From contig NC_079238.1 in assembly GCF_027921745.1 (NCBI RefSeq), positions 4,216,001 through 4,280,000 on the forward strand: a stretch of DNA of 64,000 nucleotides, in the 5' to 3' direction. The notes beneath the pieces were generated by a model. The model made no database searches, was not told the DNA's origin, and was given only the letters and a program-made list of their open reading frames with translations. Position numbers and translations under genes: made by a program. The stretch comes from Schizosaccharomyces osmophilus. Its lineage: Eukaryota. Shown here piece after piece: positions 1-64,000 of this stretch (the first letter of the stretch is position 1; every line of letters starts with the position of its first letter).

Positions 1-628
1 TCCTATTGTCCGTCCTGACCCTTCTGCTGTTCAACGTTCCATGGAAAGTAGTGTGTATGCAAAGGGTTTCGGTGAGGAACAGGATGATACCCAACTTGCA
101 TTGGAAAACTTCTTCCAACAAGAAGGTGGTGAAATTGCTTCCCTTCGCTTGCGCCGTGATGAAGATAACAAATTCAAGGGTAGTGTTTTCGTAGAGTTCA
201 AGACTCCTGAAATTGCCCAGGGATTTTTGGAAAAGGTCAAGGGATCTCCATTAAAGCACAATGAAACTGAATTAACTGTCATGTCCAAGAAGGAATACGT
301 GGACATGAAGACTGAACAACACCGCAACGATCCCCCTAAGCCTGGCAACAAGCGTAGACGCTTTGACGCTTTCAAGATGATGGATCGTGAGCGATCCCAC
401 AAGCGTGCTCCCAAGAGAGGTAGGACTACTAGGGGATCCACTAGGGAATCCGAGAAGCAAGAAAGCCAAAGTCAGGAAAAGCAAGAGGAGCCTAAGAGTA
501 CTGAAGAACCAAAGAAGGTTGAAGATACCAACGAAGCTGAAAAGTCGAATGAGCAACCCAAGCCCGAAGGAGAGGCTGCCGCTACTACCAACCAAAAAGA
601 AGAAAGTGCTCCTGCTCCTTCAGACTAA
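1..628 (+). CDS. sla1: La/SS-B autoantigen homolog, 3' part (5' end outside the window)
   Basis: RRM with VYAKGFG and the RNP1-like FKGSVFVEF, then LTVMSKKEY and a basic/acidic tail. The frame is open from the window edge. Confidence 0.88.
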
Positions 629-1546
629 AAAATAATTGAAAGTGGCTTTATTAACATTTTGGAATAATACATTTTAAGGAATAAAATGGTTAGTATGGGA
701 TAAAAATATGAGAATAGTACAGTAGGCTTCTTAAGTTCCGAGTAAAATTGGCATGAGATTGTAGGAGTTAACAAAGACTACTCGCGATAATTTCTCGCTT
801 TTGGTTTAGCTCAAGTTTTCTAGTATCGTAACCATTTTCCTTTGTATTTTAAGCTATCAAGCCATTCCTGAACCAAATCTTAATGGAAAGAAAGGACAAG
901 AAACCATAAATGGTAGATTTGAAACGAACTGATTCCTTGAAATAAGTCAAAGGAGAGATCGGGTGAAAAAACAAGACACTTGTCGTCTTGACTGCTACAC
1001 TTAACGCTCTAAACAAAGCAAAGAAAAAATTAAAAGCTATATTTCGTAGCAATAACCATGATTCCCTCGTTTATATATAAATCTATTTGAATCAATAAAA
1101 TTTCTCTGTTTGTTTATTAGTGTAGCGGAACGAACAAACTCAGAGCAATGAATCCCCTTGATTTGATTTTCAGAGCTTTCAAAAAACGAAAAAGATTGTA
1201 TTGTTTGACTTAGATTAACTTGGAATATAGCACTATAATTACCTTCGAAAACGAAGGAAAAAAATTGGTCATGAAACGAGTAGTTCCCCATGGCCATATA
1301 CTTTTTGAAACCACCACATATATCTATGTGGGATAACTTGGGTGAAGCCGAATGTGGGGGTGAAAGGATTGTGGTGCAAGCAAAAGTGATTGTGAAGTGT
1401 ACGGATGTCGTTATCAATGTATTTGTTTACATCACTGTGTGGTGATAGGAAGGCATACATTTCAATGACAGATATATTCGTGCTGTTTACACTTAACTAC
1501 GACTACTTATTTTGATCCTTGCCATTCAAAGAACGCGCGTATTACA

Positions 1547-2128
1547 ATGCCAAGAGCACCTAAATCAAGCAAGAAGAAGGACCCTAACGCACCGAAGAGA
1601 AACATGTCGGCGTTCATGTTCTTTTCGATCGCGAACAGAGAGAAAGTAAAAACCGAAAACCCTGATGCTTCCTTTGGTACGCGTTAAAATGGAAGAAATG
1701 TTTTTCTTGCTATCAATTGCTTTGATACTTATTAGAAATCTGTTGCTAACGCGTTGCAGGAGCCATTGGCTCTCTTTTAGGAAAGAAGTGGAAAGAACTG
1801 ACAGGAGACAAGCGTGTGGTATGTACGAATAAAAGAATTCTTTAAAAGTGGCTTCCAAACTAAATGAAATTCTACGTAAGTAGAAGATCTTTAAATTGAG
1901 AGCTTACAACTTGACAACATGTTTCAGAAGAGCATTTCGGGGCGGGAGTTCGTTTACAACTTTTATTCATCTTTTCTCTAACTTACAATCTGTGATTAGC
2001 CCTATGAAGAGAGAGCACGCGAAGACAAAGAACGCTATGAACGGGAACGCAGTGATTATGACAATAAAATTATCAACGACGCCAAGAAGAATGCTAAAAA
2101 GGAAGAGAGTGAAGAGAAAAAGGAATGA
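1547..2128 (+). CDS. nhp6: HMG-box non-histone chromatin protein, 3 exons (1547-1676, 1760-1818, 2000-2128)
   Basis: Manual splicing gives [27 protein letters not shown]...[15 protein letters not shown].../[17 protein letters not shown]. Donors are GTACGC and GTATGT, with CTAAC branch sites. Not in the ORF track. Confidence 0.93.
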
Positions 2129-2963
2129 TTTATATCTGTTAATTGCTACATGTCATTGTATAACATCTGTTTGCTGTTTTTCATAAACTATTATTTTTCG
2201 ATGCACCATAGACCTTTTCCTTAATTTCCTATTGGCCTTTAACTGCACTTTACGCTTTAGAGCTTAGTTTATTTATATTCATCCTTCTCCGCTTCTCTTC
2301 TGTGGAGTATGTGCTCAATGTTATTCGAAAAGTGCATACCCTCAATGAATGAACGTCCGATCCGCCGTAATTTATTATTCGAATAATTCCAAATGGTTGC
2401 TATTTCGTTTGCCTCTTCCGCTGAATTTGAAAATGCTTCTCTCTTTTTCGTTACTTTCTAACGCTTTGCTAAGACTATTTTATGGAATATTGTTGCTTGA
2501 ATTTTCAGCACGGATTCAAATTTTATGCTTCTAATGAACTTTTTCTTCTCTCCACCTATCATTAATAATCAATGAAATGATTACCTCTACAATCAATGCA
2601 CTGTACACTTACTAGTTGAGCAATGAAGCCTACGACTCCAGTGTCTGAGTAGCTTGACGTCGAGCTTGTATAAGTAAAACTTAGTATATCAAATTTGTTT
2701 ACTGTATGTCGCATTCTTAAACTCGGCTATTTCAAAATGTCTCGCTCTTCTGAAAGGTCAAATAAAGTAATTTGTATTTTGATGAAAAGTAGTAGTCATC
2801 TATTCCTTATGCAAAGCTGAAAACAATAAGTTTCATATGTTCAAAATTATGAAAATTCTCAAGAATCATTCACTGTGCTTTTTTTTTTTTTTTTTTTTTT
2901 TTTTCAAAACTCGATGTATATATTACACCACTCAAAACGCCATGCATAGATCTTTCCAAGCAA

Positions 2964-3916
2964 CTAGTGATCACCCTTAGATGGTTGTGTAGATGAAGGA
3001 GATGATTCTTTGGCTTCTTCGTTACTAGCTGATTTCTCATTCGAAGGTGCCGTCGCATCCATTGTAGAAACTTCGCTTGTTTCTCCTCCTTCTTCTTTAT
3101 CGGTCGTCAAATCTTTGTATACTTCAGGGTGTTTTTGGAAACAGGCTTGCATAGCCTGGAACTTTTCAAGACATTCCATGCCTTTGGGTTCACTTTTTGA
3201 GTAGACAAAGCAACTAAAGGCAGACTTGAACTCTTCACCACAGGGACCGTGAGCCATTCCTCCCAAGCAAGGGCAATCCCAGTTAATTTCACCAGTTTCA
3301 GGGTCAAAAGCCGACTCCTCGTTACCTTCTTCTTCAACTTCCTCCAATTGCTTGCCTATGGTCTCTTCATCAGTAGAGGTTTCTGGTTCGGGAACCTCAT
3401 CACTGGAGTAGAAGCTGGTGTCAGGCTCGTTTGGTTTCTCATCGTCTTTCATTTGTTCTTTTAATAGTTTGGGTTTTGATGCTGTTTCTGCCATCTCTTT
3501 CTTCTTTTCTTCTAACTTTGCTTCAATTGTATCTTCCGTACGATGTTGTTGCATATACGGTTCATTATAAGCTTTTGAATTGTTAATAAATATACGTGCA
3601 TTTTCTCAACCTTCTTCTTACCTTGAGTTTCTGTTCGAATATGCTCTCCAACATAAGATCGGTTATCTGAATCGGGTTTTGAATCATTAAGTACTTTCTT
3701 TCCAAGGTAGAATCCAAAAAACAATGATAAGCCAGCTGCACCCGATAATATAGAAGCCATTTGACTCCATGATGGAGCGGCTCTGCCCCCGAAAACTGAA
3801 GTAGTCTGGTTAAACCGTTTGGGAAAGCTGCTGCTTAAACTTATTGACTTTTTCTTTAATTCAAAATTCCTAAGAACCGAAGTTCTTAATAGGGATGAAG
3901 CTTTTCCACGAAACAT
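2964..3916 (-). CDS. mia40: Mitochondrial intermembrane-space import oxidoreductase Mia40/Tim40, 2 exons (3916-3622, 3571-2964)
   Basis: [27 protein letters not shown]...C-x9-C (CPC plus twin CX9C). N-terminal presequence and TM segment are in exon 1. A GTAAG...AAG intron joins the two ORFs in frame. Confidence 0.93.
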
Positions 3917-4319
3917 GATTTTACTGTAATTTGCTATGGTAAAGAATGATTACTAACGTCAACGATACACATTTCAAGAAGTACATAATATATCTTTAGC
4001 TCTGGTTGGTTCAACAAATAAACGAAACTTTTATTACTTTATTTCAAGCTTAGCCAGTTACCAAGCCAAAAAACCTGGTACTTTTAACGAAAGAAGATAA
4101 TCTGTCTTACATGAATAAATTAACCCTTTAGTAATAATAAATGAAAGGTTATTAAGTTCTATATTATTTCTATGAAGTATTAGTTGTTATTATTATGTTA
4201 CGATGAAAGCAGGAGTTATTCCTTTTTTTTTGCTTATTTTGAGAACCAAAAAGTTATACACTCTTATAGTTTTTTTGTGCTGACTTCAACAAACTAGAAT
4301 GTACCGAAGCCAACAACGT

Positions 4320-5660
4320 TTATTCCTCCTTACCAATAATATCAACCCAACGCTTTCCATTCAATTCCGCAAGAATCTCTTGCTTGATCTTATGGGCGAC
4401 AACGGGTCCGTCGTAGCCAAGTGCAGTGTACACTTGAACCATAGAAGCACCAGCACGAGCATATTCAATGGCATCTTTACCACTAGATATACCACCACAT
4501 CCGATAATAGGGATGTTGGAAGATAAGTGTTTACGCAAAGTGCGGAGGGTGTTCAAAGTAATTGGTTTTAAAGGAGGACCAGACAAACCACCAGTCTCCT
4601 CAACATGCTTCGTGGATTTTAAGGTGTTAGGGCGTTGGATAGTAGTATTGCCGACAATGACACCGTCAACCTTGCATTTCTTCAGCACAGAAGCGATGTC
4701 AGCAAGCTCGGTTTCGGACAAATCGGGAGCAATCTTAACAACAAGAGGAGGATTAGGAGCGTTCAACTTATTGCGTTCAGTAACGGCAGCGGACAAAAGC
4801 TCGGTCAGGGCAGACTTTCTTTGGAGACTACGGAGACCGGGGGTGTTGGGAGAAGAAACGTTAATGACCAAAACATCGGCATAGTTGCCAAAATTGCGGA
4901 CACCGCTAACGTAGTCTTCCACCTCATTTCCGTTCTTATTCTTTCCCAAGTTAATACCCAAGTACTTGTTGGAAAGCAAACTACGTGGGACACCAAGAAC
5001 AGAGGGATCCGTGTAAGCAGCAGGGTTTTCGTCAAAGGATTTCAAAAGTTCAGGCTTGTTTTTGGAAATATGCTTACGAATACGCTTCTGTACCTTTTCA
5101 AGAATGACTTCATGACCTTCAGAGTTGAAACCATAGCGGTTGACCACGGCCAAATCGGGGTTTAAGCGAAAGTACCTGGGTTTGGGATTACCAGGTTGAG
5201 GCAAAGGGGTGACTGAACCGACTTCGAGATATGAAAAACCAAAATTCAATAAGCCGGAAATAGCATCAGCCTGTTTATCAAAACCAGCAGCTAAACCAAC
5301 TGGATTAGAGAACTTTTTTCCCCAAAGTTCCACAGCTAAAGCTTGGTCGTCGGGAGTAAAGTCACGAGGAGTAATGCCCCAAGAAGCAGCCATGACAGCT
5401 ACGCTGTGAGAAAATTCTGGCGAAGTAAAAGCATGGAACAGTGGCATTTCAATGCGACCGTGGATAAAGCTTCGGACATCAGAAATGTCGTAAATGACCC
5501 AACCAGCGGAGAAACTGCTAATCAAGCTCAAAAGTTTCCAATGGCGTTGGTAAAAGGGTGCTTTTGAAGAAGAAGAAGAGTGTAAGTTAGATTGAAAACA
5601 TTTACCACCCTGTTTAAACGCATTTCTTGAAAAAAGACGATAAGCGCTGCGGGAAAACAT
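4320..5660 (-). CDS. ura3: Mitochondrial dihydroorotate dehydrogenase (class 2)
   Basis: NPVGLAAGFDK, QPGNPKPRYFRL, NRYGFNS, INVSSPNTPGLR, KIAPDL and GGLSG motifs. First ATG at 5660 (MFSRSAY, presequence-like). Confidence 0.95.
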   Translation of the reverse strand: MFSRSAYRLFSRNAFKQGGKCFQSNLHSSSSSKAPFYQRHWKLLSLISSFSAGWVIYDISDVRSFIHGRIEMPLFHAFTSPEFSHSVAVMAASWGITPRDFTPDDQALAVELWGKKFSNPVGLAAGFDKQADAISGLLNFGFSYLEVGSVTPLPQPGNPKPRYFRLNPDLAVVNRYGFNSEGHEVILEKVQKRIRKHISKNKPELLKSFDENPAAYTDPSVLGVPRSLLSNKYLGINLGKNKNGNEVEDYVSGVRNFGNYADVLVINVSSPNTPGLRSLQRKSALTELLSAAVTERNKLNAPNPPLVVKIAPDLSETELADIASVLKKCKVDGVIVGNTTIQRPNTLKSTKHVEETGGLSGPPLKPITLNTLRTLRKHLSSNIPIIGCGGISSGKDAIEYARAGASMVQVYTALGYDGPVVAHKIKQEILAELNGKRWVDIIGKEE

Positions 5661-6552
5661 ATTCGCGGATACTAGTAAATAACAGAAATCAACGTCAAAA
5701 ATGAGAATCCAACCTATAGAATCCAAAAATCTAAATAAGTGATATACAAGAAAAAGTTACCGACAAAAAGAATTATTGGCAATGACTGAAGTTCCAATTC
5801 AAGTGTATTTTAACGACAGAACGTAGAGATTGGTATTAACGGATCTTCAGATGAAAGCTAACTGAAAAATTATAAGAGAAGAAGGTGAACTGTCAAAGAA
5901 TTGATCAAAGATTTTCAAGACAAGTTCAAACTTCAAATGCAAGCAGAGGTATAAGCTCTGAGAGAGAATGCAAAGTGCAATCGCACCATTATGTTTGTTG
6001 TTACTACATTCCAGGTAACAATATACAATCAGCAGGATAGAAAAATTCGTTCAACATAGGCAAAAAATATATAGATAGTTTGTAAGATTCCTAACTAAAA
6101 TAGAATGAATTACAGTGTACATAGCTGATCAAGGCCTCTAAAACTTTTGGGCTGTCAATTTCAAAAATCCGAGTTCAGCATTGTCACTATAGACAAACCG
6201 AACTCTTACCAATCTTCTAAACGAAACAAGATAGAAGAGGATCAAAAACGATAGAGATGGTATCTGTGATCGGTTCGCGACACGTAAAAAAAAGAATACT
6301 CTTGCCTCACTCACATTGAAGTCATCTCTTTAGCAAACACTCATGCCCTTAGCTTTCATGCACGAAAAAACAAACTGAAGAAATCAACACACTAGAAATG
6401 TAGCTGGATTTCTCTTCTCTTCTTTTTTTTTTCTTTTATTATTACTATTATATCTACTTGGTTTATTTACTCTTTTTTGTTTACGTGTTGGACCGTTCTG
6501 TCTTAAACGGTCGCATCTTCTAGCATTCGGCTCTTCATATAAGAAATCCGAC

Positions 6553-8973
6553 ATGAGAGATATCTTCAGACACCTACGACACTTTAGGCGCGCTTTATGG
6601 TTAAAACCCATGTCAGGAAGGCAATCTAATATCAGGTAAGTATGAATTAGAGGCTTTCGTTTACCAGTGTTAGCAAGTTCTTCACTTTGGGTCCAGAAGA
6701 AGCGCGTAAAAAACGAACATTCACTCCTCCAACGGTTTCTGAAAATGAAAACAATTCTCAAACAATAAAGAAGCAAGAGAATGTTACAAAAATTCATAAA
6801 AACGATGGAATAACCCCTAACGGAGAGAAGCGGACAGCGAACGAGTCAGAGATTCCGAAAGAGGAGGATACAGATGCGACAAACACTGTGGAAGTCAAAC
6901 GTTATAAGGTCAATGGCCATTCATCAGCTTCATCTTCTTCCTCCCCATCTGCTGCCATTTCTGAGGGAGACACCACTCCATCTGATATTCCTCCTATTGC
7001 TGAAACACCACTAGAGTCTACAAAAAAACAGGAAAAGAAAAAGTCTCACGCAACGTTTGCGGACATGGTTTCCACTTTCACGAAAATTGAGAAAACTTCA
7101 AAACGTTTGGAGATCATTGATATTATGGGTACTTACTTTTTTTCAATGCTGCGTAACCATCCTGAGGATTTACTTACTTCGGTCTATTTGAGTATTAATA
7201 AGGTATTGTACAGTACCAACTGTTTCATTGAATATATACTAATTAGAAAATTAGCTGGGTCCAGATTATTCAGGAATTGAACTTGGCATTGGTGAAAGTA
7301 TCATCATGAAAGCTGTTGCCGAGTCGACTGGCCAAACCCTTCAACAAATTAAGCAAGCGTTTCATAAAGTGGGAGATTTGGGCCTTGTTGCACAGGCATC
7401 CCGCCAAAACCAGCCAACAATGTTTCAACCAGCTGCTCTGACTCTACCTTTTCTATTTGATTCTCTAAAGTCGATTGCGCAAATGTCTGGAAATCAATCA
7501 CAAAATCGAAAAATCGGTTTGATCAAGCGATTGCTGAGCTCTTGTCAAGGTGCCGAGCCAAAATACCTTATCAGAGCCCTTGAAGGAAAGTTACGTCTCC
7601 AATTAGCAGAGAAAACCATTCTTGTTTCCCTGGCCAATGCCTGTGCACAGTACCATGCTGATAAAAAACAAGTTCAACTATCCCAATCGGACCGCGTCCA
7701 CGCTGAACAGACTCTTCGCGACGTTTATTCTCAACTACCTTCATACGACATTATTGTACCTCAACTGATTGAACATGGAGTCGAGAACCTACGAGAAACT
7801 TGTAAGCTCACCCCTGGGGTTCCTACAAAGCCCATGCTTGCAAAACCTACCAAACAGTTTTCCGAAGTTTTGGATACTTTCGACCAAGCCACTTTTACTT
7901 GCGAATATAAATACGACGGAGAGCGTGCTCAAGTTCATTATACTGATGACGGAAAATTCTACGTATTCTCTCGAAATTCCGAAGACATGTCTGTCCGTTA
8001 TCCCGATATCATGGCGTCTGTGAGCAAATGGAGAAAACCAGAAGCTAAAAACTTTATCCTCGACTGCGAAGCTATTGCTTGGGATAAGGAAGAAAACAGA
8101 ATTTTACCCTTTCAAAAATTGGCAACCCGTAAAAGAAAAGACGTAAAGTTGGAAGAAATCAAAGTTCGAGCTGGTCTTTTTGCTTTTGATATTCTCTATC
8201 TAAACGGTCATTCTTTGCTAGATGCTCCGTTTTCAGAGCGTCGAAAGCACTTATATTCAATGTTTCAACCAGCTACAGGAGAGTTTGATTTTGCCAAGCA
8301 CAGTGATCAACAATCTGTTGAGTCAATTCAGGAATTTCTTGAAGAATCTGTTAAAGATTCTTGTGAAGGTCTTATGGTCAAAATGCTTGAAGGACCAGAA
8401 TCTCGTTATGAACCGTCCAAACGATCTCGGCATTGGTTGAAGATTAAGAAAGATTACCTTTCAGGTGTTGGCGACTCACTTGATTTGATCGTTATTGGTG
8501 CTTATCATGGAAGAGGTAAGAGAACTTCTGTATATGGTGCTTTTCTTTTGGGTTGCTATGACCCTGATTCAGAGACTGTCCAAACAGTTTGCAAATTAGG
8601 TACTGGGTTTTCAGAAGAGCAATTGGAACATTTCCACCGCCAATTGAGCCAAATAGTCGTTCCAAAAAAGAAAGATTTGTATTCTCATAGTGAGGCTCCT
8701 CCTCATCAGCCTGACGTTTGGTTTGAGCCAAAGTATTTGTGGGAGGTTCTGACTGCCGATTTATCACTTTCCCCTGTCTATAAAGCTGCCATTGGTTATG
8801 TTCAAGAGGATAAAGGAATTAGTCTTCGGTTCCCTCGATTTGTTCGAGTGCGCGAAGACAAAAATTGGGAGGACGCTACAACTAGCGAACAGGTTTCTGA
8901 GTTTTACCGCTCTCAGATAGTACATAGTCAGACTTCAGCACGTGCATCATCGCCTAATGTGGAAGACTATTAA
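6553..8973 (+). CDS. cdc17: ATP-dependent DNA ligase I, 3 exons (6553-6635, 6674-7202, 7255-8973); second in-frame ATG at 6610
   Basis: EYKYDGERAQ adenylation motif, EGLMVK, WLKIKKDY and SLRFPRF. Introns GTAAGT..TAG and GTATTG..TAG join the frames. Confidence 0.96.
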
Positions 8974-9385
8974 AGAGAAGTTGCTAGCTTTTCCAATAAC
9001 AGCCTAAAATAGGTCAGCATAGAAATTCGGAGATGGTTTTTTATAAAGACGCTTATTATGTATTATGGAACTGGATTTCTAAGTATAGTATTTACCTTTT
9101 AATGAATATTCCTTTAATTGTTCTTGCTTATAGTGTACAGTTATGTCTTACTTCAGACGTCTACGTATGAAATGAATAATTGTGATATTTTTCTTTTTCC
9201 ATTAATTCATTCTTTTCAGTCTAAATATTAAAACTTTTTTAATTTTAAACCTCCTAGTTATACATTATTAGTAATACCTCTCGTTCAACTCAAATCTCAC
9301 CTTGTCACTATTACCTAAAGTCTATGGTTCACTTTACGAAATAGAAATTGCGACTATAAACTGGGATAGAACACCAGTCAGTAAG

Positions 9386-11497
9386 ATGGAAAACCGAACA
9401 GAATGGCCATTGAAGCATGTACAGCCTCCTAAGGTTCCATTTCGACATCAATTGTCAAAGTCCGTTGCTGATGCACCTTCTCTCCGTGTTCAGTGGTTTT
9501 ATGCGATAGATCGGCCAGTCAAAAAGTCAAAAACCGGAATTTTAGAAACAAAAAAATCAAAGAATTTTAAACCGTTTTCTGTCGAAGACTCTGACCGAAT
9601 TGAAGCTGCTTACCAAAACACCGAAGACTTGGATGATCAGTCGGACACGATAAGGGTAAATGAGGATTATTTATATGCTGTGAATGTAATTTCAAGAGAA
9701 TTGTTTCCAATATATTGGGATGGGCCTGTCTTTCGTATTCTACGAGGAACCTGGTTCTATACTCGAGGCGACAAATTATATCCATGCGAGGAAAATTTGG
9801 CATTGCAAATTGAGGAAGGATACTTAAACATATGTCCTCATCGTGAAAAAGTAGGAGAAAAAGTAGAAGAAAAAGTTGATAACAGTATGTCAACTCAGGC
9901 CAAAACTTGGGCTTTACTTGGAAAATACACTGGAGCATTTATTGAATATTCTGGAGAAAGAAGTGCAAGGATGCATTTTGGAGGGTTTTATCGTAACGTA
10001 TCGACAAAGTTTTTTACCAAAATGTCTTATTCTGCTAATCATCGAAGTGATAAACTAATCCGAGGATACGATGCATCTTCCTCCGTGACCGCGACACCAG
10101 ATATCAAATCTACTGCGAATTCTACAGTAGATGATTTAAGCTCCTCTAGCACATTAATAAACGATTCATCTGAACCAAACGAGTTACTTTCACCTTCTCT
10201 GACCGAATCGGCATCAGAAATTCCCATTTCGACAGATGCTGCACACATAAAGTCTACACCTGATCGTGAAATTAATCACCTTATTTTATGTTGCCATGGT
10301 ATCGGCCAAAAGATGGGCGAGCGCGTGGAAACGGTGAACTTTGTACGAGACATTAATGAGTTTCGGAAAACATTAAAGAAGACATTTAATGCTTCGCCAG
10401 ATTTGCAAGCTTTATATCCTAATTTTAAAGGTGGCGGGAATGGGATTCAATGCTTACCATTATTATGGCGCCAGGATATTCATTTTGGCATGGCACGTGA
10501 CAGTAAATCGGAGTTTAACGAAGAAGATGAATCTGACTGTTTTGATGTTTCAAAAGATCTTGCTCTCGATGATTTGAGTGAGGATCCTAATCCCAGCTTA
10601 GAAAGCATTAATATACCAACTGTTGTGGGCTTGAGAAGCATTATTTCCGATGTTTTGTTAGATGTCTTACTATACTGTCAACCAAAATACAGGGAGAAAA
10701 TTTTAGTTGCTGTTGTTAAACGTCTTAACCGTCTTTATCGACTTTACCTTAAGCATAATCCCACATTTCGGGGCCAGGTTTCTTTGCTAGGTCATTCTTT
10801 AGGTGCCTTGATTTTATTTGACATAGTCCGTTTTCAAGGAAACATAAGATATCCTCGGCTTCAGCTTGATTTTCCTGTTAACAATTTTTTTACACTTGGC
10901 AGTCCTCTTGGTCTCTTTCAGATGTTAAACGGAAAGCGGATTGCAGGCCCAACACCTCGCAATGCTATTGCGAGAAGTGTCAGCTGTTCAGAAAATCACG
11001 CTGACTCAGCAGTTTCTGTTCTCCGCTGCAATAATTTTTACAATATATTTCATCCAACTGATCCCATTAGCTATCGCGTTGAACCTCTTATAGTGAAAAA
11101 GATGACACGCTTAAAGCCTCAGAGTATTCCGCACTTTAGACCTCAGAGTGATGACAATAGTTCAGGAGTTGGTCACAGACTTGCGGACGGTGCATTGAAT
11201 GTACTATCTGGATTGCGTTCTGGTATCGCAAATACTTTGATTTTAAAATCCCTAAGTTATGCATCAGTCTTTAATGAAGCCACCGCCAACCAAAAAGAAC
11301 AGGATGTTGGAGAAAGCAATCAAGCATATCAAATTGATGAAAGAATGTACCGTTTAAACAAAACGGGTCGTGTTGATTTTATGTTACAAGAAGGATCCTT
11401 AGACACATCCTATAGTTACGTTTCTGCGATGAACGCGCATTCGAATTATTGGAAAAATGCCGATTTGGCCCATTTTATATTAACCCAACTACTATAA
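9386..11497 (+). CDS. DDHD-family phospholipase A1
   Basis: HGIGQ, GHSLG lipase nucleophile, FTLGSPLG, NIFHPTDPISYRVEPL, RVDFMLQ and AHSNYW. First ATG at 9386. Confidence 0.9.
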   Translation: MENRTEWPLKHVQPPKVPFRHQLSKSVADAPSLRVQWFYAIDRPVKKSKTGILETKKSKNFKPFSVEDSDRIEAAYQNTEDLDDQSDTIRVNEDYLYAVNVISRELFPIYWDGPVFRILRGTWFYTRGDKLYPCEENLALQIEEGYLNICPHREKVGEKVEEKVDNSMSTQAKTWALLGKYTGAFIEYSGERSARMHFGGFYRNVSTKFFTKMSYSANHRSDKLIRGYDASSSVTATPDIKSTANSTVDDLSSSSTLINDSSEPNELLSPSLTESASEIPISTDAAHIKSTPDREINHLILCCHGIGQKMGERVETVNFVRDINEFRKTLKKTFNASPDLQALYPNFKGGGNGIQCLPLLWRQDIHFGMARDSKSEFNEEDESDCFDVSKDLALDDLSEDPNPSLESINIPTVVGLRSIISDVLLDVLLYCQPKYREKILVAVVKRLNRLYRLYLKHNPTFRGQVSLLGHSLGALILFDIVRFQGNIRYPRLQLDFPVNNFFTLGSPLGLFQMLNGKRIAGPTPRNAIARSVSCSENHADSAVSVLRCNNFYNIFHPTDPISYRVEPLIVKKMTRLKPQSIPHFRPQSDDNSSGVGHRLADGALNVLSGLRSGIANTLILKSLSYASVFNEATANQKEQDVGESNQAYQIDERMYRLNKTGRVDFMLQEGSLDTSYSYVSAMNAHSNYWKNADLAHFILTQLL

Positions 11498-11681
11498 TTT
11501 ATTCACCTGCTACGATAACGTATCAATATTCAGAGCTTATGATATATCTGGGATTTTTGGCAAAATTTATTTAATAACGAAGCATTGCTCGATGCCTACG
11601 AGTTACCCTAGTTAACGAAATGTGCTTTTAGTATAATATCTATTTTAATATATTTATTTGATCTTTTAATTAAGAAATCTC

Positions 11682-11713
<32 letters not shown>

Positions 11714-12028
11714 GTATCAGTCAACTGTACCTTCTCTTTGTCCTAAAACAATGTTAATTCCTGTTATCTGACAGCTGTTAGCGTCTTTCAAAAACCGGCT
11801 TCCTTTCCATTGATCGCGCGTTTAGCATTAACCAACTACTACCACTACTTTGAATTGTCAAGGCCGATGGCCGTTGATTAAACATACATTACGAAACCAA
11901 GTCATATTTGTTAAAGCTTTACCTATCTAAGCTCCTTAACATAAAAACATTGCCATAATTAAAGAAGACCAGAGGACATACTGATTTCTTAACAATATTT
12001 CTTTTATTAGGTTCTTTTAGCTTTTGTA

Positions 12029-13687
12029 ATGGACATAAAAGGAATTCCTCTTACAACATTCGCGACTACGTTCGATAGTCCGAAAGAGGACCTCGATCCG
12101 TTGAGTGCTTACCCATCTTCAAACAAGAAGCTGAAAGACGAACGATTGGGCTTAAATGAGGTGCCTATTGAGGCTACTGACTCGAACATGGATGTCTCCT
12201 CAGGCGGAAACAATCCGGTGGATGAAGTTACAGCTGAAGGTTTCCATGAAGAGAAGATTAGCAGTTGGATTTGGATACTTTCAACAGTTGCTGGTATTTC
12301 GGGTATATTATTTGGATATGACACTGGTGTAATTTCAGGTGCTTTGGCAGTTATAGGTTCGGATTTGGGAAAGGAACTGAGCTCTAAACAACGAGAACTT
12401 ATTACGTCCGCAACTCCATTCGCAGCTTTGTTATCTGGCATCACATCTGGTTGGCTTGCAGATTTGTTGGGTAGAAAGCGCTTGCTTATGTATGCCGATG
12501 GTATATTTGTTTTAGGGTCTATTATAATGGCAGTATCAAAGAACATAGCTACTTTGGTAGCTGGTCGTTTTATCGTTGGATGGGGCATTGGATTGGCGTC
12601 CTTAATTGTTCCTATGTATATCACAGAATTGGCACCAGCTCACATGCGTGGACGACTTGTTATTATTTACGTTGTTTTTATCACGGGAGGGCAATTGGTC
12701 GCTTATGCGTTGAACGCTGCTTTTGAAAATGTAAATCAGGGTTGGCGTATCATGATGGGATTAGGTGCTATACCAGCTCTATGTCAACTCGTTCCACTCT
12801 TCTGGACACCAGAGTCTCCCCGGTACCTGTTAAAGCAAAATCATGTCGAAAAGGTATACAAGATTATGTCGCGAATCCATCCAGGTGCCAAGCCAGGTGA
12901 GATTGCTTACAAGGTCACTTTAATTCAGGAAGGCATGAATTTTGGTACTTTGGAAGGAAACCAATTTCAGAGATTAAAGTACTCATTTAAACGTCTTTTT
13001 TCAGTGCCTTCCAATCGACGATCATTGTTTATTGCATGTTTCCTTCAAGCCTTTCAGCAGTTTTCTGGTACAAACGCCATACAATATTTTTCGGCAATAA
13101 TTTTTAAAAGCGTCGGCTTCAAAAATTCCATCCAAATCAGTGTTGTCGTTGGTGCAACCAACTTTTTATTTACGATCCTTGCATTCATGTTAATTGATCG
13201 AATTGGTAGAAGACGGATATTATTGTGCAGTGCTACTACGATGATAATTTCTCTTTCAGTTTGTGCGATTTCATATCATTTTCTGGAGCTTAAAAAGACT
13301 GCATGGAAATACGTTATATTAGGTTCCATTATTAGCTTTTTGGCTAGTTATGCTTTTGGCATTGGTAACATACCTTGGCAGCAAGCAGAATTGTTTCCGA
13401 TGGAAGTTCGTGCTTTGGGGACTGGTTTCTCTACGGCTGTAAATTGGTCTGGAAATTTAATTGTCAGTGCAACGTTTTTGACGATGATGGAGTCTATCAC
13501 ATCAGTTGGTACTTTTGGTTTGTTTGCTGGATTTTGCTTCGCTGGTTTAGTCGTTTGTTTTTTCACATATCCGGAGTTAGCAGGTATGTCTATTGAGCAT
13601 ATTTCCATACTATTGGAGAAAGGATTCTGGAACGCCGTCAAAGAGCGAAACAGCAAAAGGAAGAGTAACATTAAAGATACTTACTAA
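12029..13687 (+). CDS. itr2: MFS sugar-porter family myo-inositol transporter
   Basis: LFGYDTGVISG, DLLGRK, PMYITELAP..RGR, PESPRYL, QQFSGTN, DRIGRR and ELFP..R motifs. Position matches recalled S. pombe order. Confidence 0.88.
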   Translation: MDIKGIPLTTFATTFDSPKEDLDPLSAYPSSNKKLKDERLGLNEVPIEATDSNMDVSSGGNNPVDEVTAEGFHEEKISSWIWILSTVAGISGILFGYDTGVISGALAVIGSDLGKELSSKQRELITSATPFAALLSGITSGWLADLLGRKRLLMYADGIFVLGSIIMAVSKNIATLVAGRFIVGWGIGLASLIVPMYITELAPAHMRGRLVIIYVVFITGGQLVAYALNAAFENVNQGWRIMMGLGAIPALCQLVPLFWTPESPRYLLKQNHVEKVYKIMSRIHPGAKPGEIAYKVTLIQEGMNFGTLEGNQFQRLKYSFKRLFSVPSNRRSLFIACFLQAFQQFSGTNAIQYFSAIIFKSVGFKNSIQISVVVGATNFLFTILAFMLIDRIGRRRILLCSATTMIISLSVCAISYHFLELKKTAWKYVILGSIISFLASYAFGIGNIPWQQAELFPMEVRALGTGFSTAVNWSGNLIVSATFLTMMESITSVGTFGLFAGFCFAGLVVCFFTYPELAGMSIEHISILLEKGFWNAVKERNSKRKSNIKDTY

Positions 13688-13878
13688 TTTTTATCATGTG
13701 TTTATATGTTGTTTTTACGTTGTCAATTGAAGTCATAAATGGTACAGATTTTATTAGTTTAAGCGTTATGGACTAATATATATGTTGTTATAGCATAATA
13801 TCTTTTTATAAAGTAATTAAACAAAGGAAAAGGCCACGTGTGATTATAATTCGTGTGTGAAAACCCTTTTAAAATTAA

Positions 13879-15833
13879 CTATGTCAGCGTTTGTTCTATA
13901 GAGGTTAGTAAAAGAGTGTATATTTTAACTTACTTGGACCATCACCGCCTTGAGGCGTTTTCCAATTGATGCCTTGAAGGGGATCTTTGATGTCGCAAGT
14001 CTAAATTTCATCGTTAGTAAAAATACAGTAGATGTAGAGACTTACTTTGCAATGAACACAGTTTTGAGAATTTATAACGAAACGCTTTCCGGTAGGAAGC
14101 GTCTCATCGTCAACGTATTCATAGACACCAGCAGGACAGAAACGATTTTCAACACCTTTGTACATTCGGTAAGCATCTTGTCGGTCATTTGGCCGAGAAT
14201 CAAACAGATGACAAGGCTGATTCTCGGCATGCATAGTACCTGAACGAGCGACAGATGTCGGAGTATCGAATGATAGGACATTGTCAGGTTTCGGATAGTT
14301 GATAGGTTTGTATGAAGAGGCACTGGCAGTGACTGCAGCATCACCCTTTTTATGGCTAAACGTCCAAGGCACTTTACCTTTAAACAAGTATGAATCTAAA
14401 GCCGAATATACCATGCCACCGTAGTTTCCTAAGAAGGGAAACGCGTGAAATGATGGTCGCATATTTCGTACGGAATACAGTTCTTTAAAGACAAAAGAAT
14501 TTTTAAGATTTTCTTCGTAAGCATCAATCGTGAGCGGTTTATTAACATCGCCGGTATTAAAAGCCTCAACGATTGCATCAGCAGCGACCATACCAGACTT
14601 CATTGCTGTGTGAGTTCCTTTAATCTTGGCAACATTAACAAATCCCGCACTGCAACCGATTAAGGCACCACCTGGAAATACTAACTTGGGAATAGATTGG
14701 TAACCTCCCTCGTTCAAGCTACGAGCGGCGTATTCCAAACATGTTCCACCTTTAAGAACTTTAGCGAAAAAGGGGTTTTGCTTCATTCTTTGAAATTCAG
14801 CAGCTGGAGACACATATGGATTGGGATAATCTAAGCCAACAACCAATCCCACAGACACGTAGTTATCTCCGAATTGGTACATGAATCCACCACCATAAGT
14901 ATCATTTCGTAACGGCCAACCAAGAGTGTGGGCAACCTCACCATTCCTAAAATTTTCGTCGGGTACACGCCATACTTCCTTTATACCTAAGCCATATGTC
15001 TGAGGCTCACTATTCTTCTGAAGATCAAAGCGTTGAATAACCGATTTGGATAAAGATCCACGGGCACCTTCAGCAAATAGGGTAATGGGGGCATGAAAGG
15101 CCATTCCTCTCTCAAAATTATCCTTTTGTAATCCCTTGCTGTCGACACCGAAATCGTTTGTAGCTACACCGCGCACAGATCCATCTTCATTATATAAAAC
15201 CTCTGAAGCAGCGAAGGAAGGATACAATTCAACATCTAATTCTTCAGCTTTGGTAGCTAGCCATTTGGTTAATTCCGCTAGGCTCATAATGTAATTTCCT
15301 TTGTTACTTATAACCGGAGGAACAGGTATAGGGAATTGCATACCAGGAATTAGAAACTTCATGGTATCTGATGAAACAGGCGTACAATGGCGGGGAGGTT
15401 CATTCTTCCAGTCCGGAATGAGCTCATCAAGGGCAGTTGGCTGAATAACCGCGCCTGAAACGCTGTGATTACCAGGCTCGGCGGCTTTTTCCAGTACAAT
15501 AACCCGAATTTCTTTACCGGCTTTGGCGGCTTCTTGCTTAATACGAATTGCTGCACCTAAACCGGCTGGTCCAGCACCGACGATACAAACATCCACGTCC
15601 TCAGCCTCTCTTTCGAGAGACTGAATTTTCTTCAAGTTATCCATTAGTTCATTGCTTTGAACAAATCGGCTATGAGAAAAGCGCCGAACTTGAATCCGTT
15701 TCATAGGTGTAAAACATTGCGCTTTTATTTTAGGAAGAGCAAACAGAAGCGAAGATCTCTTCAGACTTAGTTTACAGAAAGCATACCTTGGAGTTTTTAG
15801 TGGCCCACCCAATGTTCTAACCACGTTGCTCAT
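13879..15833 (-). CDS. cir2: Electron-transfer flavoprotein:ubiquinone oxidoreductase, 3 exons (15833-14046, 14000-13934, 13895-13879)
   Basis: VGAGPAG FAD motif, [12 protein letters not shown] and FCPAGVYE. The 4Fe-4S motif NCVHCK/TCDIKDP is rejoined across a GTAAGT intron. Confidence 0.93.
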
Positions 15834-16785
15834 GCTGTACTAAATCCTTTTCCGAGATCAAGAATTTCAAGAAAAAAATCACCAATGTTATAAAAAATGG
15901 AGCAATAAATGTTTTTAGAGTATCGAGGCTTTTTAATCCAAAATATAAATATATTTTAAACCAACCAGAATAAATTAAGAGTTACCGAGATGATAATACA
16001 ATCAAACCTGTCAGTTAACCAGGTTTATAGGGGAAACTGATCAAATTTTCTTCCTTGTAGTTCTTTCGTTTGAACACTCAATAATTAGGCAGAAGTGAAG
16101 TTCAAGCTAAGTTAATTCATTGTAAATAAACTTACAACGAATACTTATACAGATGTCGCATCTATATAACCTAATCCAATAGCAGTGAGTACAATTTCCT
16201 TACATTACATTGACGCGAGATTATACTATATATTCATATCGTATAAAAGCAATTATAAAGTTCATTAATACAATATCATATTAAGTTTAAGAACCACGGA
16301 GTATATACAAGTTTTTCTTAATGAACAGGTACTATAGTCTCAAAGGTGAAAGTATAAACACCCGCTTTCTCTCATTATAATTTCCGTTTATAATGTTCAA
16401 GTTGAATGCGCATTCTTTCTCATACATAGGCAAAATGCATTTCTATTTAGTTACTCCAAGTATACTCTTCAATGTGATGCTTTATTTTATTTCCTTCTTT
16501 TCTTGTAACTAGCATACATTACCTTAAACATAATATGTTCAACGTTTTACATCTAAAAAAGTTAGTATTCTTCTAAATGGCCGATTATATCTCTTCAAAT
16601 GATGGTCCATAATGATAATCGCCAGTATGATCCAATTTAAAAAATCGTTATAAAAGAGAATGAATGAAAGACAAAATTACGATCATAGATTAAATGCTTC
16701 ATAACAACATCACCTCCTATCTTGAGATGATACCAAACAGCACAACATAAATATACAAAGATGTAGCCACCCTACATCTTTCTTT

Positions 16786-19732
16786 TTAAACAGTCTGCAC
16801 AAAATTAGATGGGAATAATCCTCTCTTGGGATTCATGATATTGATAACCTCACCATCCCACCATCCATCTTCCTGTGTGCGGAGTACCATCAAGGTGTCT
16901 CCTTTTTGGAAACTTATTTCTTCGGGTATTTGAGCTTTATAATCATAAAGAGCTATAACGTAACCTAGAATAGATTCTCCTTCGGCTGTAAATGAAGCTC
17001 TAGGTTCAGCTTTAGAATAACCGCTTCTTATTGATGAAGCGGGAGATCGTGAGCGAGCTGTAGGGGTACGATCCAAGGTTTGCCTTGATGTTCTTCCTCC
17101 TAAAGAATTATATCTCATGTCCATTCCCGAGGAAGGCCTTGAGTGCGAAATGTTCGCACTCGACCTATTTAGAGGATTCGGAGAAGTAGAGCGCTGCATA
17201 TTCATAATTGAAGAAGATCTTCGATTATGTCCTAATGGATTCGGGGAAACGGATCGCTGTAAAGAAAGCTGAGATGGTGGACGATTAGAAAGCGAAGAAG
17301 TAGGTCGGGAACCTTGTCCGGATAATGAGTGTCCACGGCTTCTACTTACAGGATTTGCTTCCTGTTGCCTCATACTTAAAGATGAAGGAGAGCGTTCTGG
17401 CACGCCGTTTCTCACAGCAGAGCTTCTTCTCGATAGCATGGGCGATGGTGATCTATTCAAATTGCTTCTGTTATGACGAAGTGAATCTTTCAGGGGAACA
17501 TCACCTCGCTTTTCACCAAAAACGCGCTTAGTTTGATTTGCAAAAGTGTTGCTCATGCGTTGCATCTGGGCAGAAGTATGAGCAGCTGGAGGGGCTCCTA
17601 ACGAGCTTCTTTTAGCCAAGCCATCCATATCAGTAGAAGATTGATTACGCGAACCAGAACCAAGCATGCTTACTCGATTATTAGATGAAACAGGTTTAGG
17701 CGCTGCATTGTTATCACTTGCGGTGGAAGTAGACTGACGTCTCTTTACTGACATGCTCAAATGAGCCATTGCATCAGCAATGGGATCGCTACTTTTGTCC
17801 TCAGTACCCTTTGGTTGTTCAGGAACATCACCGACCTTCAACATATTTGGTCCCACATTCAATACCACATTTGCCCTGGGGTCTATCTCATCCATCTCAT
17901 CTGAATGACTCGAGCCAACTGCTGGGGATGCTGGCTCCTTCAAAAATTCTTTGGTTGGAGAATTACTACGGCTTCGCATACTAGAGAATGTAGACCCAAC
18001 AAATGGAGAAGTGGGGCGACCCATACGTTCCATAATTGACTTCCGTTTGATGGATCCCATACTACTTTGAGAACCTTGTCCATGACGAGAAAATGATAGT
18101 CTTGATGCTCTGTTATTTAGAGAAGGAGGCGGGAAGTCTTGTCCGAGGATGGCTTCATCTAGGTCATTTTTTGAATGTCTATCTTCACCGGTTGGTTCAC
18201 TTTGCTTAGTAGGAACAATTAAGGGCGAAGATGGTTCACCAAGTTCAAACTTGTTTGTTTCCACTTCAGTGGTTTGTTTGGGAATAGTACTAAAAGAAGA
18301 TATCGAAGGAGATTCTCTAAACTCGGCGCCTCTTTGATAATCATTCTTTATTTCAGGAACGTTGAATGAAATATCAGGCGATAAAGAACTTTCAAAATTC
18401 ATAGGCTGCATTTGACCAGCATAAGGAGAAGTAGGAGGTGAAGGAATCTCAGATGAGAATGAGTCAGTTTTCTTGATCCTAGGAGACGAAACAGGTTGAG
18501 AAGCAGATAACGAAGCAGAAGAAGCAGCCCTTGAAGTACTATGGTAAATGCTAGGAGCTTTAGAAGCAATCTGATTAAGGTCGACCTGTATTCCGTGCTC
18601 CTTAAAGTAGTTGTGTTCTTCTGGAAAAGATGGTGTCTTTGTACCGGTTGCTTCCTTTTGAATGAGTAAAGTAATATCATCAGCCACATTTGTTTTTTCC
18701 AAAGTAAGTCGAATTCTTTCACAGGCTTCATCATCTTTGACGCAGGCAGTCGAAATAACGTTAGCGTATGACCACATATTTGTTTTCAGAAACTCAAGCC
18801 GATACTCTTCAATGTGCTGAAAAGCATCGCAAATTTCAGTCCATCTATCAACCCACTCTTGAGTAACTGTTCGTAGGAGATTGTTTGTTTCACGATATTC
18901 TTTTTCAGTCCTCTGAACAGTCAATGCGGCTTGACGCACTTTAAGATTATGCTTGTCCAATTCTCTGCCAGTGAACTTCGAAGTTAATTTTAAGTATGAA
19001 TTCAGTTTGTTAGCACTGTACTCATACGCGTCATACTTTTCGGAAAGGTCAATTTCCAAAGCAGTCTTTTGTTGATATAGTTCTTCAATGGCATCTGTAG
19101 CTAGTGATTTCTGTTGTTGGGTTTGAGAAATATATGCATTTACTTTTTCAAGTAGCTCTTTTTCAATTTGATTAGAGACATCATTATGAGCTTGGGACAT
19201 GCTACTAGTCTCCGTTTTCAAGGATTCCATATTGTGATAGGTAGTCCCATATTCTGCAAGCCTTGGGGTTTCCGAGACTAGTTCCTTTAATTTTGAAGCA
19301 TATTCTCTTTCGATAGCAGCTCTGCATATGTTAATAACCTTTATCTACACTTTCAATTTTTAGAAATCCTTGAAGATATCTACACCGAAGAAACCAATGT
19401 GAAATTATAAGTAAGTGCTTCAAATCCCAAGCAACCCAATCTTGTTCACAGTATTGCGTTTTGTATGCCAACAGGAATAGATCGACAATGACTTGTTACC
19501 GTACCTTCTGGAATAGAATCTGCTAAACACATCCAACGTTGAAAGTGAACTTTTCGTTCGAGACATGAGGGCATCCATGCCCGCATCTTCAGATCCCTAA
19601 TCACAAAGGTTATTAGAGTTGCATTTCTAGAGGATAATATACACAACATACCCAAAAGTTTTCACGAAACTTCGTTGGTGATTTCGTTATGTAAGGAGCG
19701 CTTTCACTCCCATTTGCAGCAATATCTGCCAT
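16786..19732 (-). CDS. cdc15: F-BAR/SH3 cytokinesis protein Cdc15, 3 exons (19732-19652, 19596-19505, 19321-16786)
   Basis: Spliced N-terminus ...KFRENFW/GSEDAGMDALMSRTKSS.../AAIERE (FCH), Ser-rich middle region, C-terminal SH3 (ALYDY...DGWW...GLFPSNFV). Confidence 0.94.
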
Positions 19733-19811
19733 TCTCTTCAACAAAATGGCCCAATGTAGAGTTTCGTGTAGTTGGAAAGTTTCGAAGGAGGAAGCAGGGA
19801 ATAAACAAATT

Positions 19812-19879
19812 TGTTTACGCTACCTGCGCGTAGCAACCATATATAGCAACCGTTACTCTACTTATATTAGGAGTAAACA
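19812..19879. promoter_or_regulatory. Forkhead sites and PCB-like elements upstream of cdc15
   Basis: TGTTTAC at 19812-19818, GTAAACA at 19873-19879, and TAGCAACC twice (19831, 19844), all 80-150 bp upstream of the ATG. S. pombe cdc15 is a known forkhead/PCB-regulated M-G1 gene. Confidence 0.55.
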
Positions 19880-20182
19880 AAGAAATCCTCATAGGAACGT
19901 TAGACCACGTTAAACATTTTACGAAGCACACAGTATTTTAACACATCCAGGTCTCCTCGTTAACCAACAGCTTTCCAACTCGCGGACCCGCTTCGTAGTC
20001 TGCATCCTTCTTCAAAACACCACTATACTTACTCGTCGAAAATTTTAAGATATTTTGCCTTGGTTTTGATATTGTATATATTCAGAGGCTTACTTGTTGA
20101 AACAAGAGTGTATAGAGTTTAGTAGCCTTTGGAAGGGCATGAAAGATTATTATCGAAGAACCTTTATACAATAAAAGCAGAA

Positions 20183-23100
20183 ATGTCGGATATGAGAGAT
20201 AAATCAAGTTCAATGTCGGATTCAAATCATTCATTACCATTAGAAAACAAGACTACTGCTCCTAACGACTCTAAAATCGAGAGTATTGTGAAAGCTCAAA
20301 TCCTCTTCTTGCTATCCACTTTACGGGAAGACCAGTATGATACAAAACTTGAGCAAATCAGGCAGCTTATCAATAAGAACGCGCCAGGTGTATATCATCA
20401 TTTCCTTCGTCGTTTAGTGCAAGGTAATTCCTATCGTATCTTTGGTACTGGGAAGTCATCTGACGGTCTAGCGACATACAAGTTGTTGCTAGATGAGCTT
20501 AAGTCATTAACAAAATCTTGGGCTTTAGCAAGGCGGTTCAGCGATGCTATTTCGGGGTCTGATTCAGAAGTTTTTGAAGACTTCGATATTGAGACGTTTT
20601 TAAACCACTTTCAGTTTTCCCCTTTAGAACGCACAAATATATTAATTGGTTTGACTACCTCCATAAAACCGTCTCTTTCCAAGAAGGCCTCGGCTTTGTT
20701 AAAGGAAGATTTCCAGCCTTTATTGAATCAGCTCTCTAATCCTAATCTTCAACCGTACATGGAAAAGGTTGATTTAGACATGTTGAGGGAAGGTCTGTTT
20801 ACTTCAGATTATGACCGTGTACCGCTGATTCAAGTTCCTAAATTTGATTTAGTGGTTGAAAAGCGTCTAGCTAATTGCCGCCCTCTTGCTGCCCTGTTTG
20901 GTAATTTAAAGAATTCGAAAGCTACCTTAAAAACCATGAAAGAAGCCATAACCAAGAAATATCCTCCCGAATCCGTTACCGAATCAGATGTCGCTTTTCT
21001 CATAAATTCTCTAGTTGCGATTCATGACTATGGTTCATGGGACACAGTCTTGATGGGAAAGGCAATTGTATCAGCCTTTGAGCATTTAGATTGGGAATCG
21101 ATGCTTCCCATGTTCGATAATCCTAAATTTATGGTTACTGGAAGCCCTAGTCTCATCCTATTCATGACTATTTTCACTAATGCTTTCAAACTCAAGCAAC
21201 GAATTTTCACATTGGATTTTCTTTGGAATCTTTGGAAGAACCCCTTATCCCAGCTATCTATTATTTCGCATATTATTTTGACACCTATTTCTTTATTTGA
21301 CATCAAAGGGTATAATATAACCCCTATCGTTTCTGCTGAAGATTTGGATGGTTACAGTGAAGAACTTGTTAATTATGCTAAGGGTTACGAACAGAGTAAC
21401 CTTAATTGTTTAGAACTTGTTCGTGTGCTTCTTCGATTATTAACTGAAGTCGTTACTTACGAAACTTCCTTATTTCTGAATTTTCTGGATGAAAAAATTT
21501 CCGCTGAACTTTTACTTTTGGGAACTCTTCAGTTATCTATGCCATGGAATCAAGTTCAAGAGTCACTAGCCTTCCAATGGTGTTCGGATTTTTTCAGTAA
21601 CTTTCCCCAACACAAGTTTGTTTTTCATAGGATTGAGCATACGAATCCCCAATTTCTCTTTGCATTTTTGCGAAGCTTATGGCTTAAAGACAGCCTGTCG
21701 ATTGGCCAAATTGTCAGTTTTATTGTTGAAAATAATTTTGTCGAGCATGTCAATAGTATTCAGCCTAATCGTTTTGCTTTAGAGATTGCAGCTCTTGCTT
21801 GTGCTCGTAAGGCAATTAATTTTCAAGCATGGCTCGATGGAAGGTTATCCGAATTTGAAGATGCTGAAAGCCTCAATATTTTTCTGGTTGAAGTCTTAGA
21901 CTTTTTAATGGTCCATGCTGCTTTGCAAAAATCACCAACCGAGAATAAGGAACAAGTCATACCGTTATCTATTGATGTCGTTAATATTCTTTTAACTACG
22001 CTAATGGATAATGTTAGCATTTCAGAGGAAGTTAGCGAGCACATAAAGGATGTACAGATTCTTTGCCTTCAGGTTTACCCCCGTCTTTTCGCCCTTGGGC
22101 ATGATCGTGACGATCTTATAATAAATGTTAATGGTACGAATTCCTTCTCTCCCGATGTGGAAGCTGAAGTAGAATCGTTTTTCCAAGCATTATACGAGCG
22201 CAAGTTATCCATTGGTAAAATTGTGCTCACTCTGCAAACTTTTAAGAAATCCGAGGATCCTCGTGATTTGGATTTATTCGCTTGTCTGCAACACAGTCTT
22301 TTTGATGAGTATAGGTTCTTCCCTGATTATCCTCTGGAAGCTTTGGCACTAACTGCGGTTTTATTTGGCAGTTTAATTCAATTCGATCTCCTTTCTTTTG
22401 TACCACTGGGTGTTGCTTTGCGTTATGTGTATCAAGCTCTTTTAATGCCTACAGATACCAAGATGTTCAGATTTGGTATGCAAGCCTTAGTGCAATTTCA
22501 GGACAAGCTTCCAAAGTATATAAATTATTGTAATCTGATTCTCGGAATCCCTTCTTTACAACTAACTCGACCTGACATTTATAACTCTATTAAAGAGATG
22601 ATTGCTTCCGCAGAAACTTCAACCTTGGAAGCTGAAAAGGAGGTTGTGATACCGGAAACTTCTGCTCTTCCGAGTCCCAAATTGCCTTCTTATTCATTTG
22701 TTTCCATTAGGGTACCAGCATTATCTTTTCCCAGTGTTAGCGGGGAAATTCAGGAGTCAGTTTGCGACAACATTCTTTTCGCTTTGAATAATCTATCGCA
22801 ACTTAATTTTAATGAGAAATTACAGACTGTCAAAGAAAGTTTAAAACCTCCTTATTTAGCATGGTTTTCTCACTATATAGTTACGCAACGTGTTAGTCGG
22901 GAAGCCAATTTTCTTACTTTATATAGTAAGTTTTTGGAAGAATTAAAAAGTAACGACTTATATAAAATCGTTTTCCGAGATACTTTGCAAGCGGCGTTGG
23001 ACATCTTAGATTTGGACAGTGAGACATTGTCTTCCATCGAGAAGTCTAGTTTGAAAAACCTGGGATCATGGTTGGGAAGTATAACTTTGGCTAGGAACAA

Positions 23101-26100
23101 ATCTATCACTACGATGAATGTCTCATTCAAGGATCTATTACTCGAGGGTGTCGACAGTGAGAGAATTGACCGGGTACTTCCTTTTGTATGCAAAGTACTG
23201 GAGAAGGTTACATCGTCAGATGTGTTCAAACCACCGAATCCTTGGTTGATGGGAATTCTGAGGTTACTGGTTGAATTATATCAATTTGCTGACTTCCGTT
23301 TGAACATGAAGTTTGAAATAGAGTTATTATTGCAAAATATTAACGTGAAAATTGAAGAAATTGAGCCTTCGGAATTGTACAGGAATCATTTGATCCGTAA
23401 AGCCGATTTAGAGAGGGATCTTCCAGAAGATGTTGGAAGCCAAGACTTGCGGAGCGATGCAAATATCATAATGCAATATATCGCAGCAGCTTCACCTCAA
23501 ATAATCGTTTCTGATGCTGTTACTCAGATATTTGGAAAATCTAAAGCCGCAATAAAAAACAGTATGCACCTAATCATACAGCAATCAGTCTTGGAGATTA
23601 TATCTGCTGTTGTTAGGCGGTCTGTGGGTATATCAGCCATAACCACTGAGAGCTTAATACAAAAAGACTTTGCAGCTGAATCGAATCCTTCAAGTTTATT
23701 GTTGGCTGCTAGGCAAATGGCTAAAACACTAGCCGGAAATTTGGCCATGGTTACATGTCGGGAGCCCTTACAAATGCTGATGATTAACAATTTGCGCACA
23801 ATGATTTTACAGGATGTAGAAAACGTACATGCGGCCGTTGCTCAAGCCATAGATGAGCTTGTGCTTCAAAATCTGTTCATTGCCAGCTCTATTGTTGAGA
23901 CTGTGGCATCCGAAACTGCCATTGCTGAGATTGATGCAGAAATTGAACCTATGATTGTTGAACGTGTTCATCATAGAAAAACCAACCCAAATGTTCCTTT
24001 TGTTGATCCTGCTGGTGCAGCAAATTTACATCTTAATTTGCCTGGAATATTGAAGCTTTCTTCTGATTTAGCTCCCCAGCAATTTCAACTATACGAAAAT
24101 TTTGATCGCCTAAGCCTGTTTACCATTATGAGTAACTCTGGATACGGCAATGTGAGCGAGGCTCGATCAGAAGTTGCTGAGGGTTCAGAAACACCAAATG
24201 AAAGCGTGAATGTTCCTATGGAAGATGAAGTAAATCAGGCTGCATTAAATTACGCCCGAAATCTTTTGATGGTAATAGCACAGATTTTACAACTGTCCAG
24301 TCAAGTACCGTTTACTAGTATGCAAGAGGTACCTGCTGAGCATGAGTTCCACGATTTGGTCAATCAATTCCTGACGGGTGTTGCTGCAATCAACCATCCT
24401 ATTGCTGATCATGTCTTTCTTTTGTGTGCACAGGAATGTTGTCGAATTCTTTTAACCGAAAGTGCTTCTCCCTTTATTCTAGAAGTGTTCTGCGCAATTT
24501 TAGAATACATATGTCAAGCTTCTAAAAAGACCGCTATAAGTGTTTCGTTGTATTGGAACTTTTCTAGTGATATTGAGAAGCTGAATCTTCCTGTCATCCT
24601 TAGTCTAATTCGTTTTGGTATCTTGACAACTGCCGAGGTAGACTACCATGTTGCTCGGGGTATTGACGGTGAACAAGGTAAAGGTCCCGTTACTACATTC
24701 GCTATAGGATTACTGAACACTGCTGTTAGCGGAGAAAATCCTATGGCATTGCCGGGTAATTTTGTGAACTCTATCAGTAGTCTTTATAAACACAGCCCTA
24801 TATTTGCTGGCGAGGTGAAGGAAGCTTACGACCAGTTGTTTGAGTCCATGGGTAAAATTGCCTCTCCAGCACAGGATATTTTGGCAGTGCTTGATAATAA
24901 GGAGCAACTGAATGATCAAATGATAATTATATTCGTTTCTTGGGTTCATCTGTTACGCAACTCTGCAACTGATGATGCTCTTAAGGCTGCTTTTGTTTAT
25001 CAACTTCATAAACAGGGAATTCTAGGTGATTTGGAATTGGCAATACAGTTCTTCCGCTGCAATTTGGAAGCTGTTCTAGTTGCTTTCCTGGAAGCTGCAT
25101 CAGCGAATGCACCAGATTACTGTAATGTAGATGCTTTTGCATCTCTAATAGTAAATGTTGTGAAATACTCCGAAGCTAAAAGTGAAGAGAGTACGAGCTT
25201 GACCAAGAGTGTCTTTTTCCGAAAGATTATGGCTCTTATTACAGGGATTTTTGCCGAATTGCATAATGCAATGGATGAATTTGTTCATCAAAAGACGTTC
25301 TTTAGATTATTTTCGAGTATTCTATCCGAACTTGATGAAAGCAACGATGCGTTTGAATCAAATTTTTCGGATATATTCATCATAATTCTTCGCAGTCTTC
25401 TTGCTGTCCAACCCAATTACTTCCCTGCCTTTACATTTGCATGGTTAAGTTTGATTTCACATGCTTATCTTTTGCCCAAGATTCTAATGGCTAATAATGA
25501 AGAGATCAATAGTCTGTATAGTGAAATTTTAGCCGCATTTTTGAAATTTTTAAGCTTAAAGGATGGATATGACAAGGCACAGTTTAAGTTGTTATATAAT
25601 GGATTTTTACGTATCGTTCTTGTCTTGCTGCACGATTTCCCTGGCTTTTTGGCAACTCATTGCTATCATTTGATTCCTCATATTCCTTTGGAATGCGTAC
25701 AACTGCGGAATATGATTTTGAGTGCTTTCCCTAACGATATGCATTTACCCGATCCTTTTGCACAAGGCTTAAAAGTAGGAAGATTGCCGGAGGTGGCTTG
25801 TGCTCCTTTGATTTCTGATAATATCCTGTCTTCTTTGGATGATTTTGGATCTCAATTAAGCCTAGATACTTGTTTGATTTCTAATAAACCAGCTGACGTC
25901 GGCAAGTTATACCTTGAAGCTTTTTCAAGTCTTGAGTCTTCTGAAGAACTGAATGAATGGGCTAATTTATTTATTTTGTGGCTTATTCGATTCGCTACAA
26001 AGGATTTACAGTTGAAGCAGGCACCTCAGTTCCAACCGAAATCTCCCGAGTGCGTGATTATTAGTACACTTAATAAGCATTGCAACTCTAGATGCCGTTA

Positions 26101-26467
26101 CTTCTTGTTGACAGCTATTGCAAATCAACTACGTTATCCAAGTAGTTATACATATTATGCCAGCTGTTTCTTTTTATACCTCTTCAAAAGTTCCTCAAAT
26201 ATTCCCCAAGAGCTGCTTATAAAGGAACAGATGACGATGGTTTTATTAGAAAGAATTATATGCAATCGTCCTCATCCATGGGGACTTTTAATCACTTTCA
26301 CTGAACTTTTAAAGAATGAAGATTATAATTTTTGGAAACATCCTTATATCCGACGAAATGACGAAATTAGAAGATTGTTTGATAGTCTTCATGAACATAT
26401 TATGGCCCCCTCGGCAAACATAATGAATGCAAGAGAAGAAGGAACAGAGATTATGGGTCAAGTCTAA
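20183..26467 (+). CDS. not1: CCR4-NOT scaffold subunit Not1
   Basis: ~2100-aa ORF with LFDEYRFFPDYP, LKNLGSWLG, FKPPNPW, LLHDFP, IANQLRYP and RPHPWGLLITF. Start taken at the first ATG. Confidence 0.96.
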   Translation: MSDMRDKSSSMSDSNHSLPLENKTTAPNDSKIESIVKAQILFLLSTLREDQYDTKLEQIRQLINKNAPGVYHHFLRRLVQGNSYRIFGTGKSSDGLATYKLLLDELKSLTKSWALARRFSDAISGSDSEVFEDFDIETFLNHFQFSPLERTNILIGLTTSIKPSLSKKASALLKEDFQPLLNQLSNPNLQPYMEKVDLDMLREGLFTSDYDRVPLIQVPKFDLVVEKRLANCRPLAALFGNLKNSKATLKTMKEAITKKYPPESVTESDVAFLINSLVAIHDYGSWDTVLMGKAIVSAFEHLDWESMLPMFDNPKFMVTGSPSLILFMTIFTNAFKLKQRIFTLDFLWNLWKNPLSQLSIISHIILTPISLFDIKGYNITPIVSAEDLDGYSEELVNYAKGYEQSNLNCLELVRVLLRLLTEVVTYETSLFLNFLDEKISAELLLLGTLQLSMPWNQVQESLAFQWCSDFFSNFPQHKFVFHRIEHTNPQFLFAFLRSLWLKDSLSIGQIVSFIVENNFVEHVNSIQPNRFALEIAALACARKAINFQAWLDGRLSEFEDAESLNIFLVEVLDFLMVHAALQKSPTENKEQVIPLSIDVVNILLTTLMDNVSISEEVSEHIKDVQILCLQVYPRLFALGHDRDDLIINVNGTNSFSPDVEAEVESFFQALYERKLSIGKIVLTLQTFKKSEDPRDLDLFACLQHSLFDEYRFFPDYPLEALALTAVLFGSLIQFDLLSFVPLGVALRYVYQALLMPTDTKMFRFGMQALVQFQDKLPKYINYCNLILGIPSLQLTRPDIYNSIKEMIASAETSTLEAEKEVVIPETSALPSPKLPSYSFVSIRVPALSFPSVSGEIQESVCDNILFALNNLSQLNFNEKLQTVKESLKPPYLAWFSHYIVTQRVSREANFLTLYSKFLEELKSNDLYKIVFRDTLQAALDILDLDSETLSSIEKSSLKNLGSWLGSITLARNKSITTMNVSFKDLLLEGVDSERIDRVLPFVCKVLEKVTSSDVFKPPNPWLMGILRLLVELYQFADFRLNMKFEIELLLQNINVKIEEIEPSELYRNHLIRKADLERDLPEDVGSQDLRSDANIIMQYIAAASPQIIVSDAVTQIFGKSKAAIKNSMHLIIQQSVLEIISAVVRRSVGISAITTESLIQKDFAAESNPSSLLLAARQMAKTLAGNLAMVTCREPLQMLMINNLRTMILQDVENVHAAVAQAIDELVLQNLFIASSIVETVASETAIAEIDAEIEPMIVERVHHRKTNPNVPFVDPAGAANLHLNLPGILKLSSDLAPQQFQLYENFDRLSLFTIMSNSGYGNVSEARSEVAEGSETPNESVNVPMEDEVNQAALNYARNLLMVIAQILQLSSQVPFTSMQEVPAEHEFHDLVNQFLTGVAAINHPIADHVFLLCAQECCRILLTESASPFILEVFCAILEYICQASKKTAISVSLYWNFSSDIEKLNLPVILSLIRFGILTTAEVDYHVARGIDGEQGKGPVTTFAIGLLNTAVSGENPMALPGNFVNSISSLYKHSPIFAGEVKEAYDQLFESMGKIASPAQDILAVLDNKEQLNDQMIIIFVSWVHLLRNSATDDALKAAFVYQLHKQGILGDLELAIQFFRCNLEAVLVAFLEAASANAPDYCNVDAFASLIVNVVKYSEAKSEESTSLTKSVFFRKIMALITGIFAELHNAMDEFVHQKTFFRLFSSILSELDESNDAFESNFSDIFIIILRSLLAVQPNYFPAFTFAWLSLISHAYLLPKILMANNEEINSLYSEILAAFLKFLSLKDGYDKAQFKLLYNGFLRIVLVLLHDFPGFLATHCYHLIPHIPLECVQLRNMILSAFPNDMHLPDPFAQGLKVGRLPEVACAPLISDNILSSLDDFGSQLSLDTCLISNKPADVGKLYLEAFSSLESSEELNEWANLFILWLIRFATKDLQLKQAPQFQPKSPECVIISTLNKHCNSRCRYFLLTAIANQLRYPSSYTYYASCFFLYLFKSSSNIPQELLIKEQMTMVLLERIICNRPHPWGLLITFTELLKNEDYNFWKHPYIRRNDEIRRLFDSLHEHIMAPSANIMNAREEGTEIMGQV

Positions 26468-26860
26468 AAACAGTGAATGTTTCTTAAGTTTAGTGGTTAT
26501 ACGTTAAACATATCAAAATGGAAACCCCTATTCTCGACTATAGAGATGTATGCATTTACTAGTGGTTATTTTGAAGAAGGAATGTGAAAAGAACCCTCAT
26601 TCGTTGATCCAATTTACGGATTATTTATTGTAAGATACGAAAGCATATAGATTATGACAATTGTTCAATATATTACCCAGTTTGAATGTAAAAAAGTGTT
26701 GTATAGATGTAAGCAAACAATAAAACAGAAGCATGCAAAGAAAACGAACGGGAGAAACAATTGAAAAGGTGGGAACATGAAAATATTTGAATAGAAAAAA
26801 ATAGAATCATTCTATATTAGTGCTATGTAGGAAAAAAGAATGAAGAGTATGGACGGATGC

Positions 26861-27517
26861 TTAGAACTTACTAAGAAGGAAGCTCTTGATCATACGAATG
26901 ACAGTAAAGTAAACGGTTTTGTAGAGAGTAGGGAAATCAAGTGTCGAAAAGAAGGTAGCAATAAACCCAAAAGGAAGCATACTGGGAATCCAGCCCTGGG
27001 CCAACTCAAGAGCAAAGCAGGGTTTACCAGAGGGCATACTGTATTGAGCGCTTTGTCCCCACTTGTGGTAATGTTGATCACCCGGACGGTATTCACGAGC
27101 TTCCAAGTCGTTAGCAGAAGCAGCAAGCTGACGGCCGATCAAGATTGTAAAGTAATCATCAGCCATGTGTAAACCGCTGTGACCCTCAGTTCCAATGGGA
27201 GTACCAAAGAAAATGAGGTACTCAGTGAAAGAAGCGTGAAGGATAAACATATTACCCATAGCACCACCAGCGTTGTTTTGGACCCACTCGTCGTCGTTCA
27301 TAGGGAAGATTAAATCACCATACTCAGCAATTAAACGCTTGTTTAAGTCGTACAATAATCCACGAGTATCATTTCCATAGAGCTCAATGGACTGTTGAGA
27401 CAGCTCTTGTAGTTTGGCGGGATCGAATCTGTAAAAGGAAGTTAGGTTTACTTGAATATAGTAAATGGCAGCAGCAATAGCTGGTAGCAAAAGTCCGAAT
27501 AACTTTAAGCACTTCAT
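26861..27517 (-). CDS. erg2: C-8 sterol isomerase (ERG2/sigma1 family)
   Basis: NNAGGAMG, LHASFTEYLIFFGT, GTEGHSG, DDYFTI and GWIPSMLPFG. Confidence 0.95.
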   Translation of the reverse strand: MKCLKLFGLLLPAIAAAIYYIQVNLTSFYRFDPAKLQELSQQSIELYGNDTRGLLYDLNKRLIAEYGDLIFPMNDDEWVQNNAGGAMGNMFILHASFTEYLIFFGTPIGTEGHSGLHMADDYFTILIGRQLAASANDLEAREYRPGDQHYHKWGQSAQYSMPSGKPCFALELAQGWIPSMLPFGFIATFFSTLDFPTLYKTVYFTVIRMIKSFLLSKF

Positions 27518-27746
27518 GATAGCAAGAAAGAAAAAAAGAACGAACGAAAAGTTGGTTTTATGTAAATCCGCATGTTTTCCAACGTGAACCTCTTAGCAGT
27601 ATCTTTTTGTTACCTGCAACGTTACCTATCAATCGTACGGTTTATACTGATGTTCCCTATTGATTTATTTATATTTGTTGTCTCAATACCTCGTTAAAGA
27701 AAATTTATTACGTATCTGTATAGCAATTTTTTTTGAGATATGTTGT

Positions 27747-27919
27747 TGTCACAGCAGAATACACCGTATAATATGACAATAAGTAAGTGAAATAGAATGG
27801 TAATTGCTTTTAGCGTTGAAAGAAGTACATTAAATAAGATACTAAATATCTGGATGGATGTACGCATATTGACAGTCTGGGATACATATGCGCGCCGAGT
27901 AAAACCATCAAATTTGACA
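27747..27919 (+). repeat. Possible LTR fragment (TGTCA...TGACA)
   Basis: Starts TGTCACAGCAGAATACACCGTATAATATG and ends TGACA. Weakly similar to minus-strand TGTTACAGC...ACGCTGTATTATCATATG at ~32024. No target-site duplication seen. Confidence 0.3.
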
Positions 27920-28009
27920 TTAGCTACAGTTTAAAGGATGTCGATAGGAATCGAAGCTGTTGTATGAAGTTTGTCGGTGGAAGGCGTCTATTGTATAGAC
28001 ATTCTACAT

Positions 28010-31000
28010 CTATATTTCCCTCAGTTTGAAACATTTGCTTGAAACACTGCCTGTAAGATTTATATAAAAGGGCTCCAATCCAGAGATACGAAAACTAGAA
28101 GGATAGTGACTTCGAGCATTTTTGGGAAATGTAGCATGTAATTGTGATCTCCAACTATTCTCGAGTCTAAAATTCGGCACATGTTGCATCCAATATATAT
28201 ATTTCTGATGGAATAATCCAACTTTTTCGTTATACCAATACTTGATCGCTGGGTTTGAAAGCATGAGATCTTTTTTGGATTATAGTATTCTGCGTAATTT
28301 TTATGTTAATATGGATCCGCTCATGCATCTCCCCAGCAGTATGAAGATGGTCTTGTTTTAGGTTAATACCTGTCACTCGATGCACTTGGATATCCCAATC
28401 GTTGGTTACTGCTGGTCGTCCATAAGCACTAGTGTAAGGCGCAATTTCTGAAACTGAATGATGTGCTGAATTGTAGCGCAACTGTGCTTTAGGAAGTTCA
28501 TATACCCACTTATTTGACAGTTCGTTTGTATAATAACAAAGATGATATAAGATTTATGCGATGATTCTTGGCAAAACGTCGCGTTTTCAAAAGGAAAAAC
28601 TACTATTCGTATGTACTTTACCGCGTTATTTCTCATACAGACTCCTCTTTATGGTGATCTTATGTTATAGCAATGTCTTCATCATTGCCATCGGGCTCTC
28701 CAAGGATAGCACAGTTATAATTTTTGCCTCTCTTGTTCTTACAAGTGTGTGCCCTTATACAAAGGCTCCTGGGCCTAGTGATGGAATTACAAGCGTCAGA
28801 ACAAATTCGTTGCAACAGTTCTTGTGTAATTTCCTTGCTCCAGTGTATTAATGATGTCGTCTCAAGTGATATTTCCTTCCTCAACTCCTCGTGCGTATAC
28901 TACATTGTCCATTAATTTGTATATTGTCATAGTAACTCAACCAAAGGTCAAGCAAATGATGGTAAATAAACTGTGCTGGGTATGATACTATGATGAAAAT
29001 AAGGCGTGTTCCACTTCTTTGATATTATCTGGATATCTATAATCACACCCATTCTAATAAAAGTTTTCTCTTGTTCGGTTTGTGGTAGAAACTTTTCCAC
29101 GATGTCCTTTTGAAGTTGGCTGGCCATGAAATTCCTTGCTAAGAACCTGAATTATTTGTGTACTTTTGGGACCAATATTTGCCCAAAGTCATGCATAATA
29201 GACCATTACTTATTGTATAATCGGTATTTCCGTTTGTTCTATTATGGATATCTTTTAATTCTTGGTTACAAAGATATTCCTTTCGTATATCGGCGAAAAT
29301 GTTCGTGATATAACCAGTTACTAGTGCATGGATAAAGTTTGAACTTTCAAATAATATCTTTGTGACAGAGCATCCGCTGGTTCGTCCTTGCGTCCTGTCG
29401 ATGTTGAGTTTCAAACTAATACGAGTCTAGTTAGGTAGCTCATCTGTGCAATCTCGCTCTGGCATCCATCATATCTTCGTGAACATGGATCAGTCAAAGT
29501 TTTAAGCGGTTCATCAGTGTCCGCTAGAATGTGATACCATTTGCGGAGAGTTGTTATAACGGCATACACTTCTTTCTCCTATGTTGGCTAAACCTTTAAA
29601 TGATCTGTAAATGAAGCGGAATGAAATGCAGTTGGGTGACGAATTCTATCATCTTGCTTTTGGGATAAGTTAGCTCCTATATCGTAATCTGAAGCACTGA
29701 CCAGTAAAGTTTCTCTCACAGGTTTATAAAGCCTAAGAATAGAAACATTTTCAAGCGTTAGCTTGATACAAAATTTTGTAGATGGCAATTTGTCCATTTA
29801 AAGATTGCATTTTTTTTCTCGAGCCATACAAAGCTCTGGTCATTTTGGATTAATCAGGCATGGATTGTCTAGAATAATTAACAAATCTTAAGAATGATCA
29901 CAATTTTCTTACAGTATTGGGTTGAGGCAAATCTTTGATTTCTTGAATACTTCCTTTGTCAACTTCCATGCCTTTATCGGAGAGTACGTGAACAAGAAAA
30001 TTCACCGTATCCTGAAAAAAAATAGACGCTTGTCTACATTGGCTTCTCTCAATTTCTGTGAGGCTTTTCGTACATGAGAATGATGGTCCATTATTGACGA
30101 TACAAAAATTTGAATGTCGTTTCAATAGATGATGACAGAAATGTCAATATAGGATGGAACACTCCATTAATATGTCTATGTCTTTGAAAGTTCGCTGGTG
30201 CATATGTGATTTCAAATGGCATTACTGTATATTCATATGATCCAAAAGGTGTTCTGAAAGTACTTTTATACTCGTCACTTTTTTTGATTCTGGGCAAATA
30301 ATACGCATCTTTTAAGTCTATTGTTGCGAAAACTATGACGCTGCTCAAGAAGTGAACGTCAACTTTCCTGTGATTTCTAACATATGTTCGATGATTCCTG
30401 CAAATGTTCGATCTTTTCTGTCAAAACGGTGTGTATTTCTTTTCACTACATGTTCTCACTATAGAGGCATCTGCTCCAGAATCTAGAAATACTTCAGTAT
30501 TGAATTTATCTACTTTAATTTCTGAAATTAAGAGCGACCTCCCTGCTGCGATATTGATGAAGTATCAGAGTTCCTTAACAGAAACAGTCCTTATTTCTTG
30601 TGTGGGATAACGGTCCGCTGATCATTCTGACTTCTTTAACTTTGCTCGGTTATCATCGTATTTCTCCATTCCTTCATTCTTTAAAGATTTTTCGTTGAAA
30701 CGTTTCGCTGATGGTGATCGTCGCCTATGGTTTTTCTCATGTTTTCGTGCATTATCATAACGAAAATTCTCCATTGTAATTTTAATTTCTACTTTAGAGT
30801 CTCCGTTTTCCGAATCGTTTCGAAGTTCTTTCTTTCTAATAGCGAAAGGTTGCATCAGGAAAGTAAGCATCTTTTCTAGTGTTCCCTATCTAACTTTTAG
30901 GCTAAGTTCCTTTATTCCTCAATATTTATTTCCAGTCTTGACGATTGATGCGCGAGTCTATTTACGTGTGCCAACCAGGAAGTGCATTGTTCATTGGAAT

Positions 31001-31701
31001 GAACTTGATCATAAACGTTGTGAATTGTTCTTATGAGGTTCCGGTTTCTTTACTAAATTACGTATCTTTTCTCTAGGATTTTGAGGAGATCTAGTATATA
31101 GATATTCTACGTTCTCGCTGTTATGGACAAACACTTTAGGCATCGTAGCGAACGCATTCTTGAATTCCTCGAGGAAATCTTCTCTCAATTGTTTTCCTGA
31201 GATATATTGATAAGGTTCGTCTTGATAAAACTTATCCAGATAAAATGAAGTGTTTTCTCCCTACGCTTTTATGGTCGTCGTAACAATGTTGATATTTTCT
31301 TCCGAAAGATAATCTTCATCAGTTCTCGTTTGAGCTGCAGGTGTTTTCCGTGTTTTTTCATTTTGCCCAGTCTTTGGTTCACCCAATTCACGGTGGATAG
31401 TTGAATAATGTCCGTTTCTAAAAGAATAAGAGTTTGATAAAGAGTGCCCTGGTGAACTAATTGAGAATGTTATTAAACATATATATGAGCTCTTCCAACA
31501 AGTATCATCCTAACTGAAGACTTTGCCTGGGAATAGCTGGTGCTTATATAGTAGTTATAAATTGGATACTAAAAGAACAGTATAACTAAAAATAAGAACT
31601 TTAACTTCTGTTATTACCATGAAAAGTCCAAAATTGAGTTGTACAAGGATATACTGGTTAGTGTCATAATCCATATACAATATTACTAACGTCTTGATAC
31701 A
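28010..31701 (-). mobile_element. Degenerate Ty3/Gypsy (Tf/sushi-like) LTR retrotransposon: 5' LTR remnant, gag, PR, RT, RNase H and IN fragments
   Basis: Protease FLDSGADA (LDSGA at 30472-30486). RT IDLKDAYY...FRTPFGSYEYTVMPF..APANFQ, with YxDD decayed to Y*ND (30116-30127). RNase H ASDYDIGANLSQK and EKEVYAVITTLRKWYHIL. Integrase YNSAHHS..PY...FKPSDQVLV. The order PR-RT-RH-IN is Ty3-type. Many stops and frameshifts. Confidence 0.92.
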
Positions 31702-32074
31702 CTTATCGGATTGTTGTAAAATAATACAGAAGAATACCTTTTTTACAATAAACAACGAAAGTTTTAACAAAGAAATCTACTTATCTACTTTTGAAGAAAC
31801 AATTTTACCTACTTTGGAAGATAAATATATCTCCAGTTGGAAGTAGGAATCTTCAGACTGGAAGATTCGACTGATCTGGCTTACCAAATTAAATTATCAT
31901 TTAGCTACTCAAGTCACTTCTAGAAGACATCAAGTAGAGTCCATTCCATACAATAAAACTAATTCAGCCCATAAACTCATACACTCAGCCATATGATAAT
32001 ACAGCGTAAAGCCCCAGCTGTAACAATTATCCTTTTAAACTGAATAGAGTAGTAGTATTATAATGTCTCTGACA
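31425..32074 (-). repeat. 5' LTR remnant of the element plus adjacent LTR-like fragments
   Basis: 31448-31552 (minus) aligns by eye with 33666-33768 (plus): ACTATATAAGCA.CAGCT...TTAGGA.GAT...TGGAAGAGCT...ATAACAT...ATTAGT...CACCAGG. The minus strand at 32074 begins TGTCAGAG, like the solo LTR. Confidence 0.6.
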
Positions 32075-32399
32075 GTAAACAAACTATGGAAGATGTGAAC
32101 TTTTGAGTTTAAATGACAAGTGACCGCCTTTGACTATTGAAACCTAGAGGCTTTCATTAGCTTGTTTATTATATTTTTGAAGTTATAATTTTGTTTTTTA
32201 GTGAGGTAACAAATTATTAAAACGACTAAAATCTACTAATTCTACGAATTTGGTTGCTTTTTACACTTAATATGTATAATCATGAACTGGCTTTGATAAT
32301 TCGTAGCCTTTTCGGTAATGACAAGTACTAAACAGTTTATCATGAAATGCATTCTTGCCTGCTTAAAGAAATCATTTCGTATGCAACTAAAGTTTGTAT

Positions 32400-33186
32400 T
32401 TAGAAATGGTTGAAATCAATGGTTTCAAAGATGCCGCTCGCTTTGTCGGCTTGTAGTTACCAACTAAATGTCATAGTAAACAAAATTGTATTCTTGACTA
32501 ATGCTGCTTGTAAGCTAGCGGGCAATACATTGACATACACATATTATGTACCACCAGAGTTTTTATGAAGTTTGCGACCCCATCAAGAGCTTTTTTTGTT
32601 CTTTACAAACAACTTATCATAATTTACTAGTAGCAGGTCAGTAATCTGATATATATTATATCCATCGCATCTTACCTAACAGAAATACTAACAAGAGTAC
32701 ATTCCAAACACCCAAAATTGTCCAAGAAACTGCCTTTTTTGGTGCTGTTTCTGTAAAATAACATAATATCAAACCAAGGATTAAGCTTATAGTAGAACCA
32801 AAAAACAAACTGTCAATCATTACTTCCCACCAAGGCATATGATTCTTAGCGATTTCTCTACCAGATTCTAAATCAACGTTGTAGGGCAAATCTAGTTGAT
32901 TAGTAATGAATAGCTTACTAGATGATTTCTTGGGTTTGGAAAATAATGAGAAAGTTGTGTGCTTTTTTTTTTTGAACATTTATCTTCCTTTCCCTATTCA
33001 ACATGTCTTACCTGAGTATGGAGGCGGCAAGCTATTTGGATGGCTTTGAGTATCTGGCCTTTCATGATACAACGCCTTGGGGAAGTCAACAGGACTATAA
33101 ACAGGAGCATTATTTTCTGGGGTTTCATTATTGAGTGTCTTGACGGAGACATCAGAACTCGAAACAGGAGCTATAGCGTCTGTCAT
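32400..33186 (-). pseudogene. wtf: wtf-like gene, truncated/frameshifted (exons 33186-33012, 32891-32676, 32626-32583 stop; remnants to ~32400)
   Basis: Splices to 144 aa: MTDAIAPVSSSDVSVKTLNNE...LPPPYS/DLPYNVDLESGR...two hydrophobic segments.../VNYDKLFVKNKKSS*. Exon 1 and the upstream sequence are homologous to the gene at 61956. Removing one A from the A7 run extends exon 3 to a GTATGT donor and a last-exon remnant (QSERH). Confidence 0.75.
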
Positions 33187-33495
33187 CTTAAAGTCCAAAA
33201 GATAGAAAATTCCAACTTCTAGTGCTGAGGAATTGAAAAGAACTACCAAGGAAAGAACGTCGTAATTGCTTCAACTTTTCGAGAATTGGCCTGGAAAAGA
33301 ATTGGCCCTATAGTCAATGACACAGACGAAATTTCCTAAAAAGTATTCGATAGAATTAAAAGCAAAACCCTCACATTTTTCTTATAAAGCAGCAGTATGT
33401 AGTATTTGTCAATGCCATGTCATGTCCGTCACAAATGTGTTTTGCTAGCATTACGACTTCTGTACCAAACCGTTGTATAAGAATATTGTTGTCGG

Positions 33496-33896
33496 TGTCA
33501 GAGGATTCTCTTATACTATAAATAATTGATAATGATTATACTAACAAGTATAATATCGTATTAATTGACTTAAACACAAACATACTAAAATCTTTCTGGA
33601 AGATCCAGAGTTTGCAAGCTGCTAATTTTTAGCTAGACTGCCCTTGTAATTGTCTATTTAGAGTCACTATATAAGCAACAGCTGGTCCAAACAAAATATC
33701 CAATTAGGAAGATTTTTGCTGGAAGAGCTAATACCGTTGCTGATAACATATTCATTAGTCTCACCAGGCAGTTTCTGTACACCCATTCATCCGTATATGT
33801 AGTAAATAATTTAAAACTACTTATTCTAACGTCAAAAGCATTTACCATTGTATTCCACTTGCTTTGTCATATTATACTAAGTATTTTCCCGTGACA
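33496..33896 (+). mobile_element. Solo LTR, 401 bp
   Basis: TGTCA...TGACA termini, internal TATATAAG, and similarity to the LTR remnant at 31448-31552 in the opposite orientation. Flanks TCGG/TCGA are at best an imperfect TSD. Confidence 0.75.
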
Positions 33897-34043
33897 TCGA
33901 GTTTACCATATAATAAAATCCTTTGCTGGCTTGCTATTTTTCACATACAAATGCACTTCTTGTTTTGAAAGACAGGGTTCTGATACTTACGGTTGGATCG
34001 CTCTTTTTTCGACGTTTCAGATGTGCTCAAAACCTTAAATAAA

Positions 34044-36985
34044 TTATCGAGGTAAGCTATGAATCAGATCTTCAGTAATCTCCTTTTGAATCCTTTCAGA
34101 TTCTGTCGTAAGGCTCGACTCAAGAGTCAGCTTTGTAGCTGCCAACTTGCGTATGTTTTCCTATAATGGTCAGTATCAACGTATCATACAAACATTCACT
34201 TACCTCAATGCTATTTTCCGTAACTAGGCGATAAACAGAAACAGGTCGTGTTTGCCCAACTCGATGGGCACGGTCTTCTGCCTGTAAATCATCAAAAGGA
34301 TTGAAAGAACAATCATACATGACGACAACGTTTGCACAAGTCAGATTGATTCCAAAACCCCCTGACTTTGTCGAAAGCAAAAACACTTTATACTCTGGGT
34401 TCTCGTAAAACTCATCGAGTAAACTTTGTCTCGTATCTACCGGAGTAGAGCCATCAAGTCTCAAAAACTTGATTCCAATGGTTTTCAGGACGAGCTCAAG
34501 TATATCTAATACTTGAGTGAATTGACTAAAAATCAAAATTCGATCCTCACTTTTAGATTCATGCAACAGTGAAACTAACTTGTTTACTTTTCCCGACTTC
34601 ATCCAAGGTTCTCCTTGCAGTTGAAACTGATGCAGAGACTTGAATTGCATACAGAGATGGTGAAGTTCAAAATCCGACATGACTTCCATATCTTCATATA
34701 TATAACTTTCATTGGCGTCTAAATATTGATCCTCTCGTAAAATCCTTTTTGACATCGTCCTCAAGGTTTCTAAAGAGTATATAGAACGGAACAACAGCTG
34801 GTGATTGACAACTTTTCGAAGTTGCATTATAATGTTTTCACGATTACTGGAAGAATCGTTTCTCATCTTAATTAATTTTACGTAGATATCCTTTTGACTA
34901 GGTTCCATATGACAATACTCTACGAGTTGTTTTTTCTCGGGAAGGTCAGACAAAACATCGGCCTTTTTGCGGCGAAGGATGAAGGGATTCATGATTGATT
35001 TTGCTCTAGAAATTCTTTGTTGAGAAAGATAAGCTCTTTCAAAATTTCCATCCGTAGAGGGCTTAATTTTGTAAATTATATCCAGTCCTTGCATATTACT
35101 ATCAAACATCTTGGGTAACATAAAGGCAAGTAAAGACTGCAGGTGTAAATGTTAGTAACCACTAAGAAGTAGAGAATGAAGCACATACAATTAGCTCTTT
35201 CAAGTTATTCTGTAACGGCGTTCCAGTAATTAAAAGGCGAAATTTGGCTGTAATATTCATCAAATGTTTATATCTTTCTGACATCCGATTTTTTAAGTAG
35301 TGACCTTCATCAAAAACACAAATCTATACGTTAGTATACATCTTAAGTAGGAACAGGATTCGTACATTAAACCTTTGTCTCCGTAAGAAAGCTCTGTCAT
35401 CTCTAGAACCCGAAGCCATATGATAGTTTGTTACCAAAACATCATATTCGTTGTCTGTCAAATAATATCTTTTCTCTATCCTCTCAGCTTGGCTTCCTGA
35501 GTATTCTTCTACTCGCAAAGATGGGCAAAATTTAGCAAACTCACGAAGCCAGTTCTCAAGGGTAGAGGCAGGAACCACGATTAAATGGGGACCTCTAATG
35601 TTGTTTTCCTTCACTGAAGCCAAAAATGCAATTACCTGACAGGTTTTACCAAGTCCCATTTCGTCTGCCAAAATACCCGACAAATCAGCATGATACATTA
35701 AACGTAACCAATTAACACCCATTATTTGGTAATTTTTCAGTGTTACTCCAGGTGCCAACAATCCGGGCTGCTCTTCCATGTAATCCATTGGTATGCATTC
35801 TTCGTGATTTTTATCTTGTTGAATGTTATGCCAGTTTTTTAATGTGTTTGCTATGAGGCGTCCGTAATTTTCACAGCGATTAATTAAGGAATCAACAGCG
35901 TCAAACCCTTGTAAAACTTCATACGTAGAATTCACAACCTTTTTGCCCACTTTAAAAGAGTCCGATTTTGATCGCTTTTGTTTGTCAGTAACTTTTTTCT
36001 TATGAACGACTTCGGCCTTATTTAAGCTTGGATATGGCCTCTTCGTAATGAAATATTCTACAATATCATGCGGGCAACTAGATACATCTATCAACTCCTG
36101 TAGGGAACAACTGTTTAAAAAATCAAGCACTCGCTTATCATAGTCAGATTCTTCATCGCTCACGTTTTGAACTTGATGTTTATCAAATTCTTCCACTGAG
36201 GCATCTTCGAAAGCTGGATTAGGTGTATTTTCCTTTTCGTACTCGGTATTCTTTAATGGAAACGTACTAGTTCTGTCTTCTTCATCTTCATCTTCCTCTT
36301 CCTCTTCCTCTTCCTCAGAAAGCTGAATAACACGCGAAGTCTTTTTTCGAGATTTAGTAGGTTCAACAGGTTCCCCATTTTGCAAGTCTCTTTTTCTTGG
36401 AATATGAGTTTTTGGTAACGCAGCTTTCTCTGGTTTATTGTTTTTTTCTTTCCGAGAATTTTTATTACCAACACGCCCACCTGGTTCTTTTAGTAGTCTC
36501 TGAAACGTAAGTTTATGAAGTACCATGTTTTCTTTCCAATTAAACTTTTTTAATTTATCGACTATATCATTTTCGTCCAGCTCAGGAAATCGACGTTTTA
36601 CAAAATTTATTTTTGATTCCATCGTTTCAGTGTTCATAGCATCATTCATTTCAGAATTATCCCTGTTATTTGATTTTGTCTTAGCCTCAATTCTTGAAAC
36701 AATTGACTCGTCGTTCTTTTCTTGAAGGATTCTGTTTATCTTTTTTTGACTGTTGGTATCTTCAGGTGCCACCGATTCCAAAGTTAAAGGGTTCAGCCTG
36801 TCTCGAAAATCTTTTCTTGAAGCCAAATGTAAACCACTTTGATCAATTTCACGCCCAGTGTTCCGTACGGGAGACTCTTCTATTGGGGAACTGTTTATGA
36901 AAATTTGATGATTCTCGCGTACTGGCGTACCAGGAGGAGATGGGCTTGGTACAGTAACTAAGTCTTTACTTTCTTTGTCCAACAT
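34044..36985 (-). CDS. fft1: SMARCAD1/Fun30-family SNF2 chromatin-remodelling ATPase, multi-exon
   Basis: [29 protein letters not shown] and [11 protein letters not shown] (in the small exon ~35190-35323), [21 protein letters not shown] and [11 protein letters not shown]. Last exon ends in TAA at 34044. Paralog name rests on recalled synteny. Confidence 0.88.
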
Positions 36986-37365
36986 TTACGCTCCTAGCAT
37001 ACTTGGAAAGTTAATAGTAAGAAACGAAGAAGTCGAAAGCTTTTGTTTACAAAACGATTTGGCCGCTGGAAGTTGGGTTCGTAGACTAAACATAGCGACA
37101 AAAACTCGACCATTAAATGAAATAGGGAGATACAAGAAGTGAAGACTAAACATTGTTTGAAAAATAGATATTCAAGTAAATACTCAGTTGGAAAGAAATT
37201 TAAGGTCGTGTTTTACACTTGCAAACGGGAATGAAATTGATATTCGAGTCTCTTTAAATTACACATTCAATATTCACTATTAAACATAATTTTATTGAAA
37301 AATAGATAGATCCATAAATCCAAAATCTAGTAACCCAAAACCACAAAAATCCCAGAAAGTTCTAA

Positions 37366-40300
37366 TTAGTTCTTTGATTTCTTTTTAGAAGACTTCTCCT
37401 TCGAGGGTTGCTTCGGTTTATTTGCTTCATCAGCTTCTGTTTTTCTCTTTTGACCCTTCACACTAACCACAGTAGATCCTTTACCCTTAGTTTTATTGAT
37501 TTGTTGTTCAGCCTTCTTCCAATCTTCTTCATTACCGCCAATAGCATACTTTTCCAAATCCATAGCATCTATCAAGGCCTTTTGCTTTTCACGAAGGGAT
37601 AACATAGCTTCGTCACCACCTTCTTGTAATTCTTCTTCTAATGATTGCTGAACAGGAGTAAATTCGGGAACTCTGTGACTTGGTTTTTCAGCCTTCTCGT
37701 TGACTTCCAAATCTTGTTCGATATTCTTGCTCTCTATTTCATCTATGCAAGTGGTTATTTTCTTCAATAACTTAACCAACATAGCCAACAATTGGTTTGA
37801 TGGTAAGTTAAACTCTCGTTCAAGGTCATCAACTGTCTTAAATTGTAAACCAAGGGCAAGTAAGACAGATTGCTGAACAGGAGAAAGCTTAACATTCTCA
37901 GGGAATTTAGCGCTAAAATAAAGACCAGCTACTTTAGGAAGCAAATCCATAACAACATGGTAGTCAAGCAAATTGTTAGCATAAGCCTCTAATCGCTTTA
38001 AATCAAATGATTCAAACATTTGATGAATCTCTTCATCAGTCAGTTTGGGGACTTCTGAATGGAAATGTTTGGTACCATTGTTACAGGCGTCCAAAATGCT
38101 CAATGAAGTAATAGCAGTAAAGTGTCTGAATTGATAGCCAAGTAAAGTCAAAAATCTCTTATAAAAGTTCTGCGCAAAAGCACCTAACCACTCAGTATCA
38201 CGTTCAGCCAAAGGTCGAAGCATAACACATGTATGTTCACCAGTCAAATCGTTGGCAGTTTGTCTGAGATATAATGGGCAATAACCCTCTCTCTTCCAGA
38301 ACTTCTGTAAAGTTGGTGTCAAACCATACGAAACACCCATATAGTGAAGATACTCTGGCTGAAGTTCTGATAATTTCAGTAATAAGGGTGGCATTGTTCT
38401 AGCATCACGTACATTAAGCTTCTCAGTCTGTAACGCATTTTCTTGAAGCTCTTCATCAGAAACTCTCTTCATGCTATCAAGAGGGGAGCGAAAGTCTTCG
38501 GAAATGCTAACGAATTTACCCTCAAAGTAATCATGCAATAACTCTAACGCTCTGGTACCATATCCCATTTTTGTATGCTCGGGAGAAACAGCTATACGAA
38601 CGATACGAGCACCGCCCAAAGAGGCAAAATTTTCATCTTGGTATTGTTGAGATATAAGCCAAGGAATTAAGTCACCACCTGCTCTTTGTCCTCTACTCAA
38701 TCCGTTTAGGATGGAATCCCTAGAAATAGAACCTTCCAAAGCTAATTGAATAACACAAATAGGATCAGGTAATTTGGGATTCTTTGGGTCTACAGGAGGC
38801 AACAATACAAATAACTGATGAGCAGGAGCATCGGACATTAATTGTAAATCATTTGGAGAATTTTTGTAATGACTTGCAACGTAGAGAGCCATCATGCGTT
38901 GCAGGAATGCTTCTGAAACCGGATGGTAGGAGAACAGCGTGTCTCTGCTAACACGGAATAGTGAGCACTCGGATGGATGAGGAAATCCTTGAGCTGCGGA
39001 CTTTGAAATATAATTAGTAGCATCCAAGCAAAGTAACTTATTAAGCCATCCCTCGATAGGGTCTCCAGCTGCATATCTGATAGGTTCATCCAAGCTTATT
39101 TCTTTCAAAGTTCTTCCGCTGATTGAAGAATTACCGGCAGGACTATTTGCATTTGCTGAAACCATACGAGACTGTTCTCTAAGTTGTTGTAAAAGCTTCA
39201 AAGAGAGAGAGCGACCAGTGCCTTCGTACCCGTTGATGGTGGAAGCCATGAACACCAAATAAGGACCAATCAACTTACGTACCAAAGGTAAGGGAATAGC
39301 AGCTGCTTCATCAATTACCACTAATTCAGCTTGTCCTAAAACATTGGCATCTTCAGGGCGAATATACTGAATTGTCTGGCGATGATCGCGGAAAATATTA
39401 ACACGCACAATGGCATTGTTAAAAGCTGGATTCGTTGACTGAACAATATCATAATCTGTATGCTCATCATAATTTAATGCATCGAATCCCTTGAAAATAA
39501 ATTCAAAAAGAGTCTTCAAGTTTTCGGGACTGGGAGAAGTGATAAAGATATTAGAATAACCGTAAGCAACGGCAGCTGCAATTGCTAAACCCAAAGCAGC
39601 AGATTTACCACGACCACGGCTAGCAGTTAGCGAAACGGTACCTCTCAAACTTTTCTCTACAATAGATTCCACAAAACTTAAGACAGCATGGGATTGGTCA
39701 AGGGTACGGGTAATTCCAACAAGACCACTCGCTAAGTTGTCTTCCCCTAAAGATTCCTGCAGTTCTTTGATTTTGTTTTCTGTCGATCTATCTTCATCGA
39801 CAACGGGAGGCAAAGGCTTCACATTCTTACCACCGGAAATGGGAAGTACGTTGAGTTCATCATCAATGACAAGACAGTTTTCGCAATTACCTAAAGACAA
39901 AATAAATCTTTCATTAAATCTAGCAGTCACGTCACTGTGAGCTTCAGTTCTATAACGGGAGTGAATATCCATTGACATGGTATAAAGTTGCTTCAACGAT
40001 TTAATTTTGTGAAGCAAGAGAACGACAACACCACCTCCTTCAATGGTTTCGATTGTACGAGCAAGGATATTAGGAGTCAATGCCTCAAAATCTTGCAAAA
40101 CCAACATTCCGTAAGTAGTACCCAAAATTTTTTCAGATTCCTTGTAGTAGCAGTAACGAATATTGGTGATACTGCAGAACAACTCAAAAGGATCCTCAGA
40201 GTTAGGGTCACGGATTCCTCTCTTTACTTCTTTCTTGATTTTAGTCTCTCGTTTTTTACGATGGCTTTTAAATGTTAGATTAAACAACAGAGAGGAAGTC

Positions 40301-40554
40301 ATATAGTGCATACCTGGTAAAACCCAACAAATCTTTTTTGTACATCCATAAAACATTAGGACGAGCGGCAACCTTTGACTGGGATAGTAACCAATGAAGA
40401 TTTACAACCTGGTCTCGAGCTTTGTCGCCGACAACAACGAAAAAACTTCGTTGTTTTTCCTACAATTGTCAGCTACGTCTTTAGTTCAATCGCATACCTG
40501 ACAGCCATTCTTTATGAGCGCTGGAATACGAGAATCAAGAGCTTTTTTTGGCAT
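37366..40554 (-). CDS. nat10: RNA cytidine acetyltransferase Nat10/Kre33, short 5' exons
   Basis: Start MPKKALDSRIP at 40554. Motifs LTASRGRGKSAALG, VIDEAAAIP, STINGYEGTGR, SHYKNSPNDL and RIVRIA...MGYG (GNAT). Confidence 0.95.
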
Positions 40555-40855
40555 TTTTGGTAATGATTGTTTCTGGCTGCTGCCAAGTTCTATTTGCCTT
40601 TCTGAAGGTATATTTTAGTAACATCGTTAAGGTTCGTTAACTGTAATAGTGAAAAGGCCTTAGATTAGCAATAATAAACAAATCGGAAGAAAGAATCAAT
40701 TTATTTTCATTTGTAATGGAAAGAACAGTTAATGAGTAAACAGTCATAGAACAAGAACTATTGTATCATAAAGCTCGTAGTGAGTATCTCTAAAATTAAA
40801 TCATTAAACGTTAACAGGAGCCGTAATGTAGACATATTAAAGGAAAGGGTTCGAA

Positions 40856-42347
40856 TTAAAAGTTGGTATGCTTTTCCTGCGAAGAAACATATGCTTCTAA
40901 AAATTTAATATTCGTCAAAACAAACTTCAAAGCCCGCGTCCAATTTTCGTCTTGATTGAAAGCAAGTCTGATACACTTACTTCCAATACGATCATTTTCT
41001 ATAGGATAAGGTAAGATGGCCGACGGCGTATTGGCTGCACAAAAGTCTCCAAGCTGGTGCAAATAGTCCAAAAAGGCCACCATTCCTTGGTCAAACCGAC
41101 GGTTCATAAAAATTTTCAGTTCACCAGTAGAAAATAGATCTATTCTCACAGGCTTCGTATTCCCAGTGCTAAGATCCTGATCATAACGAAGAATATACGA
41201 TTGACTACCAAAGGGCTTGAGTTGGTATAAAGGGGAATGGAAGTCTAGTCTTTCAGCAAGAACATCCAAAAGTAAAACCGTCATCCCCCATGCAGCATTT
41301 ATTTCACTCCAGCTTACCTAATCGGAGTTGTTAGTTCAAGTTGACAAACAAAAGATAGCTCACCTTTTGACTAGGTAACCTGCCCAGCCGCAAGCCATTG
41401 ATCGTAGCAATGGATCCCTCACCATTTGGTTCGGAATAATGCGATATATAAAAAATATCACTAAAGACATTCATTTTCTGGAGCTTTTCGAACTTTTTTG
41501 AATTATGTTCAAATTCTAATTGTGCACAATCGCGTTGCTTTTCTAAGGCACTTTCTTTCATCAAAAGTTGATTTAATGTTTTTTTATATTCATTTTCCTC
41601 GACGTTCGTCTTTTCACATTCAATTATCATATCGCGGAAGTGACTTTGTAATTCTTGTTCCTGAGCGGACAAATCGACTATTGCTTTTTCTTTTTCCTTA
41701 ATCTTTTCAGAAATCTAGTTCTTTGTTAGTAACAAGTTGTCGATTACAATGCATACTTCTTGAACATCGGCTTCGAATTGGGAGATATCTTCTTCTTCAA
41801 AATCTTGATTAGCCAGCATATTACTGTAATATGAATACAAGTTTTTTTCAGCTTTTGTAGAGTTTAGTGTTTTCGTCATTTCTTCTGCCAGCAATTCAGC
41901 GCATTCTTCACACAATGGATGATTCACTTTTGTTTTTGCAGACAATAAATCAAAGATTCGATAGTAGTTCTCTATTTTCCAACTAAACAAGTCGTTTACC
42001 TCCGTAGAAGGATTCCGTTCGTCTTCATTCTCGTTGTATCCATCATGTGACGCTGGTAAAACCACAAACGAGTCAAGAGTTGGTGTTTTCAATTCTGTTT
42101 GAGGTGATTGAGGAAAATCGGATTCCCCTTCTTTAAGCGCTTTTTTGTATAACTGTAGTCGCTCCACAGGATAGTCCTCTACTGAAGAAGCAGTTTCATC
42201 ATCACTTTCGCACTCCTCATTCGTCTCTGTTAATGATGGCGTCCACAAACTCACGCTTTTTGGAAACAATTTCTGTTTCACCAACTCATCATCGTAGTTT
42301 TCTTTAAGTTTGAGTAGCGAATGGCATTTTTGGCATACAAAATGCAT
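40856..42347 (-). CDS. atg6: Beclin/Atg6 (Vps30), 3 exons
   Basis: FVCQKC N-terminus, DSFVVL, HPLCEEC, TINGLRLGRL, FDQGMVAFL, LPYPI and WTRALKFVLTNIK. GT-AG introns lie between the three ORFs. Confidence 0.93.
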
Positions 42348-42738
42348 GTTGTGCAGTTGAAAAGGTACTTTGCTTTCATACCAGTGGTACATGTGTGCAT
42401 CTGAGTACTACAATGCGAAAACAAAGTAAGTGATGAAAACATCCTAAATAGTTGAAAATACAATCAAATAAAGATACAAATGATTGGAGCCCAAACACGT
42501 TCCATAAGAAATTCTAACCAAGCGTATCGCTGGTTTCGTAAACATTTGATTTATCGCGCTGATTTCGGTTTTATAGGAAAGTAGCAAACCTTTCATTATA
42601 TTCTTTACTCTTTTAGTAAACCAAAAGAGATGTCCTACTACATTCACAATTCCACATATCCTTTTTCTTCCCATCTCTTCCCTCATATAATACATACCAG
42701 CAATATATACTATATCACTTTAGTACGATCATCGTATT

Positions 42739-42810
42739 GGGGTTATAGCTCAGTGGTAGAGTGAGGGATTGCAATTCCCCAGGTCACTGGTTCAAATCCG
42801 GTTGGCCCCT
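42739..42810 (+). tRNA. tRNA-Cys (GCA)
   Basis: Cloverleaf with acceptor GGGGTTA/TGGCCCC, D-arm GCTCAGTGGTAGAGT, anticodon loop TTGCAAT and T-loop TTCAAAT. T7 terminator follows. Confidence 0.93.
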
Positions 42811-43187
42811 TCATTTTTTTGTACCATCCTCTTGCCCTTTAGGAAAGATGAACATGTTGGAATAACCAAAAATAAAGAAAATATCTCATCTTCAGTTTTT
42901 ATTTGTGATTGTCAAGCGCACACGCCAATGTCAGTTGTGTAAACAATGGACCCTATAAAAGCTAGAGACTCAACAACTCTTGACTATCATTTCGTGTCTG
43001 AAATTCTGCTTGGATTCAAAACTGACGTCCCCAAATAAAGAAATGACAGCCAATAGAGCGACAAACGCTGAATAGTTAATTAACTTTCAATGTTGCAAAA
43101 AAAAAAAAAAAAAATCCGTCCAAGAAACCGCAATATTGTGCTCTTTTCAAAGGTCATATATAGAATGTATATCATAATTCTTGTAAA

Positions 43188-43259
43188 TCCGTTGTGGTCC
43201 AACGGCTAGGATTCGTCGCTTTCACCGACGCGGCCGGGGTTCGACTCCCCGCAACGGAA
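43188..43259 (+). tRNA. tRNA-Glu (TTC)
   Basis: Acceptor TCCGTTG/CAACGGA, anticodon arm CGTCG-CTTTCAC-CGACG and T-arm GGGGTTCGACTCCCC. T-run follows. Confidence 0.95.
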
Positions 43260-44847
43260 ATATTTTTTTGAAAACCTATTACTTTTATGCTTCAAAACGA
43301 ACAAGGATGAAATTTATGGAGAGGTCATTGACCAAACTTTTGGATTCCTCCATCATCGAATTTTTCTTTTAGACTGTTTCTATTACTTTGTGTTGCCTGC
43401 TCTACGAAGCTGACTGTTGAAATGATTGACATAACATGCTTTGTTATTTGGAACATAGGTCATTTCCTTACCTGGAGAAAAAGATCCCTTCGTGCAGCTT
43501 TGGGAAATTCAAAAATTTTTTTGTTATCTAACGTGGTGATGCCTTTGGCGATGATTTCAAGCGCATGAAGTTTTGACAAAAATAAAGCGATTCTTTCTTC
43601 CAAGGTTAATTCTTAAAAGTGGACTTACCCTGTCTCGTTGCAGGTGATTTCCTGGTTTAACAGTTACAAGCATAACTTTCTAATTGTATTTTATGGCATA
43701 TTCAAATCGTAGACTATATCTGCTTTTTATGAACGCGGGACAGTGTTCTCGTCGGAGTTATGATCCCCTTTATAAGTTTCATCTCCCTGGTTTCCAGTGT
43801 TTTTTTGAATAAAACGAAAGTGCTGTGACATAAGCTTGTAAAGCATGCTGTCGATTCACTCTGAAATCGAAAGGGAGTCCGTCTGGCGTTCAAATTCATT
43901 TCCTCAAATGTTACTTCTCCTTTGAAAGATAGATCGGAATTCCTTTTCTCAGAAAGTGTCACAAATCCTTTGGAATTGCCTTCCTCATTAAGAATGCCTA
44001 CCGCAACTCTCTTCTATAATACTAGTCAGATGTTTACTATTCCGTATTTGCTTTTAAAGTCAATTACACGCGTTTTAAAATTAATATGCTATGCAATTTC
44101 CTTTGAAAAGTGTTTTCTGTTTTACTCTTGTTTTTCATAAGCTTTGCAAATCTTATTCCTTCGTTTATCTTTTAATACTCGAAACCCTCTATTCGTCTTA
44201 AAAATCGACTTATGGATACGATGGATACACGGGTGGTTACATGTGAGCAGCTGCTAGAAATATACGTGAATAGAGTGCCATCCATCTCATCTGACATATG
44301 AATATACACGACAAAATATATTTCTTCCTGGTACCCCATGAACCTTTAGAAGGCAGACCCAGGAGATCTCTCAGTGGATACTAAACCAATGCAAGAAGAA
44401 AACTTTTATAAGGTTCTGAATGAAACTCCTTTCAATATATTCAACTAGATTTATTTCTACTCGAAAGAACGAAATATTACGATCTTTATTTTTTTGGTAT
44501 TCGTCAATGGTTTGTTACAACATTATGCATTTTCTGCCACGGGAAGACTGATTGGCATTTACTAAAGAGTTTTATTATTTCTTTCTTTTCTTCTTATTCT
44601 TCCTTCAAGCTTTCCCCTCCAAAAAAAAGACATCTGCCTTAAAACGATATACTTCAAGATAAACCGATATCGTCCTAGAATAAAGGTTAGAACGAATTGC
44701 TCACAGTGGTATCGTCTCGCTTCTTTAAGTTAAAAAGTACTTGACTTTTCTGTGTTCTCTCGTAATCAATATCTTATAATCATTTTCTCTTCTATTTGAG
44801 GTTTCATTTTTGCTATATTTCCCTTTCTTTAAAACAGATTGCCATCC

Positions 44848-45800
44848 ATGTCTTCTTCGCGTGCAATAACCAAGTTTCTCACAAGGTATAAAGGAAAACT
44901 TCATACACCGGATTTTCGTGCCTATTGTTACAATAAAGAAAAACCCGTGTCATTCCTCCATGATATACCTTTGTCTTCAAAAGAAGGGACCTTGAATATG
45001 GTACGCGCTTCGGTCAGCTTGAGTATATGAAGAGAATTGCTAATCCATGAGTATATAGGTTGTGGAAATTCCTCGCTGGACGCAAGCAAAATGTGAAATC
45101 TCAAATTCTATTCCTTTCAACCCAATAGTTCATGATATGAAGAATGATAGAATTCGGTACGTTCAAAACTGTTTTCCATATCACGGTTACATATGGAATT
45201 ATGGTGCATTTCCTCAGACATTTGAGGATCCAAATAAGTTGGATGCACACACCAATTTTAAAGGGGATGGTGATCCAATTGACGTGTGTGAAATTGGAGG
45301 AGCCATTGGATACCTCGGACAAATCAAACAGGTCAAAGTTCTGGGTGCCTTAGCGCTTTTGGATCAAAACGAAACAGACTGGAAAATTCTGACCATCGAC
45401 GTTAATGATCCCTTGGCAAATATACTTAATGGTAAGTTTTCTCTTAAAGCACCGTGATTGACCTAGCTTAGACATCGACGATGTTAAAGAGTTCATGCCT
45501 CGTTTGTTAACCTGCACCCGTGATTGGTTTACAGTATATAAAATTCCTGATGGAAAATCAAGGAATACATTTTGTCTTTCAGGAGAGTTTCTTCCAAAAA
45601 GTATTGCTACGGAAATCATTAGCGAATGTCATACAAGCTGGAAAACGGGCTCCCAAAGAGCTGACCATATTCATTCATTCCTCGCAAATTCAGAAAAAGC
45701 TACCAGAATTACCCAGGATGTAGGAAAAATGGAGGAAAGCCCGTTGCCAAAGACTTCCGCTTTTCCCTCTCTCGGGTATTATTATCAACTACCTGAATAG
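44848..45800 (+). CDS. Family I inorganic pyrophosphatase (probably the mitochondrial paralog), 3 exons
   Basis: [46 protein letters not shown] and [11 protein letters not shown] across three ORFs separated by GT-AG introns. Confidence 0.9.
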
Positions 45801-45998
45801 GCCTTTTTGAACAGAATTACCTAATTTCTTCCCTTGCTATACGACAGAATTCGATTTCTTTTTTTTTCGTTTTCTCTTGTTTTGCATATCCTCGGATCTT
45901 TTATGATTACATTTCTTTTTTTTTTGTTTTTTTGTTTTTTGGAGCACTATTATCATAGTTAATTGATTTCTTCGGTTGTGTAAGGTGATTTAATCCAT

Positions 45999-46916
45999 CT
46001 ACACAACGTTGCTCGTAAACAAAGGCATCCTGCTGTCACGAAAAGACAGGACCGGATTTACGAAAGGAGCAATTTCTTCAGCTTGGATGTTTCCGGGTTC
46101 ATTAGTCAAGTCCTCTGTGTTGAAAAAATCAGCCGAGTGATTTCTACGCTTATTATGCTTTCTGCTATAGTCTTCATTGCAGAGAGGGCACGATGCTTTC
46201 GATGTAGTCATCCACGTATCTATACATTGAGCGTGGAAAATGTGCCTGCAAGGAAGGAGACGTAAATATTCATTATAGTCATAATTTGCGTAACAGATTG
46301 TGCAAAAGTCTTCCTCGTCTTCTTCTTGGTTTGAACCATCTTCTTTAAAGCAACTTTCTTTTGCTTGGTCAAAAGTATTTTTCTCATTGGAAGGTTTTGA
46401 ATCAATGGAGTCATTCTCCGAACATTTAGTTACGGTTGAATTCATTGACATTCCTAAAAGAAAAGGATCTTTGTCGAATGTAGGTGGAATTTTATCAATC
46501 GGAAGATTATCGCATTGCACATTTTGTTTATTCTGTTCTGTTCTTCTTTGGTAAAGCCATTCTCTGTAAGTTATTACTGGAGACAAATAGCCCAATTCGT
46601 TTTGGGACAATGTGGGAGGCTGCTGCCTATGGCGGGGAATATTGTACCCTAACATATGGTGAAGCCTTTCCGTTGGGAACGAAGTAGGAGGTCTTGAATT
46701 GTTCATTCTGTTGGTCTGCATCAGAGGAAGTACGTCGTCGTCTTCTTCCTCAAAGTCGAGAAAATGAAAGCATGTCAAGCAGTAGCGACAAAGGTATATT
46801 AATATTAGGTTGAAGAAAATAACTGAAAATATAATTGCGACTGCAAATGGCAAGACATCATTGCTTCCCTCTGGAGGAGTGTCTTCATTTACTGTCATGG
46901 AGTTATGCCTCTCCAT
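45999..46916 (-). CDS. meu34: Transmembrane RING-H2 E3 ubiquitin ligase (Meu34-like)
   Basis: N-terminal hydrophobic helix and CTIC...LLPCRHIFHAQCIDTW...CPLC. Name rests on recalled synteny and the upstream FLEX site. Confidence 0.78.
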   Translation of the reverse strand: MERHNSMTVNEDTPPEGSNDVLPFAVAIIFSVIFFNLILIYLCRYCLTCFHFLDFEEEDDDVLPLMQTNRMNNSRPPTSFPTERLHHMLGYNIPRHRQQPPTLSQNELGYLSPVITYREWLYQRRTEQNKQNVQCDNLPIDKIPPTFDKDPFLLGMSMNSTVTKCSENDSIDSKPSNEKNTFDQAKESCFKEDGSNQEEDEEDFCTICYANYDYNEYLRLLPCRHIFHAQCIDTWMTTSKASCPLCNEDYSRKHNKRRNHSADFFNTEDLTNEPGNIQAEEIAPFVNPVLSFRDSRMPLFTSNVV

Positions 46917-47061
46917 TGCAAGCTTTCGTGTCTACTGCAAAAACGACAGAGTAATCTATTGCAATAAATTTGAAGAAAATCACAGATTCAAATTTACTTA
47001 CGCATGTATGATAAAGTGCTCAGTGGAATTGATGCCCATTCAACCCTTTCTACCAGGACTT

Positions 47062-47072
47062 GTAAACAAACA
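47062..47072 (+). promoter_or_regulatory. FLEX (Mei4 forkhead) element
   Basis: Perfect GTAAACAAACA ~146 bp upstream of the RING E3 start codon. Confidence 0.7.
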
Positions 47073-47420
47073 AGCGACCACAAAATACACCTCGAAGGAA
47101 GGAACATTGTGAATCCAGGAAAGAACAAAAACATAAACACTAATTGAAAGTTTTAATGAGTAAAAAAAGAAAAAAAATAAAATAAAATACAGGCTATCTT
47201 TTTAGGCTGCTCAAAAATTATCAACTTTTTATTAAATCCTATATTGCAATATAGGTAATTATTTTCTATAAACCAAAAGAAAGTAAATAATTAAATAGTC
47301 AAAAACTTAGATGTTTCCAAATCTCTCTTAAACCAAAACAAACGTTGGTTTATATATTGCAAACAGACTATGTATGTCCGACGTTTCCCAAAACCAGAAA
47401 TAAATAGAGTAATCTTTGAG

Positions 47421-48291
47421 TTAGGCAGCCACCTTCAATCTTTTATTTGGTGTAGTATCTTCATCCACCAGTTTAACGGAAGAACGATAAGTATTTCTTC
47501 TTGTTTCAGCATGCAATATAATAGATCGACAGAATCCACTAATAGCATACCTAGCTTGATCTTGTTTCAGATCCCAAAAGGTCGCTAGGTTTATAACGTC
47601 AAAGGCGGCACGGCATTCTAATGGACTTCTGCTTTCGCTGGATATTAATATACCGCGTCCTCTGGTAGCGCGAACCAAACTAGAAGCGTTTGTAACCAAA
47701 TTTCTTCTACTAGAAGTTTCCCGCAAGCCCGAAGCATAAGAAATCTCAATTCCGATTCCTCGAGAAACCGCGAGTCCCATAATAGTATGCTTCAAATAAA
47801 AGGGTAATCTCTGAGAAAAATCAAAGGACAATATGTCAAACTCAAGATCACTAGCAGTTTGCTGCAGCAATCTTTCTCCCACTGGTCTTAAACCCAGAAT
47901 GTCAAACTCTTTTGTTGCATTATGCTATAACAGTCAGCTACGGGAAGAAGAAAATTACATACCAAAATTTTGTTCTGAGGTGTCGATTCGATGGTTAAAG
48001 TGATTCGTGAATAAATCTTAATTTTCTGTTCTGGATACAAAGTGGCAGGGATGGGGTTTTTCTTTTTGAGCTGTTAGTATGCAGCCATACTGGAAGTGAA
48101 CACGTACAATAACGTTTTGTAATTTTCCATCAAACTGATAATTCAATGCAACAGCCGCATAACCCACTGTTTTAGTTAGCGTGAGTAGTTTTTGGTTAGC
48201 TCATACATTTTTCGAGCATCTTAACAGTATTCACTATTGTCGAATCTTTTATACCTAACGAAGGCCATACTACATTTAAGTCTGCAAACAT
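47421..48291 (-). CDS. rpp1: RNase P/MRP subunit p30 (Rpp1), several short 5' exons
   Basis: Start MFADLNVVWP, then GYAAVALNY, IYSRITL, RGIGIEISY and SSESRSPLECRAAFDVINL. Confidence 0.9.
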
Positions 48292-48868
48292 TTTAGCTTG
48301 CCAATTGGTAATGAAGGACACTTAGCGGTCCAAGTTTTAGGTGTGGGTGTGGATGGAAAACCCCATTTATGCATTAGACTTCTACTGCCTAAAGTGAAGA
48401 GAGTTCAGCAATATTATATACCAACAAAGGTGAACATTTACGTTTCCTGAGATAGTAATTTAATTTATTAGAAGACCCAATTTTAGAGCATGATTCTGAA
48501 CGTTTATCGAAAATTGATCAGTCTCTCACTCTAGTTTTATACAAGAACAGCTTCTTATAATGATCAATTCCTGTTGTAATGGTAAATATTTTCTTTTAAT
48601 ATTATCTAATTTCATTAAGAGCGAATTGAAAAATTATACTAGCTACTCGCGACAATGCAAGTGCAAGGTAGAGAACTTCCAAAACTAATTTTATAATACA
48701 ACTAGGCAATCAAAAGACTATAAACAGTTAAAAATGTTCATTTCTTAAAGCAGTAGATAATAGCATGAATGTTGACATGTGAAAGTCCGATGCTGTTCCA
48801 AAAAAGCATAACAATGACTTCGTTTTCATTTGTATTAAAACTTCAGACATCACCCGAGGAAGAATCTT

Positions 48869-51800
48869 CTAAAGCTTTAACTTGATTTTCAAAGTTGGTC
48901 CTTTCGGCTTATTATTATTACTAGTATTATTAACAATGGGACTTGGATCGGGTATCTGAGGTGGTGTTTTTTCTTTGTTTTTCCCAATTTGTTTTAATGG
49001 CGCCTTTTTTATGACAATTTTACCCTGTAAAAAAAAGGTTAGTTCGGACACGTTTTTAATTCTAAAGACACTCACTTTTCCAAGATGGATGGCACGCAAG
49101 CGTGGTATAAGACTGGGAATCTTCAGTGTAACGATTACTGAAGATTTAGCTTTGTACAACACTCGACATATCATCAATAAATTTCGTTTGGTCATTAAAT
49201 CTATTTTAGGGTCACTAAAAGAGATTGTTAGTTCTCATCACGCTTAAAAAAATCCTTATAACGTACTTAATAGCTTTCCACATTTCGTCAGATAATACTC
49301 TGTTTTGCCCAACATCGTTTCGCAGTGCCTCAATGGCTCCAGATATACTCGCTCGAGATGTAATATCTATGCGTTTTTCAATAGCCTTCGTAATATCTTC
49401 TTCAACGATTAAATCGTCTGATGCAAAGTCTGTTTTGGCCCCACCTCGTGCTAAGCAACCAAATCCTTTCTGGATAGAATACATTAATGAGCGACGTACA
49501 GCAGGTGAAAGATCATTCACAAGTATGTAAAACATGTATTTGATTAGAGCATCATTTTTCAAAGCTCCGGATTGGAGCATCAAATCATATGCGACTGAGC
49601 GAACAGAGTTGTAATTGCTTTCCTGAGTATATGGAAATAGCTCCCTCGGGCCATAATTTAAATGAAAGGTTCTTCCCAAGCGAATTTTAGCTTCCAGGGC
49701 TTTAATCGTGATGATATTTTTATATGAGGGCATGCAAGCGTCAATGCGCATGTGTCGATCAATCTCGCTTATCGCCTGGTGAACAAACTCCATGTGCTCA
49801 GGATCGCTGAATGCATATTGAACCGTTTCACCTCTTGGAATAAGAGCATCAACTAGAGATTCAATCAATAGACAAATATAATGAGAGTCAGAGAACTCAT
49901 TATTAGCATTGTCGTTAAAGCAAAGTAAATCTAATAAAAGCTTCTTCACGGACGACGGGGTGACACCTTTACGATCACGAACATTCGCAAAAGCCTTAAC
50001 CATAGCACATTTTACATAATATTCAGAAATATTGGTGAAATCGTTGCTTTTCGGAATAGTTGAATTTTCAAAACAAAAACTTTCTAAAAACGCCGTGCGC
50101 AAATGATAATAACCAATCCAATCCAAGTCAGGTGCGGCACAATTAGCTAAAGCCTGAGCGGCTTCTTGACGTACTCCATAGTAATAACGGGTATCCAATA
50201 GAGTTCTAAGCAAGACCGTGGATACCTGGCGAGAAATCGTAAAGCTATTTCCCGTGAAATGTCTAATCGTCTCTAATTGCGCAACAACATCACGATCTTG
50301 TTGAATTTGGGAAACGAACATATGTTCAGGTTGGCGAACTCGTAGATCACATATCCACTCGAAATCAGCGTCAACACGGATCCATTCGAAAGCTTCAGTA
50401 GCCATGGTGTCTTCGTCCTCCTTCGTATAGTCATAAAGCTTCCATTTTTCAATATCTTCATCACTTTGAAGGACGTCACCCAAGCTTCTAATTACATAGT
50501 CAGAATCATCACCACCATGATCGCCGTTATCTTTGCGAACATTTTTCGTGGAACGATTACGACTAATCCTCTTGTACTTCGTATTATACTGTATATCAAG
50601 CTTTGTGAACGAGTCTTTCAGTTCGACAACATGTTCATAAGGGGTACCGTCGGCTTCATGAATACGGATAGTCATCGGTCCACTGAACACTGGAAGGCCA
50701 GAAGCAACCGGCTTATCGTTCAAATGTCTTATAGCGTCGGAAACAAAATTTTCTTCTGATGCAGGTATAGACGGATTTTCTTTAGTTTGAACTTGATCAA
50801 TACCCATTTCGATGATCATCTTTTTTCTATTAAACCTTTGGACAACGCGAAATATAGGATATCCATAACCAAAAATCCACTGCTGAGCAAATATATCTAA
50901 ACGCATATGACTAGCTTTCTCACACGTTTTGAGAAAATGAGAAGTACTTAGGCATCCGTTTAACATATGACCACTCATAACTTGAAGCAGCAGCTTAGGT
51001 ATCACTCTTGACATTCCTAAAGAACCACCAGTCTTTGTTAGACGGCGCTCAAGTATGTGGATTACAAGCGGAGCTTTCAATGCTATGAAATCTAAAGTGT
51101 TAGGATCAATTGGAAGAGTTAAATTAGGATGAGCTATAGGAGGACGACCAATGTCCAACTCTAGTAGCTTTAAAACATCCATTTTTAGCCGAAAACGATG
51201 ATCATTATTTCCCATCATCTTTTTCAAAAATAGACCCGTTATGAAATAGGATAAACCAAATATAAGCCATAAATCATCCCAAGCTTTAGGAATTAAATAT
51301 ACTCCTATCCACTGGCTAGCCAGCGCCCAGGTAAGTGTCTTTGTAGACTCATAAATATCATCTAAATTGTTTTTAGGAAATAAAAGAGAATTACTAGCAA
51401 TGACAAGGGATGGAGTAGAAATGATAGGATAATTCGTTTCATCGACAAAGCAAAGTTTGAACGCATTAAATGGGTAAGAGCCATACTCTCTCACGAAAAA
51501 GTCCATAGCTTTGTACATAAATACACAGCTGTTTTCAACTTCTTCAGCATATTTGGGAAGGTAATATCCAGCAATTTCGATAGCACTTGAACCCATTGCA
51601 TCATCATCTTCTGGTTCCCGAAAATCTGTTAAGTTTATATGTTTGAATGGGCCAGCTGAAAAAGCAATATAGTTTGGAGCAACTGGCGTAGAAACAGTAA
51701 AATATACAGTCTTTTTATGAGTAGCTTTTGGATGCGTAACCTGATCTACTAGATCACCACAGCAAATAACCTCCATATCATGATCTTCAGAAAAATCTGT

Positions 51801-52628
51801 TTCTGTAACAGAAGTATGTTGGTTGTGGTCAAAACCACCTTGCATATCATCATCCTCAGAAGCCTTTTGTGACAAAGATTCACTTGCAAATCCATTCAGT
51901 TGGTTACTAGAAGGCTTAGAGAGAGCTCCAAGAGTTTTAGGGATAGTAATTTCAAACTCCCAGGTGGAACGCTCCCATATACCATCGACGCAAGGAAGCC
52001 AGGATGATGTGCTATAAGGGGTTATAGAATTGTTGGTGTAAGTGTGAGGATAACGATGATCGATGGGATCAACGCCAACGAATGTTATGCCCGACGTAGG
52101 CTGGTGAACAGAGAATTCGACCGACACCAATACAGGTGCAGGTTCCTCTCCCTTTGATTTTGGTAAGAAGATTGATAAGCCTCCTAAATCATTCACAGTT
52201 GATTCAAGTTGAGAATTCAGCTGATGGTGATGGCTTACGTTACTACTTGGTTCCTGTATACGCAGCCGCCGTAAAGCATCATCGTAAACAAACTTGGCTG
52301 GTTCATTATTTATATAGCATGCGTGAATATCTGTTCCGTAATTAGCATTAAGGATTGGCAGGAATCAAAGGAATGAGAGTCTGTATCCAGACTCGTCCCT
52401 TCATTGTACACCTCGATACTTACCAGCTTGATAGCAGTCTAAAACGATTTTTTCTAACTCAGGATCAATGGGCATTATATTTATATCCGTTCTCCCATTT
52501 ATCGTTTGCGAACCAAAGTCAATGTCAATTGCAACTTTCTGATGACTTGTACAAACATTAGCATAATCCTACATAAAATATACATATATTATGAGCCCCC
52601 GCGCGGGAACATCCACCGATTGTGACAT
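48869..52628 (-). CDS. taf2: TFIID subunit Taf2 (M1-aminopeptidase-like fold), multi-exon
   Basis: KVAIDIDF in exon 2, WLPCVD..WERSTWEFEI, LASQWIG, FSGPMTIRIHEADG, EWIRVDADFEW and DRDVVAQLE. Confidence 0.93.
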
Positions 52629-53121
52629 CTTACGCTCTATAAATCTAACATATGGTGACTTTTCCAAGCATTCAGTACATCTTGTGGATGGCAGCTTTCT
52701 GGTTCCTGACAACAAGTGCGGATAGTGATGTGCAGTGAGTTGTATTGCACTGTGGGCTACTTGCAGTGAAAGAATTGGAGAGTTTGAGAAGGAAAAGTAA
52801 ATAAATGGCCTTTGCCAAGCTTGTCAATCAAAGCATTCGAAATTCGTATATTTAATTACTTATTGACGAAGAATTAACGTTTAACACGTTAAACACGAGG
52901 TTATGTAAAAAATTTAATTCCAAAATGAAATTCAAAAAGAAAACTACTATACACAATCTTGTACATCCTAATCCGTAAAGCAAATCATTCGTTAAATGCG
53001 ACATGGCTGGAAGAAGCAAAAATCTAGCTGGGACAATATTAAATATACCCACGCAATGGCTTCAAATACATGATTCAAAGAGGCAAGTGACCAGGTCTTT
53101 GCCATCTCAGCACTTTCTAGT

Positions 53122-55380
53122 TCACTTATTCCCATCTCGAAGCAACTCCAACACCACACTAATTGAGGTACCTACGAAATATAACATAAACAGTAGCGCA
53201 CCTAATTTGCGATCCATCTTGTAATTGTTGAATGGAACATAAGACAAGAGTAAAACTAGACAAGCTAGCAAGAAATACGCAGTGATTGAAAGAGATCTGG
53301 GAATTTCGATCCGACTCGCAGCTCCATGGTTCGAAATACTGTTATACAAACAAGCAAAGCCAAGACCTATTAGAATATTTAAAATCGGTCCTCCAAAAAC
53401 TCCGCCAATGGCCATTTCTGGAAATCCGGAACGAGAAACCATTATATCAGCAATAAAATCACTAAGGCTATTTCCAGCTGCAAAAACAGTCAACCCTAGG
53501 GCAGACTCATTCAATTTTAGTACAAAACCCAATGTCTTCAAAATGCCCACGATTTCGTTGGCTATTGCCGAAATCCAAAGAATGCCTAGAATAAAACCAA
53601 AAAAGCTAACCCAGGGCAAAAAACGAGGAGACTCCTCGGGTTTAGTGAACTTGTAAAGCATCAAAATGGCCACGAAAGACGCGATGCCACTACATGTTAG
53701 GGCATAGTACAGCTGAGTGTTATTAAATGTTAAAACGCAAAATGTTAGAGGAACAAATATGCACTGGAGGACTCGAAGAGGTCTACTCCATTTCATCGTT
53801 GTTTGGGTACACCCTTCTGCGGGGTATAGAGGATCCACCGGTTGCTGAGGACATTGGTATACGGGTAAAGTTAGTGTAAACACAAAAACAGAAGGAACAA
53901 TAATAATATCCAATGCTTGTTCATACCAAGCCTTTTTGTAAAAATTACGTAGAGTCGGGAAAAGCAGTTGAAGGAGGGATGAACGAGCTCCTAATGAGTC
54001 TGTTTCGTCCAAATAATTTAACAAACCACTATTTTCCGATAAGAATGACTGGGCACTCAAATTATTGTTATAAATATAATTAGGTCTACACTCGGTACCA
54101 CTTAAAGGGGTATTCATTCCAGAGGGAGTATATTTGCCTAAAGCTTGATGAGCATGCAAATGGTCCAAAGACAAATCACCATCAGCTATGGCGCCGTGAG
54201 TAGAAGGATAATTTTCTAATGCAGAATGCAATTCCAGGGCACCAATGAAAGACGGACGAATTGTAGGACCAGGTGAGGGGGGACATATGGGTTCCACTGA
54301 AGCGGTGGGTTTTGAAAAGTAGGAAACATCATCATCACTCGGCAAGGATAATTTTCGAAAGTCGTTATTTTCTATCAGAGAAGGAGAGGGGCTATAACTT
54401 GGATTTGATGATTTCTTCGTATGTGCTTTCAAGCGTGAAGCGACGGTCAGCAAATCATCATTGTACGAATTGAACGTGGGACAATGACTGATAACAGGGG
54501 AATAGGCAGGTAATGCCAAATGGGGAGCGTCGGTGGTGGTGTAAAATTCTTTGGAATTACTGGAAAAGAACACAAATAAGACGTAGAATAAATAATAGCT
54601 TATCATGACAAAGCTCTGCCACAAGCACAAACTGCCATCACGCATCAAAAAGAAAATCAGCAAAATCACGGTGCCGGCGAAAAAGCTTACATCTCTAATG
54701 AAATGGTGCTTACATATTTGGAAAGGGCAGATAAGGCAAATGCTACCAGCGACAATCGCGACAATGAAGAAGGCAGATCCCAAAAGTTCACCTAATGCAA
54801 GACCACCACTTTGGACGCGGACGGCAGCAAACGTGCTTAACACATCAGGTGAGCCATTTCCAAGAGCCAAAAAGGTAACACCAACAACGGCGTCGGATAA
54901 CTGTAGGAGTGAGGAAATGGTAACAAGGTTTGTGGTAAAAAAGTCACTGGCGGATACACCAATGCTGGTGAATAATATTCCTAGCCAAATTACTATGATA
55001 GTCAAACCAAGTCGAGGAAATCGGTGAAATGAACAGTAGTAGAGCTCTGGATAATTGATGTAGCCACTAGTTTCATCCCAACAAAATTGTTTGGCGAAAC
55101 GGCATTGTTCTTGAGGTTCAACAAAACGCACATCACTGCAACTCAGGTTTTCCTGGCGTTTACCTGGGGAACTATCAAAACGTTTAAATAAATGTTGAAT
55201 AGGGGGATCGGGATTATACGAATGTTTGTCATTTTCACTTATGCGATGCATCCATGTGTAAAGGCATATTGCGCTGACAAGACCCCATATAAGCAACGGT
55301 TTATACCGTCTTACAGATTGTGAAACACTACTAAAGAGTTTCCGCTTGTATTGCCCCTTGTAGTCATTTTGAATAATCAT
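53122..55380 (-). CDS. Cation/Ca2+ exchanger (NCKX/CCX family)
   Basis: Two alpha-repeats, GVTFLALGNGSPD and GLTVFAAGNSLSD, plus many TM helices. Confidence 0.9.
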   Translation of the reverse strand: MIIQNDYKGQYKRKLFSSVSQSVRRYKPLLIWGLVSAICLYTWMHRISENDKHSYNPDPPIQHLFKRFDSSPGKRQENLSCSDVRFVEPQEQCRFAKQFCWDETSGYINYPELYYCSFHRFPRLGLTIIVIWLGILFTSIGVSASDFFTTNLVTISSLLQLSDAVVGVTFLALGNGSPDVLSTFAAVRVQSGGLALGELLGSAFFIVAIVAGSICLICPFQICKHHFIRDVSFFAGTVILLIFFLMRDGSLCLWQSFVMISYYLFYVLFVFFSSNSKEFYTTTDAPHLALPAYSPVISHCPTFNSYNDDLLTVASRLKAHTKKSSNPSYSPSPSLIENNDFRKLSLPSDDDVSYFSKPTASVEPICPPSPGPTIRPSFIGALELHSALENYPSTHGAIADGDLSLDHLHAHQALGKYTPSGMNTPLSGTECRPNYIYNNNLSAQSFLSENSGLLNYLDETDSLGARSSLLQLLFPTLRNFYKKAWYEQALDIIIVPSVFVFTLTLPVYQCPQQPVDPLYPAEGCTQTTMKWSRPLRVLQCIFVPLTFCVLTFNNTQLYYALTCSGIASFVAILMLYKFTKPEESPRFLPWVSFFGFILGILWISAIANEIVGILKTLGFVLKLNESALGLTVFAAGNSLSDFIADIMVSRSGFPEMAIGGVFGGPILNILIGLGFACLYNSISNHGAASRIEIPRSLSITAYFLLACLVLLLSYVPFNNYKMDRKLGALLFMLYFVGTSISVVLELLRDGNK

Positions 55381-55697
55381 CACAAGTCAGGGACTTTAGA
55401 TTCATAAGTGAAAAGGGTGGGAACGACAAATTAAAATACGGTGTGAAATAGCTAGAAAGTTCAAGACCACGTAGGATTTCTGAAGTAATAGGTAAGGCTT
55501 GGGCTGTTACGTAGAGTAAACATAAAGATTATACATACTGAGCTCATTGCTTTATAGTAAACAAACATACATTAGTGCACTGCGGTATTCATAATTAGCG
55601 TAGAAACCACAAGACGAGAAAGGAGAAGGAATTTTGCTCGGAATAGTTGAGGAAATTTAAAAGTAAATTATCTTATTTGAAAGGGAAAGACCTCGGT

Positions 55698-56022
55698 TTA
55701 GGATTTTGCCAGATCGTAATATACGGATCCATCTAAACCATTGGCGCCTTTAGGGTAAGCACCTTTCAAGGGCTTTACTTTGTTGGAAACATAAGGAAGA
55801 AGCTTGAAAATGGTTAGTAAAAGTAGTATCTATTAACATACATACGTCGCAATTGCCGGCCGGGGGGACAAATGTACGGACACGCGTCCATTCAACAGAG
55901 AAACCACCTTTGTTTGTAATTTGACCCATTTTCCCGGTTCTTGTACCTCGATAGTATTGGTGACCCATCTTCGTGGTCATTTGAAGGCGTCTAGCACCTG
56001 AACAGATCGTTGAAGGCTGCAT
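55698..56022 (-). CDS. mrpl27: Mitochondrial ribosomal protein mL41 (MrpL27), 2 exons (56022-55846, 55802-55698)
   Basis: RRLQMTTKMG..YYRGTRTG..G...VRTFVPP/LLPYVS, with a GTATGT...AAG intron. Confidence 0.88.
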
Positions 56023-56773
56023 TTTTTGAGTCCCTTGTGTGGAGGAAAAGGGTAAGTAAGAGAATGCGACCGGCGTGCTGGACTGAGGGAGCAGTGAAGA
56101 ACATGTACCTTAAGCGAAGGTAACAGGATATAAACAAAAGAGATTTCCAATTGTTTTCTTTCCTGTATTAAGAGACATTTATAGATTATATTATAAGTGA
56201 AAAAAAGATATGAAGGAATCAATATGCATACAATGGGAAATAAGTTTGTCGGGTGTTTATCACCCATAAGGTAAAGCTTTACTATGAGAAACGACGCGCA
56301 TGTCAGAGAGGAAGACCAAAAAATAAAAAAGAATTAATTGAGTGAAAGCTAAAGGTCTTACATCGGATGATTTACTTCCCTGCTTAACAGATCCAAAATA
56401 AACCCAGAAACGCTATGCAACCTCGTAACGCAATCTTGTGAAGAAAGAAACTAGTAAGTATGTAATTTTTTTTAAATTTTTAAAAAAAAAAAATTACAAA
56501 TTTACAAATTAGAAGAATGAATCCTTTTCTCTCTTGTACTGTCATCATCTTCTGCTTTTTTTTTTTTTTTGTGTAAATAAATAATAAACAACGATAAACA
56601 TTTCCGTTCACAATGCATATATTGCGATTTTTTTTGGTACGGTAGTCTTCGTCTATTGTGGTTAATGCGTTAAACGGAAGCCCAACGAGAGCTTACTCAG
56701 AGAACGAAAACAACCATCTTCTCTAGCGACTACAAAAATTTCGTTTTAAAAGCATTGGACATTTCCATTGAGG

Positions 56774-57253
56774 ATGAATCAACCCGAACGTTATGAGCTC
56801 ATTGAGCTCATGGGATTGCCCAAGTAAGCACTTGAATGGAATCCCTGCCACGAAGTTTACTAACAATGGCAAAGAGTCACTTATAATTTAGACAGTAAAT
56901 CCCCAAATGCTGCCGTTATAACGATTGAGAAAGAAGATCACTCCTTGGCAAACATGTTGGCACAGTAAGCTCTTTAAACTCTGATTGATTGTGTCGTGTT
57001 TAGCAACTAATCACCCATTAGACAATTATTGACAGATGAACGGGTGCTTTTTGCAGGATACAAGGTTCCCCATCCTTTAAATCATAATTTTATCTTGAGA
57101 GTACAAACCACCGAAGAATGTACTCCGAAACAGGCAATTGTTGACGCAGCCAAGGCGCTCATCACCCACCTGGAAGAAATTAAAGTGAACTTTATGAGGG
57201 AATGGGAACTTAAGATGATTTCTGTAGAAGGAGTGGAAATGGAGTTTTCTTAA
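56774..57253 (+). CDS. rpb11: RNA polymerase II subunit Rpb11, 3 exons
   Basis: MNQPERYEL.../SKSPNAAVITIEKEDHSLANML/...VLFAGYKVPHPL. Confidence 0.95.
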
Positions 57254-57957
57254 AAAAAGTAAATATGCTGATTTTATGCTGTGAACGCGTTCTTCCTACC
57301 TATACAAAGCCCATAGAGGGCATGTTGCCAGATCACCACCACAGAAGGCGATTTCTTTAATGTTGCAATTAAATGACAGTTGGCTAAAAGACAGAAAAGA
57401 AATTTAAATGTATGGGGAAGTTTTTAATGGTGCATGGCCCGCTCATTCGTATTTTCTCCCTCTTGAATATGTTTACCATATCTTACCACTGAAATAATGA
57501 TAACTTCCTTCTGGCAATGACTCCTTTCTATGCAATACCCTTTTCTTCATTCAGAGTCGCTTAGCAACTCGAACGCTTCATTTCGTTCATCTTGTCTTTA
57601 TAGAAAAAAAAACTTTTTTGATTCCTTGGTTTAACTGGTTAATATATTAAAAATAGAATCAGAATGTAATAACAAAATATGTGAATGCTCATTGCAAGAT
57701 GGCTCTACCTTTTACTAAAAAGCAATACTTTGAACTCGAATATCATTTGACTTCTGCTCAAATAGAAAAGAACTAAAAGTAAATCAATTCATCGCATTCT
57801 TTATAAACCAACAGTAAAACTCCAATGCAGCTTTGTTTTAGATATAGAGTACAATAGTATTATGTCAGTCATAACGTACCAACTCAGTACATATGCTGAA
57901 CTAGCTGTACGGAAAAAAACCCTATTCGAAGAATATCGATAAAAAGAATTAAAATTT

Positions 57958-58605
57958 ATGTCTCTCCTAGGTCTAAGTAATAAAACTTTGCTTACTGCCG
58001 CAGCTGGCGGACTGTCTGCTGGTGCCTTTTTGTCATGGTTCTGGTCCAGTGATGCTTACCTAGCGCATCGCAGGTTGCCTGCGAATGCCCAAATGATAGC
58101 AAAACTCACAAATTCTCCAACGGCCGTTCAAATGGTGCAAAACTTGCATTCCAAACGAGAGCGCGAGATACGTTTACAGGAACATCCTTCGCTATTTCGG
58201 TCTCAATATCCATCTAACTTTCTAAACTTCAGGGACGGTATCTTGCCTCTATTCAAAACTTACTATGATTCCGAGAACCGTGAATGGATTAGTATTGGAA
58301 TTATGGGAAACGCACTAACTGGTTATCAAAAATTGCAACATGGCGGAGCTATAGCAACCGTGCTCATTGAATGCCTGCAAACTGTTAAAAACCTAGAATC
58401 TGATAGAAAAGGTTCATTGCGAGGTGAGCCTCAAGATCCCATTTTGACTGAAACCTTTGATGTTCATACTCCCTCTTACAGTATAGGTTACAAAAAGCCA
58501 GTCCCTGCGGGCGATTGGGTATTAATTCGAGTGAATTCAGGTAAAGCAAGGCTCTACAATTCCAAGAACCAACTGTTAGCTGAAGCATGCGATTTACAAG
58601 CATGA
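57958..58605 (+). CDS. Hotdog-fold acyl-CoA thioesterase-like protein
   Basis: GNALTGYQKLQHGGAIATVL motif, YKKPVP strand and a hydrophobic N-terminus. Confidence 0.7.
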   Translation: MSLLGLSNKTLLTAAAGGLSAGAFLSWFWSSDAYLAHRRLPANAQMIAKLTNSPTAVQMVQNLHSKREREIRLQEHPSLFRSQYPSNFLNFRDGILPLFKTYYDSENREWISIGIMGNALTGYQKLQHGGAIATVLIECLQTVKNLESDRKGSLRGEPQDPILTETFDVHTPSYSIGYKKPVPAGDWVLIRVNSGKARLYNSKNQLLAEACDLQA

Positions 58606-58982
58606 GATTTAGTCGAAGTTGCTTGATTTTGTAACAAACATCCAATGTTATGATGATGTGTTTTTTAATGAAGTTTTTCGTCCATTCTTTTTGTTTTGTT
58701 TTCTACATTCGCTCTAGCGGTTCTAATTAAACATATAAATTCTTATTCGTTACATAATATATTTTCGAAATCAATCTGTAGGAATTATATTCATTATTAT
58801 ATCGTGGACATTTAGAGCAATCAAAATATTTTCAGGCCTTCCATTTATTGTACAAGGTTGCTGGTTGCAAAATAATTAGGTGAAATAAAGATTAGCATTA
58901 ATTGCAAAAGGGCACCCGTCGTCATCAATGAAAGGCTTATATGATTAATAAAGGATGGTCTCTTAAAACATATTCGTTGGTA

Positions 58983-59855
58983 TTAATACCAGAAAGCGCG
59001 AAGAGCTTCACGATGAATATCAGGTGCAAAATCTTTGAACAGTTGAAGAAGAAACTCTCGAGCCTTTTCTGTAGAATAAGATGCAAATTTAACAATAGTA
59101 ACTGAGCGAAGCTCGCAGGCAGTCCAAAAAGCATTAGGCTGCTCATGTAAGCTAATGGTTTTTCCCATGCGGCTTTCCACATTTTTATAATACTCTAGAA
59201 TTCCTTTTTTCGTTGCTTCAAACTTTGGTCCTACAAGGTACAGACTGCCAACACATTCAAAGTTGTTCATCCGGTCAGCTTTACTGCCAATATGGAGACC
59301 TGGTTCATTTATCAGCTGTAGCGTATCTCGCAAAAGAACAAAAAATTTGCTTTTATCATCAAGTCCACTTTTAATGATATTCTTGGAGGTGTAAGACTTC
59401 ATCGACCAGCGTTCTCCCATATGACTTCGACCCTGAAGAGTCCAATCCAATAGTGCCAGTGAAGAACTACTATCCTCTAGGGTAAAGTTTTGTATTTGCA
59501 TGTAATTACTAGATCCAAATGGTTGAACAGGGTCTTGTAGCAATAGACAAGTGGCATTCGATGCAATGTGTACGTCCATAAGTTGACGCGTAATTTTCCC
59601 TACTCGGGTCTCCTTGTAAACTTTGGTACTTCCCTGGGTCTGAATACATAACGTGGCATCTTTTCCTACATGGATCTTCAAAGCTACCTGGTCTCCCGAT
59701 ACAAGCCCACCTCCATAACTCAAAATGTAAAGAATTGCAAAATCCAATTTTGTGTTCACGGAGAGTAATTTTAAAGGATACTTACAAAACATGTGAGTCA
59801 CATAATGAACATTATTGATGCATTCTATCCGAAATTCACCTTCTTTCGAAGCCAT
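58983..59855 (-). CDS. ure4: Urease accessory protein UreD
   Basis: KYPLKL, YGGGLVSGD, TQGSTKVYK, DPVQPF and GR...ERW. First ATG at 59855. Confidence 0.92.
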   Translation of the reverse strand: MASKEGEFRIECINNVHYVTHMFCKYPLKLLSVNTKLDFAILYILSYGGGLVSGDQVALKIHVGKDATLCIQTQGSTKVYKETRVGKITRQLMDVHIASNATCLLLQDPVQPFGSSNYMQIQNFTLEDSSSSLALLDWTLQGRSHMGERWSMKSYTSKNIIKSGLDDKSKFFVLLRDTLQLINEPGLHIGSKADRMNNFECVGSLYLVGPKFEATKKGILEYYKNVESRMGKTISLHEQPNAFWTACELRSVTIVKFASYSTEKAREFLLQLFKDFAPDIHREALRAFWY

Positions 59856-60994
59856 TTCTGGTTTAAGGCGAACTTTTGAGGAAAGCAAGTGCTAAGAATT
59901 TCGTTATCAAAGGCTGAATCAGAGAAGCTTTTTTATAAATTTCAGATTTCAAAACCGAAACCATTTTTCTGTTAAAATTGAATGGTACGAATTATCTTGT
60001 TGAGCATGATGGTTTGGTGAATGATAGCGGCGAAGCATAAAGTGCGTGCTTTTTTTGTTAATCTTCATTTGAACATTTTTTTATTGCAAGTTTTATTTAC
60101 TTTCTACATCTTATGCGATGGATGATTAGCACTAAAATCCATTGTTTACCATGACAGAAAATGATCCGAATTCTTTCACGTAGAAACATCAGTATGATCC
60201 AGAACAGCATATTCAGCAACTTTCAATGTTGGTCAAAAAGTGCTAAACTTTCCCTTTTTACTTGGTGACTTGTTTGCTTTCAGTGTGACTGAACTAAAAG
60301 GGTTGCGGCGAGGAGAAATCGAAGTCTCAAAATATAGAAATAATAGGTATAAGTGACACAGGCAAAGTCCAGAGAAAAGAACTCAATAAGCCCCATAAAT
60401 CAGAACGCAAAGTAGGACCTATGAAGATGGTCAAAGTTCCAATGACAGTCTATTGTTCTGATGGTTCAGTCAAGGATGAAGCCTCGTTGATCCAGTTGAA
60501 GGCTATTTTTCTACACTCCAAAAGTCATTTGTCGAAACCCAACGAAAACGAAGAGTAAGGCTTGCTGTTGTCTTGATAAACAATGTTTGGAATAATAATT
60601 CGAATGTGAAACGTTTGCGATTTTGACGGCATGTATTCAAAAAACATGTAATAAAAAACTTCAATTGCCTCTATAAAGAGCTATTTACGTTTACTCTCAT
60701 TCATTTTCTTCGTTGGTAGTAGGAATTAGCACTTGGATTGTTATTTGCTATTGTTACATACCAGATAATTTGTCAACTTGAGCAGAGCTCTTAATGAAGA
60801 TATCTTTCGAGCTGAAAATCTCACTTGATTAATGATATGTTAAAGACCATTCGAGTTAGTTTTTTTGTTTGAAACTGATTTCGACAAATTGTACTTTAGC
60901 TTTTTCAGTGACTTTATAGACCATAGCAATCAGTAAGACTTTCTTCCTGAAACCAGTATTTTTTTTAACACAACTGTCGATGTAAAGATTCTGC

Positions 60995-61116
60995 CATTAC
61001 GGCCATACCTAGGCGAAATTACCAGTTCCCGTCCGATCACTGCAGTCGTGCGTTTGAGGAGGGCCTCGTTTGTACTATGGTTGGAGACAACATGGGAATC
61101 CGGGGTGCTGTAGGCT
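60995..61116 (+). rRNA. Dispersed 5S rDNA copy, diverged (possibly a pseudogene)
   Basis: TACGGCCATACCTAGGCGAAA..ACCAGTTCCCGTCCGATCACTGCAGT...GGGCCTCGTT.GTACTATGGTTGGAGACAACATGGGAATCCGGGGTGCTGTAGGCT matches fission-yeast 5S rRNA as recalled, with several changes and a ~3-nt insertion. Confidence 0.9.

Positions 61117-64000: not shown

What the first reader, a model, noticed from the sequence alone, without database searches (positions are those of the whole stretch)
32400..33186. Second, damaged wtf-like paralog: possible antidote-only suppressor or pseudogene
Seen: it shares 17 identical nt (GCTCCTGTTTCGAGTTC), APVSSS..S.KTLN.E, the PPPYS|D junction at the same phase-1 intron and a DLE motif with the 61956 gene. 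Its 120-nt intron 1 has no GTAAACA. As written it stops at 144 aa in exon 3. Removing one A from the A7 run (T7 at 32591-32597 on the + strand) gives KKALDGVANFIKLWWYIIC up to a GTATGT donor (32538), then a last-exon remnant (QSERH...ETID..QPF) that resembles QDERH...EEIELQPL. Inference: a decaying family member that kept the antidote exon but lost the poison promoter.
Basis: partly seen in the sequence, partly recalled or inferred. Interest (0 to 1): 0.72.

Follow-up and report, generated by a model that had tools for sequence, protein, structure and literature searches.

The report
Kept half of a spore-killer gene
This is a spliced, half-length offshoot of the fission-yeast wtf spore-killer genes that two species have kept at the same spot, cut at the same place, since a split dated to about 16 million years ago; it is likely a working gene and not a dying copy, and is predicted to have kept the antidote's ubiquitin-sorting tail for a job that is not yet tested.

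Summary
The wtf homology is real; the 'decaying copy or assembly error' reading is not supported. The gene is S. osmophilus SOMG_01931 (144 aa, three exons). A spliced contig joins both introns exactly, carries the A7 run unchanged and reads straight through the proposed GTATGT donor. A syntenic one-to-one ortholog exists in S. octosporus, SOCG_02304 (166 aa; 88 of 144 aligned residues identical; same 216-nt exon 2; same C-terminal frame), published as 'wtf18, pseudogene, lineage-specific'. Both keep the PPPY motif and two predicted membrane helices, both lack the poison start Met, and both have the first 21 residues of Wtf repeated in tandem (2 and 3 units). Neutral simulations rarely keep such a frame (72 of 20,000) or such conservative changes (13 of 4,000). 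It fails several defining features of intact wtf drivers and suppressors, so I file it as a wtf-derived gene, closest in behaviour to S. pombe class 3 wtf genes. Most likely a host-retained antidote module that recruits Pub1/Pub3 and sorts membrane cargo (inferred, untested); a broad drive suppressor is the main rival. No dN/dS, protein or functional data could be had.

The parts
33187..33466 (-). Transcribed leader; its last ~155 nt are homologous to the region upstream of the 61956 wtf gene
   Evidence: Spliced contig of X3 begins at 33466 (a contig end is not a mapped start). 33340-33123 aligns to 61795-62019 at 63.6% over 231 columns, E 4.7e-15.
33012..33186 (-). Exon 1 coding part (175 nt, residues 1-58): antidote-type N-terminal tail
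   Evidence: Joint 33012/32891 in X3; spliced model equals P0001 = SOMG_01931.
33061..33186 (-). Two tandem 63-nt (21-aa) copies of the Wtf N-terminus (33186-33124, 33123-33061); three copies in the S. octosporus ortholog
   Evidence: 41 of 63 nt alike between units; unit 2 matches the 61956 gene at 37 of 63 nt (best of 10,000 shuffles 31); extra units reach their score against 8 wtf N-termini in 12, 38 and 1 of 10,000 shuffles; best self-offset 21 in both proteins.
33016..33027 (-). PPPY (PY) motif, residues 54-57, kept in both species
   Evidence: 15 of 18 residues identical between orthologs in 41-58.
32892..33011 (-). Intron 1 (120 nt, GTAAGA..TAG, phase 1); no FLEX motif; holds an ATG (32979) in frame with exon 2
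32676..32891 (-). Exon 2 (216 nt): DLE without the following poison-start Met; Met77; two predicted membrane helices (about 87-105 and 113-131)
   Evidence: Joints in X3; DLESG in both orthologs against [DN]LEMA in 16 of 18 other wtf proteins fetched; hydropathy; AlphaFold2 helices 78-104 and 110-141 at mean pLDDT 57, low confidence.
32627..32675 (-). Intron 2 (49 nt, GTAAGA..TAG, phase 1)
   Evidence: Joint 32676/32626 in X3.
32583..32626 (-). Exon 3 coding part ending ...KNKKSS-stop; includes the A7 run (32591-32597)
   Evidence: ortholog ends in the same frame...KNRKSSN.
32400..32582 (-). 3' untranslated region with faint, broken traces of the ancestral exon 3 start (to ~32525) and last exon (~32445-32410)
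   Evidence: Contig covers to 32432 unspliced. Family profile: exon-3 start 34 of 4,000 shuffles, last exon 252 of 4,000, sum 26 of 4,000; middle segment 93 of 400.
33496..33896 (+). LTR-like element (401 bp, TGTCA..TGACA, no clean target-site duplication) 30 bp beyond the contig's 5' end; context, not shown to act on the gene
27747..31720 (-). Decayed Ty3/Gypsy-like retrotransposon between the gene and erg2; context. Upper end approximate
   Evidence: RVT_1 hit E 1.2e-4, below cut-off; 53-76 stops per frame, both ends match the LTR-like element.
61956..63026 (+). Comparison gene: intact 5-exon wtf (SOMG_01944, wtf15), 245 aa, next to a 5S rRNA gene
   Evidence: Model equals P0006; named in PMC10085805 Table S4; 5S rRNA at 60995-61116.

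Best explanation
The gene is a spliced, three-exon, half-length derivative of a wtf driver, shared by S. osmophilus and S. octosporus at the fft1-erg2 locus and likely kept by purifying selection, whose 144-aa product is predicted to work as a stand-alone antidote module: its PPPY tail would bind the Rsp5/NEDD4 ligases Pub1/Pub3, be ubiquitinated, and carry itself and a membrane partner from the late Golgi to the endosome and vacuole. Shown: structure, splicing, orthology, shared truncation, PY motif, loss of the poison Met, repeat-expanded tail. Inferred: one ancestral event (frameshift near the A run plus loss of most of the 3' half) before the species split; selection on the remaining frame; two membrane helices with both ends in the cytosol; Pub1/Pub3 binding, by analogy with tested antidotes. 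Inferred and weakest: that the partner is a host membrane protein, or the protein itself, and not one particular Wtf poison.
For: Spliced contig with both GT-AG introns removed and no difference from the DNA. One ortholog only, P0002, among 25 candidates of similar length; orthogroup 1:0:1:0:0; order fft1-gene-erg2, same strand, in both species; exons 175/216/44 nt here (last with stop) and 238/216/44+3 there, so exon 1 differs by one 63-nt unit, while introns differ by 59 and 3 nt. The pair forms a 100/100 clade on a long branch among 11 rows, whereas no syntenic wtf pair of these species groups together in PMC9562144. Neutral simulation tuned to the observed identity: changes as conservative as seen in 13 of 4,000 runs, that plus no stop in 1 of 4,000 (kappa 2, d 0.2); start, four splice dinucleotides and open frame kept in 72 of 20,000 without indels, 8 of 20,000 with few. 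0 of 13 changes in the helices are to a charged residue (342 of 4,000 under neutrality). The PY block is the best-kept segment, 15 of 18. PY-dependent Pub1/Pub3 binding and sorting are shown for Wtf antidotes, with a single PY motif in this clade (PMC10721834).
Against: Identity is 61% (88 of 144; core 79 of 123) against a genome mean of 90.5% and 92% and 85% for the neighbours, so constraint is weak or relaxed. The selection test is a simulation with an assumed mutation model from one species' DNA, not a dN/dS; on the whole protein the conservative-change test was weaker (1-3% at d 0.2-0.25), and the core was chosen after the repeat was seen. Transcription rests on one contig of one run, labelled DNA in the record. 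No protein, localisation or partner evidence. S. pombe class 3 wtf genes, the nearest analogy, have no deletion phenotype (PMC7032740).
Confidence: 0.5

Rival explanations
1. A drive suppressor: the short protein co-assembles with some Wtf poisons through its two helices and takes them to the vacuole, perhaps with broad specificity.
For: It keeps exactly the antidote parts and has lost the poison Met; both genomes hold many drivers (31 and 48 intact genes); fast change fits conflict; the antidote-specific tail alone neutralises a toxin it is tethered to (PMC10721834). This is compatible with all the conservation evidence.
Against: Local identity to 11 wtf proteins is only 26-43%. Known suppressors are nearly identical to the poison, above all at the C-terminus, which is missing here (PMC7032740); a tethered mismatched antidote does not rescue (PMC11892871). 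One fixed ortholog pair would have to track poisons that turn over by gene conversion.
Confidence: 0.22
2. A slowly decaying, still transcribed pseudogene whose frame survived in both species by chance or was released from selection only recently.
For: Published as a pseudogene in S. octosporus; low identity; the 3' half is decayed; with 46 catalogued pseudogenes in the two species a rare survivor is conceivable; transposon debris on both sides.
Against: Neutral survival 72 of 20,000 at best, under 0.2 expected among 46 loci; conservative changes; exon length changes all multiples of 3; clean splicing.
Confidence: 0.15
3. A minimal two-isoform driver: a short transcript from intron 1 starts at Met77 (or the intron ATG at 32979) and gives a PY-less two-helix poison.
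For: Met77 is kept in both species; an in-frame intron ATG exists; 14 S. octosporus genes make short transcripts without a confident FLEX hit.
Against: Canonical poison Met absent; FLEX best match 4 of 11 off; functional Wtf proteins have 4-8 predicted helices and single-helix deletions abolish Wtf4 toxicity (PMC11892871); a driver fixed in two species gains nothing.
Confidence: 0.07
4. An intact 5-exon wtf gene disguised by homopolymer errors in the assembly.
For: The break sits in an A7 run.
Against: No indel in three contig sets including a spliced one; ortholog stops in the same frame; only about 180 nt lie between the stop and the last-exon trace, too little for exons 3-5.
Confidence: 0.01

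Closest known systems
S. octosporus wtf18 = SOCG_02304 (PMC9562144, Supplementary file 1b, 1o, 1q; PMC10085805, Table S10)
   Same: Its direct ortholog: same locus, strand, exon plan, PY motif, missing poison Met, C-terminal frame. wtf18 coordinates 1304545-1305276 equal the SOCG_02304 coding span.
   Different: Published as a pseudogene and as lineage-specific with 'None found' in S. osmophilus; the other paper pairs the two genes as 'hypothetical protein' without the wtf label. The ortholog has three N-terminal units, not two, and longer introns.
Intact 5-exon wtf drivers of S. osmophilus/S. octosporus (such as wtf15 at 61956)
   Same: Upstream region, N-terminus, PPPY, DLE, phase-1 introns 1 and 2, first two helices (profile-profile probability 97.9, E 4.9e-13).
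   Different: Three exons, two helices, no poison Met, no exon-4 repeat, no 5S rDNA beside it, repeat-expanded tail, no sign of homogenisation with paralogs.
Antidote-only wtf suppressors (S. pombe class 2; S. osmophilus wtf16, S. cryophilus wtf2)
   Same: Antidote exon with PY motif; no start codon at the poison site.
   Different: Those are full length and, where tested, nearly identical to the poison they block; this one is half length and 26-43% identical to the 11 wtf proteins compared.
S. pombe class 3 (non-typical) wtf7, wtf11, wtf14, wtf15
   Same: Single copy, long branch, clear orthologs, no gene conversion seen, no expected drive.
   Different: Class 3 genes lack the PY motifs and are compared only within one species; this gene keeps PY, is truncated and is shared across species. 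PMC9562144 found no class-3-like gene outside S. pombe. Not shown to be orthologous to any of them.
Small PY-motif membrane adaptors or cargo of Rsp5/NEDD4 (Sna3, Bsd2, Ear1, NDFIP; recalled, no call)
   Same: Layout: disordered PY-bearing tail on a few membrane helices.
   Different: No sequence link: no Pfam family above cut-off and no solved-structure match. A works-like comparison only.

Membership tests
wtf gene family (descent) | Amino-acid homology to Wtf proteins | tested here: met
   25.5 and 33.5 bits against a profile of 11 wtf proteins, best shuffle 6.4; hhalign 97.9. Pfam WTF does not hit the query and hits only 1 of 3 intact relatives, below cut-off.
wtf gene family (descent) | Conserved intron positions and phase for introns 1 and 2 | tested here: met
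   Both phase 1, after PPPYS and after helix 2, as in the 61956 gene.
Intact wtf driver | Five (or six) exons | tested here: not met
   Three exons in the spliced contig and in the ortholog's annotation.
Intact wtf driver | [quoted passage not shown] | tested here: not met
   DLESG in both orthologs, [DN]LEMA in 16 of 18 others. A later Met77 is conserved; its use is unknown.
Intact wtf driver | FLEX (Mei4) motif in intron 1 | tested here: not met
   Best match 4 mismatches of 11, against 2 for the 61956 gene. Not universal in this species.
Intact wtf driver | Four to eight predicted membrane helices | tested here: not met
   Two in both orthologs, four in P0006 by the same scan; range from PMC11892871.
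Intact wtf driver | 5S rDNA or wag neighbour (usual in this clade) | tested here: not met
   Only 5S gene in the window is at 60995-61116; 'NO' for wtf18. An LTR-like element lies upstream instead.
Intact wtf driver | Short transcript, toxic poison, biased transmission | not testable with these tools
   Only contigs were served; no functional data.
Antidote-only wtf suppressor (class 2) | Antidote exon 1 with PY motif and lysines in the tail | tested here: met
   PPPY 54-57; Lys16, 37, 74.
Antidote-only wtf suppressor (class 2) | High identity to a poison, above all at the C-terminus | tested here: not met
   26-43% to 11 wtf proteins, a part of the roughly 80 intact genes of the two species; C-terminal half absent.
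Antidote-only wtf suppressor (class 2) | Rescues spores or cells from a poison | not testable with these tools
   Needs co-expression or crosses.
Class 3 (non-typical) wtf | Syntenic alleles form their own long-branch clade, no ectopic conversion | tested here: met
   100/100 clade, branch 1.72, among 11 rows; extra repeat units removed and relatives cut to 135 residues before the tree; midpoint root.
Class 3 (non-typical) wtf | Absence of PY motifs; orthology to S. pombe wtf7/11/14/15 | tested here: not met
   PY present; orthogroup has no S. pombe member. Sequences of the class 3 genes were not compared.
Pseudogene | Neutral decay of the reading frame | tested here: not met
   for the coding part; met only for the stretch behind the stop.
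Rsp5/NEDD4 membrane adaptors (recalled) | Binds the ligase and brings it to other membrane proteins | not testable with these tools
   Layout fits; no homology.

The most novel reading that the evidence does not exclude
A domesticated meiotic driver: before S. osmophilus and S. octosporus split, a wtf spore killer lost its poison start and its C-terminal half, lengthened its antidote tail by 21-residue repeats, left the gene-conversion pool and became a host gene, either a Pub1/Pub3 sorting adaptor or a broad guard against Wtf poisons. It would be the first wtf gene with a true cross-species ortholog, hidden in the catalogues as a pseudogene in one species and a hypothetical protein in the other.
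Probability: 0.5. Interest if true: 0.75.

Novelty: new variant of a known kind. Interest (0 to 1): 0.55.

Why it matters
Killer drivers are expected to decay to antidote-only genes and then to pseudogenes (as summarised in PMC11497594). This locus points to another exit: truncation followed by long retention. It corrects two catalogue entries (wtf18 is neither lineage-specific nor clearly dead; S. osmophilus has one more wtf-derived gene), gives a natural minimal antidote (tail plus two helices) to test which part of a Wtf protein is needed for toxicity and for rescue, and offers the one wtf ortholog pair in which selection can be measured without gene conversion. It also suggests that other short 'wtf pseudogenes' deserve a check for conserved frames.

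Tried and rejected
Assembly error: rejected. Single-frame and nucleotide comparisons of the stretch behind the stop with wtf exons 3-4 found nothing (169 and 188 of 200 shuffles; nucleotide 344 of 500; best 0.9 bits); only the family profile gave a faint signal. Pfam gave sub-threshold membrane look-alikes only; ESM Atlas best feature hit 0.78, no named family; PDB sequences 0 hits. The AlphaFold2 model (pLDDT 57, pTM 0.25) was too weak for a fold search, so none was run. No complex prediction with a Wtf poison was obtained. No RNA holder was listed by the run search; no X3 contig covers intron 1, which is no evidence on a short isoform. X4 (another sample) covers 32602-32806 with one difference in intron 2 and stops short of the A7 run. 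Laying X3-X5 on the 61956 gene gave mostly paralog pieces and did not cleanly confirm all its joints. The large profile search (query: 2 orthologs plus 2 wtf proteins) returned 15 proteins: the query's cluster and 14 others; 10 of these were looked up by name (all Schizosaccharomyces wtf or uncharacterised S. octosporus proteins), and no third ortholog appeared. Earlier scan findings: none. My note calls the conserved Met 'Met78'; it is Met77.

Full report
What is in the sequence. On the minus strand a gene starts at 33186 and has exons of 175, 216 and 44 coding bases (the last with its stop) and introns of 120 and 49 bases, both GTAAGA..TAG and phase 1. The spliced product is letter for letter P0001, which its source names SOMG_01931 of Schizosaccharomyces osmophilus, a 144-aa hypothetical protein. 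The comparison gene at 61956 is an intact five-exon wtf, equal to P0006 and named wtf15 in PMC10085805 Table S4.

Homology. The protein's score against each of 4 wtf proteins was reached by 0 of 1,000 shuffles, and exon 2 after DLE matched on its own (2 and 0 of 1,000). A profile of 11 wtf proteins without the query gave 25.5 bits (ortholog 33.5) against a best of 6.4 among 1,000 shuffles. The 155 bases upstream of the start also align with the upstream region of wtf15. Descent from a wtf gene is settled.

Error or real. Contigs of X1 and X2 cover 31400-34100 in one piece with 0 differences and 0 gaps. One 866-base contig of X3 skips exactly the two introns and runs from 33466 to 32432 with 0 differences. 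X3 is labelled DNA in the record; I take it as RNA-derived because of these two joints. So the A7 run is real and the gene is spliced. The three runs are one sample that may be the window's source, and contigs drop rare forms, so this shows presence of this transcript, not absence of others. The contig passes the proposed donor at 32538 unspliced. Behind the stop, only faint traces remain: start of exon 3 in 34 of 4,000 shuffles, last exon in 252 of 4,000, both in 26 of 4,000; direct tests against wtf15 exons 3 and 4 were blank. The traces lie about 80 bases apart, so most of the ancestral 3' half is gone (inference).

The ortholog. A search with P0001 found one other protein among 25 candidates: P0002, S. 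octosporus SOCG_02304, 166 aa. 88 of 144 aligned residues are identical and both end in the same frame. PMC10085805 Table S10 puts the two alone in one orthogroup, 1:0:1:0:0, as hypothetical proteins. Both lie between fft1 and erg2 on the same strand. The S. octosporus coding span, 1304545-1305276, is what PMC9562144 lists as wtf18: pseudogene, no 5S rDNA, no FLEX, lineage-specific, 'None found' in S. osmophilus. The gene is not among the 42 S. osmophilus entries of that paper: the contig that holds the 61956 gene has no entry at the expected distance, and three motifs of the query are absent from its alignment of 113 intact proteins. That paper's own ortholog table does pair SOCG_02304 with g2076 of a second S. 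osmophilus strain (51.9% over 158); I did not see that sequence. In S. cryophilus and S. pombe, erg2 and fft1 have consecutive ids and midpoints 2.3 and 2.8 kb apart, which suggests an insertion in the ancestor of the two species; their DNA was not examined. The split is dated at 15.7 million years.

Shared derived features. Both read DLESG where 16 of 18 other fetched wtf proteins read [DN]LEMA, so the poison start is gone. Both keep PPPY and two hydrophobic helices, against four in wtf15. Exon 1 carries tandem copies of the first 21 Wtf residues, two here and three in S. octosporus; the 63-base difference in exon 1 is one unit. The pair forms a 100/100 clade on a long branch among 11 rows, while PMC9562144 reports that no syntenic genes of these species group together.

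Selection. On the 123-residue core, changes as conservative as observed arose in 13 of 4,000 runs (28 of 4,000 with a higher transition bias), and together with an open frame in 1 of 4,000. Start codon, splice dinucleotides and frame survived in 72 of 20,000 runs without indels and in 8, 7 and 0 of 20,000 with rising indel rates. On the whole protein the conservative-change test alone was weaker, 1-3%. At larger distances the identity itself excludes neutrality. Against this, 61% identity is far below the 90.5% genome mean: constraint is real but loose, or conflict drives change.

Mechanism. In tested Wtf antidotes the tail binds Pub1/Pub3 through PY motifs, and ubiquitination sends the protein and any bound toxin from the late Golgi to the endosome; this clade has one PY motif (PMC10721834). 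The best-kept block here is the one around PY, 15 of 18. I therefore predict a ubiquitin-sorted two-helix membrane protein. Its partner is the open point. Known antidotes rescue only close poisons, and a mismatched antidote fails even when tethered; this protein is 26-43% identical to the 11 wtf proteins compared and lacks the C-terminal half, so a host role is somewhat more likely than suppression. Selection only to stay harmless would keep PY but not the whole frame, so it does not explain the data alone (inference).

Standing against what is known. It descends from wtf but fails the exon count, poison start, helix count and near-identity tests for drivers and suppressors. It behaves most like S. 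pombe class 3 genes, but keeps PY and crosses a species boundary. Not in print as far as searched: SOMG_01931 and SOCG_02304 occur in 0 main texts, wtf18 does not occur in the main text of PMC9562144, and three further searches listed no paper on this locus by title or abstract start. Subscription papers are not covered.

What I saw of each paper. PMC9562144: abstract, Results parts 1-4 of 6, sections 28 and 58 (part 1), passages; supplement 11 part 1 of 5 and a search, supplement 42 part 2 and searches, supplement 4 searched; 30 of 44 files were not searched, and files 3 and 4 are cut. PMC10085805: abstract, passages, section 25; the supplement is cut, and I did not see Tables S18 (transposons) and S20 (wtf list), which could list this locus, though its Table S4 row carries no wtf name while wtf15's does. 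PMC10721834: abstract, sections 7, 12, 13. PMC11892871: abstract and passages. PMC11497594, PMC7032740, PMC6526906 and 10.64898/2026.01.24.701316: passages only; the last one's orthogroup tables, not seen, may hold an S. lindneri ortholog. Sna3, Bsd2, Ear1 and NDFIP are recalled.

Verdict. A real, spliced, conserved half-wtf gene, not an error and probably not a dying copy (about 0.8 that it is under selection). New variant of a known kind; interest 0.55.

Noticed in passing
window 27747-~31720 (-): Decayed Ty3/Gypsy-like retrotransposon between the gene and erg2. The stop-to-erg2 distance is about 5.1 kb here and 960 bp in S. octosporus, so it was gained in this lineage or lost in the other.
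   Followed up: partly
window 33496-33896 (+): LTR-like element of 401 bp, inverted relative to the decayed retrotransposon, 30 bp beyond the 5' end of the spliced contig; no clean target-site duplication. Any effect on the gene's promoter is untested.
   Followed up: partly
window 31657-32026: Short repeat matched by many other contigs at 80-90%; possibly a further LTR fragment.
   Followed up: no
window 32979 and 32838 (-): An intron-1 ATG in frame with exon 2, and Met77, kept in both species, could start short isoforms.
   Followed up: partly
window 60995-61116 (+): 5S rRNA gene (69 bits) 840 bp upstream of wtf15, the usual wtf context.
   Followed up: no
window 62062-62573, run X3: A paralog contig joins exon 1 to exon 3, skipping exon 2; P0018 (176 aa) has this layout. 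Other short wtf products annotated as proteins (P0013, 91 aa; P0018) may merit the same conservation check.
   Followed up: no
window 42739-42810 and 43188-43259 (+): Two tRNA genes 450 bp apart.
   Followed up: no
window 32656: One base differs in intron 2 in run X4, another sample.
   Followed up: no
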